Below, in pieces: positions 1 to 64,000 of a stretch of 64,000 bases of DNA. Numbering within the stretch: the stretch's first letter is position 1; each line of letters opens with the position of its first letter. Below the pieces are notes generated by a model, which was not told where the DNA came from, did not search any database, and saw only the letters and a list, made by a program, of their open reading frames with translations. Source of the stretch: Phoronis australis (taxonomy: Eukaryota > Animalia > Phoronida); NCBI GenBank assembly GCA_002633005.1, contig NMRA01000500.1:191853-255852 (forward strand), read 5' to 3'. The position numbers and the translations under genes are program-made.

Positions 1-924
1 ACCTTCAAGAAACTGTGGTTTTGAGTCCGCCGCTTGAACGGAATTTACATATTGTGAAACTTTTAGCTGGTAAGTCGCAACAACACCCAATTACTTAAAT
101 ACTGGTTTGGAAAGCCGCTATCTTGGATATCACTGAAAGTATTATGTTTTCAATCGTAAATATCCGTACCTGTTATTTTTCTGAAATTGAAAATTCCATT
201 GGCGCACTGCCACCATGCTCGGCCGCTTTTGTGTAGTACAAGAAGCATTGCGTGACACTTTGTATGTCCAGTAACATGACACTTCTGCTTGTATCCACCG
301 TCCTCTTTTCACTTGTGATCTCAAAGATCTTGATTAGTTTGAGTGTGAACTTTGCTAATAGTTTGAGAGAACTTTTTCAAGCGCATATACAGGGATTTGT
401 TCAGGAGGTCTGAAAATGGACCAGCATGCACGGCAGACAGTGCGTGGGATTCTTAGTCAATTACGGTGTTTGAAAACTGACCAAGCAATGGGTAATGGGC
501 ACCCTCGATAAGAATAAAACCTGCTTCTCTGAAGTATGAGATGGTGATGGATTTGTATCATTAACTCATAAGTACATTAAACTTGACTTTTTGGTTTCTG
601 TAATCCTATAACAAATTTTTATTTTTGCACCAGCAAAACTGAAAATCCGCGAAGAAAAAATCTTTCATACAGCTTCCCATGATCTCCTTCGTCACTGATG
701 CAGCAAAACGAATGATATTTGTGCTATTTGGCATGTTGGTCGATAGTTAATTGAATAATCGAGTAGCGCCTCCTAGAGTCTTTTAATCAAACTGACAGTC
801 ACAGATTGGCAGAAAAGTGTGTAAGTGAGTTATGTAAAAAACTGATTGAACAAAAACTATGAAAGAGACAAGATTTTTTATTCTTGCGTTGGACTGAACA
901 AAGACAGCTGTAACAGATGGAAGN

Positions 925-1311
925 TGCGTAAAAATGGCCTTAATATTAAGTAGTGAAAATGATGTTTTTGTAGGCTAAAATGGGAGGACATAAAAAATCA
1001 GTAAATCCACCCGAACAATTTTTTCTTCTGTTATTCTTTCTTCTTTCTGCTATATAGTTATTTTTTTCAATAGCGTGAAGCGATGATGTGCTGTTGCTGA
1101 CAAAAAGTCACCTACTTCCAAAGACTATTATTTGCTATTTTTCAGAAAAAGTACAGAGTGGTCGTAAAAAGGGTTAAAAAAACTCGGAAACTCTTAAAAA
1201 TTCAGGCTCAGGTTTCATTTGACAAGGCCAGCTGATGTGCTAAGTTTCAAAAAAATTGGTGATTTTGCATATATAGCCCACCATCTGGTTTTTATACGGA
1301 ATTGCTCTTAA
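925..1311. repeat. Copy 1 of a ~370 bp DNA-transposon-like end terminating at TTAA
   Basis: Near-identical to 2821-3177. Both copies end ...GGAATTGCTC-TTAA and then diverge. Starts right after a single N at 924. Confidence 0.8.
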
Positions 1312-1390
1312 GTGTTTTGCAATCTTTGTGTTTTATTGTTGATTACGAAAACTATATTGCGCAATAATTGGAGCTAAGCCCGAAAAGCAC

Positions 1391-1464
1391 ATTATACCTG
1401 GTCGTCAAAATGAATTAGTGTTTACCATGATTATACCTGGTCGTCAAAATGAATCAGAGTTTAC
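1391..1464. repeat. Short tandem duplication (~40 bp x2)
   Basis: attatacctggtcgtcaaaatgaat.ag.gtttac occurs twice in tandem. Confidence 0.85.
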
Positions 1465-2820
1465 AGGCGGATACATGTTTAAATGTACAAATACAACAAG
1501 AGTTTCAGTGATACATACAAGATTACTATTATTAATGTAAAAATCGTGTAAATTAATAATAATTATGCACAATGCCCTGCCGATGAAGATAAAAAACCTT
1601 ACATGTTATACAGATGCAGAGCACAAATAAGGAATTTCGTCCATTATGAAATGACCTATGGCTTAGATAAGCTCGTGCAGTCAATATCAGTTTAAGCAAT
1701 AGATCATTTCGCTAAGAGATAGAAATTTTGCAACTTTTTCAAGTAAAGCCATGTTGATACTGGTATCAAGTTTTCTATACCCATTATGCAAAAGATAATT
1801 TTGTCAAGAACTTTACTGTCCAATCAGAGATGTGAGCAGCTCCGCGGGGAAGTGGCCTTCAAATTGCCTCTAAATTTATCGTCCCAATCTGTACAAACTA
1901 ATAATGTCATGACTGCGTAGAAGTTGAAATAACGTTAAAGACACTGACAAATCTGAAGCTAGGGTATATGCTGTTCGATAAATAGAATGTAATTGTAAGG
2001 GGTACTGAGGATACTCTTTTGAGAATAGATAAAATGGTTTAGAGATAAATGAGTCCAGATGATCGTTCATGTAGAGTGATAAGAGGAAAGGATTTGGTAC
2101 GCTACATTAAGGTATTCCAGCATTGGCGTAGGTGGACGAAGACGACAGTGATAAGACTCCATCAATCCGCACTTAGTAAGTGCGGCAAGTCAGATGGGAT
2201 AGTGCCTCAGAAACCATAGGATTGCAACTTGTAAAACAATAGATCGTGCTGCTTCAGGCAAGAATCTGAACTGTATTATAGATTAGGTCGTTAGAGATAG
2301 CGTGTTCAAACATTTGCTGGCTTGTAGTTTAACTGATATTTTCCACAAGAAGTTTTAGTTTTATAAGCCGATAGTTTTCAGTGTCACTGTTCAAATTCTT
2401 TTTGTGTAGATGTATCATTACTCAGAGTTCCCAATAATTATATGAATATACGCAAATAAAACAACAAAAATGGGTCACTGAAACTTTTGGATATAATAAA
2501 TTCCTTCGTCAACAGAATCAGAAACAATTCCTCTCATACTGGTATTTCTTGTACAATGTTATCAAAAGGACTTGAGTTCCTTTGCGATTGTTTTGCTTAT
2601 TTATCACCCATTAGGTCGGTTCCGTCATTTTGTTTCGTCATTTTTTAATAGTTTCCTGACCTCAGCGGATTAGGGAAGCCTTCTATGTCTAAGATGTATT
2701 CAAATGTTTTGCTTCGGAATTGGAAAGTTCGTTGTTGGAGCAATGTGGTTTTTGGATGTGANATGGAAGTTAACTCATGTTCCAAAAGAATCCGATATAG
2801 ATTTGGGAGAGTGATAAAAA

Positions 2821-3177
2821 TGCGTAAAAATGGCCTTAGTAATAAGTAGTGAAAATGATGTTTTTGTAGGCTAAAATGGGAGTTTTTCTTGTATGTTATT
2901 TTTTCTCCTTTCTGCTATATAGTTATTTTTTTCAATAGCGTGAAGCGATGATGTGCTGTTGCTGACAAAATGTCACCTACTTCAAAGTACTATTATTTGC
3001 TATTTTTCAGAAAAAGTACAAAGTGGCCGTAAAAAGGGTTAAAAAAACCTCGGAAACTCTTAAAAATTCAGGCTCAGGTTTCTTTTGACAAGGCCAGTTG
3101 ATGTGCTAAGTTTCAAAAAAATTGGTGATTTTGCATATATAGCCCACCATCTGGTTTTTATATGGAATTGCTCTTAA
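2821..3177. repeat. Copy 2 of the TTAA-terminated transposon-like end (Kolobok/piggyBac-type target site)
   Basis: Matches 925-1311; homology stops exactly at TTAA 3174-3177. Superfamily inferred only from the TTAA boundary. Confidence 0.75.
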
Positions 3178-3197
3178 CTACTTATACTACTTAATAC

Positions 3198-3215
3198 GGA
3201 CATCACACTTCTCCT
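3198..3215 (-). other. Polypurine tract plus 10-bp stub of the 3' LTR
   Basis: The - strand reads AGGAGAAG-TGTGATGTCC. TGTGATGTCC also occurs at 7016-7007 in the 5' LTR. The match does not extend further. Confidence 0.55.
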
Positions 3216-3362
3216 AGGACCAAGGGTAAGGCACAAACCCAGAGACCGTAGTCAGCCTCAGAGTATATAATAACGGGCAATTACCCAAGGGACTAGGAGA
3301 AAACCTGGGGCATAGGTTATGACCCAGGCACACCAGGATGCTGAACCACTTCTAACAATTTG

Positions 3363-4211
3363 TTAGAGATGGTAAAGCCGCCTGGCATTCCTGGTGGAAA
3401 CAGCCAGGATGTCACGCAGCGGACGACGAGAACGCTGCGCCACCTCCATAGCTACTTCCCCCAGGTATTGGGGCGCCATTGGGGCTTGCCCAATGGCGAG
3501 GTGCGGTGAATCAGACTCCAGGAGGAGTCGATTCAGCGGAACCTCTTGTAACCCCTTATTTTGGAACTTTAGAAACTGCCGCACATGACCGGCGAAGCCG
3601 AAGTGGCAGTTTCTAAAGAACCCCGTCCCCCGGAGTACATCCTCGGGCGCACCTCCAAAACTATGGAGATGCAAACCCAAGTCTGCATCACAGTGGCGCT
3701 TCAGGAGATCAAAGACGAAGTCTTGTCCCTCCAAGAAGCGTGGATTGTCGGGGGAACCACGAAGGTGGATCACAACGACTTTGTTTTTGAAGCTGGGGGA
3801 GCTGGCCCGAACCTCCGCAAAGATTCGCACCATCTCCTCCAACGCTTCTTTTTGGATGGCCGAGTCCTCCCGGGCCTCCAGACCGACCTCGCCTAGGCCA
3901 GCTACAAAGGGCTCCTTTAGTAGCTGGGGGAGACGCTCCAGAACACCGGGATTCGTTGTTCCAACCCGTTTGGGGTGGATGCCCACCACAGCTTTCCAGC
4001 CATGTGGGAAACGGGAAGTCTCAACGTACTTCCAGTTTTCCACATCGCAGAAAACTGCAACCCCACCAACCAACTGCACAGGTTTTTGAGAAATCCGTGG
4101 CAGCTGGGTGCTGAGCATCTGATCGATCGTCAGCATCCTAGTCTCAGTGATATGACGCTGAGCCCAGGATGCCGACAAGCGATCCAGATGGAAGTGGCCA
4201 TCTATAGCCAA
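3363..4211 (-). CDS. tatD: TatD-family metal-dependent DNase (TIM-barrel amidohydrolase fold), probably the C-terminal domain of element ORF2
   Basis: 282 uninterrupted codons with TatD motifs in order: DGHFH, VGIHP, LGEVGLE, VIHLR, LHLHSF, FGFAG, LLLESDSP, C-terminal NARRLY. No introns and no ATG at the domain start (TTG). Confidence 0.92.
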   Translation of the reverse strand: MAIDGHFHLDRLSASWAQRHITETRMLTIDQMLSTQLPRISQKPVQLVGGVAVFCDVENWKYVETSRFPHGWKAVVGIHPKRVGTTNPGVLERLPQLLKEPFVAGLGEVGLEAREDSAIQKEALEEMVRIFAEVRASSPSFKNKVVVIHLRGSPDNPRFLEGQDFVFDLLKRHCDADLGLHLHSFGGAPEDVLRGTGFFRNCHFGFAGHVRQFLKFQNKGLQEVPLNRLLLESDSPHLAIGQAPMAPQYLGEVAMEVAQRSRRPLRDILAVSTRNARRLYHL

Positions 4212-4919
4212 ATTAGGAGGTGGTCCTGCCTCCAGTGAAGCAGACGGCCAGCCTGTTGGTGTAGGGTGTTACCAGAAGACGCCTCCTGAATATTAATAGT
4301 GTCCATAGGGGCATCTACAAACTCAGGAGGTGGATCCTGCAAAACGACAGGGTTGTGGGGCACCTTTGAACCCCCTGAAATGGGATCCGGAACCAGGGTG
4401 TGCACAAAATCTAATGACTCAGAATTAGCAACAACCTGGGTACTAGATACCGCTTTACCACTCAACTCAGACTTATCTATCAAATTAACCGGAACTAACA
4501 CTGGGGTATTAATCACATCAGTATCAGTAATGGGTAACTCAATCGGACAAATTCTGAGTGAGCACCGAACTTTGGGAGGCTGGACACTCCATGTCACCAA
4601 GGGAATTCTGAGCACAAGGAATATCAGTAGAGAAGGCAACCAAATCATGAACTACATCACAAGATCTAGCCAAGACAGGTCGACCTCTCCCCCGACACTC
4701 ATCGTGCACAGAAATACCTTGAGAAGAAGTGGACAAACTCCCTGCCCTAAAACAGTCTAACAGATTAGTCGATAGGCGTTTGATGTTTTTATTTAATGAG
4801 CCTAATAGACCATCCGTGGGACTGAATTTCTTAGTGGGGCGGTCTGAGGATACCCTACTATTGGTATCACGAGATTGGACTGGAGTTAGACCTGATCGTC
4901 CAGCCCCAACTCGTTTAAA
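4212..4919 (-). pseudogene. Low-complexity S/D/P/V-rich N-terminal part of ORF2 (linker between frameshift site and TatD), with two compensating frameshifts
   Basis: The -1 frame relative to gag is open from 4919 to TGA at 4539. Coding-like sequence continues in the 4202-4648 frame and returns to the -1 frame near 4270, where it runs into TatD. No protease, RT or integrase motif seen. Confidence 0.55.
4880..4919 (-). promoter_or_regulatory. Programmed -1 ribosomal frameshift signal (U UUA AAC plus downstream hairpin)
   Basis: Gag frame reads GAT TTA AAC (heptamer 4919-4913), 8 sense codons before the gag stop. A TGA closes the -1 frame immediately 5' of the heptamer. After a 5-nt spacer comes a stem GGGGCTGGAC/GTCTAACTCC. 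Confidence 0.7.
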
Positions 4920-5848
4920 TCACCGGACTTATCCCCAAAGGATGTACGACGAATTCTAGCAGACTGCGGGCTACGGCACGCAGACTGGTAGTGACCAAAC
5001 TTACCACACTTAAAACACATTACTGAAGGTCTTTGTGGGGAAGTTTGGGGGGACCTAGATAGTGGAGGGGATCTGGATGGTTTTGGATTAGAATCCAACA
5101 ATTTTAATACCCTCGACAAATCTGAGGTAATGCCCCTAAAATTTGAACTCATAGTCTGGGACATACTCTTAAGTTCTCGATGTATAAGGGCATTGTCTTC
5201 TTTAAGACCTATTTCAGAGTTGACCTTAGCCATCTGAGACTCTAAAGCATGCATCCTAGACTCAACCGCAGAGTTTGAAGCAGAGGATGCTATTGGACTG
5301 AATTTAAGTGCAGGTTTTTTGTTATGTGAAAGCAGGTTGACAGAAGCGTCGTCCTTGCGCGATGGTGAGCCCTCGAACCAAACAGACCGACGGTTTTGAT
5401 TTGCCATCAATCGATGGGTCGTTGCGAACCACGCAGCTTTAGACTCTGCCTCAGCTAGGGACAAAGGGGATGAGTTCATCACCTGCATACCTACAACCTT
5501 ATCGCGTAACCCAAGGGAGAAACGGAATACAAGATCTACTTTTTCTTGCTCCGAAGGGTTCAGGAAGGCTTTTAAAAACAACCTGTTTAACCTACACGCC
5601 CAGTTCTCAATAGATTCCCCCGGCTTCTGCTCGGCGTATTGGAATTCAAGGCGTAGGACCTGGGTGCAGTCAGTCGAAGAAAAATGTTCTGACATGTGTG
5701 CAACCACGTCATCGAAACCGGAGTCTGGGTTCGTTCTCATGAAGTTAAGGAAGAAATGCAAGGCCACATCGTCCAGACACATTCCTAACTCCGAGACGCA
5801 CTTGTCTTCGGACCATAAGTTGTCCTTAGCCAAGCGCTGAAATTTCAA
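4886..5848 (-). CDS. gag: Ty3/Gypsy-type Gag (retrotransposon capsid domain, coiled coil, CCHC zinc knuckle)
   Basis: 320 open codons: KFQRLA..W..L...L.D.ALHFF; Q.PGESIENWACRL (major-homology-like); FSLGLRD; SP-rich stretch; CFKCGKFGHYQSAC (CX2CX4HX4C). The true start is upstream (about 6340) across a mutated linker. Confidence 0.88.
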   Translation of the reverse strand: MKFQRLAKDNLWSEDKCVSELGMCLDDVALHFFLNFMRTNPDSGFDDVVAHMSEHFSSTDCTQVLRLEFQYAEQKPGESIENWACRLNRLFLKAFLNPSEQEKVDLVFRFSLGLRDKVVGMQVMNSSPLSLAEAESKAAWFATTHRLMANQNRRSVWFEGSPSRKDDASVNLLSHNKKPALKFSPIASSASNSAVESRMHALESQMAKVNSEIGLKEDNALIHRELKSMSQTMSSNFRGITSDLSRVLKLLDSNPKPSRSPPLSRSPQTSPQRPSVMCFKCGKFGHYQSACRSPQSARIRRTSFGDKSGDLNELGLDDQV

Positions 5849-6043
5849 AAAAAAAGTCGTCCGATTTGCCTTTTTCCCCTTGAAAAACTAGCTTAGACGG
5901 GGCATTTGGCCTTAAACTATAGGGACGGGTGTGGGTAGACGGACCAACCGTTCGGCTACCAGAACTCTGGGCAGGCACAGGCGAAGAAGAATCCTGCTTA
6001 GAGGAGTACTTCCGTCTTATTGTAACGGGATTTGTTTAACCTG

Positions 6044-6340
6044 TCACAGGCCTGGGCAATGCCACTTAAGTCCTGGGGCAAACGGGTACGTACAGGACGT
6101 ACTACCCAGAGGAAAGGTATCTCGGGACTGAACATCACCATACTGGGTGAAATCAATGCCAGAAATAGCATTCCTCGTCAACCTCCATCCGGAATGGATG
6201 TGGTTAATATTTTCTGGGGTTATCGGCTGAGTTTGCCGAAAAGCCAGAATGGATTGGGCAATATCTTCTGTCATGCCCGGGAGCTTGAATAACTCTTGGG
6301 AAAGACAGAAGTTGACCGGAATCATGTCTTGGAAAGACAT
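6044..6340 (-). pseudogene. N-terminal part of gag with a ComEA-like helix-hairpin-helix motif
   Basis: MSFQDMIPVNFCLSQELFKLPGMTEDIAQSILAFRQ fits the HhH pattern iNxAsxeEL..LPGiG...A..Iv.yR. Same frame as the gag ORF; the 5849-6043 linker has stops and compensating indels. Confidence 0.7.
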
Positions 6341-6682
6341 CCTAAACACACGGGGCTTCGTCTTAGGAAAACCACGTGGTCACGTGACCTTTCTAGAATT
6401 CCTAGAAAGGTTCAAAACTCTACCTAATATATAAAATAATAAATACAAACTATACTATATACAATTATACCAATAATAAATACCTATTTACAAAAACCTA
6501 CAATTCCTACACTAAACTAACGCAAAACGCTTGAAATACTCGTAAACCTGAACTCAGGCACTGCAAAAGCAGTGACGCACGTGGCTGTCAAAATGGGCAC
6601 GAAAAAAAAAACAAGTTATGAAAACTTATTTCCCGCCACCACCGAAAGACACGCACGCCGCTCCAACACCGGGAAATAGGTA

Positions 6683-6694
6683 CCGACTACGCCA
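6683..6694 (-). other. Primer-binding site complementary to the tRNA-Ser 3' end
   Basis: The - strand reads TGGCGTAGTCGG, 2 nt after the LTR-terminal CA. It is complementary to ...CCGACUACGCCA of eukaryotic tRNA-Ser(AGA) as I recall that sequence. Confidence 0.8.
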
Positions 6695-6696
6695 AA

Positions 6697-7019
6697 TGTT
6701 GTAATAATAAAAGGAAGGGGTCGGCTGCCTAAGCAGACACACAGGTTCGGGCCTATTAACACGGTGCAAGAGAAAAGTCCGGAGTATACTCACATTACGT
6801 CCATACAGGACGGCAGCGAACTCCAGAAGGCCATCGCCTCTGTTGGCCCGGGCCAACAGATGCGATGGTCATTGCCTACAGAAGGCCCAGACGATCTTGT
6901 CACGTGGGCTTGAAGGGTGACTGGTCACGTGATAGAAGGGTGACCTCGGCTGGGCTCTTCTGGCGTTAGATGTCGCACCAGGCCAAGACCAACATTGTTA
7001 ACAAAAGGACATCACAACA
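6697..7019 (-). repeat. 5' LTR (323 bp)
   Basis: TG...CA ends with a 9-bp terminal inverted repeat (8/9 match), directly followed by the PBS. Contains CACGTG boxes and a 38-bp palindrome. Confidence 0.75.
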
Positions 7020-7054
7020 TAGAGACGCCACAGCCGAGACTGACGTCGACATTT

Positions 7055-7241
7055 ACTACATTCCCAACGCTTGCACTTCGTCAACTGCTGTGTCAATGAG
7101 CATGTACGCCTCTACAATGTCAGCATCTCGTTTCGCAGCTCAGTTGGCACTAAGCCCCCTGAGGTTACCACGTCCACTCAAAAGACTTACAGCATGCGCA
7201 ACTAAATTTGATCCATTCATCATGGACTACTTCAAACCTTG
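7055..7241 (-). pseudogene. hAT (PRKRIR/THAP12-like) transposase remnant
   Basis: Translates QGLK*SMMNGSNLVAH...LRGLSAN*AAKRDADIVEAYMLIDTAVDEV, resembling the L..L...LQ.RD.DI..AY..I segment of hAT transposases. Contains in-frame stops. Confidence 0.5.
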
Positions 7242-8095
7242 ACGATGTATCCTAGGACCCATTTGGATCTCTTGCAATTTTCGAAATAAACGTCCCAATG
7301 TATGAACACTTGAAACCCGAAGTACTAACATCAAATAAATGCCCATGGGCATGGGCGTTTCGTCGGAGGGGGGCCTTTCTGCGGAAATTCCCAGTAAAGA
7401 AAACGGCAGTGGTGCTTATTGCAGGTACATGTAGAAAGACGGTAGGTGTTGAGGTCGGCACTAGGGCTCCTTAGGAGGCCCATTGAACATCGCACGAGTC
7501 CTGCAAGACTTTGTTGTGAAAATACAGCCTCCCTGCAATTTCTGGTACTGTACACTGTTCGCGAATGCAGTCACTTTGTCAATGTGAGTGCCCCCTTGGT
7601 CATTCCTTGTATAGACATAACTTGTTAAAGTGCATCTTTAAACAGACTCGCGACCAGACCACGGCGCCCACCACAATGTATAGCAATTCTTCGGAAAACA
7701 TGTTTTTTTCAAAAGTATTACATGTACATGTACAACTTTACTATACACTAATCAAATTCGAGTTACAAACGCGTGGGGTGTAATAGGATGACACGACATG
7801 ACAGATGAGGTAAAAACGTTGCACCTCAATTCGCCTGAGTATCAGGGTTGCAGCACCACAGTATTTCCCCTAATCAAATCAAAACATATCTTAGAGTAAA
7901 GAAACTAGTTATCTAAAGAAATCAGCTATAGAGCTGCTCTTTCAGCGGTGGATCCATCTAAAATGCTTGGCTACTTCAGAAGTGTCGTCGGAAGCGCGCG
8001 CACAATTGATCTCCGGGGTTTTGCCGATGGCCAACGAAGATTCGAAACGCGTTGATTTTCATAACAGCAATTCACAATGCAAAAAATCTTCAGAG

Positions 8096-8266
8096 TGAAC
8101 CCCCTCCTTCATTTTTTTCCAAGTTGGTTTACTTGGTGTATACACACACTGGCGGTGCCGTTTTTGTTTTGCTGGAGACGTTTTTGTTTTTTTTGTGTTT
8201 TTAATTTTTGGGTCCTGGCCCGAGGGGGGTTTAAACCCCCTGAACCCCCCCGTAAATCCGCCACTG
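8096..8266 (-). mobile_element. hAT-type MITE end (CAGTGGCGGATTTA..GGGGG)
   Basis: Inverted homolog of 24307-24460 with a typical G-rich MITE terminus. Confidence 0.6.
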
Positions 8267-10509
8267 AACACAGGGCATTTCTGCTCGTCACCTCGCCGTG
8301 GAACTTGTATCAACATGTAAAACTAATACCGTGCGGGGTGCATGCAAAATCTGGGAATAAACCGACACTCACCTTGCCCATTACAGCCGTTTAAGTGAAA
8401 AACAATCGAATAAACGTCATTTTTTTGCGAAATCCTCCGCCTTTTCTAACGAACAAAAGTTATGTTGTGGTATGGTCGTTTCGAAAACAGTACGCTCGTG
8501 ACACGAGCTACCCTCTGACACAGCACCACCTATACTGCAAAGTGGTAACAGTGCTAACTTTCGTTTAGCACTGTGATAGAGTGTAGACACGAGCACGCGC
8601 CACCTCCTAAATTTTTGCAACATCTCTCGGGAGATAATGATAGCTTGGCAGCAGCAAAATTTATTCTGAATTCTAGAAACTTATAGTGAAGTGAAACCAG
8701 TTCCGAAATTGTCCACAGATTCCAAATCTTCACTTTGGCCACCACCATAATTGCACTTATGTTTACATTTTATGATGTGAGTTCTAATAAAGATTAAATT
8801 TGAACTAATGACGTATAGTTCTGTTTGCTGTGAAATGTTTAGTATAGGTGTAATCTGGAAAGTCCAGGAATGAGTTCATACTTAACTAAATTAATTATGT
8901 TTTGCTGGCTGTGAAAATCTACCATCGTTTTGGTATCTCAAGTTTAAAAATAGAATAAAAAGATATCAACCCCTTTCCAGGTAAGAAAAAAGTAGACGGG
9001 AATATTAAAAATGGAATAACAAAAACCGGTATGAAACATATTTAAAGTCATCTTTCTTTAGACAGTGTCCCATTGCAAAGAAAAATACAAATTAAATTTT
9101 TAGTCTTTTTGTTATATTTAAAATGTACTAAGTTAAAGCTACTGGCAAATGCCATAGAAAACCAATTCGGGGGTAATAACACTCACCATTGTTGAGACAG
9201 TAGTGTTAGCGTTTACATTTCCTCGTCATTAGCTCAGATCTACATCAATACAAAGGCACCATAAAAGTTGTCTAGGGCTATGGGAATCTGAACAGGGATC
9301 AGTGTAAGCATTCTCCACATGTTTATTGCAATATAGCTTGCAAAGCAGTATTAACATTAAACCGCCATTGTTCATGAACACATATTAGGAGCGTGTCCAG
9401 CTATACACGGTTATACTTCCCCTGTTGAAATTATAACACCTTCCGCGATACTTTACCTCAGTTGCACAAGCATCTAGAGACCCCGCCTAGAGATGGAGTT
9501 GTTGATAATTCTGAGCAACTGGGGAAAGTATTAGTAGATAATGTTTCAAATATCTCTTAGCTGTTTCCTTCTACGTTCAACTAGACTTTCTGCAATACGG
9601 GTGACATACCAGTGCCTCGCTCCATATGAATCCTGCCCGATGTCTCGCACTCTTGATGGGCTGAACTAGCGGCTTCACCACGGTTTTTATACACCTTGCA
9701 TGACAGTTCACGATCTTTTCTGGGGCAAAATTCAGAACAAGTTCAACTGCTGAAATCCGCCGAGGTAACTTCTATGAAAAGCATGCCGAAGTACCCAATG
9801 AACTAGCTCTTGCAGTGTTGAGAAGTTACAGATAACGATCACGAGGACATGTTTGTCATTGGCACAAATCCTATTTGTTTTTCTCTTTAATTCCTTTACA
9901 ACATGAATTGGCATTAAGGAAAATTCTTGTTCCACTACCCTCGTGAAGGTTGTTGAGGGCACCTGAGCCAGGGTGCGTGAAACAGTACCAGCAGGGATTC
10001 TACTACATTCCCTAAATTTTCAGCGCATTTGTAAAATTTGCTTACTAAAAAGTACTATCCTACTTTACATGTTACATTTCCTAACAGTATAGTTAAACTA
10101 TAGGCGCTGCATGAAAACATCTCTATTTATTTTCAATTTGTTCTCTGGACAAAACTAAGTTACAATAAAGTATCGGAAAAAGGACAACCAGAGTTTAGGC
10201 CTGCGCAGTGTCCACAACTGCACTAGAAATTTGAGGAACATATCTGAGGCCCCACTGCGGCTGTTTCTTGAAACCGGTCACTGGTCCTTTATGACGCGAT
10301 GTTCACTGAGTAAGGACCGCTAATACCGGCGTAGAACGTTCTCACCCGGATTGATTTGTGGCAAATTATAAGCAGAGCAACATCAGTCCTTGTTATCCCG
10401 ATGTCTGGGTCCATGTCCTTGTTTCGGTCGAATTTCTCATTTGAGACTAGATGATGAATAAAGATCAAGCACAAGTATACTGTTCTCTGGTACTTCATGC
10501 CAATACGAT

Positions 10510-10840
10510 TTATACTCCCAAACTTTGACTTGTCAGCGATGATGCTATTCAGCTTCTCTTTGTACTCATTCTTATTCATTATGACATGCAAAGTGGTCTT
10601 ATCGGACTTCCTAATAACTTCCTGATAACGATGTCATCATTGTCCCTCAGTTGCTTGGCGGCAATACGAAGTTCTTTGGTTAATATTCTTTTGGAATTTC
10701 TTGAATTGGATCTGTTCCTTGTTCCTTCTGCCTTGACTTGGTCTTTAATATTCGTATTAACATTGACAAAGCCATCTCTCTCAAATTTTTCAATATCTTG
10801 GTAAAGTTTTTCAAGTTCAACACGTTTTTTGTGCAAATCA
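10510..10840 (-). pseudogene. Penelope-like element N-terminal domain fragment, inverted relative to the RT part
   Basis: ILTKELRIAAKQLRDNDDIVIRK..(frameshift)..VIMNKNEYKEKLNSIIADKSKF corresponds to the region around the PLE ADK motif that precedes RT. Confidence 0.75.
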
Positions 10841-10844
10841 CATG

Positions 10845-10845
<1 letters not shown>

Positions 10846-10886
<41 letters not shown>

Positions 10887-11100
10887 NNNNNNNNNNNNNN
10901 NNNNNNNNNNNNNNNNNNNNNNNNNNNNNNNNNNNNNNNNNNNNNNNNNNNNNNNNNNNNNNNNNNNNNNNNNNNNNNNNNNNNNNNNNNNNNNNNNNNN
11001 NNNNNNNNNNNNNNNNNNNNNNNNNNNNNNNNNNNNNNNNNNNNNNNNNNNNNNNNNNNNNNNNNNNNNNNNNNNNNNNNNNNNNNNNNNNTGTGTGTGT
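10846..11100. repeat. (TA)n and (TG)n microsatellites flanking assembly gap 10887-11091
   Basis: Seen directly. Confidence 0.95.
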
Positions 11101-11298
11101 GGGATTTGCACAAAAAACGGTGAGTTGCAGTGACCGGTTTCAAGAAACAGCCGCAGTGGGGCCTCAGATATGCTCCTCAAATTTATAGTGCAGTTGTGGA
11201 CACTGCGTAGGCCTAAACGTCCTTTTTCCTATCCTGCATCTCTTGACGTTGAAAATTTATTTACTAAGGTCCCTGTTGTTGCAACTGGAGAAATAATA

Positions 11299-11970
11299 TT
11301 ATACCACAAGATTAACGTCAAATGGCAGATACAACCGTGTAATAACCCATAAAGTTATCTCACTAGTGAGATAACTATTTGGCGGGAAACCGAGGACGGA
11401 GTCGAACCCGGGACCCTGGAATTGCTGGTCGCCGACTTTACCACTACACCATGCAGCGACTGACGTCATCAAGAGTGAAAATAGAATACTTAAATGAGCA
11501 CGCGCAATAATCGCATGTTCAACAAACCGTATTGTACTGTACTTATACGCTACGAAAAATTAGACACATAATTTCCATAAAAATGATATCTTAATTCAGT
11601 GAAATTTTTCTCTCATGCCTCTTACTTGTAAATCACCGATCTCCAGTTTGAATGCAGGTATCGTGTCGTCAGCCGGAGGATCTTTGACTTGAGAATTATA
11701 TTCAGTTACCAGTGGTAACCTACTTTAGCAGACGTTTTCCCGGTCGAAGCTTAGCGTGAAAAAACGTGTTTTAAGCAATAATAGTCGGTAAACCTTAATT
11801 TATAAATTCAATTTATTTCTATTATATTTAAGTTTTCAATTGGTTTTGAGTAAAAGGGAGGATTTTGGAGAATTATCGCCCTCGGGGCTTACGCCCCTCG
11901 GGCGATAATTCTCCAAAATCCACTCGGGCTCTAGATAACGGGGGATAACGACTTCGCCATGTAATAATTT
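11299..11970. mobile_element. Non-autonomous element with internal tRNA-like module and palindromes, inserted in the Penelope RT
   Basis: Splits the RT frame (…GEIIL | SSMY…). Second copy at 19054-21139. Perfect palindrome GTTATCTCACTAGTGAGATAAC (11354-11375) and a long hairpin (11860-11921). Confidence 0.75.
11387..11458 (-). pseudogene. tRNA-derived (pseudo-tRNA) module with Pol III A and B boxes
   Basis: The - strand has TGGTGTAGTGG...GGTTCGACTCC at tRNA spacing, but acceptor and anticodon stems pair poorly. Second copy at about 19143-19216. Confidence 0.65.
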
Positions 11971-14900
11971 ATATTTATCTTCTATGTATCAGGTATCAAT
12001 GGCTCGTCCCAGTATTCCTAAGGAGGTAATTCGACATTTGTTGTTAATTGCACTACAAAAGTACCTTTTAGGAACTGTATTTACAAACCAATGGTATATC
12101 CATGGGATCACCTCTCGTACCGACTTTTGCTGATTTTCACATGTGCAACATTGAAACTAAGGTTATTGATAGTCTTCAAGGAAAGCCGAACATGTACTGC
12201 AGGTATGTTGATGATATGTTTATGATTGTCAACCATGATAAGCTTATGAAGATCAAACTCTCTTTAGAGCAAAATTCTGTATTAAAATTCACGCATGAAT
12301 TACAGTTAAAACAAGCTACCGTTCTTAGACGTACTTATTGATTATGATGAATTTGGCATTGAAACCTCAGTATACAGGAAACTACATATGATGGGGTTTG
12401 TTTACATGAAACTAGCCAATGTCCTCTGATATATGAATTCTCTGTTTTGACAAGCTTTTTGAAAAGAGCATATTCCGTTTGCTCAGACTGGAAAACCTTC
12501 AACTCTGAGTGTAATCGCATTATGCAAATTATGATAAATAACGGTTACAGTAATAAGTTTGTTGATGAGAATATGAAGCTTTTCATAAGCCGCTTGCATA
12601 GGCCTGTGTGTTTAAAACAACCAAGTGGTTGTACTAAGAAACTATTCTACTGCAACCAATTCCATTCACGTTATATTGAAGATGAACGAGTTTTAAAACG
12701 GATCGTCTATAATAATGTTAAGACCGTTAAGCCAGAAGATAGTTTTAAGTTATTTATATATTACCAAAACCATAAAACTAAAGATCTTGTTGTTAAAAAC
12801 AATATGTGCTCAAAGTCGGTCGAGTGTTAGCCAAAACTGACTTGATTTATCAGTTCAATTGCCCCCACAACAAATGTATTCGTTCAAACACTGATTGCTC
12901 AAGGTATGTTGGTTATACAACTTGCACTTCATCTCGCCGGTTATCTATGCATTTACAAAATGGATCAATTAAAGATCACTTCCAAACACTCCACAAACAG
13001 AAAATTTCTCGTTCAGATATTGTTGACAGTACCATTGTCCGGCATTTCGAACGTGACTCCTTTCGTTTGAAACCATCATCCACAGATTCTGCATCAGGCA
13101 TTGTGACATTGGCTTCAAGAATGTCAGTGAGCCATGATTTTAGGCGAACACGTCGTGACTGAGGCTGTTGGCAATGGTCCGATTTTCGTGACAGAAAATG
13201 CCATGTTGATCGCATTGGCTATCCTGGCATGGTATAAATAGAATGTCTTCTGTTCTACTGAGTGATAATTCCTTGCATTCCAACCCAATGAGATAAATAT
13301 AGAAGATATAGCTCATTGTTCCAACCTAGTTAGTGTTCCAACCTAGTTAGACCATGGACCAGGCGAAAAAGCTTTTCTGCTCTCACGACGATGAAGAGGT
13401 GTACATGTGAATATCTTCTATTCTGACGAGTATGCATAAATATTAACTCTCACGTGATTGTATTTATTCAAGTTATTCCACATTACAAGTGATCAAGGCT
13501 CACACGCTATAGTCTAGCAGGTTGAACTCAATAATTATAGCTTTGGTAAAGCGAAAAACTACAAAAATGTCAAATGTTTCACATCATTTCAAAATAAATA
13601 GGTAAAAACTGCATTTTAAGGACTTGTGTGCTATTCGATGTCTTTCATGCCATCACTAGGAAGCACACCCTCTAGTATAATACAACACTTATTTTATGGA
13701 ATATTATTCCAAGCAAGAAAGGTACCGCAGGCCATGCAAGATGGTGCAGATTAAGGCAGGAGAGAAGTAGTAATGAGAATGCCCGTGAAAACCATGTAAA
13801 ATCCAATATATGACCGAAGTCAAGCACATCCCTGCATCAGCTACGATTTTGATACACGACTTCTCTGAAAAAAAAGATTATTCACAATTGTGGCTTACAG
13901 AATATGATACAAGAAGAATTGTGATAAACAGTTTTAAAAACAATAGTAGGCTAAGTGATTAACCACAACATAAGGTGCCCTTCTAAGCTTAACCATGGGG
14001 AACATCATTGGCAGTTGGCAGAGCAGTTTTTCAGTGGATGGAATGGTACTTGAAACCAGGGTCCAGTTTTATCAAAGGTTGCAAGTCTGGTTAAGACCGA
14101 TGGCGAAAATTCAGAAAAAAAACGTTTCAAGAACTTTAAGACTGTCTTTGGTCGTCGGTTTTAGACTTAGACAGAAATGACCCAAGTGGGTTACGCTTTC
14201 GCCTGGACACAACACTGAACGAGGCGATGACTGAAATACTGTTTCAAGAATAATCTTGGCTTCGAAACTCTAAATGGTTATTTTTTACACCATTTTTATG
14301 TGGAAATACCCTGGAAGGACTGGAAAATGTCATTTCAGATGTGCAGGTAATACAATGTCTCTACACCCGGTGGTTTGCCTGTTCTCGAACCGAAATAAAA
14401 CGTGAATGGGCATTAGGTTGCAAAAGATTGCTAAAAATATCAACGAAATTTGTTCCTCGACGGTTTACAGTGATGATCGTTCAGTCTTTTAAAAGCCTAC
14501 ACCGACCAAATTTGAGGTCTACTTTCAGTCTAATCTTAGACCGATTTCGGTCGAAATTAAAGTGCCCAAAACCACCTTGTCACCTCGCCTTTGGCAGGCG
14601 ACAATATGTGTCGAGTGCAACAACATATGACACAATACACCTCTTGGTTTATAACTGACATGGGTTAAATTCCCCCACCTGGAAACAATCTGATTGAGAC
14701 TCCAGCATTCAGTGGCAGATCAAGACCAGCATGTCAAACCACGGTACAAACGAAATGGAGCGAAATCGCACGGAACGCTTCTCCTGTGCGGTGTATATTG
14801 AAGATGCAAAGTCCTTACCTCGACAATGCCACCGTCTCAAGTGGTGGATTTAAAATTCTCTGAGATTCCATTTGGCAGTACGGGGGTGCGAATCGTGCAA

Positions 14901-15369
14901 CCAGCTTTCATATTGAAGGTCACTTCCTGCATCGTTTTGTGACAACATGATGGTGGAGTGAACTGTCACTCGTTTTTTAAGCTTAATGATGTTTAACCTT
15001 TCATCTTAAGGTGTCCCATTTCAGACGGGACCCTCTCTCGGTGAAGCAGTTCGGGGAAATGTCCCTTTGTCCCTCTATACATGTAAATCCAACACTGCCA
15101 AGTATTCACAAGGGAATTTGAAGTTTCATATTCATCAAAAAATACAAAACATTCGTACCCAGCACACCAGTATCAAGACATTTGACCCAAACAACCAAAA
15201 ATGTGAACAAAATAAAAAAGGATTGACCGCCATCGCAATGGTGGAATTTTGAAGAACGCGAAGACCACTATGTCAGAATTACACAAAAGGACTATTTCCG
15301 ATGGTTAGTTATGAATGTTACAGTTTCCCATAGTATCACAAGAATAGTATCTCTTTTGAAGATGGTTAC

Positions 15370-15630
15370 CATGCGCACACCCAGGCCTAAAATATAGGGG
15401 GATCGAATTTTTGAGAATGTAGACCTTTTACTAAAAAACGGGTACTAAGAAAAATAAACGGGGTACAACGATCAGAGCTATGAATTGAACATTCCCGCCG
15501 AATTCCTGCCTTTTCGCCTTTTTAGTGGACTTTTATCTCGTTTTTCTCGGACTTTTTTCTCTGAGGCGGACCTTTGTTGCCCACTTCGCCAAATGGGGGG
15601 AGTGGCTCGTGCGCGCCCCCCTGTGAGCAT
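15370..15630. mobile_element. Probable hAT-type MITE
   Basis: CATGCGCACA...TGTGAGCATG inverted ends, G/C-rich subtermini, ATGGTTAC repeated at both borders. Confidence 0.45.
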
Positions 15631-18507
15631 GGTTACTACGATTTGTTTGTAAGGAATTTCCTGATGTGGAAAACACTACTGTCTATGCTATTATTTCTGA
15701 TGACAGCGTAAATGTCGAAAGGAGGTACTTAAAAAACTCCCACAATCATAAACAATGATTTCAGCGTTCAGCGTTTTTGTCAGTGGAGTTCAAATTTACC
15801 TAGTGAACAGTTATAGTTACATGTACCTCTGAAATGAGCAAAATATACTTTAATACGAATCCCCCATCTCCCATGCTCCCCCGGTTACCCGCCAAAATCT
15901 GAGAGCTTGCCTGCGGAAATTGCTTACAACATTTCGTTGTGATAAACCAATTCGTTGGTTTCTATTTTACTTGTTTATGTATCTACGAAAATCGATAGAT
16001 TCACAGATGATTTTTGACAATTAGAATCTAATCTTCTAAGAAATGAAGATATTTCAGTGAATTTAATTGCAGCCTGAAGTTGGAAAAACTCTGCAGTCCG
16101 ATCCCCAAATAGTAAAGTACACTTGGAAGATTTTTGCCTATCTAAAATTACTCTTAAAGACATTGATGGAATTCAGACTCACAAACCGTAGATCGAAAAA
16201 AGTTTTAAAAGTCCTTAAATAAATAAAATTAAACTCATTGCTTGGAAAGGTTGTATTTGTACTTTCTTGGTGTTTTAATTTTCTGCTAGTTCTTCAAAAC
16301 TGAATTCTTTGCTTGCCTGATTCCCGAGCACGTCATGACTGACGCACCCACGTTAAAAATAAGATATAACCGTGCAGTAGGTCCGCGCAGGATCACAGGG
16401 ATCCACGGAAACTGAAGTTCAGGCGTTGAAGTGTGTACATTTTTGGGAAACGCTCTGTATCTTTTTCCCCAACAACCAGAAACTGGAATGCCGGTCGTGT
16501 TTCAACGACAAATTTTGAAACAGCTCCAAAGGCACTATACCAGGGACCTCAGTACCTCACCTTTTTAAAAACCTCCTTCAAAGAATGACCATAATAAAAT
16601 AAAGTTTTCCCTTTGCTGGATCACAATAAAATGAATCTTGACCTTAGAGCCATTGTGGACGGCCGGCATGACTAAACTGACCAGCAACTAGCTTTAGTTC
16701 ATCGGGAATTTAGTATTTTAACACTGTTAGATCTCAGCTATAGCTACCTGAGGCAGGTCTTCGCTACCGGTTGTTTTACTGGTCCTAGGCTTATTCTTAC
16801 TTTCCATGTTGGTTCACGGTTACTCAACTCTTGATGGCTGCATCCCCGGGATTGTCCCCTACCTAGGGCGAGCGTGGGAGATTCGGTACGAATATGGTGG
16901 CATCGGGAGCACGGGGGTGGTGGAGTTGGTGGCGATGGGGTGGGGGGGGGGGCTGGAGTAGCTTGGCGAAGTCGAAATAATTTGTGCCCCCAATAATTTT
17001 TTCCTGAATTATGTTAGGGATAATTAGCCTAAGCCAGTAGAGACGGTGGCACTGTCTAGTCCTTGCCATGCAAACTCGCCGGTGATTCATTTCTTATTTT
17101 CATTCTGGCTAAAAGCGACACGCGTTTCTAAATATAACGATTACCTTCGGCTCCAAGGAGTATTATGCTGGCTAGGAATTCTATAAATGCGATCGCCCAT
17201 CTTGGCTTCCACTCTCCATCGTCCAAGTCATGGGAACCGTAACGGCCACGTACGAAGTCTGCAAAAACTTTTTTCTGAAACAATATTTAGTTACTGGATA
17301 CTACCACCTATGAAACAGAACAAATATGAAAACTATGCAACATGTGTTCAAAATAACATTGTCTCTTTTATTATTATTTTCCAGAATCCACTTTCTTTAG
17401 TAACATAACAATCGTAAATATGTGTTCCAATATGGAAATTCCTACACTGTTGAGCCATCCACAGTACATTTCAAAGTTACATGATAGATGTTTGCTCATT
17501 TTTATCCATCCGAAAGCCTTTATCTACAAATATGATAACAATACTTGGAATAGTTTATCGCATTTTTTCGTAAATGTCACTGCATTCTGAATTTTTAGCA
17601 CAGAATTCAATTGCATCAAACGGCACCAAAAGTTCAGTTAATTATAATATATAAAGATGTATAATTCTGTATGAATGCCTGACTAAATTACCTACAGCAA
17701 GTGTGAAGGATCCATATTATAAAACCTTTGTCTTTATGGATTAGAAATCTTTTGAAACATTGAAATTAAATTATTTCCCTGATAGCTTAATTAGTCTTCT
17801 ATAAAAGCTCTCTGGTTACTGTTACATGCTGTTATTTTTCGCATTTGGTGACACTCTTGGTTTTTAGAATTATAATATATATTTTCAAATTATTCAGGTA
17901 AGCGAAATGATAATTACTTATGAATTATCTTTTGCTTCTGGTATAATCATCAAGAACTGACAAATGACTTTCTAATGATATTGCTCTTATGCAATTCGGT
18001 TCGAAAACGGTAGAGTTGCGAAAAGTTTTACTGACAGTAAATTCCATAGCAAGTGAGGACCACAGTTCCAGTGGCTGAGTTTGACCTAATCACTGGCTTG
18101 GGTGAATCAAAGCCCTTGGTGGCACAACTGTCAAGGACTCCTGAAAAGCAGGCATAACTGACAGTAAGTACAATCAAAAATGAAAAAATTCAACAAGGAC
18201 ATATCTTTTTACCTTGCTACATCCACCGGAGAAAAAATTCAAGATGGCAAAAAATATCAAAAAAGTGTAATTATATCCGGCAATTTTATCAAAAATTACA
18301 ACTTCACGACCGCCTCGGTGCAAGAAAGGAGAACATTAAACAATTGCTCTTTTATTCTAGATTCCAGAAATTTAGGTTAAAATGTGTCATTACCAACCAG
18401 ATTTTTGACAATTTCCACTTGTCAAAACGCTACCTAGATTCGCGCGAAGAATTCAACACTAAACAAGTATGTGCTCTCAAAATGGCGGCACTTCCGCATC
18501 CTAGTAG

Positions 18508-18718
18508 ACAGGTGGTCTGATACACGTTGTACCAGACGTGCGCAGGCCTCGCATGTGGGCCCATTGCTCCGATCACCTGGAAATATTTTATGCTTTATTA
18601 ATATATGGTTAAAACCGAGCTGGCTCAAGGGTTTAGCAGTGTGACCTGGTGGGACTCGAACCCACGACCTCTAGTAAAGAAAGCGGGCACTTATCAACCA
18701 AGCCACACTGCCTCCTCT
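18508..18718 (-). mobile_element. tRNA-derived SINE, copy 1
   Basis: The - strand head GGCAGTGTGGCTTGGTTG...GGTTCGAGTCCC has A and B boxes; body shared with 28838-29065. Confidence 0.75.
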
Positions 18719-19053
18719 CCTAGTAGACAAGAGCGCATGCCAAATTTCAGGACTCAATTTACTCAAAACAACTTCAAGGAACGACTGAATACCATCCATG
18801 GCAATCACGCCCCCTTTAGTCCACAATACTGCCATGAAACCCGACCCACCCCATTTTCTTTATTTTGGTGAAGCTACAAGAGTCTGTACCACAATGCCAA
18901 AACGTTGAATCGTCGAAATCCCGGTCGCTCCTCACTATCAAAAGACAAAACGTCCAACTATCCTCAGGGTGAAAGAAATTCAGTTGATATCCGCACGCTT
19001 ATTTCCCCATTTATAGCGAAATATTTTCACTGCTGATTTTCAAATAATTATCA

Positions 19054-21139
19054 TTATACCACAATATTAGCGTCAAATGGCAGATACAACCGTGTAATAA
19101 CCCATAAAGTTATCTCACTAGTGAGATAACGATTTGGCGGGAAACCGAGGACGGAGTCGAACCCGGGAGCCTGAAATTGCTGGTCACCGACTTTACCACT
19201 ACACCATGCAGCGGCTGACGTCATCAAGAGTGAAAATAGAATACTTAAAGGAGCATGCCACCCAAAAAACAACCTAATTTGTATCAATTTAGATCGAGTA
19301 GTTCTATTCCATAACGACACGTACGGTTGCGTTACCTGACACCTGACGGCAGACGGAGGTGTTGAAATTATCCAATGACGTCATCGGTTTTACACGCAGT
19401 CTGTTCAGCAGTTCACAACACGGGTTACTGGTGTCAGCTTATCGCTTGAAGTCATCGTTTAACACCAATAAATCATCAAACTTCGATGTAAAACTCTTAA
19501 AAATACACCGAGTTCTTATGATGTTGTTTTATTTCGCTCTTACGGATTTATTGGTATTTGGACACACCGTAGCTTACAAAGTTCGGCAATAACGTCCGTA
19601 GCAGGAGTTTGGGTTCTGTTCAGAGATAATTTCGAAGTATTTTCCGTGAGATACAGACACGACAACATAGATCTGTGTTGTTTAGACTTGTGATTTTTTG
19701 AGTTCTAAACACAAAACGCTTGTTATCCTGGCCAGTGGCTCTCGGAACCCGATCAGGTCCGTCGCGGCCGGCCGCCGTTGACTCGTCCTGATCCCATGCG
19801 GGCCAGTGGCTCGGAAGCTGATCAGACGTCACGAACATAAACCAGCCAAAGTTCAGTGGAAACTAAACTTCCAGTGAAGAAAATACTATACTAGTGAGCC
19901 AAAGTAATGTGCACGTGATTATGTTGGTGAATTACCACGAAACTGCAAATCTACTTACTCGTCGGGGGCCGCGAACTGAATTCAGGTTCCGGCGCTTTGG
20001 CCACAGCACCCTCAGGGCACTGAGAAGTCGTGCATTGACAATCATTATTTGAGTATTGTAAATATAAATACTAAGATTCCCCTAACACCTGGCCGTGGGA
20101 TGGAAATCGAGTTGTTTCACAACAGTTTCTGTCAGCAAACACTATGAGCTCACACGGCCTCGGTGTCCCGTCAATTAGTTTTATTGCACCTAAAGCCGGT
20201 AACGCAGTGATTTATTCGTTGCTGGCTTCTCAAATCATTTGCACTCACGAACACTCCAAAGGCATTACAAATTGTATCTAATGAGACAGACTTTGTTTCA
20301 GTTTTATATAAGTATTGGTTAGGGTGAGAATAATTCATTTTGAAAAAGAACGTTCAGTAATAAACGCCAACATGGCAACTCGCAATCCCGACTTAGGACG
20401 AGCTAGAGCTCATCAGTCCCGACTTCGTAGGTGGATCGTTAAGTTTTACAGGCTATCAATTCGAACAAGAATACAGTGAGTGAAGAAATACTAGAGAACA
20501 AGCTCAGACAACGGAACGTATGGAGTTATTTGGTAAGCCGGCATTCGTCAGGCACTGTCGACGTCTGCAGGCCACAGATACGGAGATGTTTCACGGCCTC
20601 ATACTTGCTATTTACAGCGTACATTTCATTCTTCACTACCATGAGCCACTTCCTAAGCATTTCGGACTCTCGAGAAAGTAAAAAAACGATATACCCGCTT
20701 TCCTCGCAGCTGCTTAGTTCGGACAAGCGGGAACGATGCACCGCAACATAGCGACATTCACTCTGCATATGAACCATTGACGTCCCTAGCGTCGTTTCTC
20801 ACCTTCCTCACTGGTTAACGCGACACCTCTTGGCAAGGTAAGGTCGACCGTATGCGAGATGTGGATATAGACCGATTAAGACGGCAAAAAAGACTAATTA
20901 AATCGGGTGGCATTCTCCTTTAAATGAGCACGCGCAATAATCGCACGTTCAACAAACCGCATTGTACTGTGCTTATACGTTACGAAAAATAAGACACATA
21001 ATTTCCATAAAAATGATATCTTAATTCAGTGAAAATTTTCTCTCATGTCCTCTTACTTGTAAATCACCGATCTACAGTTTGAATGCGGGTATCGTGTCGT
21101 CAGGATCTTTGACTTGAGAATTATATTCAGTTACCAGTG
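19054..21139. mobile_element. Second, truncated copy of the tRNA-module element, split by a Kolobok-like insertion
   Basis: 19054-19248 plus 20920-21139 together match 11299-~11715. Confidence 0.8.
19249..20919 (-). mobile_element. Non-autonomous Kolobok-like DNA transposon with THAP remnant, copy 1
   Basis: TIR AGGAG(C/A)ATGCCACCC / GGGTGGCATTCTCCT with TTAA on both sides. The paralogous empty site near 11490 has a single TTAA. THAP-like text MLRKWL.VVKNE.Y.VN..YEAVKHLRICG at 20545-20757. Confidence 0.85.
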
Positions 21140-21433
21140 TCTCATGAGTAAAAATTATAACTTGGTGTTAAACGCACGTGGCCAGGAAGCGCGCGCTACA
21201 TACATGAACCTGTCATCAAAGACATTAGTCGGGAACTATCCATTCATGAAACGGGTAGCATAGCATCGATAAGAAATGAATATTGGCACTAATTTCCGAC
21301 AATTTCTAATACTATAAAACATGTTTGCGTTATTTTTGAGATGGATTGTTTGATTAACCATAATTGGCGTTTTTGAGCCGAATATCCGATAAAATGACAA
21401 CTGACAGTGAATGCTTACACACCCTTACACCGA

Positions 21434-22118
21434 NNNNNNNNNNNNNNNNNNNNNNNNNNNNNNNNNNNNNNNNNNNNNNNNNNNNNNNNNNNNNNNNNNN
21501 NNNNNNNNNNNNNNNNNNNNNNNNNNNNNNNNNNNNNNNNNNNNNNNNNNNNNNNNNNNNNNNNNNNNNNNNNNNNNNNNNNNNNNNNNNNNNNNNNNNN
21601 NNNNNNNNNNNNNNNNNNNNNNNNNNNNNNNNNNNNNNNNNNNNNNNNNNNNNNNNNNNNNNNNNNNNNNNNNNNNNNNNNNNNNNNNNNNNNNNNNNNN
21701 NNNNNNNNNNNNNNNNNNNNNNNNNNNNNNNNNNNNNNNNNNNNNNNNNNNNNNNNNNNNNNNNNNNNNNNNNNNNNNNNNNNNNNNNNNNNNNNNNNNN
21801 NNNNNNNNNNNNNNNNNNNNNNNNNNNNNNNNNNNNNNNNNNNNNNNNNNNNNNNNNNNNNNNNNNNNNNNNNNNNNNNNNNNNNNNNNNNNNNNNNNNN
21901 NNNNNNNNNNNNNNNNNNNNNNNNNNNNNNNNNNNNNNNNNNNNNNNNNNNNNNNNNNNNNNNNNNNNNNNNNNNNNNNNNNNNNNNNNNNNNNNNNNNN
22001 NNNNNNNNNNNNNNNNNNNNNNNNNNNNNNNNNNNNNNNNNNNNNNNNNNNNNNNNNNNNNNNNNNNNNNNNNNNNNNNNNNNNNNNNNNNNNNNNNNNN
22101 NNNNNNNNNNNNNNNNNN
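21434..22118. other. Assembly gap
   Basis: Run of N. Confidence 1.
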
Positions 22119-23319
22119 ACCGCTATGCACAAATTGAATGCTCAATACTCAAGTTATTTATCGATACCTGTAGATCCAACAGGAAAAACAATATAATTTA
22201 AATTGGATTTTGAAGTATTCCCTTTTTTAAACATAATCATGTAATCTCCATCCTTCCTCGCGTTCGCTTAGTGACCTGACCGACATTCGGTTTTGCCTAG
22301 TTATTCAACAATGCACTGCAATTGAATACATTCGGGAACCAGGCATTGGCCTTGACATTAGTTTTCTAAAATGGCGAAGCACCACTGAACACTGATGAAA
22401 CGAGTAAAGAAATTGTAACTTTAACTCATATTCTTGTGTTAATGTTTACAAAAAAGGTTGTATAGTAATGTGAATTACAAATTGCACAAAAAAGTTTAGT
22501 GAACAACAGACCAGTCTAGTTATCCAAGTAGCAGTCTGCATGAACTGTCAAGAAATGCAGAATTCAATTTCAACGTTTCCTAGAGCAACTTCAATTGGTG
22601 ATTGAAGTATGTTAGAATGATACAAAACCCTTCATACACTGAGATAACACGATAAAACTTCATTGCAGTGCCAGGTCCCGCATACACTGCGACTATTCAC
22701 CACCACGCTCCATTTGATACCTAGGCAATGGGGGGATCTCACTTCCCATACTCATGAGTGGCAACAGACTTTGCATCACATTGCTGGCACTGGTATGGGA
22801 CTATTGTGCATGAATTTGGAATCCTTCTTAATCTCAAGATCGTAAATACATGAGCTTGGAATACAATCTTGAGGACACTCAAAATAATCACGTTCACATT
22901 GATTATAATTTGCACTGCAAATTAGCAAATTGCATGTTAATAAAATAATGTAAATTTTAACCAACCTCTTTTCAACTATTGGCGACCTTATTCACTAAAC
23001 AATATTCGGTGAGCAAGTTATTGCAAAGGAGAAAATGGATGATCATGTCAGCCATTGAATCAATAACAAAAATTCTTTACACTGAACAAAAAATTTCACC
23101 TGATTTCCTTAATGAATATTCAATCTTGAGATTACGCAAGATTCTAAGTTCACGCAAAGCAGAACAATTCACCACCTTTCGTTGAATCAGACAGTCATAG
23201 CCTCACATAGGGACAGGGTTTTAGTAACTTTTACAATCTACGGTTGAATGAAACCCTGAGTGCAAGGGAAACATAAACAATTACGGTTCGACGAAGAAAA
23301 AGGATGGAATAATTTTAAC

Positions 23320-23430
23320 CTGTGATGAATACTTTGAATTTCCCCAAAACCGCTGAAACATGGAACTGTTTGTCTGCTCTTCTTTTCTTTTTCTTGCTCG
23401 ATATTCAGCAAGCCTAACTTCTGCCTCCAT
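23320..23430 (-). CDS. SAYSD1: First coding exon of a probable SAYSvFN-domain protein (SAYSD1-like); remaining exons not found
   Basis: MEAEVRLAEYRARKRKEEQTNSSMFQRFWGNSKYSSQ followed by CAG|GTTAAA. Resembles the SAYSD1 N-terminus (ME.RLAEFRA.RK). The diagnostic SAYSVFN exon is not visible and may lie in the gap. Confidence 0.45.
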
Positions 23431-24306
23431 TTTGTAAAACATAAAGAGAGGGCGCTCTATATGCCCTCTCAAAAACAAATGCTATGATATTTATAACATG
23501 CTAAGTTTTATGTGTTGTTAAATTATAATACAAAAAGTTAGTCACTGCAATTAAATGCTCATTGAAGCTAATAATAATTGACTAAACTGCCAAAAAGTCA
23601 GATGCGGCTCTAAAGTTAGAGACTAGACCAACAAAGGTCAAGGTTGAGTTGCTGTCCCAAACGAGTTTGTTTACAGTTAACAGGTTGAACAATAAAAGTT
23701 TTGCGAGATGTTCTCTGTTAACTTTCAAGGTCTTTGAAGGAGGTTAGTAGTTAAGCTTAGAAGTTGTAAACAATGCAAGCACTTGGCAAAATCGTATAAA
23801 CTTAGAAGTAAGGACAGGACACTCAGGAATCTAGCCTAGCAATTAGTCTTGGCTTGTCAAGTCAAAGCTGTATAGCCTGTATATAAATCTGTCATTGTTC
23901 GCTCGAGCTTCCCTCACCGGATGCCATTTCAAGGAAGTTGAAAAACAGTGCAAGGGACACGAATCTTACAAATTTCTCCTGATACCTTCTCATGTAATTA
24001 TTTGTAAGTGTCCTGTGCCAGGTCGCGCGCTAATTTTTGCCTAACTCACACGACAACAGTTGAAATATTTTGTTCTTATTGCGCATGGTGAAAAAGCTAA
24101 TGGCGACGAAAAAAGTGGAGTCGGAATTCTTCACCAAAGTCTTCTTAATTCCCATATACGTGTTCCATCGAAGCTAGGAATCAATATTGGTTCCTAGAAG
24201 ATATGGTCCTGTATACAGAACCAGACAGGAACCCTGGAGAAAGTCTTATTGAGCTACTTGTTGTATGTTAATTTCATATAAATTGAATGAGAAATGCTAC
24301 AGGTAG

Positions 24307-24460
24307 CAGTGGCGGATCTATGGGGGGAGTTCAGGGGGTTTAAACCCCCCCCTTGGGCCAGAATAAAAAAAAACAAAAACGTCTCCTGCAAAACAAAAAC
24401 AGTACAGACATCATGTATAAACCCCAAATAAACCAACTTGGAAAAAATTGAGGGGGGTTC
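24307..24460 (+). mobile_element. hAT-type MITE end, second copy
   Basis: CAGTGGCGGATCTATGGGGGG...; inverted homolog of 8096-8266. Confidence 0.6.
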
Positions 24461-27400
24461 AGTCCTCTGGTATTAAAGTACTTGCATTTTGTTGAACTGT
24501 ACTCTTGTGAAAAAGAACAGTGGTTTGAAGATAGTTATCTCTTGGAGCTGGGAATAAATTTTGATTGAAGATATTCGGAAAGCCAACAAGCCTAGCAAAT
24601 TCAATTTTACCTGCTAGAACTTTGACCCTTTGCTCTTGGAATTCCTGTTTCCAGTGCAATAAACTTGGCTAAGCCTTATTTACCGTCAGTTGCCACCCCT
24701 GTTTTTATGGTCAAGGAGGTCACATCTTGGATGTTTTCATGTTAGGCATCATAATTTAATGAACCTGAACAATTGGAAAAATAAACCAAGTTAAGATTTC
24801 ATGGAGTATGAGAACATTGTCTTTTAAACCTTCATAGTTTGCAGTGAATACAAGTCATCTTCGTGCACACTGCAGGTTTCGCTTGTCAGAAATGTGTTGG
24901 GTGTGTAAACAAGGTTTAGTAATAAAACCAAGTGGTTCTGGTTTTTGTAGATTTTTTTCTTTAAATTCTTGTATCTTGTGTTGGTTGTGTATTCAATGAT
25001 TAGTTTTGCACAAAATGAAAAGCCTCTTAGTACTTTGACTTGGTGTGGATTTCCTTTGTTGGGTGATTCGATTCTGCTCCCTTGGCACTGAATATGTGCC
25101 ATGTATTGAAAAAATAGATTGTCCATGAGATGTCCTGTGACTCCAATGTTTCTGTTGGTCTTAAAACTTTGAGAAGAACTGGTCCTTTTGTTATATAGTG
25201 TAGAATGAGAGACTGTGGCTGATTATAGCTATGGTAAGTGTCGGTTTCGACAAAGTGGACGTTTTTAATGCATTGCAGAAGATGATAGAGAACAAACTTT
25301 CCCTACTGACAATAGTACCTTCTGGCTGCAACTCAAAAATGGATTCACTTTCCACATTTGAAAATCCACTTTATTGTTTTGAAAATCAATTCTGTAAAGC
25401 AAATCATGAGTTGCCCCTAGCCCGAAGGTTAATTGAAAATTTTCTAAGACAGAGTGTGGGTTCCAGGCGCAGCACTGGGTGTTTATCCCATTGGGGATGT
25501 ATCTTTTAGATGCTCACATTTTCAAAGAGTAAATCCACTTGAGACTAGCACAAATGATGTGTGATTGTAATATCAACCACTAAGTAAATACTTTATCGAG
25601 TTCTATGCCATGGCTATCATCACAGAATAATTTGAAAAGTTTAAAATAGAGTTAGGAGCCTTTAAAAATGAGAAAGTTCAAGTAGTGCTTACAATTTGCC
25701 CGAGGTCATTAAGATTTCATGGACAGTAATTATTTTACACAATATAATAACTATTCAGAAACTGTATTGAGTTGTGTAAATTGATTTAGAAATTGTTGCA
25801 CATTTTTGTGGGTTCAGTTAATCATATAATTATTCCTCAGAATGTAGTCTGGCTGGGTGGCATTACGTGTAGTCTCCTTGTGATCTTAGCCTTAGGTTAG
25901 TGCACAAAAAGTGTAAGGACCCTGTCTGCTTACTCTTGCCAAGTCCAAAGGGACCACTTATGATCACATGAGTCTTAGGGCACTTTGCTTCTCCTCTCCA
26001 TAGACCCATTTTATTCATATGTGGATCTGTTGGCTTTCGAGGAACCTGGGAAATCTTCTACCTTTGTGTTCAGGAATGGTGTATAGCAAGGATATTACAC
26101 AGTACCTCGAAACGTACATGACTTTTGTTTAATTGCAAACTGGCTGTCATGTTGCCAGAGGTTGATTTAATATGTACTGGGTCATTGCATGTTGTCAATA
26201 ATCTGATATGTATAGGTGGCTACTAGGTAAATTGATTATGATAACACAATGCTTGCCAGCTGTCTTATGGGCCAGAAACAGCGTGCAAGGCTTTCTTCCT
26301 GAATATTTGATATCTCTTTTGGTTAAAATTGATCAGAGGTGGTTTCATTATTGCTCTGGAAGGTTTGGCCTTGACTCGTGGTGGAGAAATGGCATCAGGT
26401 TATACAACTATCATCTATGTGACACATCATGAGAGCTCAAGTGAGGTAATGGATCTTAACCTTCTGTGTATGGTTAACTTGGTGATTGTTATATGCTGTG
26501 GAATTTTGTTAAGTTCAAGTATGTGGAATATTTACGTAATGTGGGCAATGTACTAAAGGCTTACCTTTTAAAACGGAGTCATCTAATAGTTCTCAGACTG
26601 CTGCATAGTTGTCACTTTTGATGGCACCATATCGTTTTTGATGCTTCGTCCTGTATACCGCCACATCATCAGAATGTCCTGCTTTTGAAATACGCAGTGA
26701 TATTTACATAATCACGCCATGTGCGCGGCTACATTTTTCTTGCTTCTCCACACTATATACCAATATAAAGCCCTATTTCCAAGTTTCATTTCACAAACAC
26801 GGTACACAAAGTGCCATCAGTATGTCGTTAGTGGCGGTTGCGGTAGGCTTCAACTTGCAGTATTCTAGAAACAGGTGTACTGCTTTTTCATTTTGAAATG
26901 TGGGCAACTTAATGCCACTTCATTAGCGTTTATTGAACAGTCGTACTACGGTATATGCTTAATTAGTCGATAAAGCTGGTCAACAAGAATTCGGCCTCCA
27001 ACGCGAAACCTTGAAACAAATGCACCTGAAGATATTTCGCAATTAAGGGGTCTGGCGAAGTCAGATGCTTGCAGAACAATCAAAAAAAATATTTTTAAAA
27101 AGCCATGTGAATGCAAATATGAAATTGTTATGTTAGGCTTGTATTATCATCCTACGCTGTTGCCGGCTACTTCATTTAGTGGTTTAAATTTGGTGTCGTG
27201 CGCACAAGTCATAAATAAACGTGCCCCCATCTTCCTTGAGTAGCCTGAATACAGGTTGGTAGCACATAGGGACTTCTCGTGTTCAGTTTTACTAAAAGCT
27301 CATATGTGCATTAGACGATTTCTTCTTTGTCTCTACCATGATTACTAGATATGGTGATACACATTGAAAAATGGTGCAAAGCATGACTCGTATTTGTACC

Positions 27401-28837
27401 TCATCTAGAAAAAACCTACCCAAATCATGCACTATCCTGTTTAGCGACTTCTAAATGTCACGCCAGTATTCATTTCATACTGAGAATTATTGGACTGAAT
27501 CTCATTTCAAGCAAAAATAGTTATCTCCCATTTTTAAAGCTATTTAACTTCAACGCCCCAAATATGTACCAAATTAGGCAAAATGATAAGAGAAATGACC
27601 CAAGTCTATACCAGAAATTTTGGTAAAATTTACCAAACATTCGCGATGAGTCGGGGAACTTGGTGGTGGCTGCAACGTATATACCATTTTAGCTTATAGC
27701 TAAATACTACGCTTCGCAAAAAATTGGACAAGAGACAACCAAATTTGTACAACAAGGAAACGTGGGTCAAAACCAACCAAACAAACTAACGAATTTAAAC
27801 TCAGCCCTTGGTATCAATTGGTTTCAAGGACAATATGGTGGCCATTCAGGAGTCATACGTGAACTGAGACTGGAGAACTCTGTTAATGGAAATAAACAAG
27901 AATGGTCGTTGATTTTATGATTTTAGCCAAGATACAGAATTGCACCGAAAAGCTTGTTTTATAGTGCTCACAAAAAAGAAAACGTACTTATTACTTAATT
28001 TGACATACATTTTCAAGTGTTTGAACTAGAATAACCCTTGCGATAAGGTCTTTAAGCAAAGTATTACAAACTCTTATAAACAATAATCTATGAGTGACCC
28101 AATCTCAAGCATTTTGGTCAACTTAGATGTATTTGTGCTGGTGGGCCTTGGATGGTGTAATTATTGTTGTCTAGTCAGGGTTTTTTTACTGGCAATGTAA
28201 AAACTCATGTTCTTGTTTTTCCATAATTTACCAAGTTTGCTTATCACTACCCCAGGGCCCTCATTCTCCTGAGGGTAAAGGTCCCTTATTCTTTCTGAAT
28301 AGAGATTTTTATGGTGAGGGAAAATCCCCCAGGTTACTATTTTTAGAAGAGAATGTTGTCAATATCTGGAATCAAAATTGAGGCATTGAGGGCCCTATAA
28401 ACTTACGATGTTTGTTGAAATTGAAACTTACAGAAATGGCACCTGAAGTCAGATATGTTAAGGTTGGTGCAAATTGACCTACCGTAGTCAGTGGATTCTA
28501 TAAGATTCAAAAAAATATAATTAATTTTAGCACATAGAGCAAATCCCTTGAGTGCAGCTTGAAAATCAGAATACCGACTCATCGAGAGAAAATAAGGTAA
28601 TCTATTTGTGGGGAGCTCACATGAAAATTTCACCCTTTCATGGATTTTTTTTTCAAAAAACATCACCTTTTATATAGATAATTTCTTAAACTCGACCCTT
28701 TCGTAGCTGTTAGTACTTTAAAAGTATAAAACAGTATGAGAGATGTCATGTTGTCCAAACGGATCAGTTCTCAAGTTGCATCCAAGCTTTTTTGTATAGA
28801 TGATATTCAAACTTTTCTGCAGATTTTTTTAATAATT

Positions 28838-29065
28838 GCAGGTGGTCTGATACACATTGTACCAAACGTGCATGGGCCGCTTAGTAGGTGGGCCCATTGC
28901 ACTGATCACCTGGAACCATTTTTATGCTTTATCAATATATGGTTAAAACCCAGCTCAGAGCTAGAAATCTGACTCGAGGGTTTAGCAGTGATCCAGTGGG
29001 ACTCAACCCACGACCTCAAAGTAAAGAAAGTGGTCACCTATCACATTAGGTCACACTGCCTCCTC
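28838..29065 (-). mobile_element. tRNA-derived SINE, copy 2
   Basis: Aligns by eye to 18508-18718. Confidence 0.75.
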
Positions 29066-29243
29066 AGTGTCTGCAGATTTTAGTACTTGAAAAACAAGCT
29101 CTTCCACATGGAATTAAATAAAACGACACCCTCTCTTCAGAAACTGTGTTGGAATTAAAAGGCATCCTTTCTTCGGAAATTATGTTAGAAAAGGAAATTC
29201 TTTGGATGTTATCACAATTTCATTGAAAAGGTCTCTCATCTAA

Positions 29244-29636
29244 AGTCCCGTCCACACACAGCCTATCCTAGAACAACTTGCACTAATGCAGTTTACCCCA
29301 CTTTTATAAGTGGAGCATCCACGCACACTCAATCAGGTAATTTTTTGTGTGTGGCGCTGTGCAGCTTATGCATACACAACATGCAAAAGAAGACACGTCT
29401 ATATAACTGCAGCTGATTATTACTTCAGCGTAACACTCTACTTTTGTAGCTACGCAGCGATTACAAGTGGCGTAAGTTACCTTAGAACAGGTTACCCATT
29501 TTGACATGGTGGAGTAAGTAGCCACAAGTGGGTTAAGTTGCACTAGTTTAAGTAGTGTCCATACAGCCTCCAAACCCAGCGACACCTTGTTCCAGAAGTA
29601 ACTTGTCCTAGGGTACGTCTGTGTGTGGACAGCACT
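29244..29636. mobile_element. PIF/Harbinger-type MITE
   Basis: TIRs AGTCCCGTCCACACACAG / CTGTGTGTGGACAGCACT, with TAA on both sides. Confidence 0.7.
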
Positions 29637-30941
29637 TAAGTAAACATCCAGCTTTGACCTCTTATATAGGAGTAACCCCCTCTCTCCAGGTTCTGTTGCC
29701 TAAATTGTATCCCCTGTTGAAGTGACTCAGAGTCACTGATGCCTGAAGGGCCAGTGGAAATAGTCAAACAATCTAAATGTCAACCTTAAGTTCATTGTCC
29801 TCTTCATTGAACTTTGATGATATGTGGGTGTTAAGCAATAGTTGTAGGGCACAAGAAATATACGTATACAGTATTCATATTTCTTACTGTCAGGTGGTTC
29901 TCTTGTGTCAAGATTCAGGTGAGACATATGGTGTGTCAAGTGGCAGAATAAATGAATCTTCCACTTTCTGTAAGTTTTTGTTGGATTTAGACTGCAATAG
30001 TTTGACACTGATTTACACACCAACACCACATTTTCCTCTGTTTTGTAGAGTTTCAGTGAGTGGGAAAACTTAACTCCTAGACTTGATTTTTTTTGAGAAA
30101 TTTGACCAAATAACATAAATTCAGTTGTACGTCGTATAGTGTGTGCTAAATAGGTCAAGAATTACCATAAGCCTATAAAAGACCAAATAATTGAAGAATT
30201 GACATGATTTTAGAATTATATGTTAAGCCTTCAAGATCTGATACTGAATATATTTTAGAGAAAACTCTATTGGTAATTGGTGTTTTGAAGACACTACTGT
30301 TCTGAAACATGATAAATAGACATAAATAGCTTATGGGAATTTTGAAGCAATGCTCTTTGGCCCTAACAGCTGTTTAGGTGTTGAGATATAAATAATGCAA
30401 TTTGTTAGACGGTCATGTTTACTTAGTTTATCTAAAGCCTTCTTAAATTTTTTTTCTGGTTTATTTTTCAACGTAATGGAAATTTTTTTAGCAACAATAT
30501 TACCAAAAAATAACTCCATTTTTTACAAAATAGTAAACCCACAACCCTATTGAGATATAAAGCAGAGAACGTGCACAAAGACTAGGACATAAGGAAATAA
30601 GGACTTTTGTAGTCAAGACACCTGTGGTTTTGTCTTTGGAAGCAGATAGTCTTCAAGTTCATTTGTTGACTCCAGTTGTCAAGGCAGTTATTAGGCTCGG
30701 AAATGACAAAAACTGGTCGCCTGCTTTGTTTGGGTCCTTGTCAGGTAGAGGTTTGAAGTAATTGATTTATGTCAGTTAAAACTACTCATACATAGTAAAT
30801 TAATTAAATAGAAATTAGAATTAATCGTTAAATGCTACTTACTGTAAACATCAGATTTTTAGAGATGACGAGGATTTAAATTATTTGCATCTCAATGGGA
30901 TGTTTTTAAAATCTATTGTATTTTATCCTCTATAAATACAG

Positions 30942-30984
30942 TTTATTATTGTTGTTATTGTTATTGTTGTTATTGTTATTATTA
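30942..30984. repeat. (TTA/TTG)n microsatellite
   Basis: Seen directly. Confidence 0.9.
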
Positions 30985-32664
30985 TGAATATACTGTTAGA
31001 CAAGAATCTGCCTGTGTTCCTGCTTCGAAAGAAATTCAGGAAAGCTATTATTGTCACATGTGTCAATGGTTTATTTTTATTGGTTGATAAAGCTTAAAAT
31101 CAGTCAAGTCATGTGAAATCTTATTGTGAGAGCACACAGTGAACTTCTGACCACTGAAGAAAAACACCAAAAGCTGTGTTCTCTAGAACTGACTAACCAA
31201 GAGGCAACTTACCTCTATCACATGAGAAACCCAACTCAGCCAGAGCGTTAAGACAAATACAATGAGAAGAAATTGGTAGATGCCTGTATGTCATAGGAAG
31301 TGCATGGCATTATTCTTCAGTTTGGGACAGTCTCTAAAATTTGGGGCACTGAAATTCAATCCAGAACTTAATTTTCTTGATTCTAAAGATTGGGACATGG
31401 GTAATTTGGTGCACTGAATTTTGTATCAACAATGTCTGAGATAAAATCGTTGAAAATAGCCGCTAATACCAAATTTGTCTTTGTGATTCTGGGGCGACCA
31501 ATATTGTTGATCTTGAGCAAAATAACCAATTTTTCTCAGTCTTAAATTCAGAAATTTTTACCGTAAGTGCCGGTATGCGAGCATGCCACCACTGAAGCGC
31601 CATAGGTATGCCTTGACACTGCATCTGTCTACTAGAACCAGCTGCGCTGAGCTAAGTTGATCAATTGATCGCTCTACCTTGAAAAGGTAGTGGTAATCTG
31701 TCACCTCCTCAGTAATGTCCAGTTACCCCAGTTTTGTCCACTAAGGTCATTTCCTCCTGATCATCTTGTTCTTGGGACAACAATTTATTGCACTGGAGGG
31801 ACTCCCTGTTTTTAATACACATTATGCTATATATTTACACTGCCTTTCAAGGTAAATTACTTTTGTGGCCCACATCTTAATGAACTTGCTGCCAGTTTTC
31901 TAAATGCAGATATTTGTCTCAATCCACTTTGCACAAAGTGGGTCAATTGTTGACTTCTTAGGAATTGTAACAATGGGTATATCAGGGTATTGATGACTGC
32001 TCAACATTTGTGTTTATTTGCCAGACATACATTGATTGTGATCATATACAAGCAACTTTCATTTAGAAGATTTTTGTGTGTTGATCCTTATTACTGGAAG
32101 ATGTCTGTGAGTAAGATAGATAAGAAAGATCTGGTTATTCATTGAACCTGGACTAGTAGATGTTTTGTAACAAGGTGGAGCACGCTTTTTCATGTGCCGT
32201 CTCAAATTACACCGTCTTTACTGTAATTTCACTTCCATTGATGAGTGCAGTCCATATTGTTGGTATGGTGTCCTTTGGTAACAGAATGAATTTTTCTGAT
32301 TAATGTCTGTTGTGAGTATAATCTGTATTTTGTATGTTAGGAAGAGGGATATGTACCCAGTAAACCAGTCTTGCCGCAAGTCCTTTGCGGCATGTTGGCT
32401 TATAGTGAATATGTTATGTGCTTTGGTGTCGTTTTTGAACATTTGATTATTTAAGTTCCTTCGTAGCACAACCAAGTCATTTTATACAGCAGTTATTTTG
32501 TTCTAATAGTGGGCACATGTACAAGTTCGAGGGCTTAATCCTAGCAAAACTCGTATAGCATTGACGTACTCACGCGTGATCTTACTAAATTCGCAAGGCA
32601 CTCACCATAATGGACAAATCCCAGACTGGTAGATACACTATGTGTACAAGTGGTTCCATTTCAG

Positions 32665-32818
32665 GCCATCACCTCAAGCACTGCGGATCTCATTCATGGT
32701 ATGGAAGTTGAGCATCAGGCAGACGATGTTCCTCTGACCCCGAGTAACACGGACAAGGTTCATTACGCTGCTGACAATATTACGTTTGTCTTCGTTGAGA
32801 ACCCTGGGCTTGAACTAT
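32665..32818 (+). CDS. FRMD8: Candidate upstream coding exon of FRMD8
   Basis: tttcag|...|gtaagt, open as AITSSTADLIHGMEVEHQADDVPLTPSNTDKVHYAADNITFVFVENPGLEL. Its phase-1 end joins in frame to the 42426 acceptor. Confidence 0.5.
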
Positions 32819-33173
32819 GTAAGTACTAGACTTGACTTAAAGGGGCACTTCACTGTTGTCTTTGGTTTGTGTTTGTTGTTTGGAAATGATCATTGTATGT
32901 CAAGATGCCTTTTATTAGTGCAACACACAATAAATGCCTATTGCCTATTGCATTAGTACAGCGTACATTCTGAGAGGTGCTATCCCTTTTCGAAAAATGC
33001 CCTGCTGGAAATTTGCTGTGATGTAGCATTTGCACAAGTTTGGATTTTACCTCACATAGGCTTGCAAGCCATTGTAATGAATCATAGATTTGGTTTTGGT
33101 GTACTTTCAGCCAATAACATTTAAGACTCGTTAAAAGTCAAATCCAATGGTGAATAGGAAACTAACCCATTAA

Positions 33174-34926
33174 AGGAGAATGCCACCCAAAAATCAACCT
33201 ATTTTGTATCAATTTAGATCGAGTAGTTCTACTCCTTAACGGCACGTTCGGTTGCGTTACCTAACACCTGACGGCAGACGGAGGTGTTGAAATTATCCAA
33301 TGACATAATTGGTTTCACACGTAGTCTGTTCAGCAGTTCACAACACGGGTTACTGGTGTCAACTTATCGCTTGAATTCATCGTTTAACACCAATAAATCA
33401 TCAAACTTCGATGTAAAACCCTTAAAAATACATCGAGTTCTTATAAAAACATGTTGTTTTATTTCGCTGTTACGGATTTATTGGTATTTGGACACACCGT
33501 AGCGTACAAAGTTCGGCAATTTACCAAGGTCCATAGCAGGAGTTTGGGCAGTGCTGTAGTGGGGCGTAAGTGCACGTAGGCGTAGCCAACCACCTTTGGG
33601 CATTTGAACATAGCTCCTACGCACCGTAAGTTACGTTCAGTGCTCAAAGTGATGCAGTGGGCTTTGGGTGCCTGCTTACCTCTAATTTTACCACTACAGC
33701 ACTGAGTTTGGGGTCTGTTCGGAGATAAATTCGAATTATTCTTCCGTGAAATACAGACAGGAGAACCTAGATCTGTGTTGTTTATACTTGTGATTTTTTT
33801 AGTTCTAAACACACAAAACACTTGTTATCCTGGCCGGTGGCTCGGAACCCGATCACTACTGGGCCTGGCGTCGCGGTTGGGACTGGCACGAACAACCAGC
33901 TTGAGTTGGAAACTAAACCTCCAGTCACGAAAAGACTATAATAGTGAGCCAAAGAAATAATGTGCACGTAATTATTTATGTGAATTAGCCACGAAACTGA
34001 AAATCTACTTACTTGTCGGGGGCCGGCGAAGTCGGGTTCCCCTTCTGCACACTGTCAGAGCAAAGGTTGTACAGTAACTATGATTTGAATAATGTATTTG
34101 TATTTCTAAATAAAGATTCCCCTAACATGTGACCATAGCATATAAAATCGAGTAATTGTTTCACAACAGCTTTCTGTCAGCAAACACTGAATTAGCATGC
34201 ACTCACACAGCCTCGGTGCCCCCGGTCAATTACCTTTGTTGCCGCCATCAAAAGCCGGTAACGCAGAGGTTTATTCAGTGCTGGCTTCTCAAAACATTTG
34301 CACTTCAAGGCATTACAAACTATCTAATGAGACAGACTTTGTTTCAGTTTCATATAAGCATTGGTTAGGATGAGAATAATTCATTTTGAAACAGAACGCA
34401 GAATAATAAACGTCTACATGGCAACTCGCCCTGCGCCAATCCTGACTTAGACAAGAGCTCATCCGACGAAGACTTCACGGGTCAGATCATTAGGTGTCAC
34501 AGGCAACGGAACGTATGGATAGTTCTTTGGTAAGCCGGAATTCGTCAGAGAAATCACTGTCGACAAAATGCCGGCCACAGACACGGAGATGTTTCAATGG
34601 CCTCATACTTGCTATTAACAGCATACCTTTCATTCTTCACTACCGCGAGCCACTTCCTAAGCATTTCGGGCTCTCGAGGAAGTCGAAAAAACGATATACT
34701 CACTTTCTTCACAGCTTCATAATTCGGACAAGCGAGAACGATGCACCGCAATATAGCGGCATTCACTCTGCAGACGAACCACTGACGTCGCTGCATCGTT
34801 TCGCACCATCCTCTCAGGTTAATGCGACACCTCTTGGCAAGGTGGGGTCGACCATATAAGAGGCAATGTGGATATAGACCGATTAAGATGGTAAAAAAGA
34901 CTAATTAAATCGGGTGGCATTCTCCT
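33174..34926 (-). mobile_element. Non-autonomous Kolobok-like DNA transposon with THAP remnant, copy 2
   Basis: Perfect 15-bp TIR AGGAGAATGCCACCC; TTAA at 33170-33173 and 34927-34930. THAP text RCIVLACPN...SFFRLPREPEMLRKWLAVVK at about 34540-34765. Confidence 0.88.
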
Positions 34927-35409
34927 TTAATACTGTGTCTGGCTCTTAATTAGAAAATTTCCAATTCACCCTTCTCAATAATATTCACAAAGCCAAAACG
35001 TATAGCTTGTTCTGGTTTGTGTTTTTCTTAAAATCGAGTTGGTAATGCAGAGTTTTTAGTGGACTCATTTTTCAAAAAAAATCCACCTGAGATGGGCAAA
35101 AATAATCTGGTCTTGTTTTTTTTTACTCATTGCTTGGCCAAATATGCATTTCAAACCTTCCTTACGTGCCTTGGTGCGGCTTTTCAGAAACAAAAAAACA
35201 CGACCTTGGTCCGAAATTGATGTGCTCAGTTGCTGTTTTCTTTTCTAGTCTGTGAGCGCAGGTCTCAAAAGGATTCGGAGTGAAGAGCAAAACCAACTTT
35301 AGCTTCTTTTTGACCTGACGAGACCTATTTAGTTAGTAAAATTGGTGATAAAACAAAAAATTGTTTTGCTTTGTTTTGGTTTGGTTATTTTGTGTTCTTT
35401 CCTTTGGAG

Positions 35410-36637
35410 CTGAAAGTTTTAGTGTCCAACCTTGCACATTTACCCAAGAACGAGTATTTTAAGACATATTTTTGTAAACATTTCCATGTGTGACACCCAT
35501 AGGGCACATTTTCAGCTGGGACTATGGATTATCTCCCATGTGAGATTTTACTGACGTTTGGGATTAGCACCATAACATCCAGACAATTCAATTATTGAAT
35601 TAACGTGCCATTACTCATGTCATTTCAAAACCCCAAGAATGTTCGTGTCTGGTCTGCCTACAGTTGATATTCACAGTGACGCGCTCAAGTCAGGTAAAGA
35701 TCTTCTTAGCAGTCCTTAGGTTACGGCACACCCATACCCTTTGTGCAAAAGTATGTGACTTTTAAATTCTGTCCATAAACATTATACTTTGTATCAACAT
35801 TGTATGGTGTGAAAATATAAACTGTGATTTTCTTAGTCATTTACAGTTTTTAAGTCATACTTTTGACCTGTTACCATTTTGTTAAGATTGTTATATTTTG
35901 TATTACCGTACGGTATACCTATACTACAAACCTATTACCGTACGGTATACCTATACTACAAACCTATTACCGTACGGTATACCTATACTACAAACCTATT
36001 ACCGTACGGTATACCTATACTACAAACCTATTACCGTACGGTATACCTATACTACAAACCTGAAATCGATCCTCAATGATCGAAAATAAGGGGAAGCTTT
36101 GTGAGATGGCTTAAAGCCATTCTGCAATTAGAATTTTGCCATTGTAATACAGATATCACAGTTATTTTTGGTGTTAACTGAATTAGTCCTTATGACGGGA
36201 AAACAGCATTTTGTTTGTTTACTTTTTTCTTGTACCATGTTGTTCCTTATTTTGATTTAAGTGTACTTCTAAATGTAATATTTATACTTTCCGGTTAGAA
36301 ATTATATACGGTTCAGACATTCAAGTGGTGTGCATAACAGATATGAGCGACTAAGCCTTGTTGTGATGACATAATATATGAACATTTTGTTAACATAGGT
36401 CACGGTACACTCGCACGATATCCCTGAGGAATCGGATTTGCAAGGTTAAACCTAACATTTATGCGAAAGAAATTGACAAAAACACATCTTATTTTCAAAG
36501 TGTCGCCCAAAATTGAGAAAATAGTCACAAGTTTATGGAAAATGTGATAACATTATGAGCATTTTTGTACACTTTTGGAAGTGATTGGATGGCTGGAAAA
36601 TTGCCCAAAGATGAGGATGAACATGGAAGGTTCCAAA
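35410..36637 (+). repeat. ~1.1-1.2 kb direct repeat, copy 1
   Basis: Highly similar to 37310-38410. Confidence 0.9.
35901..36060. repeat. Minisatellite, 5 perfect copies of a 32-bp unit
   Basis: Unit TATTACCGTACGGTATACCTATACTACAAACC. Confidence 0.95.
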
Positions 36638-37309
36638 ATAGCGGAGTTGCAATGCCGCCATATTGGAAATGGGTCAGAATGTTGCATTGTGGTTAAGCCG
36701 GTAAACAAGTACGTCGGCAAGCGTGGGGGCGAACCGGCCACAGGGAGGTTATACGTGTTGTGTGCCTGGCATGCAATAATACCAGTTAGCGAGATAAAAA
36801 ATTTAGTTACTACCTGTCTCCCAAGGATCAAGAACTGCGTTAAACATGGGTCAGAGACATTAGTAGAGATGGTAGCAAAGGACGACTTTGTGAATTCTTT
36901 CCGACTTGGTAGCATAAAATATGCAGCGCTCATTTTGAGGGCGGCAAGAAAACGTATCTTGGAAACTGCCCAACAATATCTCCCTTCAAAGAAACAGTAA
37001 CAAAATACTCTACGGCGGTTGGTAGTGAAAAAAAAACTTGTTTTCGCTTGACCAGAACCAAGCCAACATGAGCAATTTTGAGGATAATGCCTCTGCACAA
37101 TCACCTGTTCTGGGTCAACACACTTAACGTACGCTCACTATATGTATTTCGCGCTAGGATAAAGCGTGCAGAATATTATTATTTACTTTCTACAAAATTG
37201 TGGTGCATTGCTATCAAAATTCGTTGTTAAATTACGATCATTTTTCATAAAATTGTGTTGGAAGTCCCAGGGCGAAATCTTGCCGACAAATGCGTAGCTG
37301 CCGGTCTCN

Positions 37310-38410
37310 CTGAAAGTTTTAGTGTCCAACCTTGCACATTTACCCAAGAACGAGTATTTTAAGACATATTTTTGTAAACATTTCCATGTGTGACACCCAT
37401 AGGGCACATTTTCAGCTGGGACTATGGATTATCTCCCATGTGAGATTTTACTGACGTTTGGGATTAGCACCATAACATCCAGACAATTCAATTATTGAAT
37501 TAACGTGCCATTACTCATGTCATTTCAAAACCCCAAGAATGTTCATGTCTTGTCTGCCTACAGTTGATATTCACAGTGACGTGCTCAAGTCAGGTAAAGA
37601 TCTTAATAGTCCTTAGGTTACGGTACGCCCATACCCTTTGTGCAAAAGTATATGACTTTTAAATTCCGTCCATTAACATTATACTTTGTATCAACATTGT
37701 ATGGTGTGAAAACATAAACTGTGATTGTCTTAGTCATTTTAAGTTTTAAAGTCATACTTTTGACCTGTTACCATTCTGTTAAGATTGTTATATTTTGTAT
37801 TACCGTACGTACGGTGTGCCTATACTACAAACCTGAAATCGATCCTCAATGATCGAAAATGAAGGGGAAGCTTTGTGAGATGGCTTAAAGCCATTCTGCA
37901 ATTAGAATTTTGCCATTGTAATACAGATATCACAGTTATTTTTGGTGTTAACTGAATTAGTCCTCATGACGGGAAAACAGCATTTTGTTTGTTTACTTTT
38001 TTCTTGTACCATGTTGTTCCGTATTTTGATTTAAGTGTACTTCTAAATGTAATATTCATACTTTCCGGTTAGAAGTTATATACGGTTCAGACATTTAAGT
38101 GGTGCGCATAACAGATAGAGGGACTAAGCCTTGTTGTGATGACATAATATACGAACATTTTGTTAATATAGGTCACGGCACTCTCGCACGATATCCCTGA
38201 GGAATCGGATTTGCAAGCCTAAACCTAACATTTATGCGAAAAAAATTGACAAAAACACATCTCATTTTCAAACTGTCACCCAAAATTGAGAAAATAGTCA
38301 CAAGTTTATGGAAAATGTGATAACAGTATGAGCATTTTTGTACACTTTTGGAAGTGATAGGATGGCTGGAAAATTGCCCAAAGATGAGGATGAACATGGA
38401 AGGTTCCAAA
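37310..38410 (+). repeat. ~1.1 kb direct repeat, copy 2
   Basis: Begins just after a single N at 37308 and carries one variant copy of the 32-bp unit. Confidence 0.9.
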
Positions 38411-41400
38411 ATTCTATGTGTAATTTATCTGGAAAGCAGTATTGTTGCAGGTTGGAAATAAAGATGTTGTACTGGTAATCAAAGGTTTAATTTTCTTTTT
38501 TGTTATTTTCATAATTTGTCTTTAAAATTTAGAATTGCGTTAAGATTTTCATATTAATTTCACAAATCCTGTTTCATAATTTTTTGGTTGCCATACATGA
38601 ATGTTCTGCAGTTGCTCAGTCATTTGTAAGTTGTCCCCCTTGTCGTTGTTGTCAGTATTAGAACACGGGACACAACTCCCATTTCTAAAGTGTCTAAAAT
38701 AATATATGAAATCCTTACAAGTTTGTGATGTGACATAATATCCTATAGAAGTGAGATGTGTGCCAAAAGCACTCGAAGGCCATCGCTTATCAGAGCTTGT
38801 GCACACAGTCGGGTATATTGTGATCGTAATCGTATCTATAAATGTGGACTTAGATTGCCATGGGTCACTCTCTTATTGATCTGTGGAGCATAATTCTGAC
38901 AGAGGAGAAATCATAGGTGATGGAGACAAGTCAAGGAATTGATCTTGTGGAGGTTGAGCCTCTTCTAGGTCAGTACTCAAGTGAAAACTATCTCTGATGG
39001 AGTGACTCAGTGATCTGTGGTTGTGTGATGTAGGCCTAAGGCTTGGACTTGTGGGTGGTTATATACTAGCTAGGATCCAGGATTCTCATCATTGTTGTAG
39101 GATAGTTGTTTCTGTCATAAAACCTGCAAGTACTCAGAATAGACATGGGTCTCATTTTACAGTATCATTTGTTTCAGACATGACATGTTCAAGCAATCCA
39201 TATTGATAGACATGATTACCAGGATGCACTTGTCATTTTGTGCCAAACCTTTTGGCTTTATACTGCTCAAGGGACTCCTCATTCAAAATTTGGTAGTGCA
39301 AATTTTGTTTGTTGCTATTTACTGTGAATGTATTGTCCAAGTTGCTGATGTCACTGAATGCACCACTGACCATCAACTCATCAAGTCCCAGTGCATCACT
39401 GCCCCTTGTGGAGCCTCACTGTTAACCTATTGCTCAAGTCTGTGACCAGACTCTGCTGTGTATTTGACCTGTTTTCGTGGCTGTGTTCAGTCTAGTGTGC
39501 ACACTCAAACCCAACCACAAGAGCCTGGCCCAGACTGTCTCAGTGCAGTAGGGCTGATATTGTTTACTGACAACACTCTGTGTGAGCATTGAACTGCTAC
39601 ACCCATTCTATCTGGTGGATTCTCTTCCAGGCTTTTGCCTGATTGGTGTAAGTTAGTTGACTTCATTTTAGTTTGTGTTTTATAATCATAGACCAGCACC
39701 AGGCCACCAGGCCACCAGGGTAGTGTTCTGTCTGTTATAATTCAGTTCCTGAATGGTGTAACACACCTAGTAGTTATAGTATATTTAGTGTGTATATAGG
39801 GAACCAAGCTGTTCTTGATGTTGCCTTTAGTAGAAATACTGATCCCTGGGTTGTTATGTCAGAGTTGTATTTTGTATGCTGGTTACTGTTACATTGGTGT
39901 GTATCTACTGTGCAATGTAATCTGGTAACACTAGAAGATGATGGCCCAGTGAAAAGTCCTCTTTCATGGTTGTGTATTCTCTTACAACCCATTAGGCAAA
40001 CACCAATGACAGTGCATGTCTTGGAAAACAACCTGAATTAGTTGAAGTTTCTTATGTTATGATGTGTGTAGCTTGAACCATATTATGCTAGCCTGTGTGG
40101 ATATTTGTTTTGCATGATGTTGAATTGCAATTGCATCAAATCTCTCTCAAGCATTTCTCCTTCTTTTGATCTTTCCACGTATTTGTTGAGCAGCTCAGAA
40201 AAACTGAAGTGTTCAGACGCATTAATTCTATTAGATTACTTAGCAAGCTCGCCTGATTATTCGTCTACAGTAAAATCAATATCCTCTTTAGTTCTGATCA
40301 GTCCACTGATTATAGTTCTCTTCCAAATGCAAGAACGAAAGGTGAAGGAAAAGTTTTTTCCATTCTTAAATATTTTTGTTCCAGTTATAAGGGCGGCAAA
40401 AAACATTTGACCAACGTGACAAGGTAGTGTTGAGACTTGATTGCGTTCAATGTTTAATTTTTTTTGTTTACAAAAGCATTGATTTCATGTTTGCCTAATT
40501 GCCTAGGTCTGAAGTACATTTTCATGGATGGTTTCATTTTTGGTTTTTAAAAGCATTGGCAGTGTTTTAATTGACATTGACTAATGAAATTACAGCCAGA
40601 ATTTTAGGAGCAACGCTTCAAGAGCTCAATATTTTGGAACCAGTTGGTATTTAGTTCTTGTTTGAACTTACAAATTTTAGCTCATTTCATTTTCGCAATC
40701 CCTGCATTTGTATTAGACCACCATTTTATGGGATGGGAGCATTAGTATAGTATGTGGGTGTGTGTAAAAGCCTGTTTGTTGACACAATTATTTCCTTATA
40801 GCTAGGTATGTTTAACTGTTTACCACCAGACAGGTCAGTTGCTGGTACTTAAGGAGCTGGTTATTACAATCAGTTTGGAAATTTTCATTACTCCTAATTA
40901 TTCTTATCAGAGCCGGAATCTAATATTCACCTACTGTCAGTTTAAAAACAAATTTCATGTGAGGCTCTCAGGTTTTCATAAGTGTAATAATGCTAAAACT
41001 AGTACAAAGGTCAAACTTTATCTTATTTACAGATGTTATTGCGTTGTTGAGTGCTTCTAGCTTTTTTAGTTATCAACAACCTGCTTTTTCAAAAGTCACA
41101 CCTGGTTGTATTAAGAATGATTATTGGAATGTCATGGGAAATGTGATGCTGCGTTTTACAAGAATGAAACATTAGTATGAATTTGACCATGATTTGTATT
41201 TAATCTTAATGTCATCTTCCTATGATTCCTTCAGTAACATGTGTGCCAAAAAATCTCAAGTACTACCATGTTAGCTATTAACAGACCTACAACCTTTGGT
41301 CATACTCCCCCCTCCTAGTGTTAGCCAGTGGTCAGGAGTTACTTGATCTTGTAGTTACATAACGTATTAGGGTTTTCATACTGCTGGGTTCAGAATGTCT

Positions 41401-42427
41401 CATTTTGAAAGTCTGTTCATGGTGTTAAATGTTCTAGTCACTAATTTAGGAAACATGTATTGGACTTTCAACTCTTGTATGTATGTGTGAGAGGGAATGA
41501 AATTTTCACTCGCTTGTTTGAATTCATCTTTGTTGTATGCAAGCTGGGTTACCTGGGATGAATCTTTTGTCCACGGATATTTTGAGATAATGGAATTTTT
41601 GTGTGAATGCGGTAGTTTCTTCAATTTAGAACGCAATATGAAAGAATAGTGAAAAATCGTTGTATCAAAGTCTCAACAAAAGTAAACTGGAGGAAAACTT
41701 TATTTTGTTATTTATACAGTTTATACTGTGGAATCGTCATCAACAACAAACACACAATTAAATGGAGCATTCTTAACAACATATTTAGCTTTTGAAAGTT
41801 GGCCGTTATTTTTGCTCTTAATTAGTTTGAATAAATCCCTGTAATTTTGTGGCATGGGCGTCACAAAGAATTTAAAACAATCCTGTGCAGTCTCTATCTG
41901 CTGGAAATCCCAATACAAGAATGCAGGACTAGATTACCATGACAACACGTATTTCAGCGTGTCGCCCATGCCCCATGGTTATTGGCAGAGTGACTATTTC
42001 GTTCTTACTCTTTTTTAAGATGGTATCTATGGGCTCGTTGCTAATGGATCTATTTTTTAACATAGGTTATGTTTTATGACTGAATGCTGTCATTTCTAGA
42101 TTGACATGAGTGTATTGATTGTTTAAAACTCAACCGGGTGTTTCTGTTCGTTTGTGGATGTCCATATACAATACAAGCCAGAAGCATTCAGATGAAATGA
42201 ACTAGAATTCAAAATCATAACGGCCACGCGGAAGCCGAACTTATCGTCCGAATAGTCTTCCATTCTGATCGAGAATGAAGGGAGATTCACAGGAAAGTTA
42301 ATAACATAGTCAAGTCATATTGTAACTAGAATTTTGTTGCCCTAATAATTATTACCTCTCTTGATTATTACTTTTGTCTTATTCTGTATGTATAGTTTGT
42401 GTCATGCTATTATGGCTTATTTCAGCT

Positions 42428-45400
42428 ATGACAGATCTTGAACAGAAAACTCCACCTGAGCCCGCGACACCACCGGCCACCCCAGCTGACCCTGTTGACA
42501 TACAAACGCGACCTGACCCGGTCCCCGCTGCAGCCGCACGAATGGAGCGATCAGTTTCGCAAACTTCGGCCAACGAACGTAAGTATTCACTGGATTTTCA
42601 TCAGTGTTCGCATCAACTGAAAGACAGTTTTTTGCTAAAAGCATTAGCCATTTCTCAGTGACTTTTCTTTTTTTCTAACTTTTAATGCTCAGGTGCAGTA
42701 TTCAGGCCCCGTACAGGGTTGTTTCCCACAGTCTAATTGTGTGGGGTCATACTGCTTTGTCAGTGGTGTGGTCTTGGCTAGGTATCCAGAATACATTGTG
42801 CTGTGGTGTTATCTATTTTAGATTGAATTTTTTCCCCAATTGTTCCGGTATTTGAAGAGAATGGCTGGTATTTACTTTTTCAAGAGGGAGTGTAAACATA
42901 AGTGATATCGTCAACTGTTGTGATAACTAACTTTATTTCCATCCTGTCATGAAACTGTGCTGTTTATGGACGGTAGTCACACCTTTGTCATTTCATTGTT
43001 GACCTCCAGTTAAACTTTTGTTGACCAGGTATTGTGACATCATCAGTGATGTTATTAACTTCCCGAAATTGAAACCACGTCACAAACATTTTGAATTAGT
43101 TTCTAACATTCTATTTCTATGAAATTATTCGACTGAGCTATGTACTAGATCGTGGTTATGCAGTTTACTTTAACTTGGTATTTTAATTTTGACTGTTCAG
43201 GACCCAGAATGAAAGGTAGGTTGTGTTTGAAGTTTGAAAAATTATCACAAATCTTTGTTTGAATTTTTAAGGGTAACCCTAGGTGCTTGAAAATCTGTAC
43301 CCTAGATAGGTTTTCAACTCTCAGTTTCACAAATTAAGTGGTATTTTAAGTGAAGGGCTCACTTTCAACAAATCTTTTAGTTTGTGATAAAAAATCCAAC
43401 TATCTTTGAAGCAGTTTGGGATTGCTACTTGTAAAAAAGTGTAATCATAGCATCTACTATTATATAATTACAGAAAAAGTAGTTGCCAAAGTGTCCTTTT
43501 CCTAAAATCCAAATTTTTGGAATTTTTATTGCAATCTGTTTTTGTTACTTTTTGGGTTGATGGTATTACACAGTGTTACGGTTGTTTGTGTGACCAGGCC
43601 AGCATTGGGTAAATTTTGTGTAGAACAAGTTGAACCAATTTGACCACTGTGGACTCAAGTACTGATATCTACCAGTCAACCAGTACAGGATCTAACCAAT
43701 GCACTTAATACAGACATGTGCATTTCCAGGGCATCATGTCAGGATAACCCAAACAAATGGGAACCTGGTTTTAATTGATTGCTGGTTTTAGGTTAACATG
43801 TTTTCATATCTGGAAGGGAAATGGGTATTATTTTGGTTTGACCCAGTAGCACATTTTTGTACTGCATGCTTGGTGTCTCTTGTGAATGTAGAGTGTTAAG
43901 TGAGCATTTCCTTCCGTTCCTCTTGTGGCCCTAAGACAAAGCTCAGAATTATGATAAAATGTACTGAAGAAATTGTGATAGTCTCTAAATGTCCCTTGTC
44001 ATGATAGCTATTGGTTTTACCATCAAAAGAAACTAAAATTTTACCCGAAGCACCCAAATTTTTGGAAGGACTTATCTGTGCTATGGTGATGTTAAGAATG
44101 ATCTGCATTTGGGGTGTTGATCATTTTCTATCTTGGCATGGAAAGGTTATCAAAACATAGTTTGTGTGTTGATCTGGTTGTCAACTTAATATTTAGCTAG
44201 TGAGAAAGAAGGAAGTCTCTCTTTAATTGCACATCTTTCTAAAGTAAACAACTTAATATAAGGTTCGTTAAAATAAATACTTCTCTTCCTGTCTGTATTC
44301 ATAGATTTCATGCAGGTGTATTCAGTTTTTAGCTTCTAAGTGTTTTTTTTTTCAATTCTTTAGCGTATACTGTCATACGAGTATTGTATTCTGTCATGTC
44401 GATGCTCATTGCTCAATTTAGTACCCTCCCTCAATTTTGAGTGGCGTTTGTTAAATGTTTTGTGGAGTTTGTTAAGCGACCAACCGTGCTCATTTTAACA
44501 CCCTCTCCTGACATTTGAAAAAATGTTCCTCGGACATCCATGAGACCCCACATTTTTATGAGCCATTCCCATGCAAATTTTTTTAAGTTTTCGAAATGCC
44601 GCATTTTTGACATTTCTTCACTGAAACAAATACACAAGGTGAGTTACGAGTTTCACGATTAATCACCCTCGTTTGACCTAAAAGTGGAGTTTATTGGAAT
44701 TGCGGTATGCTATGGGCAACAGTCAGACTTTAAAAGGTCGCAAGAGTTTGTCCCAAACTTTTACCGTAAATATACTGCAAGGCAAGTCGCAGTTCAACAA
44801 CAAAATACGGATTGTCCGGGGTATGTTTGTACAACTACCGTTTTTTGCATTTAAGTGAGTGGTGTGTAAATGTGTAGTCAGATGGGCATATGTTTGACTT
44901 GTAGGCATTTGCACACTCGTGCTCAAATTAAACTATCCAAAAATTTTTGCACCATTTACATGGCAGAATATTGTACTTGATGATTGATAACAGTTGCTAA
45001 CCCATAGGTCTATTACAGGCATTGTTGTACTTTGTGTTCGCTTATCTCGGCAGATTTTGATAGGTTCAAGATTTTGATGCTTCATACTGCAACTTGTATT
45101 TGTTCTAATGTAGATTATTTTCAGTGTCAAGCCCAGAGTAATGTTTTTTTTCAGCCAATTCTTGATCATTTTGAAGATTTTATCCTGCAGTGATTGTTGA
45201 TCAAGGCTCATACGATTATCCATCACTGTGTCATCTAAGTTCAATGTAGTTTCTCTCAAGCTTACGTAGGACAAAAAAGTTCCCATATTCGGGTAACTTC
45301 AGAACATTACGTCTCAGAAGTGCCTGTTCAAGCCCATATGAAACTTCCATACTGTGATTTATGCTCTCTTCTCCGATATGCTTTGTATGAATTGTTTTTA

Positions 45401-48400
45401 AAATGCTCCACCTAAGCGTGGGGCCTTTACGATTTCCATGAAAAAAATCAAGAGTCGCATAAAACAAAGAAATAACGCAGAAAAGTTTGAGATTTCATCG
45501 TGAACATTTAAATCAAATGAAATTTGGTCATATAGGTGTTGATACCATACAGGTACCTTTCAAGAATGCGCTTTTCTTTTTTTTGCTGTTTACCAAAAGA
45601 CATGGTCATATGACTCAATTAATGACAGATTTTAAAAAATCAAATCAAGTTCTAGAGGCATTTCACTTTCAGAAAATATATATTAATTTTTTACAAAGTT
45701 AAAATCTGTAGTTTTGTAGATATTTGGCCTTAAGGTGTTCACTACTATATATCTTGAACATCAATCTTGGTCTATGGAATGATAGAGCAGTGGTACATTT
45801 CATTTTTTTCCTTTTCAGCCATCGACATCGCCGTTTACTTCCCAGATGGAAGTGACATAGTTCTTAATGTGGAGAACGGGAAAAACAAGACGGTGCAACA
45901 GCTTGTTGATTTGGTGGTGGCTGAAAAAGGGCTGCCTGCCCAGGCAAAGGAGGCCTTCGATCTCTGGTTCATATCAGCACATTTGGGTTTGTATTTTGCA
46001 CCTGGTTGGCAAAGCCTTTGTAAAGGTGTACGGTAAAAATCATTTATTTTAGGGCCCAATATGCCGGACAAGTGGAATATCGCGTTGTCAAATCTTTCAA
46101 ATATAAAGAAAAGTTTCTTTGTTTTAACATGCTTTATTTGGTACAACTGTAATTAATGAACAACTAGTTAATTTTTTTGGATTTGACACTGACCCTGCAG
46201 CGAGTCCTTCGAATGTAGAAAAATGGCAATTTTAACAATTACTTTTATCTCGAATTGACGATTTCATCCATAATGTTACTTCACAATTTTCAGTTGATAA
46301 AACATCATTTCATTTATCTTTGCCAATTGAGAATCAATCTGTGAGTTTACTTCTCATCCCTGATTGGTCCACCAAACCATGTGACGTGGTGTAAACAATT
46401 TTGCTTGCAAATGTCATACGGTAGTGGCTTTTGTTGATTTGAAAGCAAATTTTTTGAATATCATATAAACAGAGCAGACTTCATGGTTGATTAGATTTTC
46501 AAATCACGGAAGAACAAATTCATGTCTTTTCAGCTCTGCAGTTAAAAGCAAATCACATTCCATATAGGCTAGCCATGAAGTGGCCAGACCTGCTGAGCAA
46601 GTACCTGAAAACAAACGACGACATTGACATAGGTAATGTATAAGTTATCTGAAGAATTTCAATGCATGATTGTAGAAATCTGTTTGTTTCAATAACAAAA
46701 GACATTATTGGGTTGCATGTTTTAAATACTTACAATCTTATAAGTGAACATAATATATTTTTTATCTTAGCGATATCAAAGGTTTCGGAGTTTGGCGTTG
46801 ATGATCTTGTTAACCCATTATTGTTTTATCTGTTAGTGCAGATTCATGAACTGAAACCAAAACTATCTGAATATGCTATCCCCTTAACTCATGGTTAATT
46901 ATTGCGTTTCGCACACTTATCAGGCATCTATATAATTATTAATACTCTTAGCGAAATTCTGTAACGAATCACTAAAGCCAGGCTGATCACACCGCAATTG
47001 GAGAATTTTTACATAATTATTTATAAAATACAATCTTCAATTAATGGAGTGGCAGTGCCTCAACCCATTCTGCGTTCATTGCAGCTGCTGATGAACCCGT
47101 GCTGACCTTTATGAGAAATGTTTACTTTACACAAGAACAAGAAGAACAGGTAGAAATCAACTTTTTATTTTCCAAAGGTTCACAGAAATGTGGAGTTGGT
47201 GTCAGTAAAAAGAAAAGATTATGGCATCAGAAAAAAATTCCTTGGAAATTTGGTGTTTACCATCGAGAAACTTTATTTTCATAATTTGAATAAGTTTGAA
47301 CTTGGGATCGTCCAGGATTTGGAAAAGTAGCATTCTGTTGCACCAAATGTGTTGTCTTTAAGGCTGCTATTTGTTAGCAAACCTATGTGCTTTACCTTAG
47401 GCTGTTTCAATTTCTTTATGAAGAGGACAGAATCTTTGCTGCACTGTTATTAAATTGTTATGCTGAACTTATTATAAGGTCAAGCTAAAGTCGCAAATAA
47501 ACTTGATTCAATTTAGTTAGCAATGGTGAATCACACGAGTGAAACAATTAATGAATTTCATTTTGTTGCTGGCTGTAGCATAAAGAAACGCTAACCAGTA
47601 ACTTTCTATACTAAACGATCAAAACGAAGGGTTCCATCCCAAAACCTACGCAAAAACAATGTTTTACAAAGATCCTGCTGTGTTGGGCTTTGAGGCTAAG
47701 TTTCGGGTTGGAAAAATTGGGTACTTTACCATTAAAATGGAATTTGCTGGCAAATCATTCATCTCTGTGATTATTGGGGCAAACAAGTTAGAAATACTAC
47801 TTACAGTGATGATGTGAACATGAAGTGGCTTGAAAATTGCTAAATGTTTTCTGTGGTGAAAATGATTGTCGCAAATCACCGAACCATAACCAGATAGTAT
47901 CCTGACATGGTAATGATGAATAATTATAATACATGGTGTGGGCTATTTGACCCTGTGATAGTGCAATGGTCAGATATTTGCATGACTTTGTTGTTTTCTT
48001 TTCACAGTTACAAATTATCTGTGAATTCAACTGCGGCTATTTAATGTAGGATGCGTCAAATTAGCATTTCCATTTAGTTCCTGCTATTTGTTAGCATAGT
48101 TAGAAGCATGCAAATGCGTCTTTAAGTTGTTACAATTTTGTCAATCATGCAGGTGGTTGAATCTTTGCAGCACTGCAGCTGTTAAATAGATAAGTTCTAT
48201 AATTCAGCATTACTATATTCCCCTTTATGTATTGCAGCTGACTGATAATCAGATGATTGAGCTACTGTTTGCCGAAGCGAGGGCCAAGGTGGTGCAAGGA
48301 ATGTACCCCTTTGATCCGCCACAGTTCATAGAGATGGGAGGGTTTCTGGCACTGCTTGATCAAGGAGCGTACAATCCGGCCACACACAATCAGCATTTCT

Positions 48401-51400
48401 ATGAGTGAGTGGCAATGACTGAAGTCACAGGCAGCTCGTGTCTGTGTTTTTAATTGTCAGATCTCGTGTAGGTCAAACTATACTTCCTGTCCACTAGACT
48501 TGAAACTCTCCTTCCATCAAAAATTAACGTTTGATGTTGACCACTTACTGTTGTGAAAATTGTTTGCATTCTGTAGTTTTATACTCACAAAGCAATTGTG
48601 GAGAGTATTTTTCACTCACGGAACAAAAAACGCGGTGAATTCTGACGAATATGTCAACCGCCCAATCTCACTAAAACAGTCACTGTAATGGCCGCCCTTT
48701 TACTTTTGTACAACCAGTAGAGTCCTAAGCATACTTACGACACTCGCCTTCCACTGAATGCATGATTTTGCTTTTTCGTTAGATTCTTGCATCAATGCAA
48801 TGCACCCTTGGTTGAGGTCAGGCCCGATTAGTTGGCTTAACACAGCAGGTTAATTTATGCGCCGAGAATGGTCTCGGGGATTTAACAAACAGTTTTCCTT
48901 AAGTCCAGAGACCACTTCTCATCTGAGCAAAGAACCATTCACAGTTTCTTGATAAATTGTCAAGATCAAAGCGAAGATTTTTATGGTAGGCGATCTGAAA
49001 TGCAATTTTACGATATGCCTTGACACAGCTGGCAGCCTCCTCTTGCTTTAGTTCGATCTTTGCATCAGCTGAAATAGGGTCGTCCCGCACTACAAAGCTC
49101 ACTTGAATCTCACTGTATTTACCCATAATGGTGTAAACATCCATCAGGCACATATGCTGCCTCGTTTTCATGTCACCGGAGTTTCACGTGTTATTTGTTA
49201 TCGTCTGATTCCTTACAAGTTTTTTCTCAGTTGCATTACTCTATTCGTCCTTCCAGTGCCAACTGCTGTGCTGTTGGCTGCAACTTCGACGTGAGAATGT
49301 TTGATAAACTGGACAATACCCATGGATGCGTGATCTGAAATTCTTTGCCTTCTTGACATCAATGAGGAATTGGAAAACGTGCCTGATTGCCAAAACAAAG
49401 TCACATGCTTTCTCATCTCTGGGACAAAAGAGTTCTATCGCCATGTAATCTGGAACGACCCTATTCAAACTATTTCCTCATACCTTATTTTCTGTATTAC
49501 AGTCAGATTGGATTTTTTTCATTTTCCTGGTTTGAAGCACACTCAAGACAATGTGCAATTTCCTCTAACTTATTACAACAAAACGATTTGTTCATTCTCA
49601 TCTCTAAAGAACTTAGGATGTGTAAAAAAGGTTTGGATGCAAAGAAGCCAGAAATCTTGAAATTTCATATCTTCAACGTTGTAACGGAATCATATGAAGG
49701 TGAAAATTATTGTGGAGGGCACATTCTGCCCCAGCCACCTGGTTTCAAATGCCCTATTGTAACAGTCCAACAAACTTATTGTGTGCATACAATTTTATCG
49801 ATTTGTGGGCAGTAATTGTATCACTTTTTGCTCAATGTCTTAAGACGAAATGAACAGTTGCTTAATGTAATAGGCTAAATCAACAACACAGTGGTCATGT
49901 TTTGCATTATTTCCGACTTTGTACACCTTGACACTGCAAACTTGTCCAATTCAGGTATTTAATGCGTTCTTTCGAATTGAAGTAGTACCGAATGCGTGAA
50001 CTTTTTGTCCACAGTGTACACATAGCAGACTTTCTTCCTGCACACCAGAGAAAGCGAAGGTTATCGCTCAAGGGGAAGAATCCTCGTGAACAGCTTTTGG
50101 AGGCACATAGGCAGGCAACAAGCGAGTGTGGGAGCAATGTGGACCCAATCAGAATACAGAAGGAGTTCCTCCGAATATGTCGTGGCATGCCATTCTACGG
50201 GTAAGTTAATAATATAGTAGACGTGGTTATACTTAGTAAAACAGGTGTAGTCTGAGCATTTTCTCTTCAGTTCTGTGGGTAACCTTTTGAAGGAATTGGA
50301 TCGAGGTTAAATGTCATTAAATTATAATTTGAAAAGTCACGTACATAATGGACGAATCTCATCAGGTCAAGGAAATATCTCACCATCAATGTGTTCTATC
50401 AATGGAAAACCTAGTGCATTTGTGTCACGTGATATCGTGAATGAACGACAACTGAGGTCAATTTTGTTTGGGATTGTCTTCAGCGTAGCCTGTGTCTCTC
50501 ATCAACACGTTGACTAGTATTAGAGAACTGAGATGACGATAGAAGCAGGGAGTTTGTGGGACGCGCGTTTGATCCCAGTTCCAGTTTTATGGGCTTTAAC
50601 AGCACAGTAAAGTCCTGGTCTGTGCCTTTAAACTAAAGTGAATTCTTAGACGAAGCGTGCAACTCACTGCGTCTACGTGCCTCTTGTACTGGTGACTGAC
50701 AGCAGTTTAGTATTGACCAGCTCTCCATAAACTTTTGTGGTCCAGTAGCTCACAAATTCACCTAAGAAAAAACATAATACTGAGGAGTCTGTAAATTAAG
50801 TCCCAAGTTTGTAATGGTGCTAGTGCGAGACTGGCACTGGAGAACCTTGATCATTATTCCCTTGCTTCCAAGTGTATGTTGACAGATATCTCATCTTTCT
50901 AGTTCAGTTTGTTGTATCCAGTGTGGTCCAAGGATATCATTTATACCATTTGATGTTTGATATCAGAAATAGGCATCTATTAATGAGGGTACATGTTGCC
51001 AACTATATGACACAAGTTGGATGTAAAAAACTTGCAGCACTGGTGGCTTATCACCTGAATTATGTACTTGTAACGAATTGCCTTTTTGTTGACAATTTAT
51101 GGTTGTTGCAGTTGCGCGTTCTTTGACGGACAAATTGAAACCCCTAGAGGGATGATGAAGCTTGTCAACCAAGAAGACAAAGCTGTTAGGATAGGAATCA
51201 ACAGAGAAGGCATCTACATAATTGACCCAATTAAAGTGGTAAGTGGCCTGCTAGGAAACCATTAAAGTGGTGAATGAAGGTAGGAACAGTTGAGAGAGCG
51301 TCTACTGACCTTATGGCTATTTCCAAAGTAGCGGTGACATACTGAAGGATACTTTATTGCTAAGTGGCAATCTAGCATTTGGTGGACGATCCGTTCGTAT

Positions 51401-52889
51401 CACCTGTGACTTGGGTTGAGATTTGTGGCATTGGAATTTCACGTTTTTTTGAATTTATAATTTTTGTGCAAACGTTATCCGGTAAAATTATCATTTGTTC
51501 TGTTGGATGGTTAAATGATTTGCGTGCAAAAGCCTAACTTTTCAAAATGTCCGTGAATTAAAGAAATTGCATGGAAGGTTCGTCACCCCAGAATTTGAAA
51601 TTGGGTGAGGTGAAGGTCACTTTTGTGCTCTCATGTCACAAAAGGGTTATATGTCAGGTATCATGGAACATGGAGATGGCTTTATTAACCTTATTTCGTG
51701 TTGATCACGACTTTGTTAGCATAGATAGGACTTTACTGTTCTCTGGTAGGTTGACTCAACTAAAATGTTACAAGTAGTGGTTTTAAAACTTTCATGAAAA
51801 ATAGGAATCAAACTGCCCACCATCATGTTTTTAAATTAATTTTAGAAAGTCGGTGCGTCGATCATTTTTGTTATTTGTGAACATTTTTATGACAAATCTG
51901 AAATCTCACTGTGAAGAAATCTAAGTAAATGCTCAACATGCATTGTGACTGTGCTCACTTTGCTTGTAAGACTTTTGTAAGTACTGTTGTGTTGCAATGA
52001 ACCTCACAGGATCTTCTGAAATGTTCTGTGTAACCGAAGTTTGCTGTATTAAGCAAATCAACTTGGGACTTGTGAAATGGAATGTCATGAGTGAACAAAC
52101 ATAAACATGGAAACACTCAGTTACATGTTTCACCAGCATGAAGCTCCGACAGTCTAATTAATGCAAGTTTAATTTTCTCCCTGATTTTCTTTGTAGTCAC
52201 TCATCCTGGGTTTAACATATAGAGAGTTCTCCTGGCAATTCGCCACGTCCGACAAGTGCGCCAAGGATCCCAAACACTGTCTTCCATGTCTTTTTATACA
52301 GTTTCAAATCGACGGTGTCAACAAACTGTTGCAGATTTTCTCAAAACAGGTGTGTCATGTCATTTGATTTGCTTTCTATTGTTGCCTCTCTCCTTAACTT
52401 TGTCTTGCTATGGCATTTTTCACTTTAATTAAGACTATTGAGTCATGTGCTGTGATTAGATAATGCATCGTTCCATAACTTTAAGAAGTCGTTAATTAAG
52501 ACTCTAATGAGGGAACTGGACTTTAATTACGAGACTTTAAGTGATGAAATTCATGTTAAGCTGTGACAAAGAAAGAATTTGCATATTTTGAAATAATTAT
52601 TCTGGACTCGTTTCCATGTGGCTCTGTCCACGTGTTGTGCATTTGATTGCTCATGTGGAACTGCCGGGAAAATAACCTGCGTTTAACTGTTTAGGCCGTG
52701 ATGATGGATGCCCTTATCGACGCCTTTGTTGGATTCCTACTACAGTCGCCCGTGGCAACAGAACAAATAGATGGCAACGCCGGTGGTGACGTCGTTGATG
52801 GAAGAAAGAGCAGCGTTGATGGCAGGGTTCGTGTGTGTATGCAACGACAAGGTATGGAAATTGGTTGTTCTCAAGAGCAAGTCGACTAA
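42428..52889 (+). CDS. FRMD8: FERM domain-containing protein 8 (iTAP), 9 coding exons
   Basis: Phase-compatible GT-AG exons: 42428-42578, 45819-45986, 46534-46632, 47085-47149, 48238-48404, 50015-50200, 51112-51238, 52197-52349, 52695-52889. Peptides IAVYFPDG, FDLWFIS.HLALQLK.NH.PY, DEPVL.F.RNVYF, LLF.EARA.V..G.YP, MPFYGCAFF.GQIE, LGL.Y.EFSW, KLLQIFSKQA.MM. The end of the last exon is uncertain. Confidence 0.9.
49220..49470 (+). pseudogene. THAP-domain remnant of a DNA transposon in an FRMD8 intron
   Basis: Encodes CCAVGCNFDVRMFDKLD; homologous in inverted orientation to 62025-62250. Confidence 0.55.
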
Positions 52890-54355
52890 GTATCAAGCTA
52901 CCTGAACAACATATCTGCCACACTCATGAACATAGTTTCTTACTGATAAAATGAAACGTTTCTCACGGGCCTAATAAATAAACTCAATGTACAGACTCAA
53001 AAACATGGCTCACCTAGGCCCAAACACTGTGTCGGACTCAAAAAAAACATGACGTCTTGTGCACCTAAAACACAATTCCCGGCAAAGATTTGGCTCACTT
53101 ATCCCCCCAGCACAGTTCACAGATATGTAATCCAGTGTTTGTGAAAATGGCTTCAATTTCGCGAGTGTGAATTGTGGATGCATAAGAACTGATTTGTGAG
53201 TCTGGCACCATGTTTGGTGCCGGTAAGGAGTTGTGTTTGTGAGACCAAGCACTAGTTTGCTAGCCACGTTTTATAAGTGTGGAAATTGAATGTGACGGCC
53301 AATTTGTTCAGATAACTTCTGAGTATTAAAATCNTAGACCTCTGACAGAAGAGACATTTTGTGCGTATGTGGGCGGTCTATTTTCAAACGTTCAGCCTTT
53401 TGCTCATATGTGCTAGTTGATTTGTGATAGTAATTGATACGATTTTGAAAGTGCTATTCAGTGTATGTAACGTATGTCAAATTCAAGTATCGTTCAAAAA
53501 GGTAATGACCGTTTAGTTCAAAGGAAGTGTCTGTCTCTTATTCTGTGTCTTTTTCTTCTGTGTGTAAGGTTACGGTTTCAAATGTTAAGCCACTTTTTGG
53601 CAGGTATGCAGCTATGAGGATACAAATTGCTTATTGACGTGTTTCGAACACCTTGCACTGTAGCACTTGAGCAGATGATACTGCAATTAACTAAGATTTC
53701 ACCGATTCATTCATCATTATACCTTGTTGCAAGTTGATTAAATAACTTGCATACAGAAACTTGCATCTGTGACATCTGCACCCTGGAATTGTGCACATAA
53801 ACAGTCGTACAGTACATTCAATTTGCTTCATCATTTTTTCTTTTTACTTTTTAAAGTTGTATTGATTTCACATTAAATGAAACTTTGAGTAGTGGTTAGC
53901 GTAGTGGAATGTAAATAGTTAACTTATAAAGTTAATGTGACATGTTAGAGCTAAAGCTATATTGAGTGCAATTTCAGTAATATGGTTATCTTGAGACATC
54001 CCAATTCACACAATGGTGAGTTTTGTGATGATCACAAAAAAATTTTATGTGGTGAAATGAGGCAAATATTAAGCTCTTCTGGTTTTCGGTCATTATGTTG
54101 TGATCGGAATCAGGAATGGAGCTCAGTGGTGTTGTTTCTGGCTCCCTGACCCGCTCCATTCTAATTTGATGTTGCGTTCAAGTCTGCCATTTTTGACCCA
54201 CCGAAGCAGCACTCAATATAACTGTAAAGAAAATTGAAACTCTAAAGTGAACAATGAAGAGTATACACTGTGTAAATATATGAACAAACTTTATTAACTT
54301 TCTTCACTCTTTCAGTTGTTTACATTTTAATACAATTAATATTGTGTACATGTTA

Positions 54356-54645
54356 GGCCAAAAAAGTATTAGTAGGTTGTGGTCTCCCCCTGGCTAAAAA
54401 AACACCTTTCAGTTTCAGGCAAGGTCTGGTGACGTTTTTTATTTGAAAAGCTGCTCAAAGGCATGTAATCAAGATTTTTGGAATGCCACGATCAGCCAAG
54501 CAACGAGTGAAAAAAGTAATCCCCATCACTTTTGCTCAGTTCAGGTAGAGTCTTTTTTGAAAATGTGAGCAATTAAAACATACTGCACCACAGACTCAAT
54601 TTTCAAACAAACAGACCAGAAGCAATATAATATGCTATTTTGGCC
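54356..54645. mobile_element. Zator-like MITE
   Basis: GGCCAAAA...TTTTGGCC ends with TTA on both sides. A diverged inverted relative lies at about 34990-35220. Confidence 0.6.
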
Positions 54646-55615
54646 TTATATTTAGGCACTTCAGCATTTTGGAGTTGTTTTGTACATTCATCTGTGTGTA
54701 TTGTGCAATTTGCATTAATCTTCAAAACTTGGTATGGTTATTTTATTTTTCATTCATCTCAATATCTGTGATCTAAACCAGCAAGCGTAATTGTACTGGT
54801 GAGTAGTCGTTATGACATATAGATACAGGTGTAACAGATGACTGCAAAATAAGAAAACAATTAAACGTCATTAAGATGTTACATTATTTGACCATATCAT
54901 TTGGTAAAAGAACAAGAAACATATAGCCCAAAGCACTGAGGCAGTTTAAAAATGAAAAAAATTAACAACATAAGCTGACTTAGGAAGGTTCGAGAAGGTA
55001 TGAAATTCCTTATATTTTTCAATGTGAGTCGAGGTTCTGCGAGATCAGATTGTCACCAAGCCTTTGCAATTAGCCAAATATTTACATAACTGTAGCATTT
55101 TAAAAAAGTAAAAGTATACAATTTCTTAAACCAGAAAGCCTGTAGAATTTGATTTTACCCCATATCAATCTGAAATTAATTTGGACACGCGACTGCCTTT
55201 TTGGAAAATAATGCAGAAAGAGAATGCCACATTTATAGCAAATGATAGCAACAAAAATTTTTAAATTATCAAGATGAATGCAGTAAAATCTGTATGAGAA
55301 AAAATTTATTTATTTCTCCCGCCATGTTTTTGTTTTAGTTTTAGTTTCCAAACCGTCCACCCATAATTTTTAATTACTCTGGAATGCAACCATGTTAGGT
55401 CACTTCAATTTCTTGAATTTTCATATACTCCACAGGTTCTTCCAATGCACAAAAACAGTCGAATACGGTTAATTATAAGTTTTTTCAATTATGTGATGCA
55501 GTTTAATGATGCAGTGGCATAAAATATGTTGCTTGGACAAATGATACACGATGATATAGAGGATATCCAGTTACACTGGTACTCCCAAAAAACATTTCAC
55601 ACATCCCTACTCGTA

Positions 55616-56140
55616 TGGTGCGTTCCCATTAGGGAAACTTCGGTTTACCGAAGCTTCGCTGAGACTTCGCTTATCTTTCCAACTAGACGGTGATATTGAA
55701 GTTATCACTAGATGGCAATTCAGTCATGGGAGTAGACACCAGAGGGCAGTTCATTAGTACCATTCTCAAAAGAATATTAAGGCTAAATGTAAATTGTTCT
55801 GCCATTTACGAGTGTTATGAAAATTATCAGTGTCATTCTTAATCAGATATTTCTTTTATTTATTTACGTGCATCTATTGAGAGCACATCGACTATGCTAC
55901 AATAACCAAGAACATATTTTGCGAGTCTCGCATGATTGTATATTGTTGCCATGACCTCGTATCGATAACTTCAACGAAACTTCGTTCTGATCATTCCTAT
56001 TTCGGAGAGTACTGAAGCTTCGCTTTCAAACCCCACTACTTCAGCAAAGTTTCGCTTGCAGTTTCATCACAGGAGTTAACCTTTCACACTTACCGATACT
56101 TCGGTAAAAGTGAAGTTTGACCTCTAAAAGGAAAGCACCA
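55616..56140. mobile_element. Harbinger-like MITE
   Basis: Imperfect TIRs TGGTGCGTTCCCATTAG / CTAAAAGGAAAGCACCA with repeated CTTCG/CGAAG subterminal motifs. Confidence 0.55.
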
Positions 56141-57108
56141 ATAAAGTGCTGTACACTTCAGGGGTATTTAGAATTCAGATAAGTAAGAATCCTAGTTTGG
56201 CCATTACGGGCACAAGCCCAGTCAACTGGATGTGCCAACATAGTACATGTGGGACTTGCTATCACTAACAGCAATCATTACTCCCCAGTCCCCAAATATG
56301 AGAAGCTGATAACAAAAGAAAGCACGCTAGTTGCTTGTGCCCTTCAGATTCCAATACCAACCAATTCGGACCATTCACAATTTAACTACTGACACCTGCA
56401 AAATGGATTATAGCATTCCATGAATTCATTTATTAACAATACGCAAAATTTTTGTTACATGTACTTTGTTGCGTGGAACATCCGATAATAGCACTGTGAC
56501 AGTAGGTTGAACAGAAACTGGTACTTTTTATGAACACAGGCATACACAATTTATATTTTAATTGCCGCCCACCATTCGTCCTTGTTTTGTTCAACTTCTA
56601 CTCACATGTAACGTGGAAGACTTAAAAAAATAATTCCTCATAGCACAGCATAAGAAAACTTCATTTCAATATGATCAGTCATTTCTGAATCTGAGGCGTG
56701 ATGTTTCAAAATTAACCAAATTTGGACACATTCCTTTATTTTTCTGTGGCAGAGCACGATTTACCCTTCATATTGGGTCAATCTTTAAACACAAAAAGAT
56801 TTAAATGCAAGTAAATACTGATTGAGTGATTTAAGGATAAATAATCAGAAAGCAAGAAAAATGGATTCATTACCACGTATAGTAGAAGTTATAACCTGAA
56901 TGATGACTAAGCAGTTTTTCATTAATCTAAATGAAACTGGCAGGCTAGAGCTTATTACTAAAGTAAACCAATGAGCTAGAGATATACACTGTATTTAGCT
57001 CACTGAGTAAACACAGCTCACAATGAAAGTGTGTTGGCGAAACAAGATTAATTACCGTAATTAGCAAGATTTTAAATCGTAAAACAACATGCAGTTACAG
57101 AATTATTA

Positions 57109-57990
57109 TTATGCAGTTCCCTTGGACAGTCCTTTCTTTGCAAACCATTCATTACTTTTGTCAGCAGCTATGCCTTCATCGAGCAATGAGTCAGCATTTG
57201 GGTCTTGCCTGGACAATTCACGGAATGCTTCATCTCCAACAAAACAGATTTCATGTCCATCGGGATCTGCCAAAATGACCACTTGAACAGTGGCTTTTCC
57301 TGGAGTGTCCAAGCTAACCAAAGGCGTAAGAATTGTCTGATCAGCGTCTTTCATTTTCTTCTCGATTTCCGGAAGATCATTGGCTGGGCAGGAGAAGGCA
57401 ATCCTTCCATATGCCTTGGCATGGTCAACCACTTTACCAGTGTCACAAAGTTCCAGCTTACACTGGTTCTCGGCAAATCCCATCAGAGCACGCTTTTCAT
57501 CTCGCAAATATAATTTCATTCCGAGCAGTCCTTCCCAAAAATCCACAGAACGTTGCAAATTCGAGGACGCCAAAGAAACAGTCTGTACAGGATCTTCCAC
57601 CGCATCTTTATCCACCAAGACAAATTTATAACCTTCCACCGCCAGAATTATATTACCAGAATCGTCGACGCTGGATGGCCATTCACCCTTCTGTGCATTC
57701 GCCACCGCTTGCTTAGAATGAATAGTGATGCCTCTAAAGTCGTCCCCCATTGCATAGGTACCGAGTCCATAATTATAGGTCAGTTCTAGTACAAAGTGGT
57801 TGTCTTCTGATCCATAGCCGACCATGGACTTACTCCATTTTCCGTCGTACGGGCCGTTACATGCAGCTTTGCAACCTTCCTCGAATTCCTCGTGACGAAG
57901 AAACTTCATGCCCAGGATGTTGCGAAAGAAACTGGCCGTTTTTGTGCGATCACCAATTTTGAAAACGAAATGAAGCGCTCTTCGAGACAT
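57109..57990 (-). CDS. GLOD4: Glyoxalase domain-containing protein 4, intronless, 293 aa
   Basis: [15 protein letters not shown]...[44 protein letters not shown]...GRIAFSCP...[40 protein letters not shown]...DKS.EWF. ATG at 57990. Confidence 0.97.
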
Positions 57991-58150
57991 TGTTACTCCG
58001 AGATAAAGGCGGGAAGTAAAGTCGATGACTGTCAATGAGCGAAACGTACGCAACAAGGACTAGCAAAAACAAATATTTGAGCAAGTTTGGCAAATCTCAC
58101 GTGACGGAAGTAAACTCACTTTATTACCTTCAGTACAAAAGTTTGTAAGT
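57991..58150. promoter_or_regulatory. Probable bidirectional promoter between GLOD4 and RAD52
   Basis: Head-to-head genes; CpG-containing segment with ETS-like (C)GGAAGT motifs and TCACGTGAC-GGAAGT at 58097-58111. Candidate first RAD52 donor at 58276. Confidence 0.6.
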
Positions 58151-58847
58151 TCCGGGAAATTTGATTTCATTTTTTAGTTTCAGTTCGGAACAACTATTGG
58201 GTTAGAATTATACACCTTATTCGAATCCAGACTTCTTGTATATTTGTGTATCGTATTAATTTTAATCTATAGAAGGTATGTTGTACAACGAGATTCGATT
58301 TTACATTCAATCTTTTCTTACACTTCGCAAGAGCAGCAGAGGCTAGAGTCAGACAGAGGGTGATGTCCATCTCACTCAGCAGGCATCACACTGTGTCGAC
58401 TGGCACGAGTTCTCAGTATATCCGAATGAAGTTTGCGTTGTAGTTATTTACAGGGGTCCAGAATTTTGAGAGCCAGATTGATGCCCGTTATTCTGTGGAT
58501 AAAGCTGGTTCTCAAAATACTGGCTGCCGCGAGTGACTTGCTGAAGTTTGGTGTTTATTATGAGGGAGCAGTATGCATATTGCATCGTGCATAGTGCCAC
58601 CTAGTGTCACTGTAAGTTGGCTGCTGTGGGTACACAATCATTACTTTTCACGCTCATCTATATGCTGATGTTCCTTGGCTTTGCTTGATTTGTTTGTGGT
58701 TGTAATTTTTGTATCGACTATGATCTGTCTACATCGTGTGTTTTGGTGTTTTAGATATGTCAATAAACACTGGTACAGGCTCACCACTTGTGTTCAATGA
58801 ATGAGCTCATGTTGAAAGTCTGTAAACTGATGAGCTGTTACTGAGCA

Positions 58848-61800
58848 ATGGAGACAATGCCTTCTACAGGACCAGTGGAATGTCCTCCACCAGGATTTGG
58901 TGTGGTAATTACTTATTGGTGCTTGATAACATGAAAGTAAATTTCATGTGTAGACAGTAGTGGTCCTCTACGGTATATTATTGGTGCCAGTTGTTTAAAT
59001 TTGAGTATCCAGCATAAATTAGTTCTACAGTCTCTAATTTCTATTCAATTTAGGGCTATTTTTAGTGGCACACCACACCATATCATGGGTCAACAACTGA
59101 TCCAGCACCAATTAGCAAAAATGATTAAAAAGGCTACTGATTTGTTTCTATTATCTTCCTGTGAAAGTACATTACAAAAACTCCTGTTTGATTTCAACTC
59201 CAGGCCACAGCGCTCTCTAAATTAGGTATGGTACCAATATCAATCTAGCTGTTAAGCATTCCCGCAGTCTTTTGTCCAGCGTCATAACTCGCAAGCCAAC
59301 TATCTAACATGGTTAAAGGAGTTTCTAAAACCATTCATCAACAAGAACCAGAGAACCAAAACCTAACGCATATCTATGTTTGTTCATTGTTGTCATATTT
59401 TTGATAAAAATCACTGTAAGCTAATGTTTTATAAGGAATTCAAGTTTAGAAGCCAAACCATTCCCGATATATCAATTTAGCCAGTATTTTATTGTTATGA
59501 AGCCATTGCTAATGCAGTAATTGCTCTGCTATGCACAATAAGACATTAGATCAAGTTTGCTGTTTACTACATTTCTTGTACAAATTAATGTAGTTACGTG
59601 AAACAAGCTGAGGTTCTAATGAAAAGTACAAGTGTTTTAATAAAAAACACAAAATTGTACATAACACAGTTACAAATTGTTTTCATGTCAGAGAATTAAT
59701 ACCATGTTGGCCATGTCTTTCTACAGCTAGATTCATTACTTCACACTTAAGTTAATGTAGGTTTAAGTTGGTGATTGTTGGCATGTTGGTGACACTTTGA
59801 GTTCATATAAACATTGTGTTAGAATTTATGTATTGCTGTTTGTAAGATCAAATATGCCGCTATTCGCTTGAGCAACCACAAATTAAGGGTCCAAATCTGG
59901 GTTTTTGTTTGTGATTCCCTGCGCTTTTTACTCTGTTGTGTTTCAGACCCAGTTCACAATTGAGGAAGAGAAAGCCATACAGGCAGCCCTGCAGCAAAAA
60001 CTTGGACCAGAGTTCATCAGTCAACGCCAGGGGGCAGGAGGACAAAAGGTATGTTCAAGCATTTGAAGTCAACCATCCCTTCTTGCTATAAGTTATGGCG
60101 TATTCTTAGAGACTGTATTTTTACAAAAAGGAGATATGTTCCAGCAGGGATGTAGAGCGTAAGACCAAATTTCTGACTTCATGAAAAAGATCCCTGTACT
60201 CAATATAAACTGCACTTCATTTTTTTTGCAGTTAGCCTACATTGAAGGATGGAGAATTATTAATCTTGCAAATGAGACCTTTGGTTTCAATGGCTGGTCT
60301 CACTCGGTCACTCATCAGACTGTAGGTAAGAAAAGTCTTTTTAAGCCACAGACTATCGCAGTATTTCATAAGCTGTGTAAAAACAGGAAGGGTTTTCAGA
60401 GCTGCCTTGGTCTTTGTTATGTTTTCTTTCGGGGAGGGGACACAATGTTGTTTATTTCATTTTTTAGCCCACTTAAGAGGTTATGAGAAACCCCTCATCT
60501 TACCTCACTTCCGTAAGTGATGTAACTGTCAATATTGTGTTGACCTCTGAGAGGTCAGGTCTTCAGCAACTGGAGCCACTTAATAAACTTATGGGTCATT
60601 TCATTGACCTTCCACCTCACTTCATAAACCCAGGAGAATATGGTATGCTAACAATACTAATACTGCCTTTTTATAGGATTGTTATTAACAAAATAATTGT
60701 CACATTCCATGAAAAAATTAAATTCTTTTATTTTGGATCCTTACATATTGTGCCCATTCATTCAGTGCATTGTGTGTTCAATGGTGTCAACATGTGTCAA
60801 GAAGATCGCAATTTTCACTTCAAAATCATGTCATGTTTCGAATGAGGTATGCGTCTTTTTTATGCAAGTAATTTTTGCAAAGATGATAACATTTCAAATG
60901 CTGTGTTTGTCTTTGCAGATTTCATTGATCATTACAACGGGCGATTTTATGTGGGTGTGAGCGCATTTGTTAAGGTTCAGCTAAAGGTTTGTGACAACTC
61001 AATAATTAATATGTTATGTTTTGAAGACCACGCCTATTGTATTTGTAAACCAGAATTAAAAGCCATTTCAATGTCATCAAAACCCTCTTTAGTAACATTA
61101 TGACTTCTTGCAATAATATAATAAGCTTTTAACGGAAAGGTATGAAAATCAAAAGTGGCAAATTATTAGTTTTAGCAATAAATTGAAGAATTTTTTCAGC
61201 ATTTGTGAATGTCAAGTATTTCATATTCTGCTCAGAAATAAATTGTATTTTTCCACGTGACATTACTTCTTGTGTTCATTTCTGCACCAAAGCTGCATTT
61301 TGTTGCATTTCACATTCAAACAATCAACTATTGAATAATAATTTCTTTTCTTCCAGCTAGTTGGTTTACCACCTGCGGTTGATAACTTCAATCTTTGGTT
61401 GAAAACTTAATTACTAATGTTTCCAGGACGGTGCTTTCCATGAAGATATTGGTTATGGAGTGTCCGAAGGAATGAGATCTAAGGCACTGTCTGTGGAGAA
61501 GGCTCGCAAGGAAGCTGTCACTGACGGTTTGAAGAGAGCCTTGAAGTAGGTGTTACATAACAATTAAAAGCGCCCGCTTTGTTGTAAAAAAGGAATTTAT
61601 GTAGACCTCGCACTGCTATGAAACTGAAACAGTCTTCGACTTGTTCCATACTGAGATTAAGAGTGATTTCTGGACTTGGGAAGAGCTGACAGTTATTTTG
61701 TGCACCGAGCTTGTTCTCAAGCAACAACAGAATATCTCCCTGGCACAGCAGTCATGTTTAATTTTTGGGACCTTTTAAAGTGCAGTGATTAATGGATAAA

Positions 61801-64000
61801 AGTACTGTCACAATGCAAAAGCAAATTTCAGCAGATTTAGGACAAGCTAACAGTCTGTAGTATCGCTTGTGATCAGCAGCTGATTATTGTTTGATAACGT
61901 TGTTGTCCTGTATTACACTGCAATAGCACTCTCCTTTGTCCCGAACACCTCATTTTGGAAATCAAGCACATTTTTGTACCTCTTATTGATGCTGGGAAGG
62001 TGAAGAATTTCACATCAGACATTCACGGGTATTTGTCCAGTTTATCAAACTTTTTCACGTCGGAGTTGCAGCCCACAGCACAGCAGTAATACTTTGTTGG
62101 CATTGGAAGCATGAATAGAGTAATGCAACTGAGAAAAACTTGTAAAGAATCAGACAACAACAAAAAACATATGAAACTCCAATTGCACGAAAACGAGGCA
62201 GCAAATGTGCCTGACAAATGTTTACGGCATTGTGGGTAAATACATCGAGATTTGAGTGTCGCTGTGTAATCCAGGAATGCCCTATTGCTCGAATGGATCA
62301 GCTATTGTGCACATTGAAACGCATGGCTAAAAAGGTTAACAAATTCAGTTTGCATTTAATTACAAGTTTCCTATGATAATAAAATGGTGTCATCAAGTGT
62401 TACTCTATAACAATAGATGCATTATAATGTCTCATAATCGCCTTGGCAACATTTTCAGGTCATTTGGTAATGCACTCGGTAATTGTCTTGGGGACAGGGA
62501 TTATTTGAAGTTGATCAACAAAGCACCTAAAGCCGTAAGTTGTGCATTATAACTCAATAATCCAGTGTTAATTGAGAAGATGATTGAAGTGCCTGAGTTC
62601 TTAGTGTCTGCTTTCATCATTATTGTTACTCCAGCTTCTTTCATTTGCCATGATATGAAATGTGCTCTAAATACTTTGCATGTAAATGTTTAGATTTATG
62701 TGTGTGCAGCTGAATGTCAATCAGTTTGTTTACAATGTTTAAGGCATTCGATCACACGTTATGTATAATTCAAAAAGCGGTCTGAGCAATTTTTTCATGA
62801 AGGTAGATGCAATAATTTCAAAACGTTAAATTTGAAGTGTGAGTTTCCATAATTTTTGCAACATTTTAAAGTTGACATTTTTGGATACGTGGTTCTTTGT
62901 CACCAACTGAGAGCTGAGAAGTGCTTCATGATCTCCGGTCTATAAACAATGTTTTTAATTTGCTTAATTTGGCATGGATGTTGCTAAACTCGTATTTATT
63001 CAGGAGACAGTTGTCACAGAGCAACTAACACAGAATAGCTGTTCAGGTGAAAGTGTGTGTGTGTCAACACGACTCACCCCTAGCAAGTTGACACTGTGAT
63101 GGCCATTTTTGACATTGGTTTATGAGGTAGAACAAGTCGTTTTAGTTTCAACTACAAGTCCACTCACAAACTGGGGCAGGACAGAAGCGATTATCTCAGT
63201 TACCCTTTCGTAATAGCGTATGTACGAGTATTTCGTTAGCATTCCCCATAGCTTGGGTGTTTGCTGTTTTTTATGAAAGCATTCATACACAGCCTTTGTG
63301 GAAATGACTCATGCTGATCTAGTTTGCGAAAATGCAACAAAAGTGGAGCACGTCACTGTTTGACATCACCATGACTACTGCTCCCCATGTAAAAACAGCT
63401 CAAGATTCGGAAATGACATGCAATTCATTGACCGTTCACATAAATACTTTGACCAGGCATTGAAGTCCCATGCACTGCTAGGTAGGTCAAGCTGGTGGAT
63501 CAATCCATTAAATCCATTTCCGTGTTCATTTGTGAATGGTAACTCACTGTATTAAAGAACCAAAACAAACTAAGGATTCCTCCCCGAAACATGGACTAAA
63601 ACTATTAGTTTTCAAAGATTGGAATTCCAAGGACTTGACTATAGCTGGAAATATATATTTATTCCAGGCCAATTTTGACTCATAGCTAATTGGCCAGATT
63701 AGTCCTGTATCCAGCCACTGGATTAAGTATTTCTTTGTCTTGAGTTTTGAGATTACCCTTCATATTATTAGTGGTGCTCTTATGTCACACAACATTCTTT
63801 GTTACTTGTCCAATAGGCATCAAGTCCTGTGGAGATGTCTTCACTCAAACGCAAAGATGCAGACGCAGCAGTTGTAAAAGCGAGGTACACTCGAAGGCCT
63901 GTTCAACAAACAGAGCAGTTCAATTTGAATAAAGCATCAACAAGTTCAGATAACACCATCTTCGTGCAAGATAACTTGAATCGTGTGATTACTCACAGCC
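58848..64000 (+). CDS. RAD52: DNA repair protein RAD52, 5' part, continues beyond the window
   Basis: Exons 58848-58904, 59947-60048, 60232-60325, 60919-60986, 61427-61545, 62459-62534, 63817->64000, phases compatible. Peptides [88 protein letters not shown]. Confidence 0.96.
62025..62250 (-). pseudogene. THAP-domain N-terminal remnant of a DNA transposon in a RAD52 intron
   Basis: [26 protein letters not shown]; homolog of 49220-49470. Confidence 0.55.

What the first reader, a model, noticed from the sequence alone, without database searches (positions are those of the whole stretch)
3198..7019. LTR element in which pol is replaced by a TatD nuclease (HhH-Gag / -1 frameshift / TatD)
Seen: LTR-like 323 bp unit, tRNA-Ser PBS, Gag with CCHC knuckle, slippery site, TatD ORF, PPT and LTR stub, all co-oriented, with no protease, RT, RNase H or integrase motif in the 3.5 kb interior. 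Established: Ty3/Gypsy elements place pol at this position; TatD proteins are housekeeping metal-dependent 3'-5' exonucleases, some with AP-endonuclease activity, and are not a standard LTR-element domain as far as I know. Inference: a family of LTR retroelements has captured TatD and makes a Gag-TatD fusion that would be packaged in the particle, where it could process or proof cDNA or interfere with co-packaged elements. This copy is either a helper-dependent satellite or an internal deletion of a gag-pol-TatD element.
Basis: partly seen in the sequence, partly recalled or inferred. Interest (0 to 1): 0.92.

Follow-up and report, generated by a model that had tools for sequence, protein, structure and literature searches.

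The report
Pol-less Gypsy element keeping TatD nuclease
This is a broken copy of a jumping gene that has lost all its replication genes but still carries its capsid gene, its frameshift signal and an intact gene for a predicted TatD nuclease; complete relatives show that the nuclease is the regular third gene of a little-described branch of such elements, likely brought next to the capsid gene by a deletion.

Summary
The core observation holds. On the minus strand lie an LTR, a primer site, HhH-Gag with a zinc knuckle, a TTTAAAC slip site, an intact TatD frame and no pol.

Three details are wrong. The LTR is 7060-6697 (364 nt), not 323 nt. The 3' PPT/LTR stub is within chance. In this copy Gag is broken and the -1 frame stops at 4541, so it encodes no Gag-TatD fusion.

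TatD did not replace pol. Of 9 related loci, 4 are whole gag/pol/TatD-ORF3 Gypsy elements and 3 more have an integrase-PHD tail just upstream of TatD. They share the Gag, the LTR start and a frameshift stem with compensatory pairs. The window copy lacks pol and the first half of ORF3. Reads show other, transcribed copies.

Still open: whether the pol-less form is an amplified, in-frame Gag-TatD satellite or a one-off deletion. I found no paper on TatD in retrotransposons. This scan noted the same clade earlier in sea-urchin and flatworm DNA, and a pol-less Gag+Rrp6 analogue.

The parts
6697..7060 (-). 5' LTR, 364 nt, TGTAGT...ACAACA, with an internal palindrome at 6831-6868
   Evidence: loose ends at 7060/7061/7064; TGTAGT start in the 5 of 8 relatives that show a purine-tract junction
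6683..6694 (-). Primer-binding site TGGCGTAGTCGG, 2 nt after the LTR end (tRNA-Ser by recall)
   Evidence: related TGGCGCTGCG sites in L001, L087, L088
6340..6682 (-). 5' leader
   Evidence: sequence directly
6044..6340 (-). N-terminal helix-hairpin-helix part of gag; the frame is broken after it
   Evidence: HHH_3 at the start of all 4 complete relatives' Gag, 2 above the cut-off and 2 below
5850..6100 (-). Gag linker, broken by two or three frame changes in this copy
   Evidence: reads of other copies differ in length in this stretch (table 4)
4886..5887 (-). Gag capsid region, coiled segment and CCHC knuckle (about 5017-4976)
   Evidence: 1131 library relatives at E <= 1e-3
4913..4919 (-). 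-1 slippery heptamer TTTAAAC
   Evidence: same heptamer at the same place in L001 and L090, CCCAAAC in L086, GGAAAAC in L088
4877..4906 (-). 8-bp stem 6 nt after the slip site (predicted frameshift stimulator); the gag stop lies in its loop
   Evidence: 40 of 40 cells pair, 5 of 8 pairs change on both sides across 5 elements
4539..4919 (-). -1 frame, 126 codons, low complexity; likely the pre-protease spacer of the lost pol
   Evidence: (only the first ~20 aa resemble L001 pol, E 0.09)
4202..4651 (-). Second open frame, 149 codons; likely the ORF3 spacer in front of TatD. The deletion junction likely lies in or near its first part
   Evidence: 0 of 2000 shuffles have two frames this open
3363..4268 (-). 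Open frame holding an intact group II (HxH) TatD domain (about 4214-3366); first in-frame ATG (4136) lies after the HxH motif
3178..3362 (-). Remnant of the 3' untranslated region; no true PPT or 3' LTR in the window
2821..3177 (.). Unrelated flanking repeat (second copy at 925-1311) where the element's 3' part ends
7061..7600 (.). High-copy repeat cut exactly at the LTR edge: the insertion site
   Evidence: 253, 245 and 147 reads with loose letters before 7061

Best explanation
This is a decayed, 3'-truncated copy of a Ty3/Gypsy element that lacks pol but keeps gag, the frameshift signal and an intact TatD domain, and it likely arose by internal deletion from a clade whose complete members carry TatD at the end of a third gene. 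Shown: the parent layout (LTR, primer site, HhH-Gag, slip site plus stem, PR-RT-RH-IN-PHD, ORF3 = zinc-finger-like domain + TatD, PPT, LTR), and the absence of pol and of the first half of ORF3 here. Inferred: one deletion joined the pre-protease spacer to the ORF3 spacer. Such a form can move only with Pol from a complete helper, which would act on its LTR, primer site and PPT. I put about 55% on the pol-less form having been copied that way, and about 30% on its copies keeping an open Gag-(-1)-TatD frame. For the nuclease I commit, by inference only, to a two-metal 3'-5' exonuclease or hybrid-RNA nuclease acting on the element's own intermediates (trimming single-stranded cDNA or RNA ends, or clearing RNA from R-loops; about 45%). 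Next come interference with host small-RNA silencing (about 30%) and other roles (about 25%). This particular copy is dead as a Gag source.
For: Parent layout: whole in 4 of 9 family loci (L001, L086, L088, L090). An integrase-PHD tail lies directly upstream in 3 more (L087, L091, L092); L085 has an RT scrap; L089 starts inside ORF3. Shared ancestry shows in four separate parts: Gag (E 2e-20), HhH (E 7e-8), slip site plus stem with 5 of 8 compensatory pairs, and the LTR start. Window TatD sits inside one 21-row group, SH-aLRT 100 against 37 prokaryotic rows, and keeps all 9 checked active-site-motif residues. The model has pLDDT 90 and matches TatD/YcfH structures best. Pol, protease and ORF3-N profiles find nothing in the window. 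Reads and contigs of other copies cover all 30 bins; most RNA reads are 90-99% alike. A gap-free contig spans the gag stop and spacer 4572-4929. Deleted forms that keep TatD also occur among relatives (L085, L092). Activities of TatD enzymes: PMC10085689 (passages), PMC10711561 (abstract).
Against: No complete helper was seen in this genome; none is held. The parent clade is known only from other organisms, at 22-37% identity. The deletion junction was not located and no read or contig is shown to bridge it. Depth drops from about 365 to about 130 at the start of TatD; this fits either faster spacer divergence or other forms sharing TatD, and the tool warns that depth is no copy number. The tree is the quick one, the window row is long (1.62), it holds no TATDN1/2/3, and 11 of the 21 'element' rows have no DNA context. 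No function was tested.
Confidence: 0.85

Rival explanations
1. Amplified satellite with a functional fusion: most pol-less copies keep one open frame from the slip site to the TatD stop. A few percent of Gag would then carry TatD into particles, in the place Pol normally takes.
For: The frameshift stem is intact here. Both linker pieces are coding-derived. Linker depth is continuous at about 85-130 in DNA contigs and it is covered by RNA reads, sense-biased in run X7 if that library is of the usual stranded type. TatD has no ATG of its own before the HxH motif. The gag breaks look private to this copy.
Against: Two frame changes separate the slip site from TatD. The first lies where a deletion junction is expected and where the long contig ends (4572). 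At the break density seen elsewhere in this copy (about 3 per 2.3 kb), my rough estimate favours an out-of-frame junction about 2:1. No length difference in 4200-4900 is among the 12 of 37 rows shown. None of 150 Gag relatives has a TatD domain, though frameshift fusions would not be called as one protein.
Confidence: 0.3
2. One-off deletion after insertion: a full gag-pol-TatD element lost its middle and its 3' end in place, and the reads come from full-length sisters that share both spacers.
For: The copy is 1.7-4.1% from the main contigs, broken and 3'-truncated. The 14 listed TatD differences show no third-position excess (7/2/5), as in neutral decay. Relatives' pre-protease spacers are 81-281 codons, so the 115 codons bridged do not exclude a protease further on. 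Junction loose ends could fall among the 393 rows not shown.
Against: No loose end in 4200-4900 is among those shown, only 1% of DNA contigs run on unlike, and coverage has no hole.
Confidence: 0.4
3. Chance adjacency, or a host TatD retrocopy next to a gag fragment.
For: Public annotation names close relatives 'putative deoxyribonuclease TATDN2' in Mytilus.
Against: The same TatD subfamily follows integrase-PHD in 7 of 9 loci. Those annotated genes form clusters of many near-identical members (21 and 17), as transposon genes do.
Confidence: 0.03

Closest known systems
Juno and Vesta LTR retrotransposons of bdelloid rotifers with a DEDDy 3'-5' exonuclease ORF3 (PMC5408684; part 1 of 5 and passages read)
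   Same: LTR element with a non-env enzymatic third ORF predicted to be a 3'-5' exonuclease, catalytic residues intact
   Different: Different fold (TatD TIM barrel against DnaQ-like). Here ORF3 also has a zinc-finger-like N-terminal domain, Gag starts with an HhH domain and integrase ends in a PHD finger.
TelKA2n, a non-autonomous bdelloid family (PMC5408684, one passage)
   Same: Internal deletion removes most of pol while the third ORF is kept
   Different: TelKA2n loses the end of gag and keeps an env-like ORF. This element keeps all of gag and the frameshift signal, and only the TatD half of ORF3.
TR-GAG non-autonomous LTR elements of plants (term seen in search listing; definition recalled)
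   Same: LTR plus gag without pol, presumed helper-dependent
   Different: No nuclease cargo and no retained frameshift signal known to me; plant hosts
Group II (HxH) TatD nucleases: YcfH, YjjV, TATDN2, TATDN3 (PMC10085689 passages; PMC10711561 abstract)
   Same: HxH motif, Glu/His/His/Glu-x-Asp set and fold; best profile hit E. coli YcfH 110 bits, TATDN3 60, TATDN1 46
   Different: A separate subfamily with a GGVAVFCD-type motif, carried by retrotransposons; 19-22% structural-alignment identity to the closest solved TatDs. The donor is not determined.

Membership tests
Ty3/Gypsy LTR retrotransposon | LTR with TG...CA ends followed by a primer-binding site | tested here: met
   7060-6697 and 6694-6683
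Ty3/Gypsy LTR retrotransposon | Two LTRs, PPT and target-site duplication | tested here: not met
   This copy has one LTR and no PPT inside the window. Reads show a purine tract joined to the LTR start in other copies. The window edge is only 3.2 kb away.
Ty3/Gypsy LTR retrotransposon | Gag with capsid region and CCHC knuckle | tested here: met
   frame broken in this copy
Ty3/Gypsy LTR retrotransposon (autonomous) | pol in the order PR-RT-RH-IN | tested here: not met
   Absent here; met in relatives L001, L088, L090 and L086. The copy is a derivative, not an autonomous member.
Named Gypsy clade | RT phylogeny against reference clades | not testable with these tools
   No reference set was on hand
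Non-autonomous (satellite) LTR family | Several insertions sharing one deletion junction | tested here: inconclusive
   Linker is covered by other copies' reads, but no junction was located or bridged
Gag-Pol-type -1 frameshift signal | X XXY YYZ heptamer in phase, 5-9 nt spacer, conserved downstream structure (definition recalled) | tested here: met
   the window hairpin alone folds with z -1.6 only; shifting itself untested
Gag-TatD transframe fusion | One open -1 frame from slip site to TatD stop | tested here: not met
   Stops from 4541 in this copy; sister copies unknown
TatD group II | PF01026 above cut-off, TIM-barrel fold, HxH motif and metal ligands | tested here: met
   95 bits against 27; D5 H7 H9 H80 E109 H150 H184 E233 D235 kept
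TatD group II | 3'-5' exonuclease / AP-endonuclease activity | not testable with these tools
   Needs an assay
Host TATDN2 orthologue | Groups with TATDN2 in a tree; single copy | not tested
   No TATDN1/2/3 sequence was on hand. The family's multi-copy clusters argue against single copy.

The most novel reading that the evidence does not exclude
A helper-dependent Gypsy satellite has, by deleting pol in frame, put a TatD nuclease under pol's own -1 frameshift. It would then make Gag-TatD at Gag-Pol stoichiometry and load a nuclease into particles shared with its helper, where it could aid or sabotage the helper's cDNA, like a defective-interfering element armed with an enzyme.
Probability: 0.25. 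Interest if true: 0.8.

Novelty: new variant of a known kind. Interest (0 to 1): 0.55.

Why it matters
TatD appears to be an unreported third-gene cargo of a Gypsy clade marked by HhH-Gag and a PHD-integrase. It keeps all 9 checked active-site-motif residues in 19 of 21 family sequences at roughly 25-40% identity, which points to long selection for an enzyme role. It is a second, structurally unrelated predicted 3'-5' nuclease in the slot where bdelloid elements carry a DEDDy exonuclease, so the question of why LTR elements carry such enzymes becomes testable with a small soluble protein. It also suggests that some genes annotated as TATDN2-like in molluscs are transposon genes. If the pol-less form is an in-frame family, it would be a natural case of an enzyme taking over the Gag-Pol frameshift.

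Tried and rejected
- No whole genome is held, so paired LTRs, target-site duplications and a helper could not be sought.
- The left continuation of the repeat cut at 7061 is not in the window, so no duplication can be read.
- A decayed protease in the linker was considered and rejected.
- Viral contigs gave 4 distant TatDs (E >= 7e-12) and none with the family pattern.
- The third protein search, with a profile, returned only 3 proteins close to L001.
- The careful tree did not finish; only the quick one is cited.
- No RNA run is listed as a holder; that blank is no evidence either way.
- Sequence and same-genome look-ups of earlier findings were empty.
- Literature: TatD+retrotransposon 21 papers, TatD+Gypsy 2, TatD+transposable element+Repbase 3, TatD+endogenous retrovirus+gag 4, TATDN2+Mytilus 0, helix-hairpin-helix+gag+Gypsy+retrotransposon 1. 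None describes this by title or abstract start.
- 'TatD' occurs 0 times in the main text of PMC6338049, PMC13524379, PMC6238403 and PMC12440569. No supplements were read, and Repbase, Dfam and GyDB could not be searched; they may already hold the family.
- A second-stem (pseudoknot) pairing was seen by eye in the five frameshift regions but not tested.
Full report
WHAT IS THERE. The feature lies on the minus strand. Translation gives an HhH frame from ATG 6340 to 6044, a Gag frame 5887-4886, two linker frames (4919-4539 and 4651-4202) and a TatD frame 4268-3363. Pfam scores TatD at 95 bits against a cut-off of 27; the Gag and HhH hits are under cut-off. A primer site sits at 6694-6683, two bases after an LTR end ACAACA; that it matches tRNA-Ser is recalled. 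No whole genome is held. The host is an animal by inference only: named relatives are from Mytilus and Gigantopelta, and the top Atlas cluster is 97% eukaryotic, commonest Mollusca.

(1) The LTR begins at 7060. In one search, 22 reads run off behind 7060 into mixed flanks (agreement 0.47). A high-copy repeat is cut at 7061 (253, 245 and 147 reads). A further 23 reads and 3 contigs continue behind 7064 into what reads, on the element's strand, as a purine tract: the 3' LTR of other copies. Of 8 relatives examined, 5 show a purine-tract junction and all 5 start TGTAGT, as 7060 does. (2) The 3' stub is a 10-mer internal to the LTR; 180 of 2891 random windows match as well. No second LTR is in the window, whose edge is 3.2 kb away. 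(3) No fusion is encoded here. The -1 frame stops at 4541, TatD's frame opens at 4268, and its first ATG follows the HxH motif. Gag changes frame two or three times between about 6100 and 5850.

THE PARENT CLADE. A scan of part of the metagenome collection kept 80 of 498 relatives. One stood out (L001, E 2e-35, next 5e-19). A family-specific scan of genome contigs gave 50 loci, 8 with E <= 2e-22 (L085-L092). I examined these 9. L001 is a circularly assembled element: HhH-Gag with knuckle, pol with protease, RT, RNase H, integrase and PHD finger, then a separate 712-codon ORF3 ending in TatD, then purine tract, LTR and primer site. L086, L088 and L090 have the same layout; L087, L091 and L092 show an integrase-PHD tail directly upstream; L085 has only an RT scrap; L089 begins inside ORF3. 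The window's Gag matches L001's down to the last residues (E 2e-20) and its HhH matches too (E 7e-8). The slip site falls at the same place, and an 8-bp stem follows after 6 nt: 40 of 40 cells pair, 5 of 8 pairs change on both sides, and 1 of 500 shuffles reaches this (only 5 sequences, structure taken from their folds; the window hairpin alone has z -1.6). In the relatives this signal leads into pol.

WHAT WAS LOST. Profiles built from the relatives' protease (7 sequences), whole pol (4) and ORF3 N-terminal domain (11) find nothing in six frames of the element or the window. Eight left-out controls score E <= 1e-33. The 233 codons between slip site and TatD consist of two long open pieces (0 of 2000 shuffles match). 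I read them as the pre-protease spacer (81-281 codons in relatives) joined to the ORF3 spacer. This is inference; the junction is not located.

THE NUCLEASE. The window TatD keeps all 9 checked residues, as do 19 of 21 family rows (one is truncated, one degenerate). It is group II by its HxH motif (PMC10085689, passages). The model (pLDDT 90, pTM 0.90) matches TatD/YcfH structures best (E 4e-16). The family profile scores YcfH 110 bits, E. coli TatD 74, TATDN3 60 and TATDN1 46. In a quick 58-row tree the 21 family rows stand apart from 37 prokaryotic rows (SH-aLRT 100). The window row is long, 11 of the 21 have no DNA context, and no TATDN1/2/3 was included, so the donor is open. Known activities are 3'-5' exonuclease on ssDNA and AP endonuclease on dsDNA (PMC10085689), and RNA removal from R-loops for TATDN2 (PMC10711561, abstract). 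Family members are publicly named 'putative deoxyribonuclease TATDN2' and fall in clusters of up to 21 near-identical proteins.

OTHER COPIES. Three RNA runs (one study, about 19% of each read) and one DNA contig set cover all 30 bins of 2800-7600. Most RNA reads are 90-99% alike, so they come from sister copies. Run X7 is biased to the element's sense strand if the library is of the usual stranded type; X5 and X6 show both strands, with more antisense over TatD. The main DNA contigs differ from the window by 1.7-4.1%. Reads differ in length at gag breaks, which suggests these are private to this copy. The 14 listed TatD differences show no third-position excess (a small, best-supported subset). 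A gap-free contig spans 4572-4929. But only 12 of 37 length differences and 24 of 417 loose ends were shown, and no finer mapping of the interior is in hand. Whether sister copies share the deletion, and in which frame, is therefore open. Against the fusion: the first frame change lies where the junction is expected, and a rough count of break density favours an out-of-frame junction about 2:1. For it: continuous linker coverage, an intact stem and no separate start for TatD.

HOW IT LIKELY WORKS. Complete members make Gag and, by -1 shift, Gag-Pol (standard Ty3/Gypsy biology; signal shown, shifting inferred). The pol-less form can move only with a helper's Pol (inferred). I put 55% on it having been amplified that way, 30% on an open Gag-TatD frame in its copies, and 40% on a one-off deletion. 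For TatD I favour action on the element's own single-stranded or hybrid intermediates (45%) over counter-silencing (30%); neither is tested.

COMPARISON AND NOVELTY. Nuclease third genes are known from bdelloid Juno and Vesta (DEDDy), and the same paper mentions a pol-deleted family that keeps its third gene, TelKA2n (PMC5408684, part 1 of 5 and passages). Six searches and four term look-ups found no description of TatD or HhH-Gag in these elements. Supplements, Repbase and Dfam were not seen. This scan had already noted TatD third genes in sea-urchin and flatworm Gypsy elements and a pol-less Gag+Rrp6 element. My reading was formed from L001 before those look-ups; they are not independent support. 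Verdict: a real feature, a new variant of a known kind, interest 0.55; the fusion-satellite reading has probability about 0.25 and interest 0.8.

Noticed in passing
window 57112-58059 (-): An uninterrupted 316-codon frame for a GLOD4-like glyoxalase protein (GLOD4_C E 5e-37): an intronless gene or a retrocopy.
   Followed up: partly
window ~4058, reads of run X7: 12 reads join a primer-site-like sequence directly to the middle of TatD, and one DNA contig skips 4127 to 6875: smaller deletion forms of the family exist.
   Followed up: no
window 6823-6879: An LTR variant lacking 55 nt around the 6831-6868 palindrome is common in all three RNA runs (26, 23 and 18 reads).
   Followed up: no
window 2821-3177 and 925-1311: Both copies of this repeat end at the same place next to TTAA; possibly the end of a TTAA-targeting DNA transposon (recalled resemblance) that interrupted the element's 3' part.
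   Followed up: no
L001, L086-L090 ORF3; P0001-P0005, P0009: A conserved domain of about 170 aa (CPxxxC...H...H, then a PxNSxxxLxHWR-type motif) precedes TatD. No Pfam match was found in L001 ORF3; left-out profile E <= 1e-33. Function unexplained.
   Followed up: partly
L085-L092: Eight Gypsy-TatD contigs are filed in two 'Sedimenticola' bacterial MAGs; they are likely animal DNA misbinned into them.
   Followed up: partly
L092 1-3008 and 7762-10769: A 7.8-kb unit with integrase-PHD and ORF3-TatD but no gag or RT hit: another deletion form that keeps TatD.
   Followed up: no
P0008 (Gigantopelta): A family member that has lost several metal ligands, echoing earlier notes of pseudo-nuclease TatDs in flatworm elements.
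   Followed up: no
window 12363-12827 (+), 35410-38412, 11291-11617/19046-21047/33170-34930: A 155-codon frame without a Pfam hit, a 1.8-1.9 kb tandem duplication with a 32-nt array, and dispersed repeat copies.
   Followed up: no
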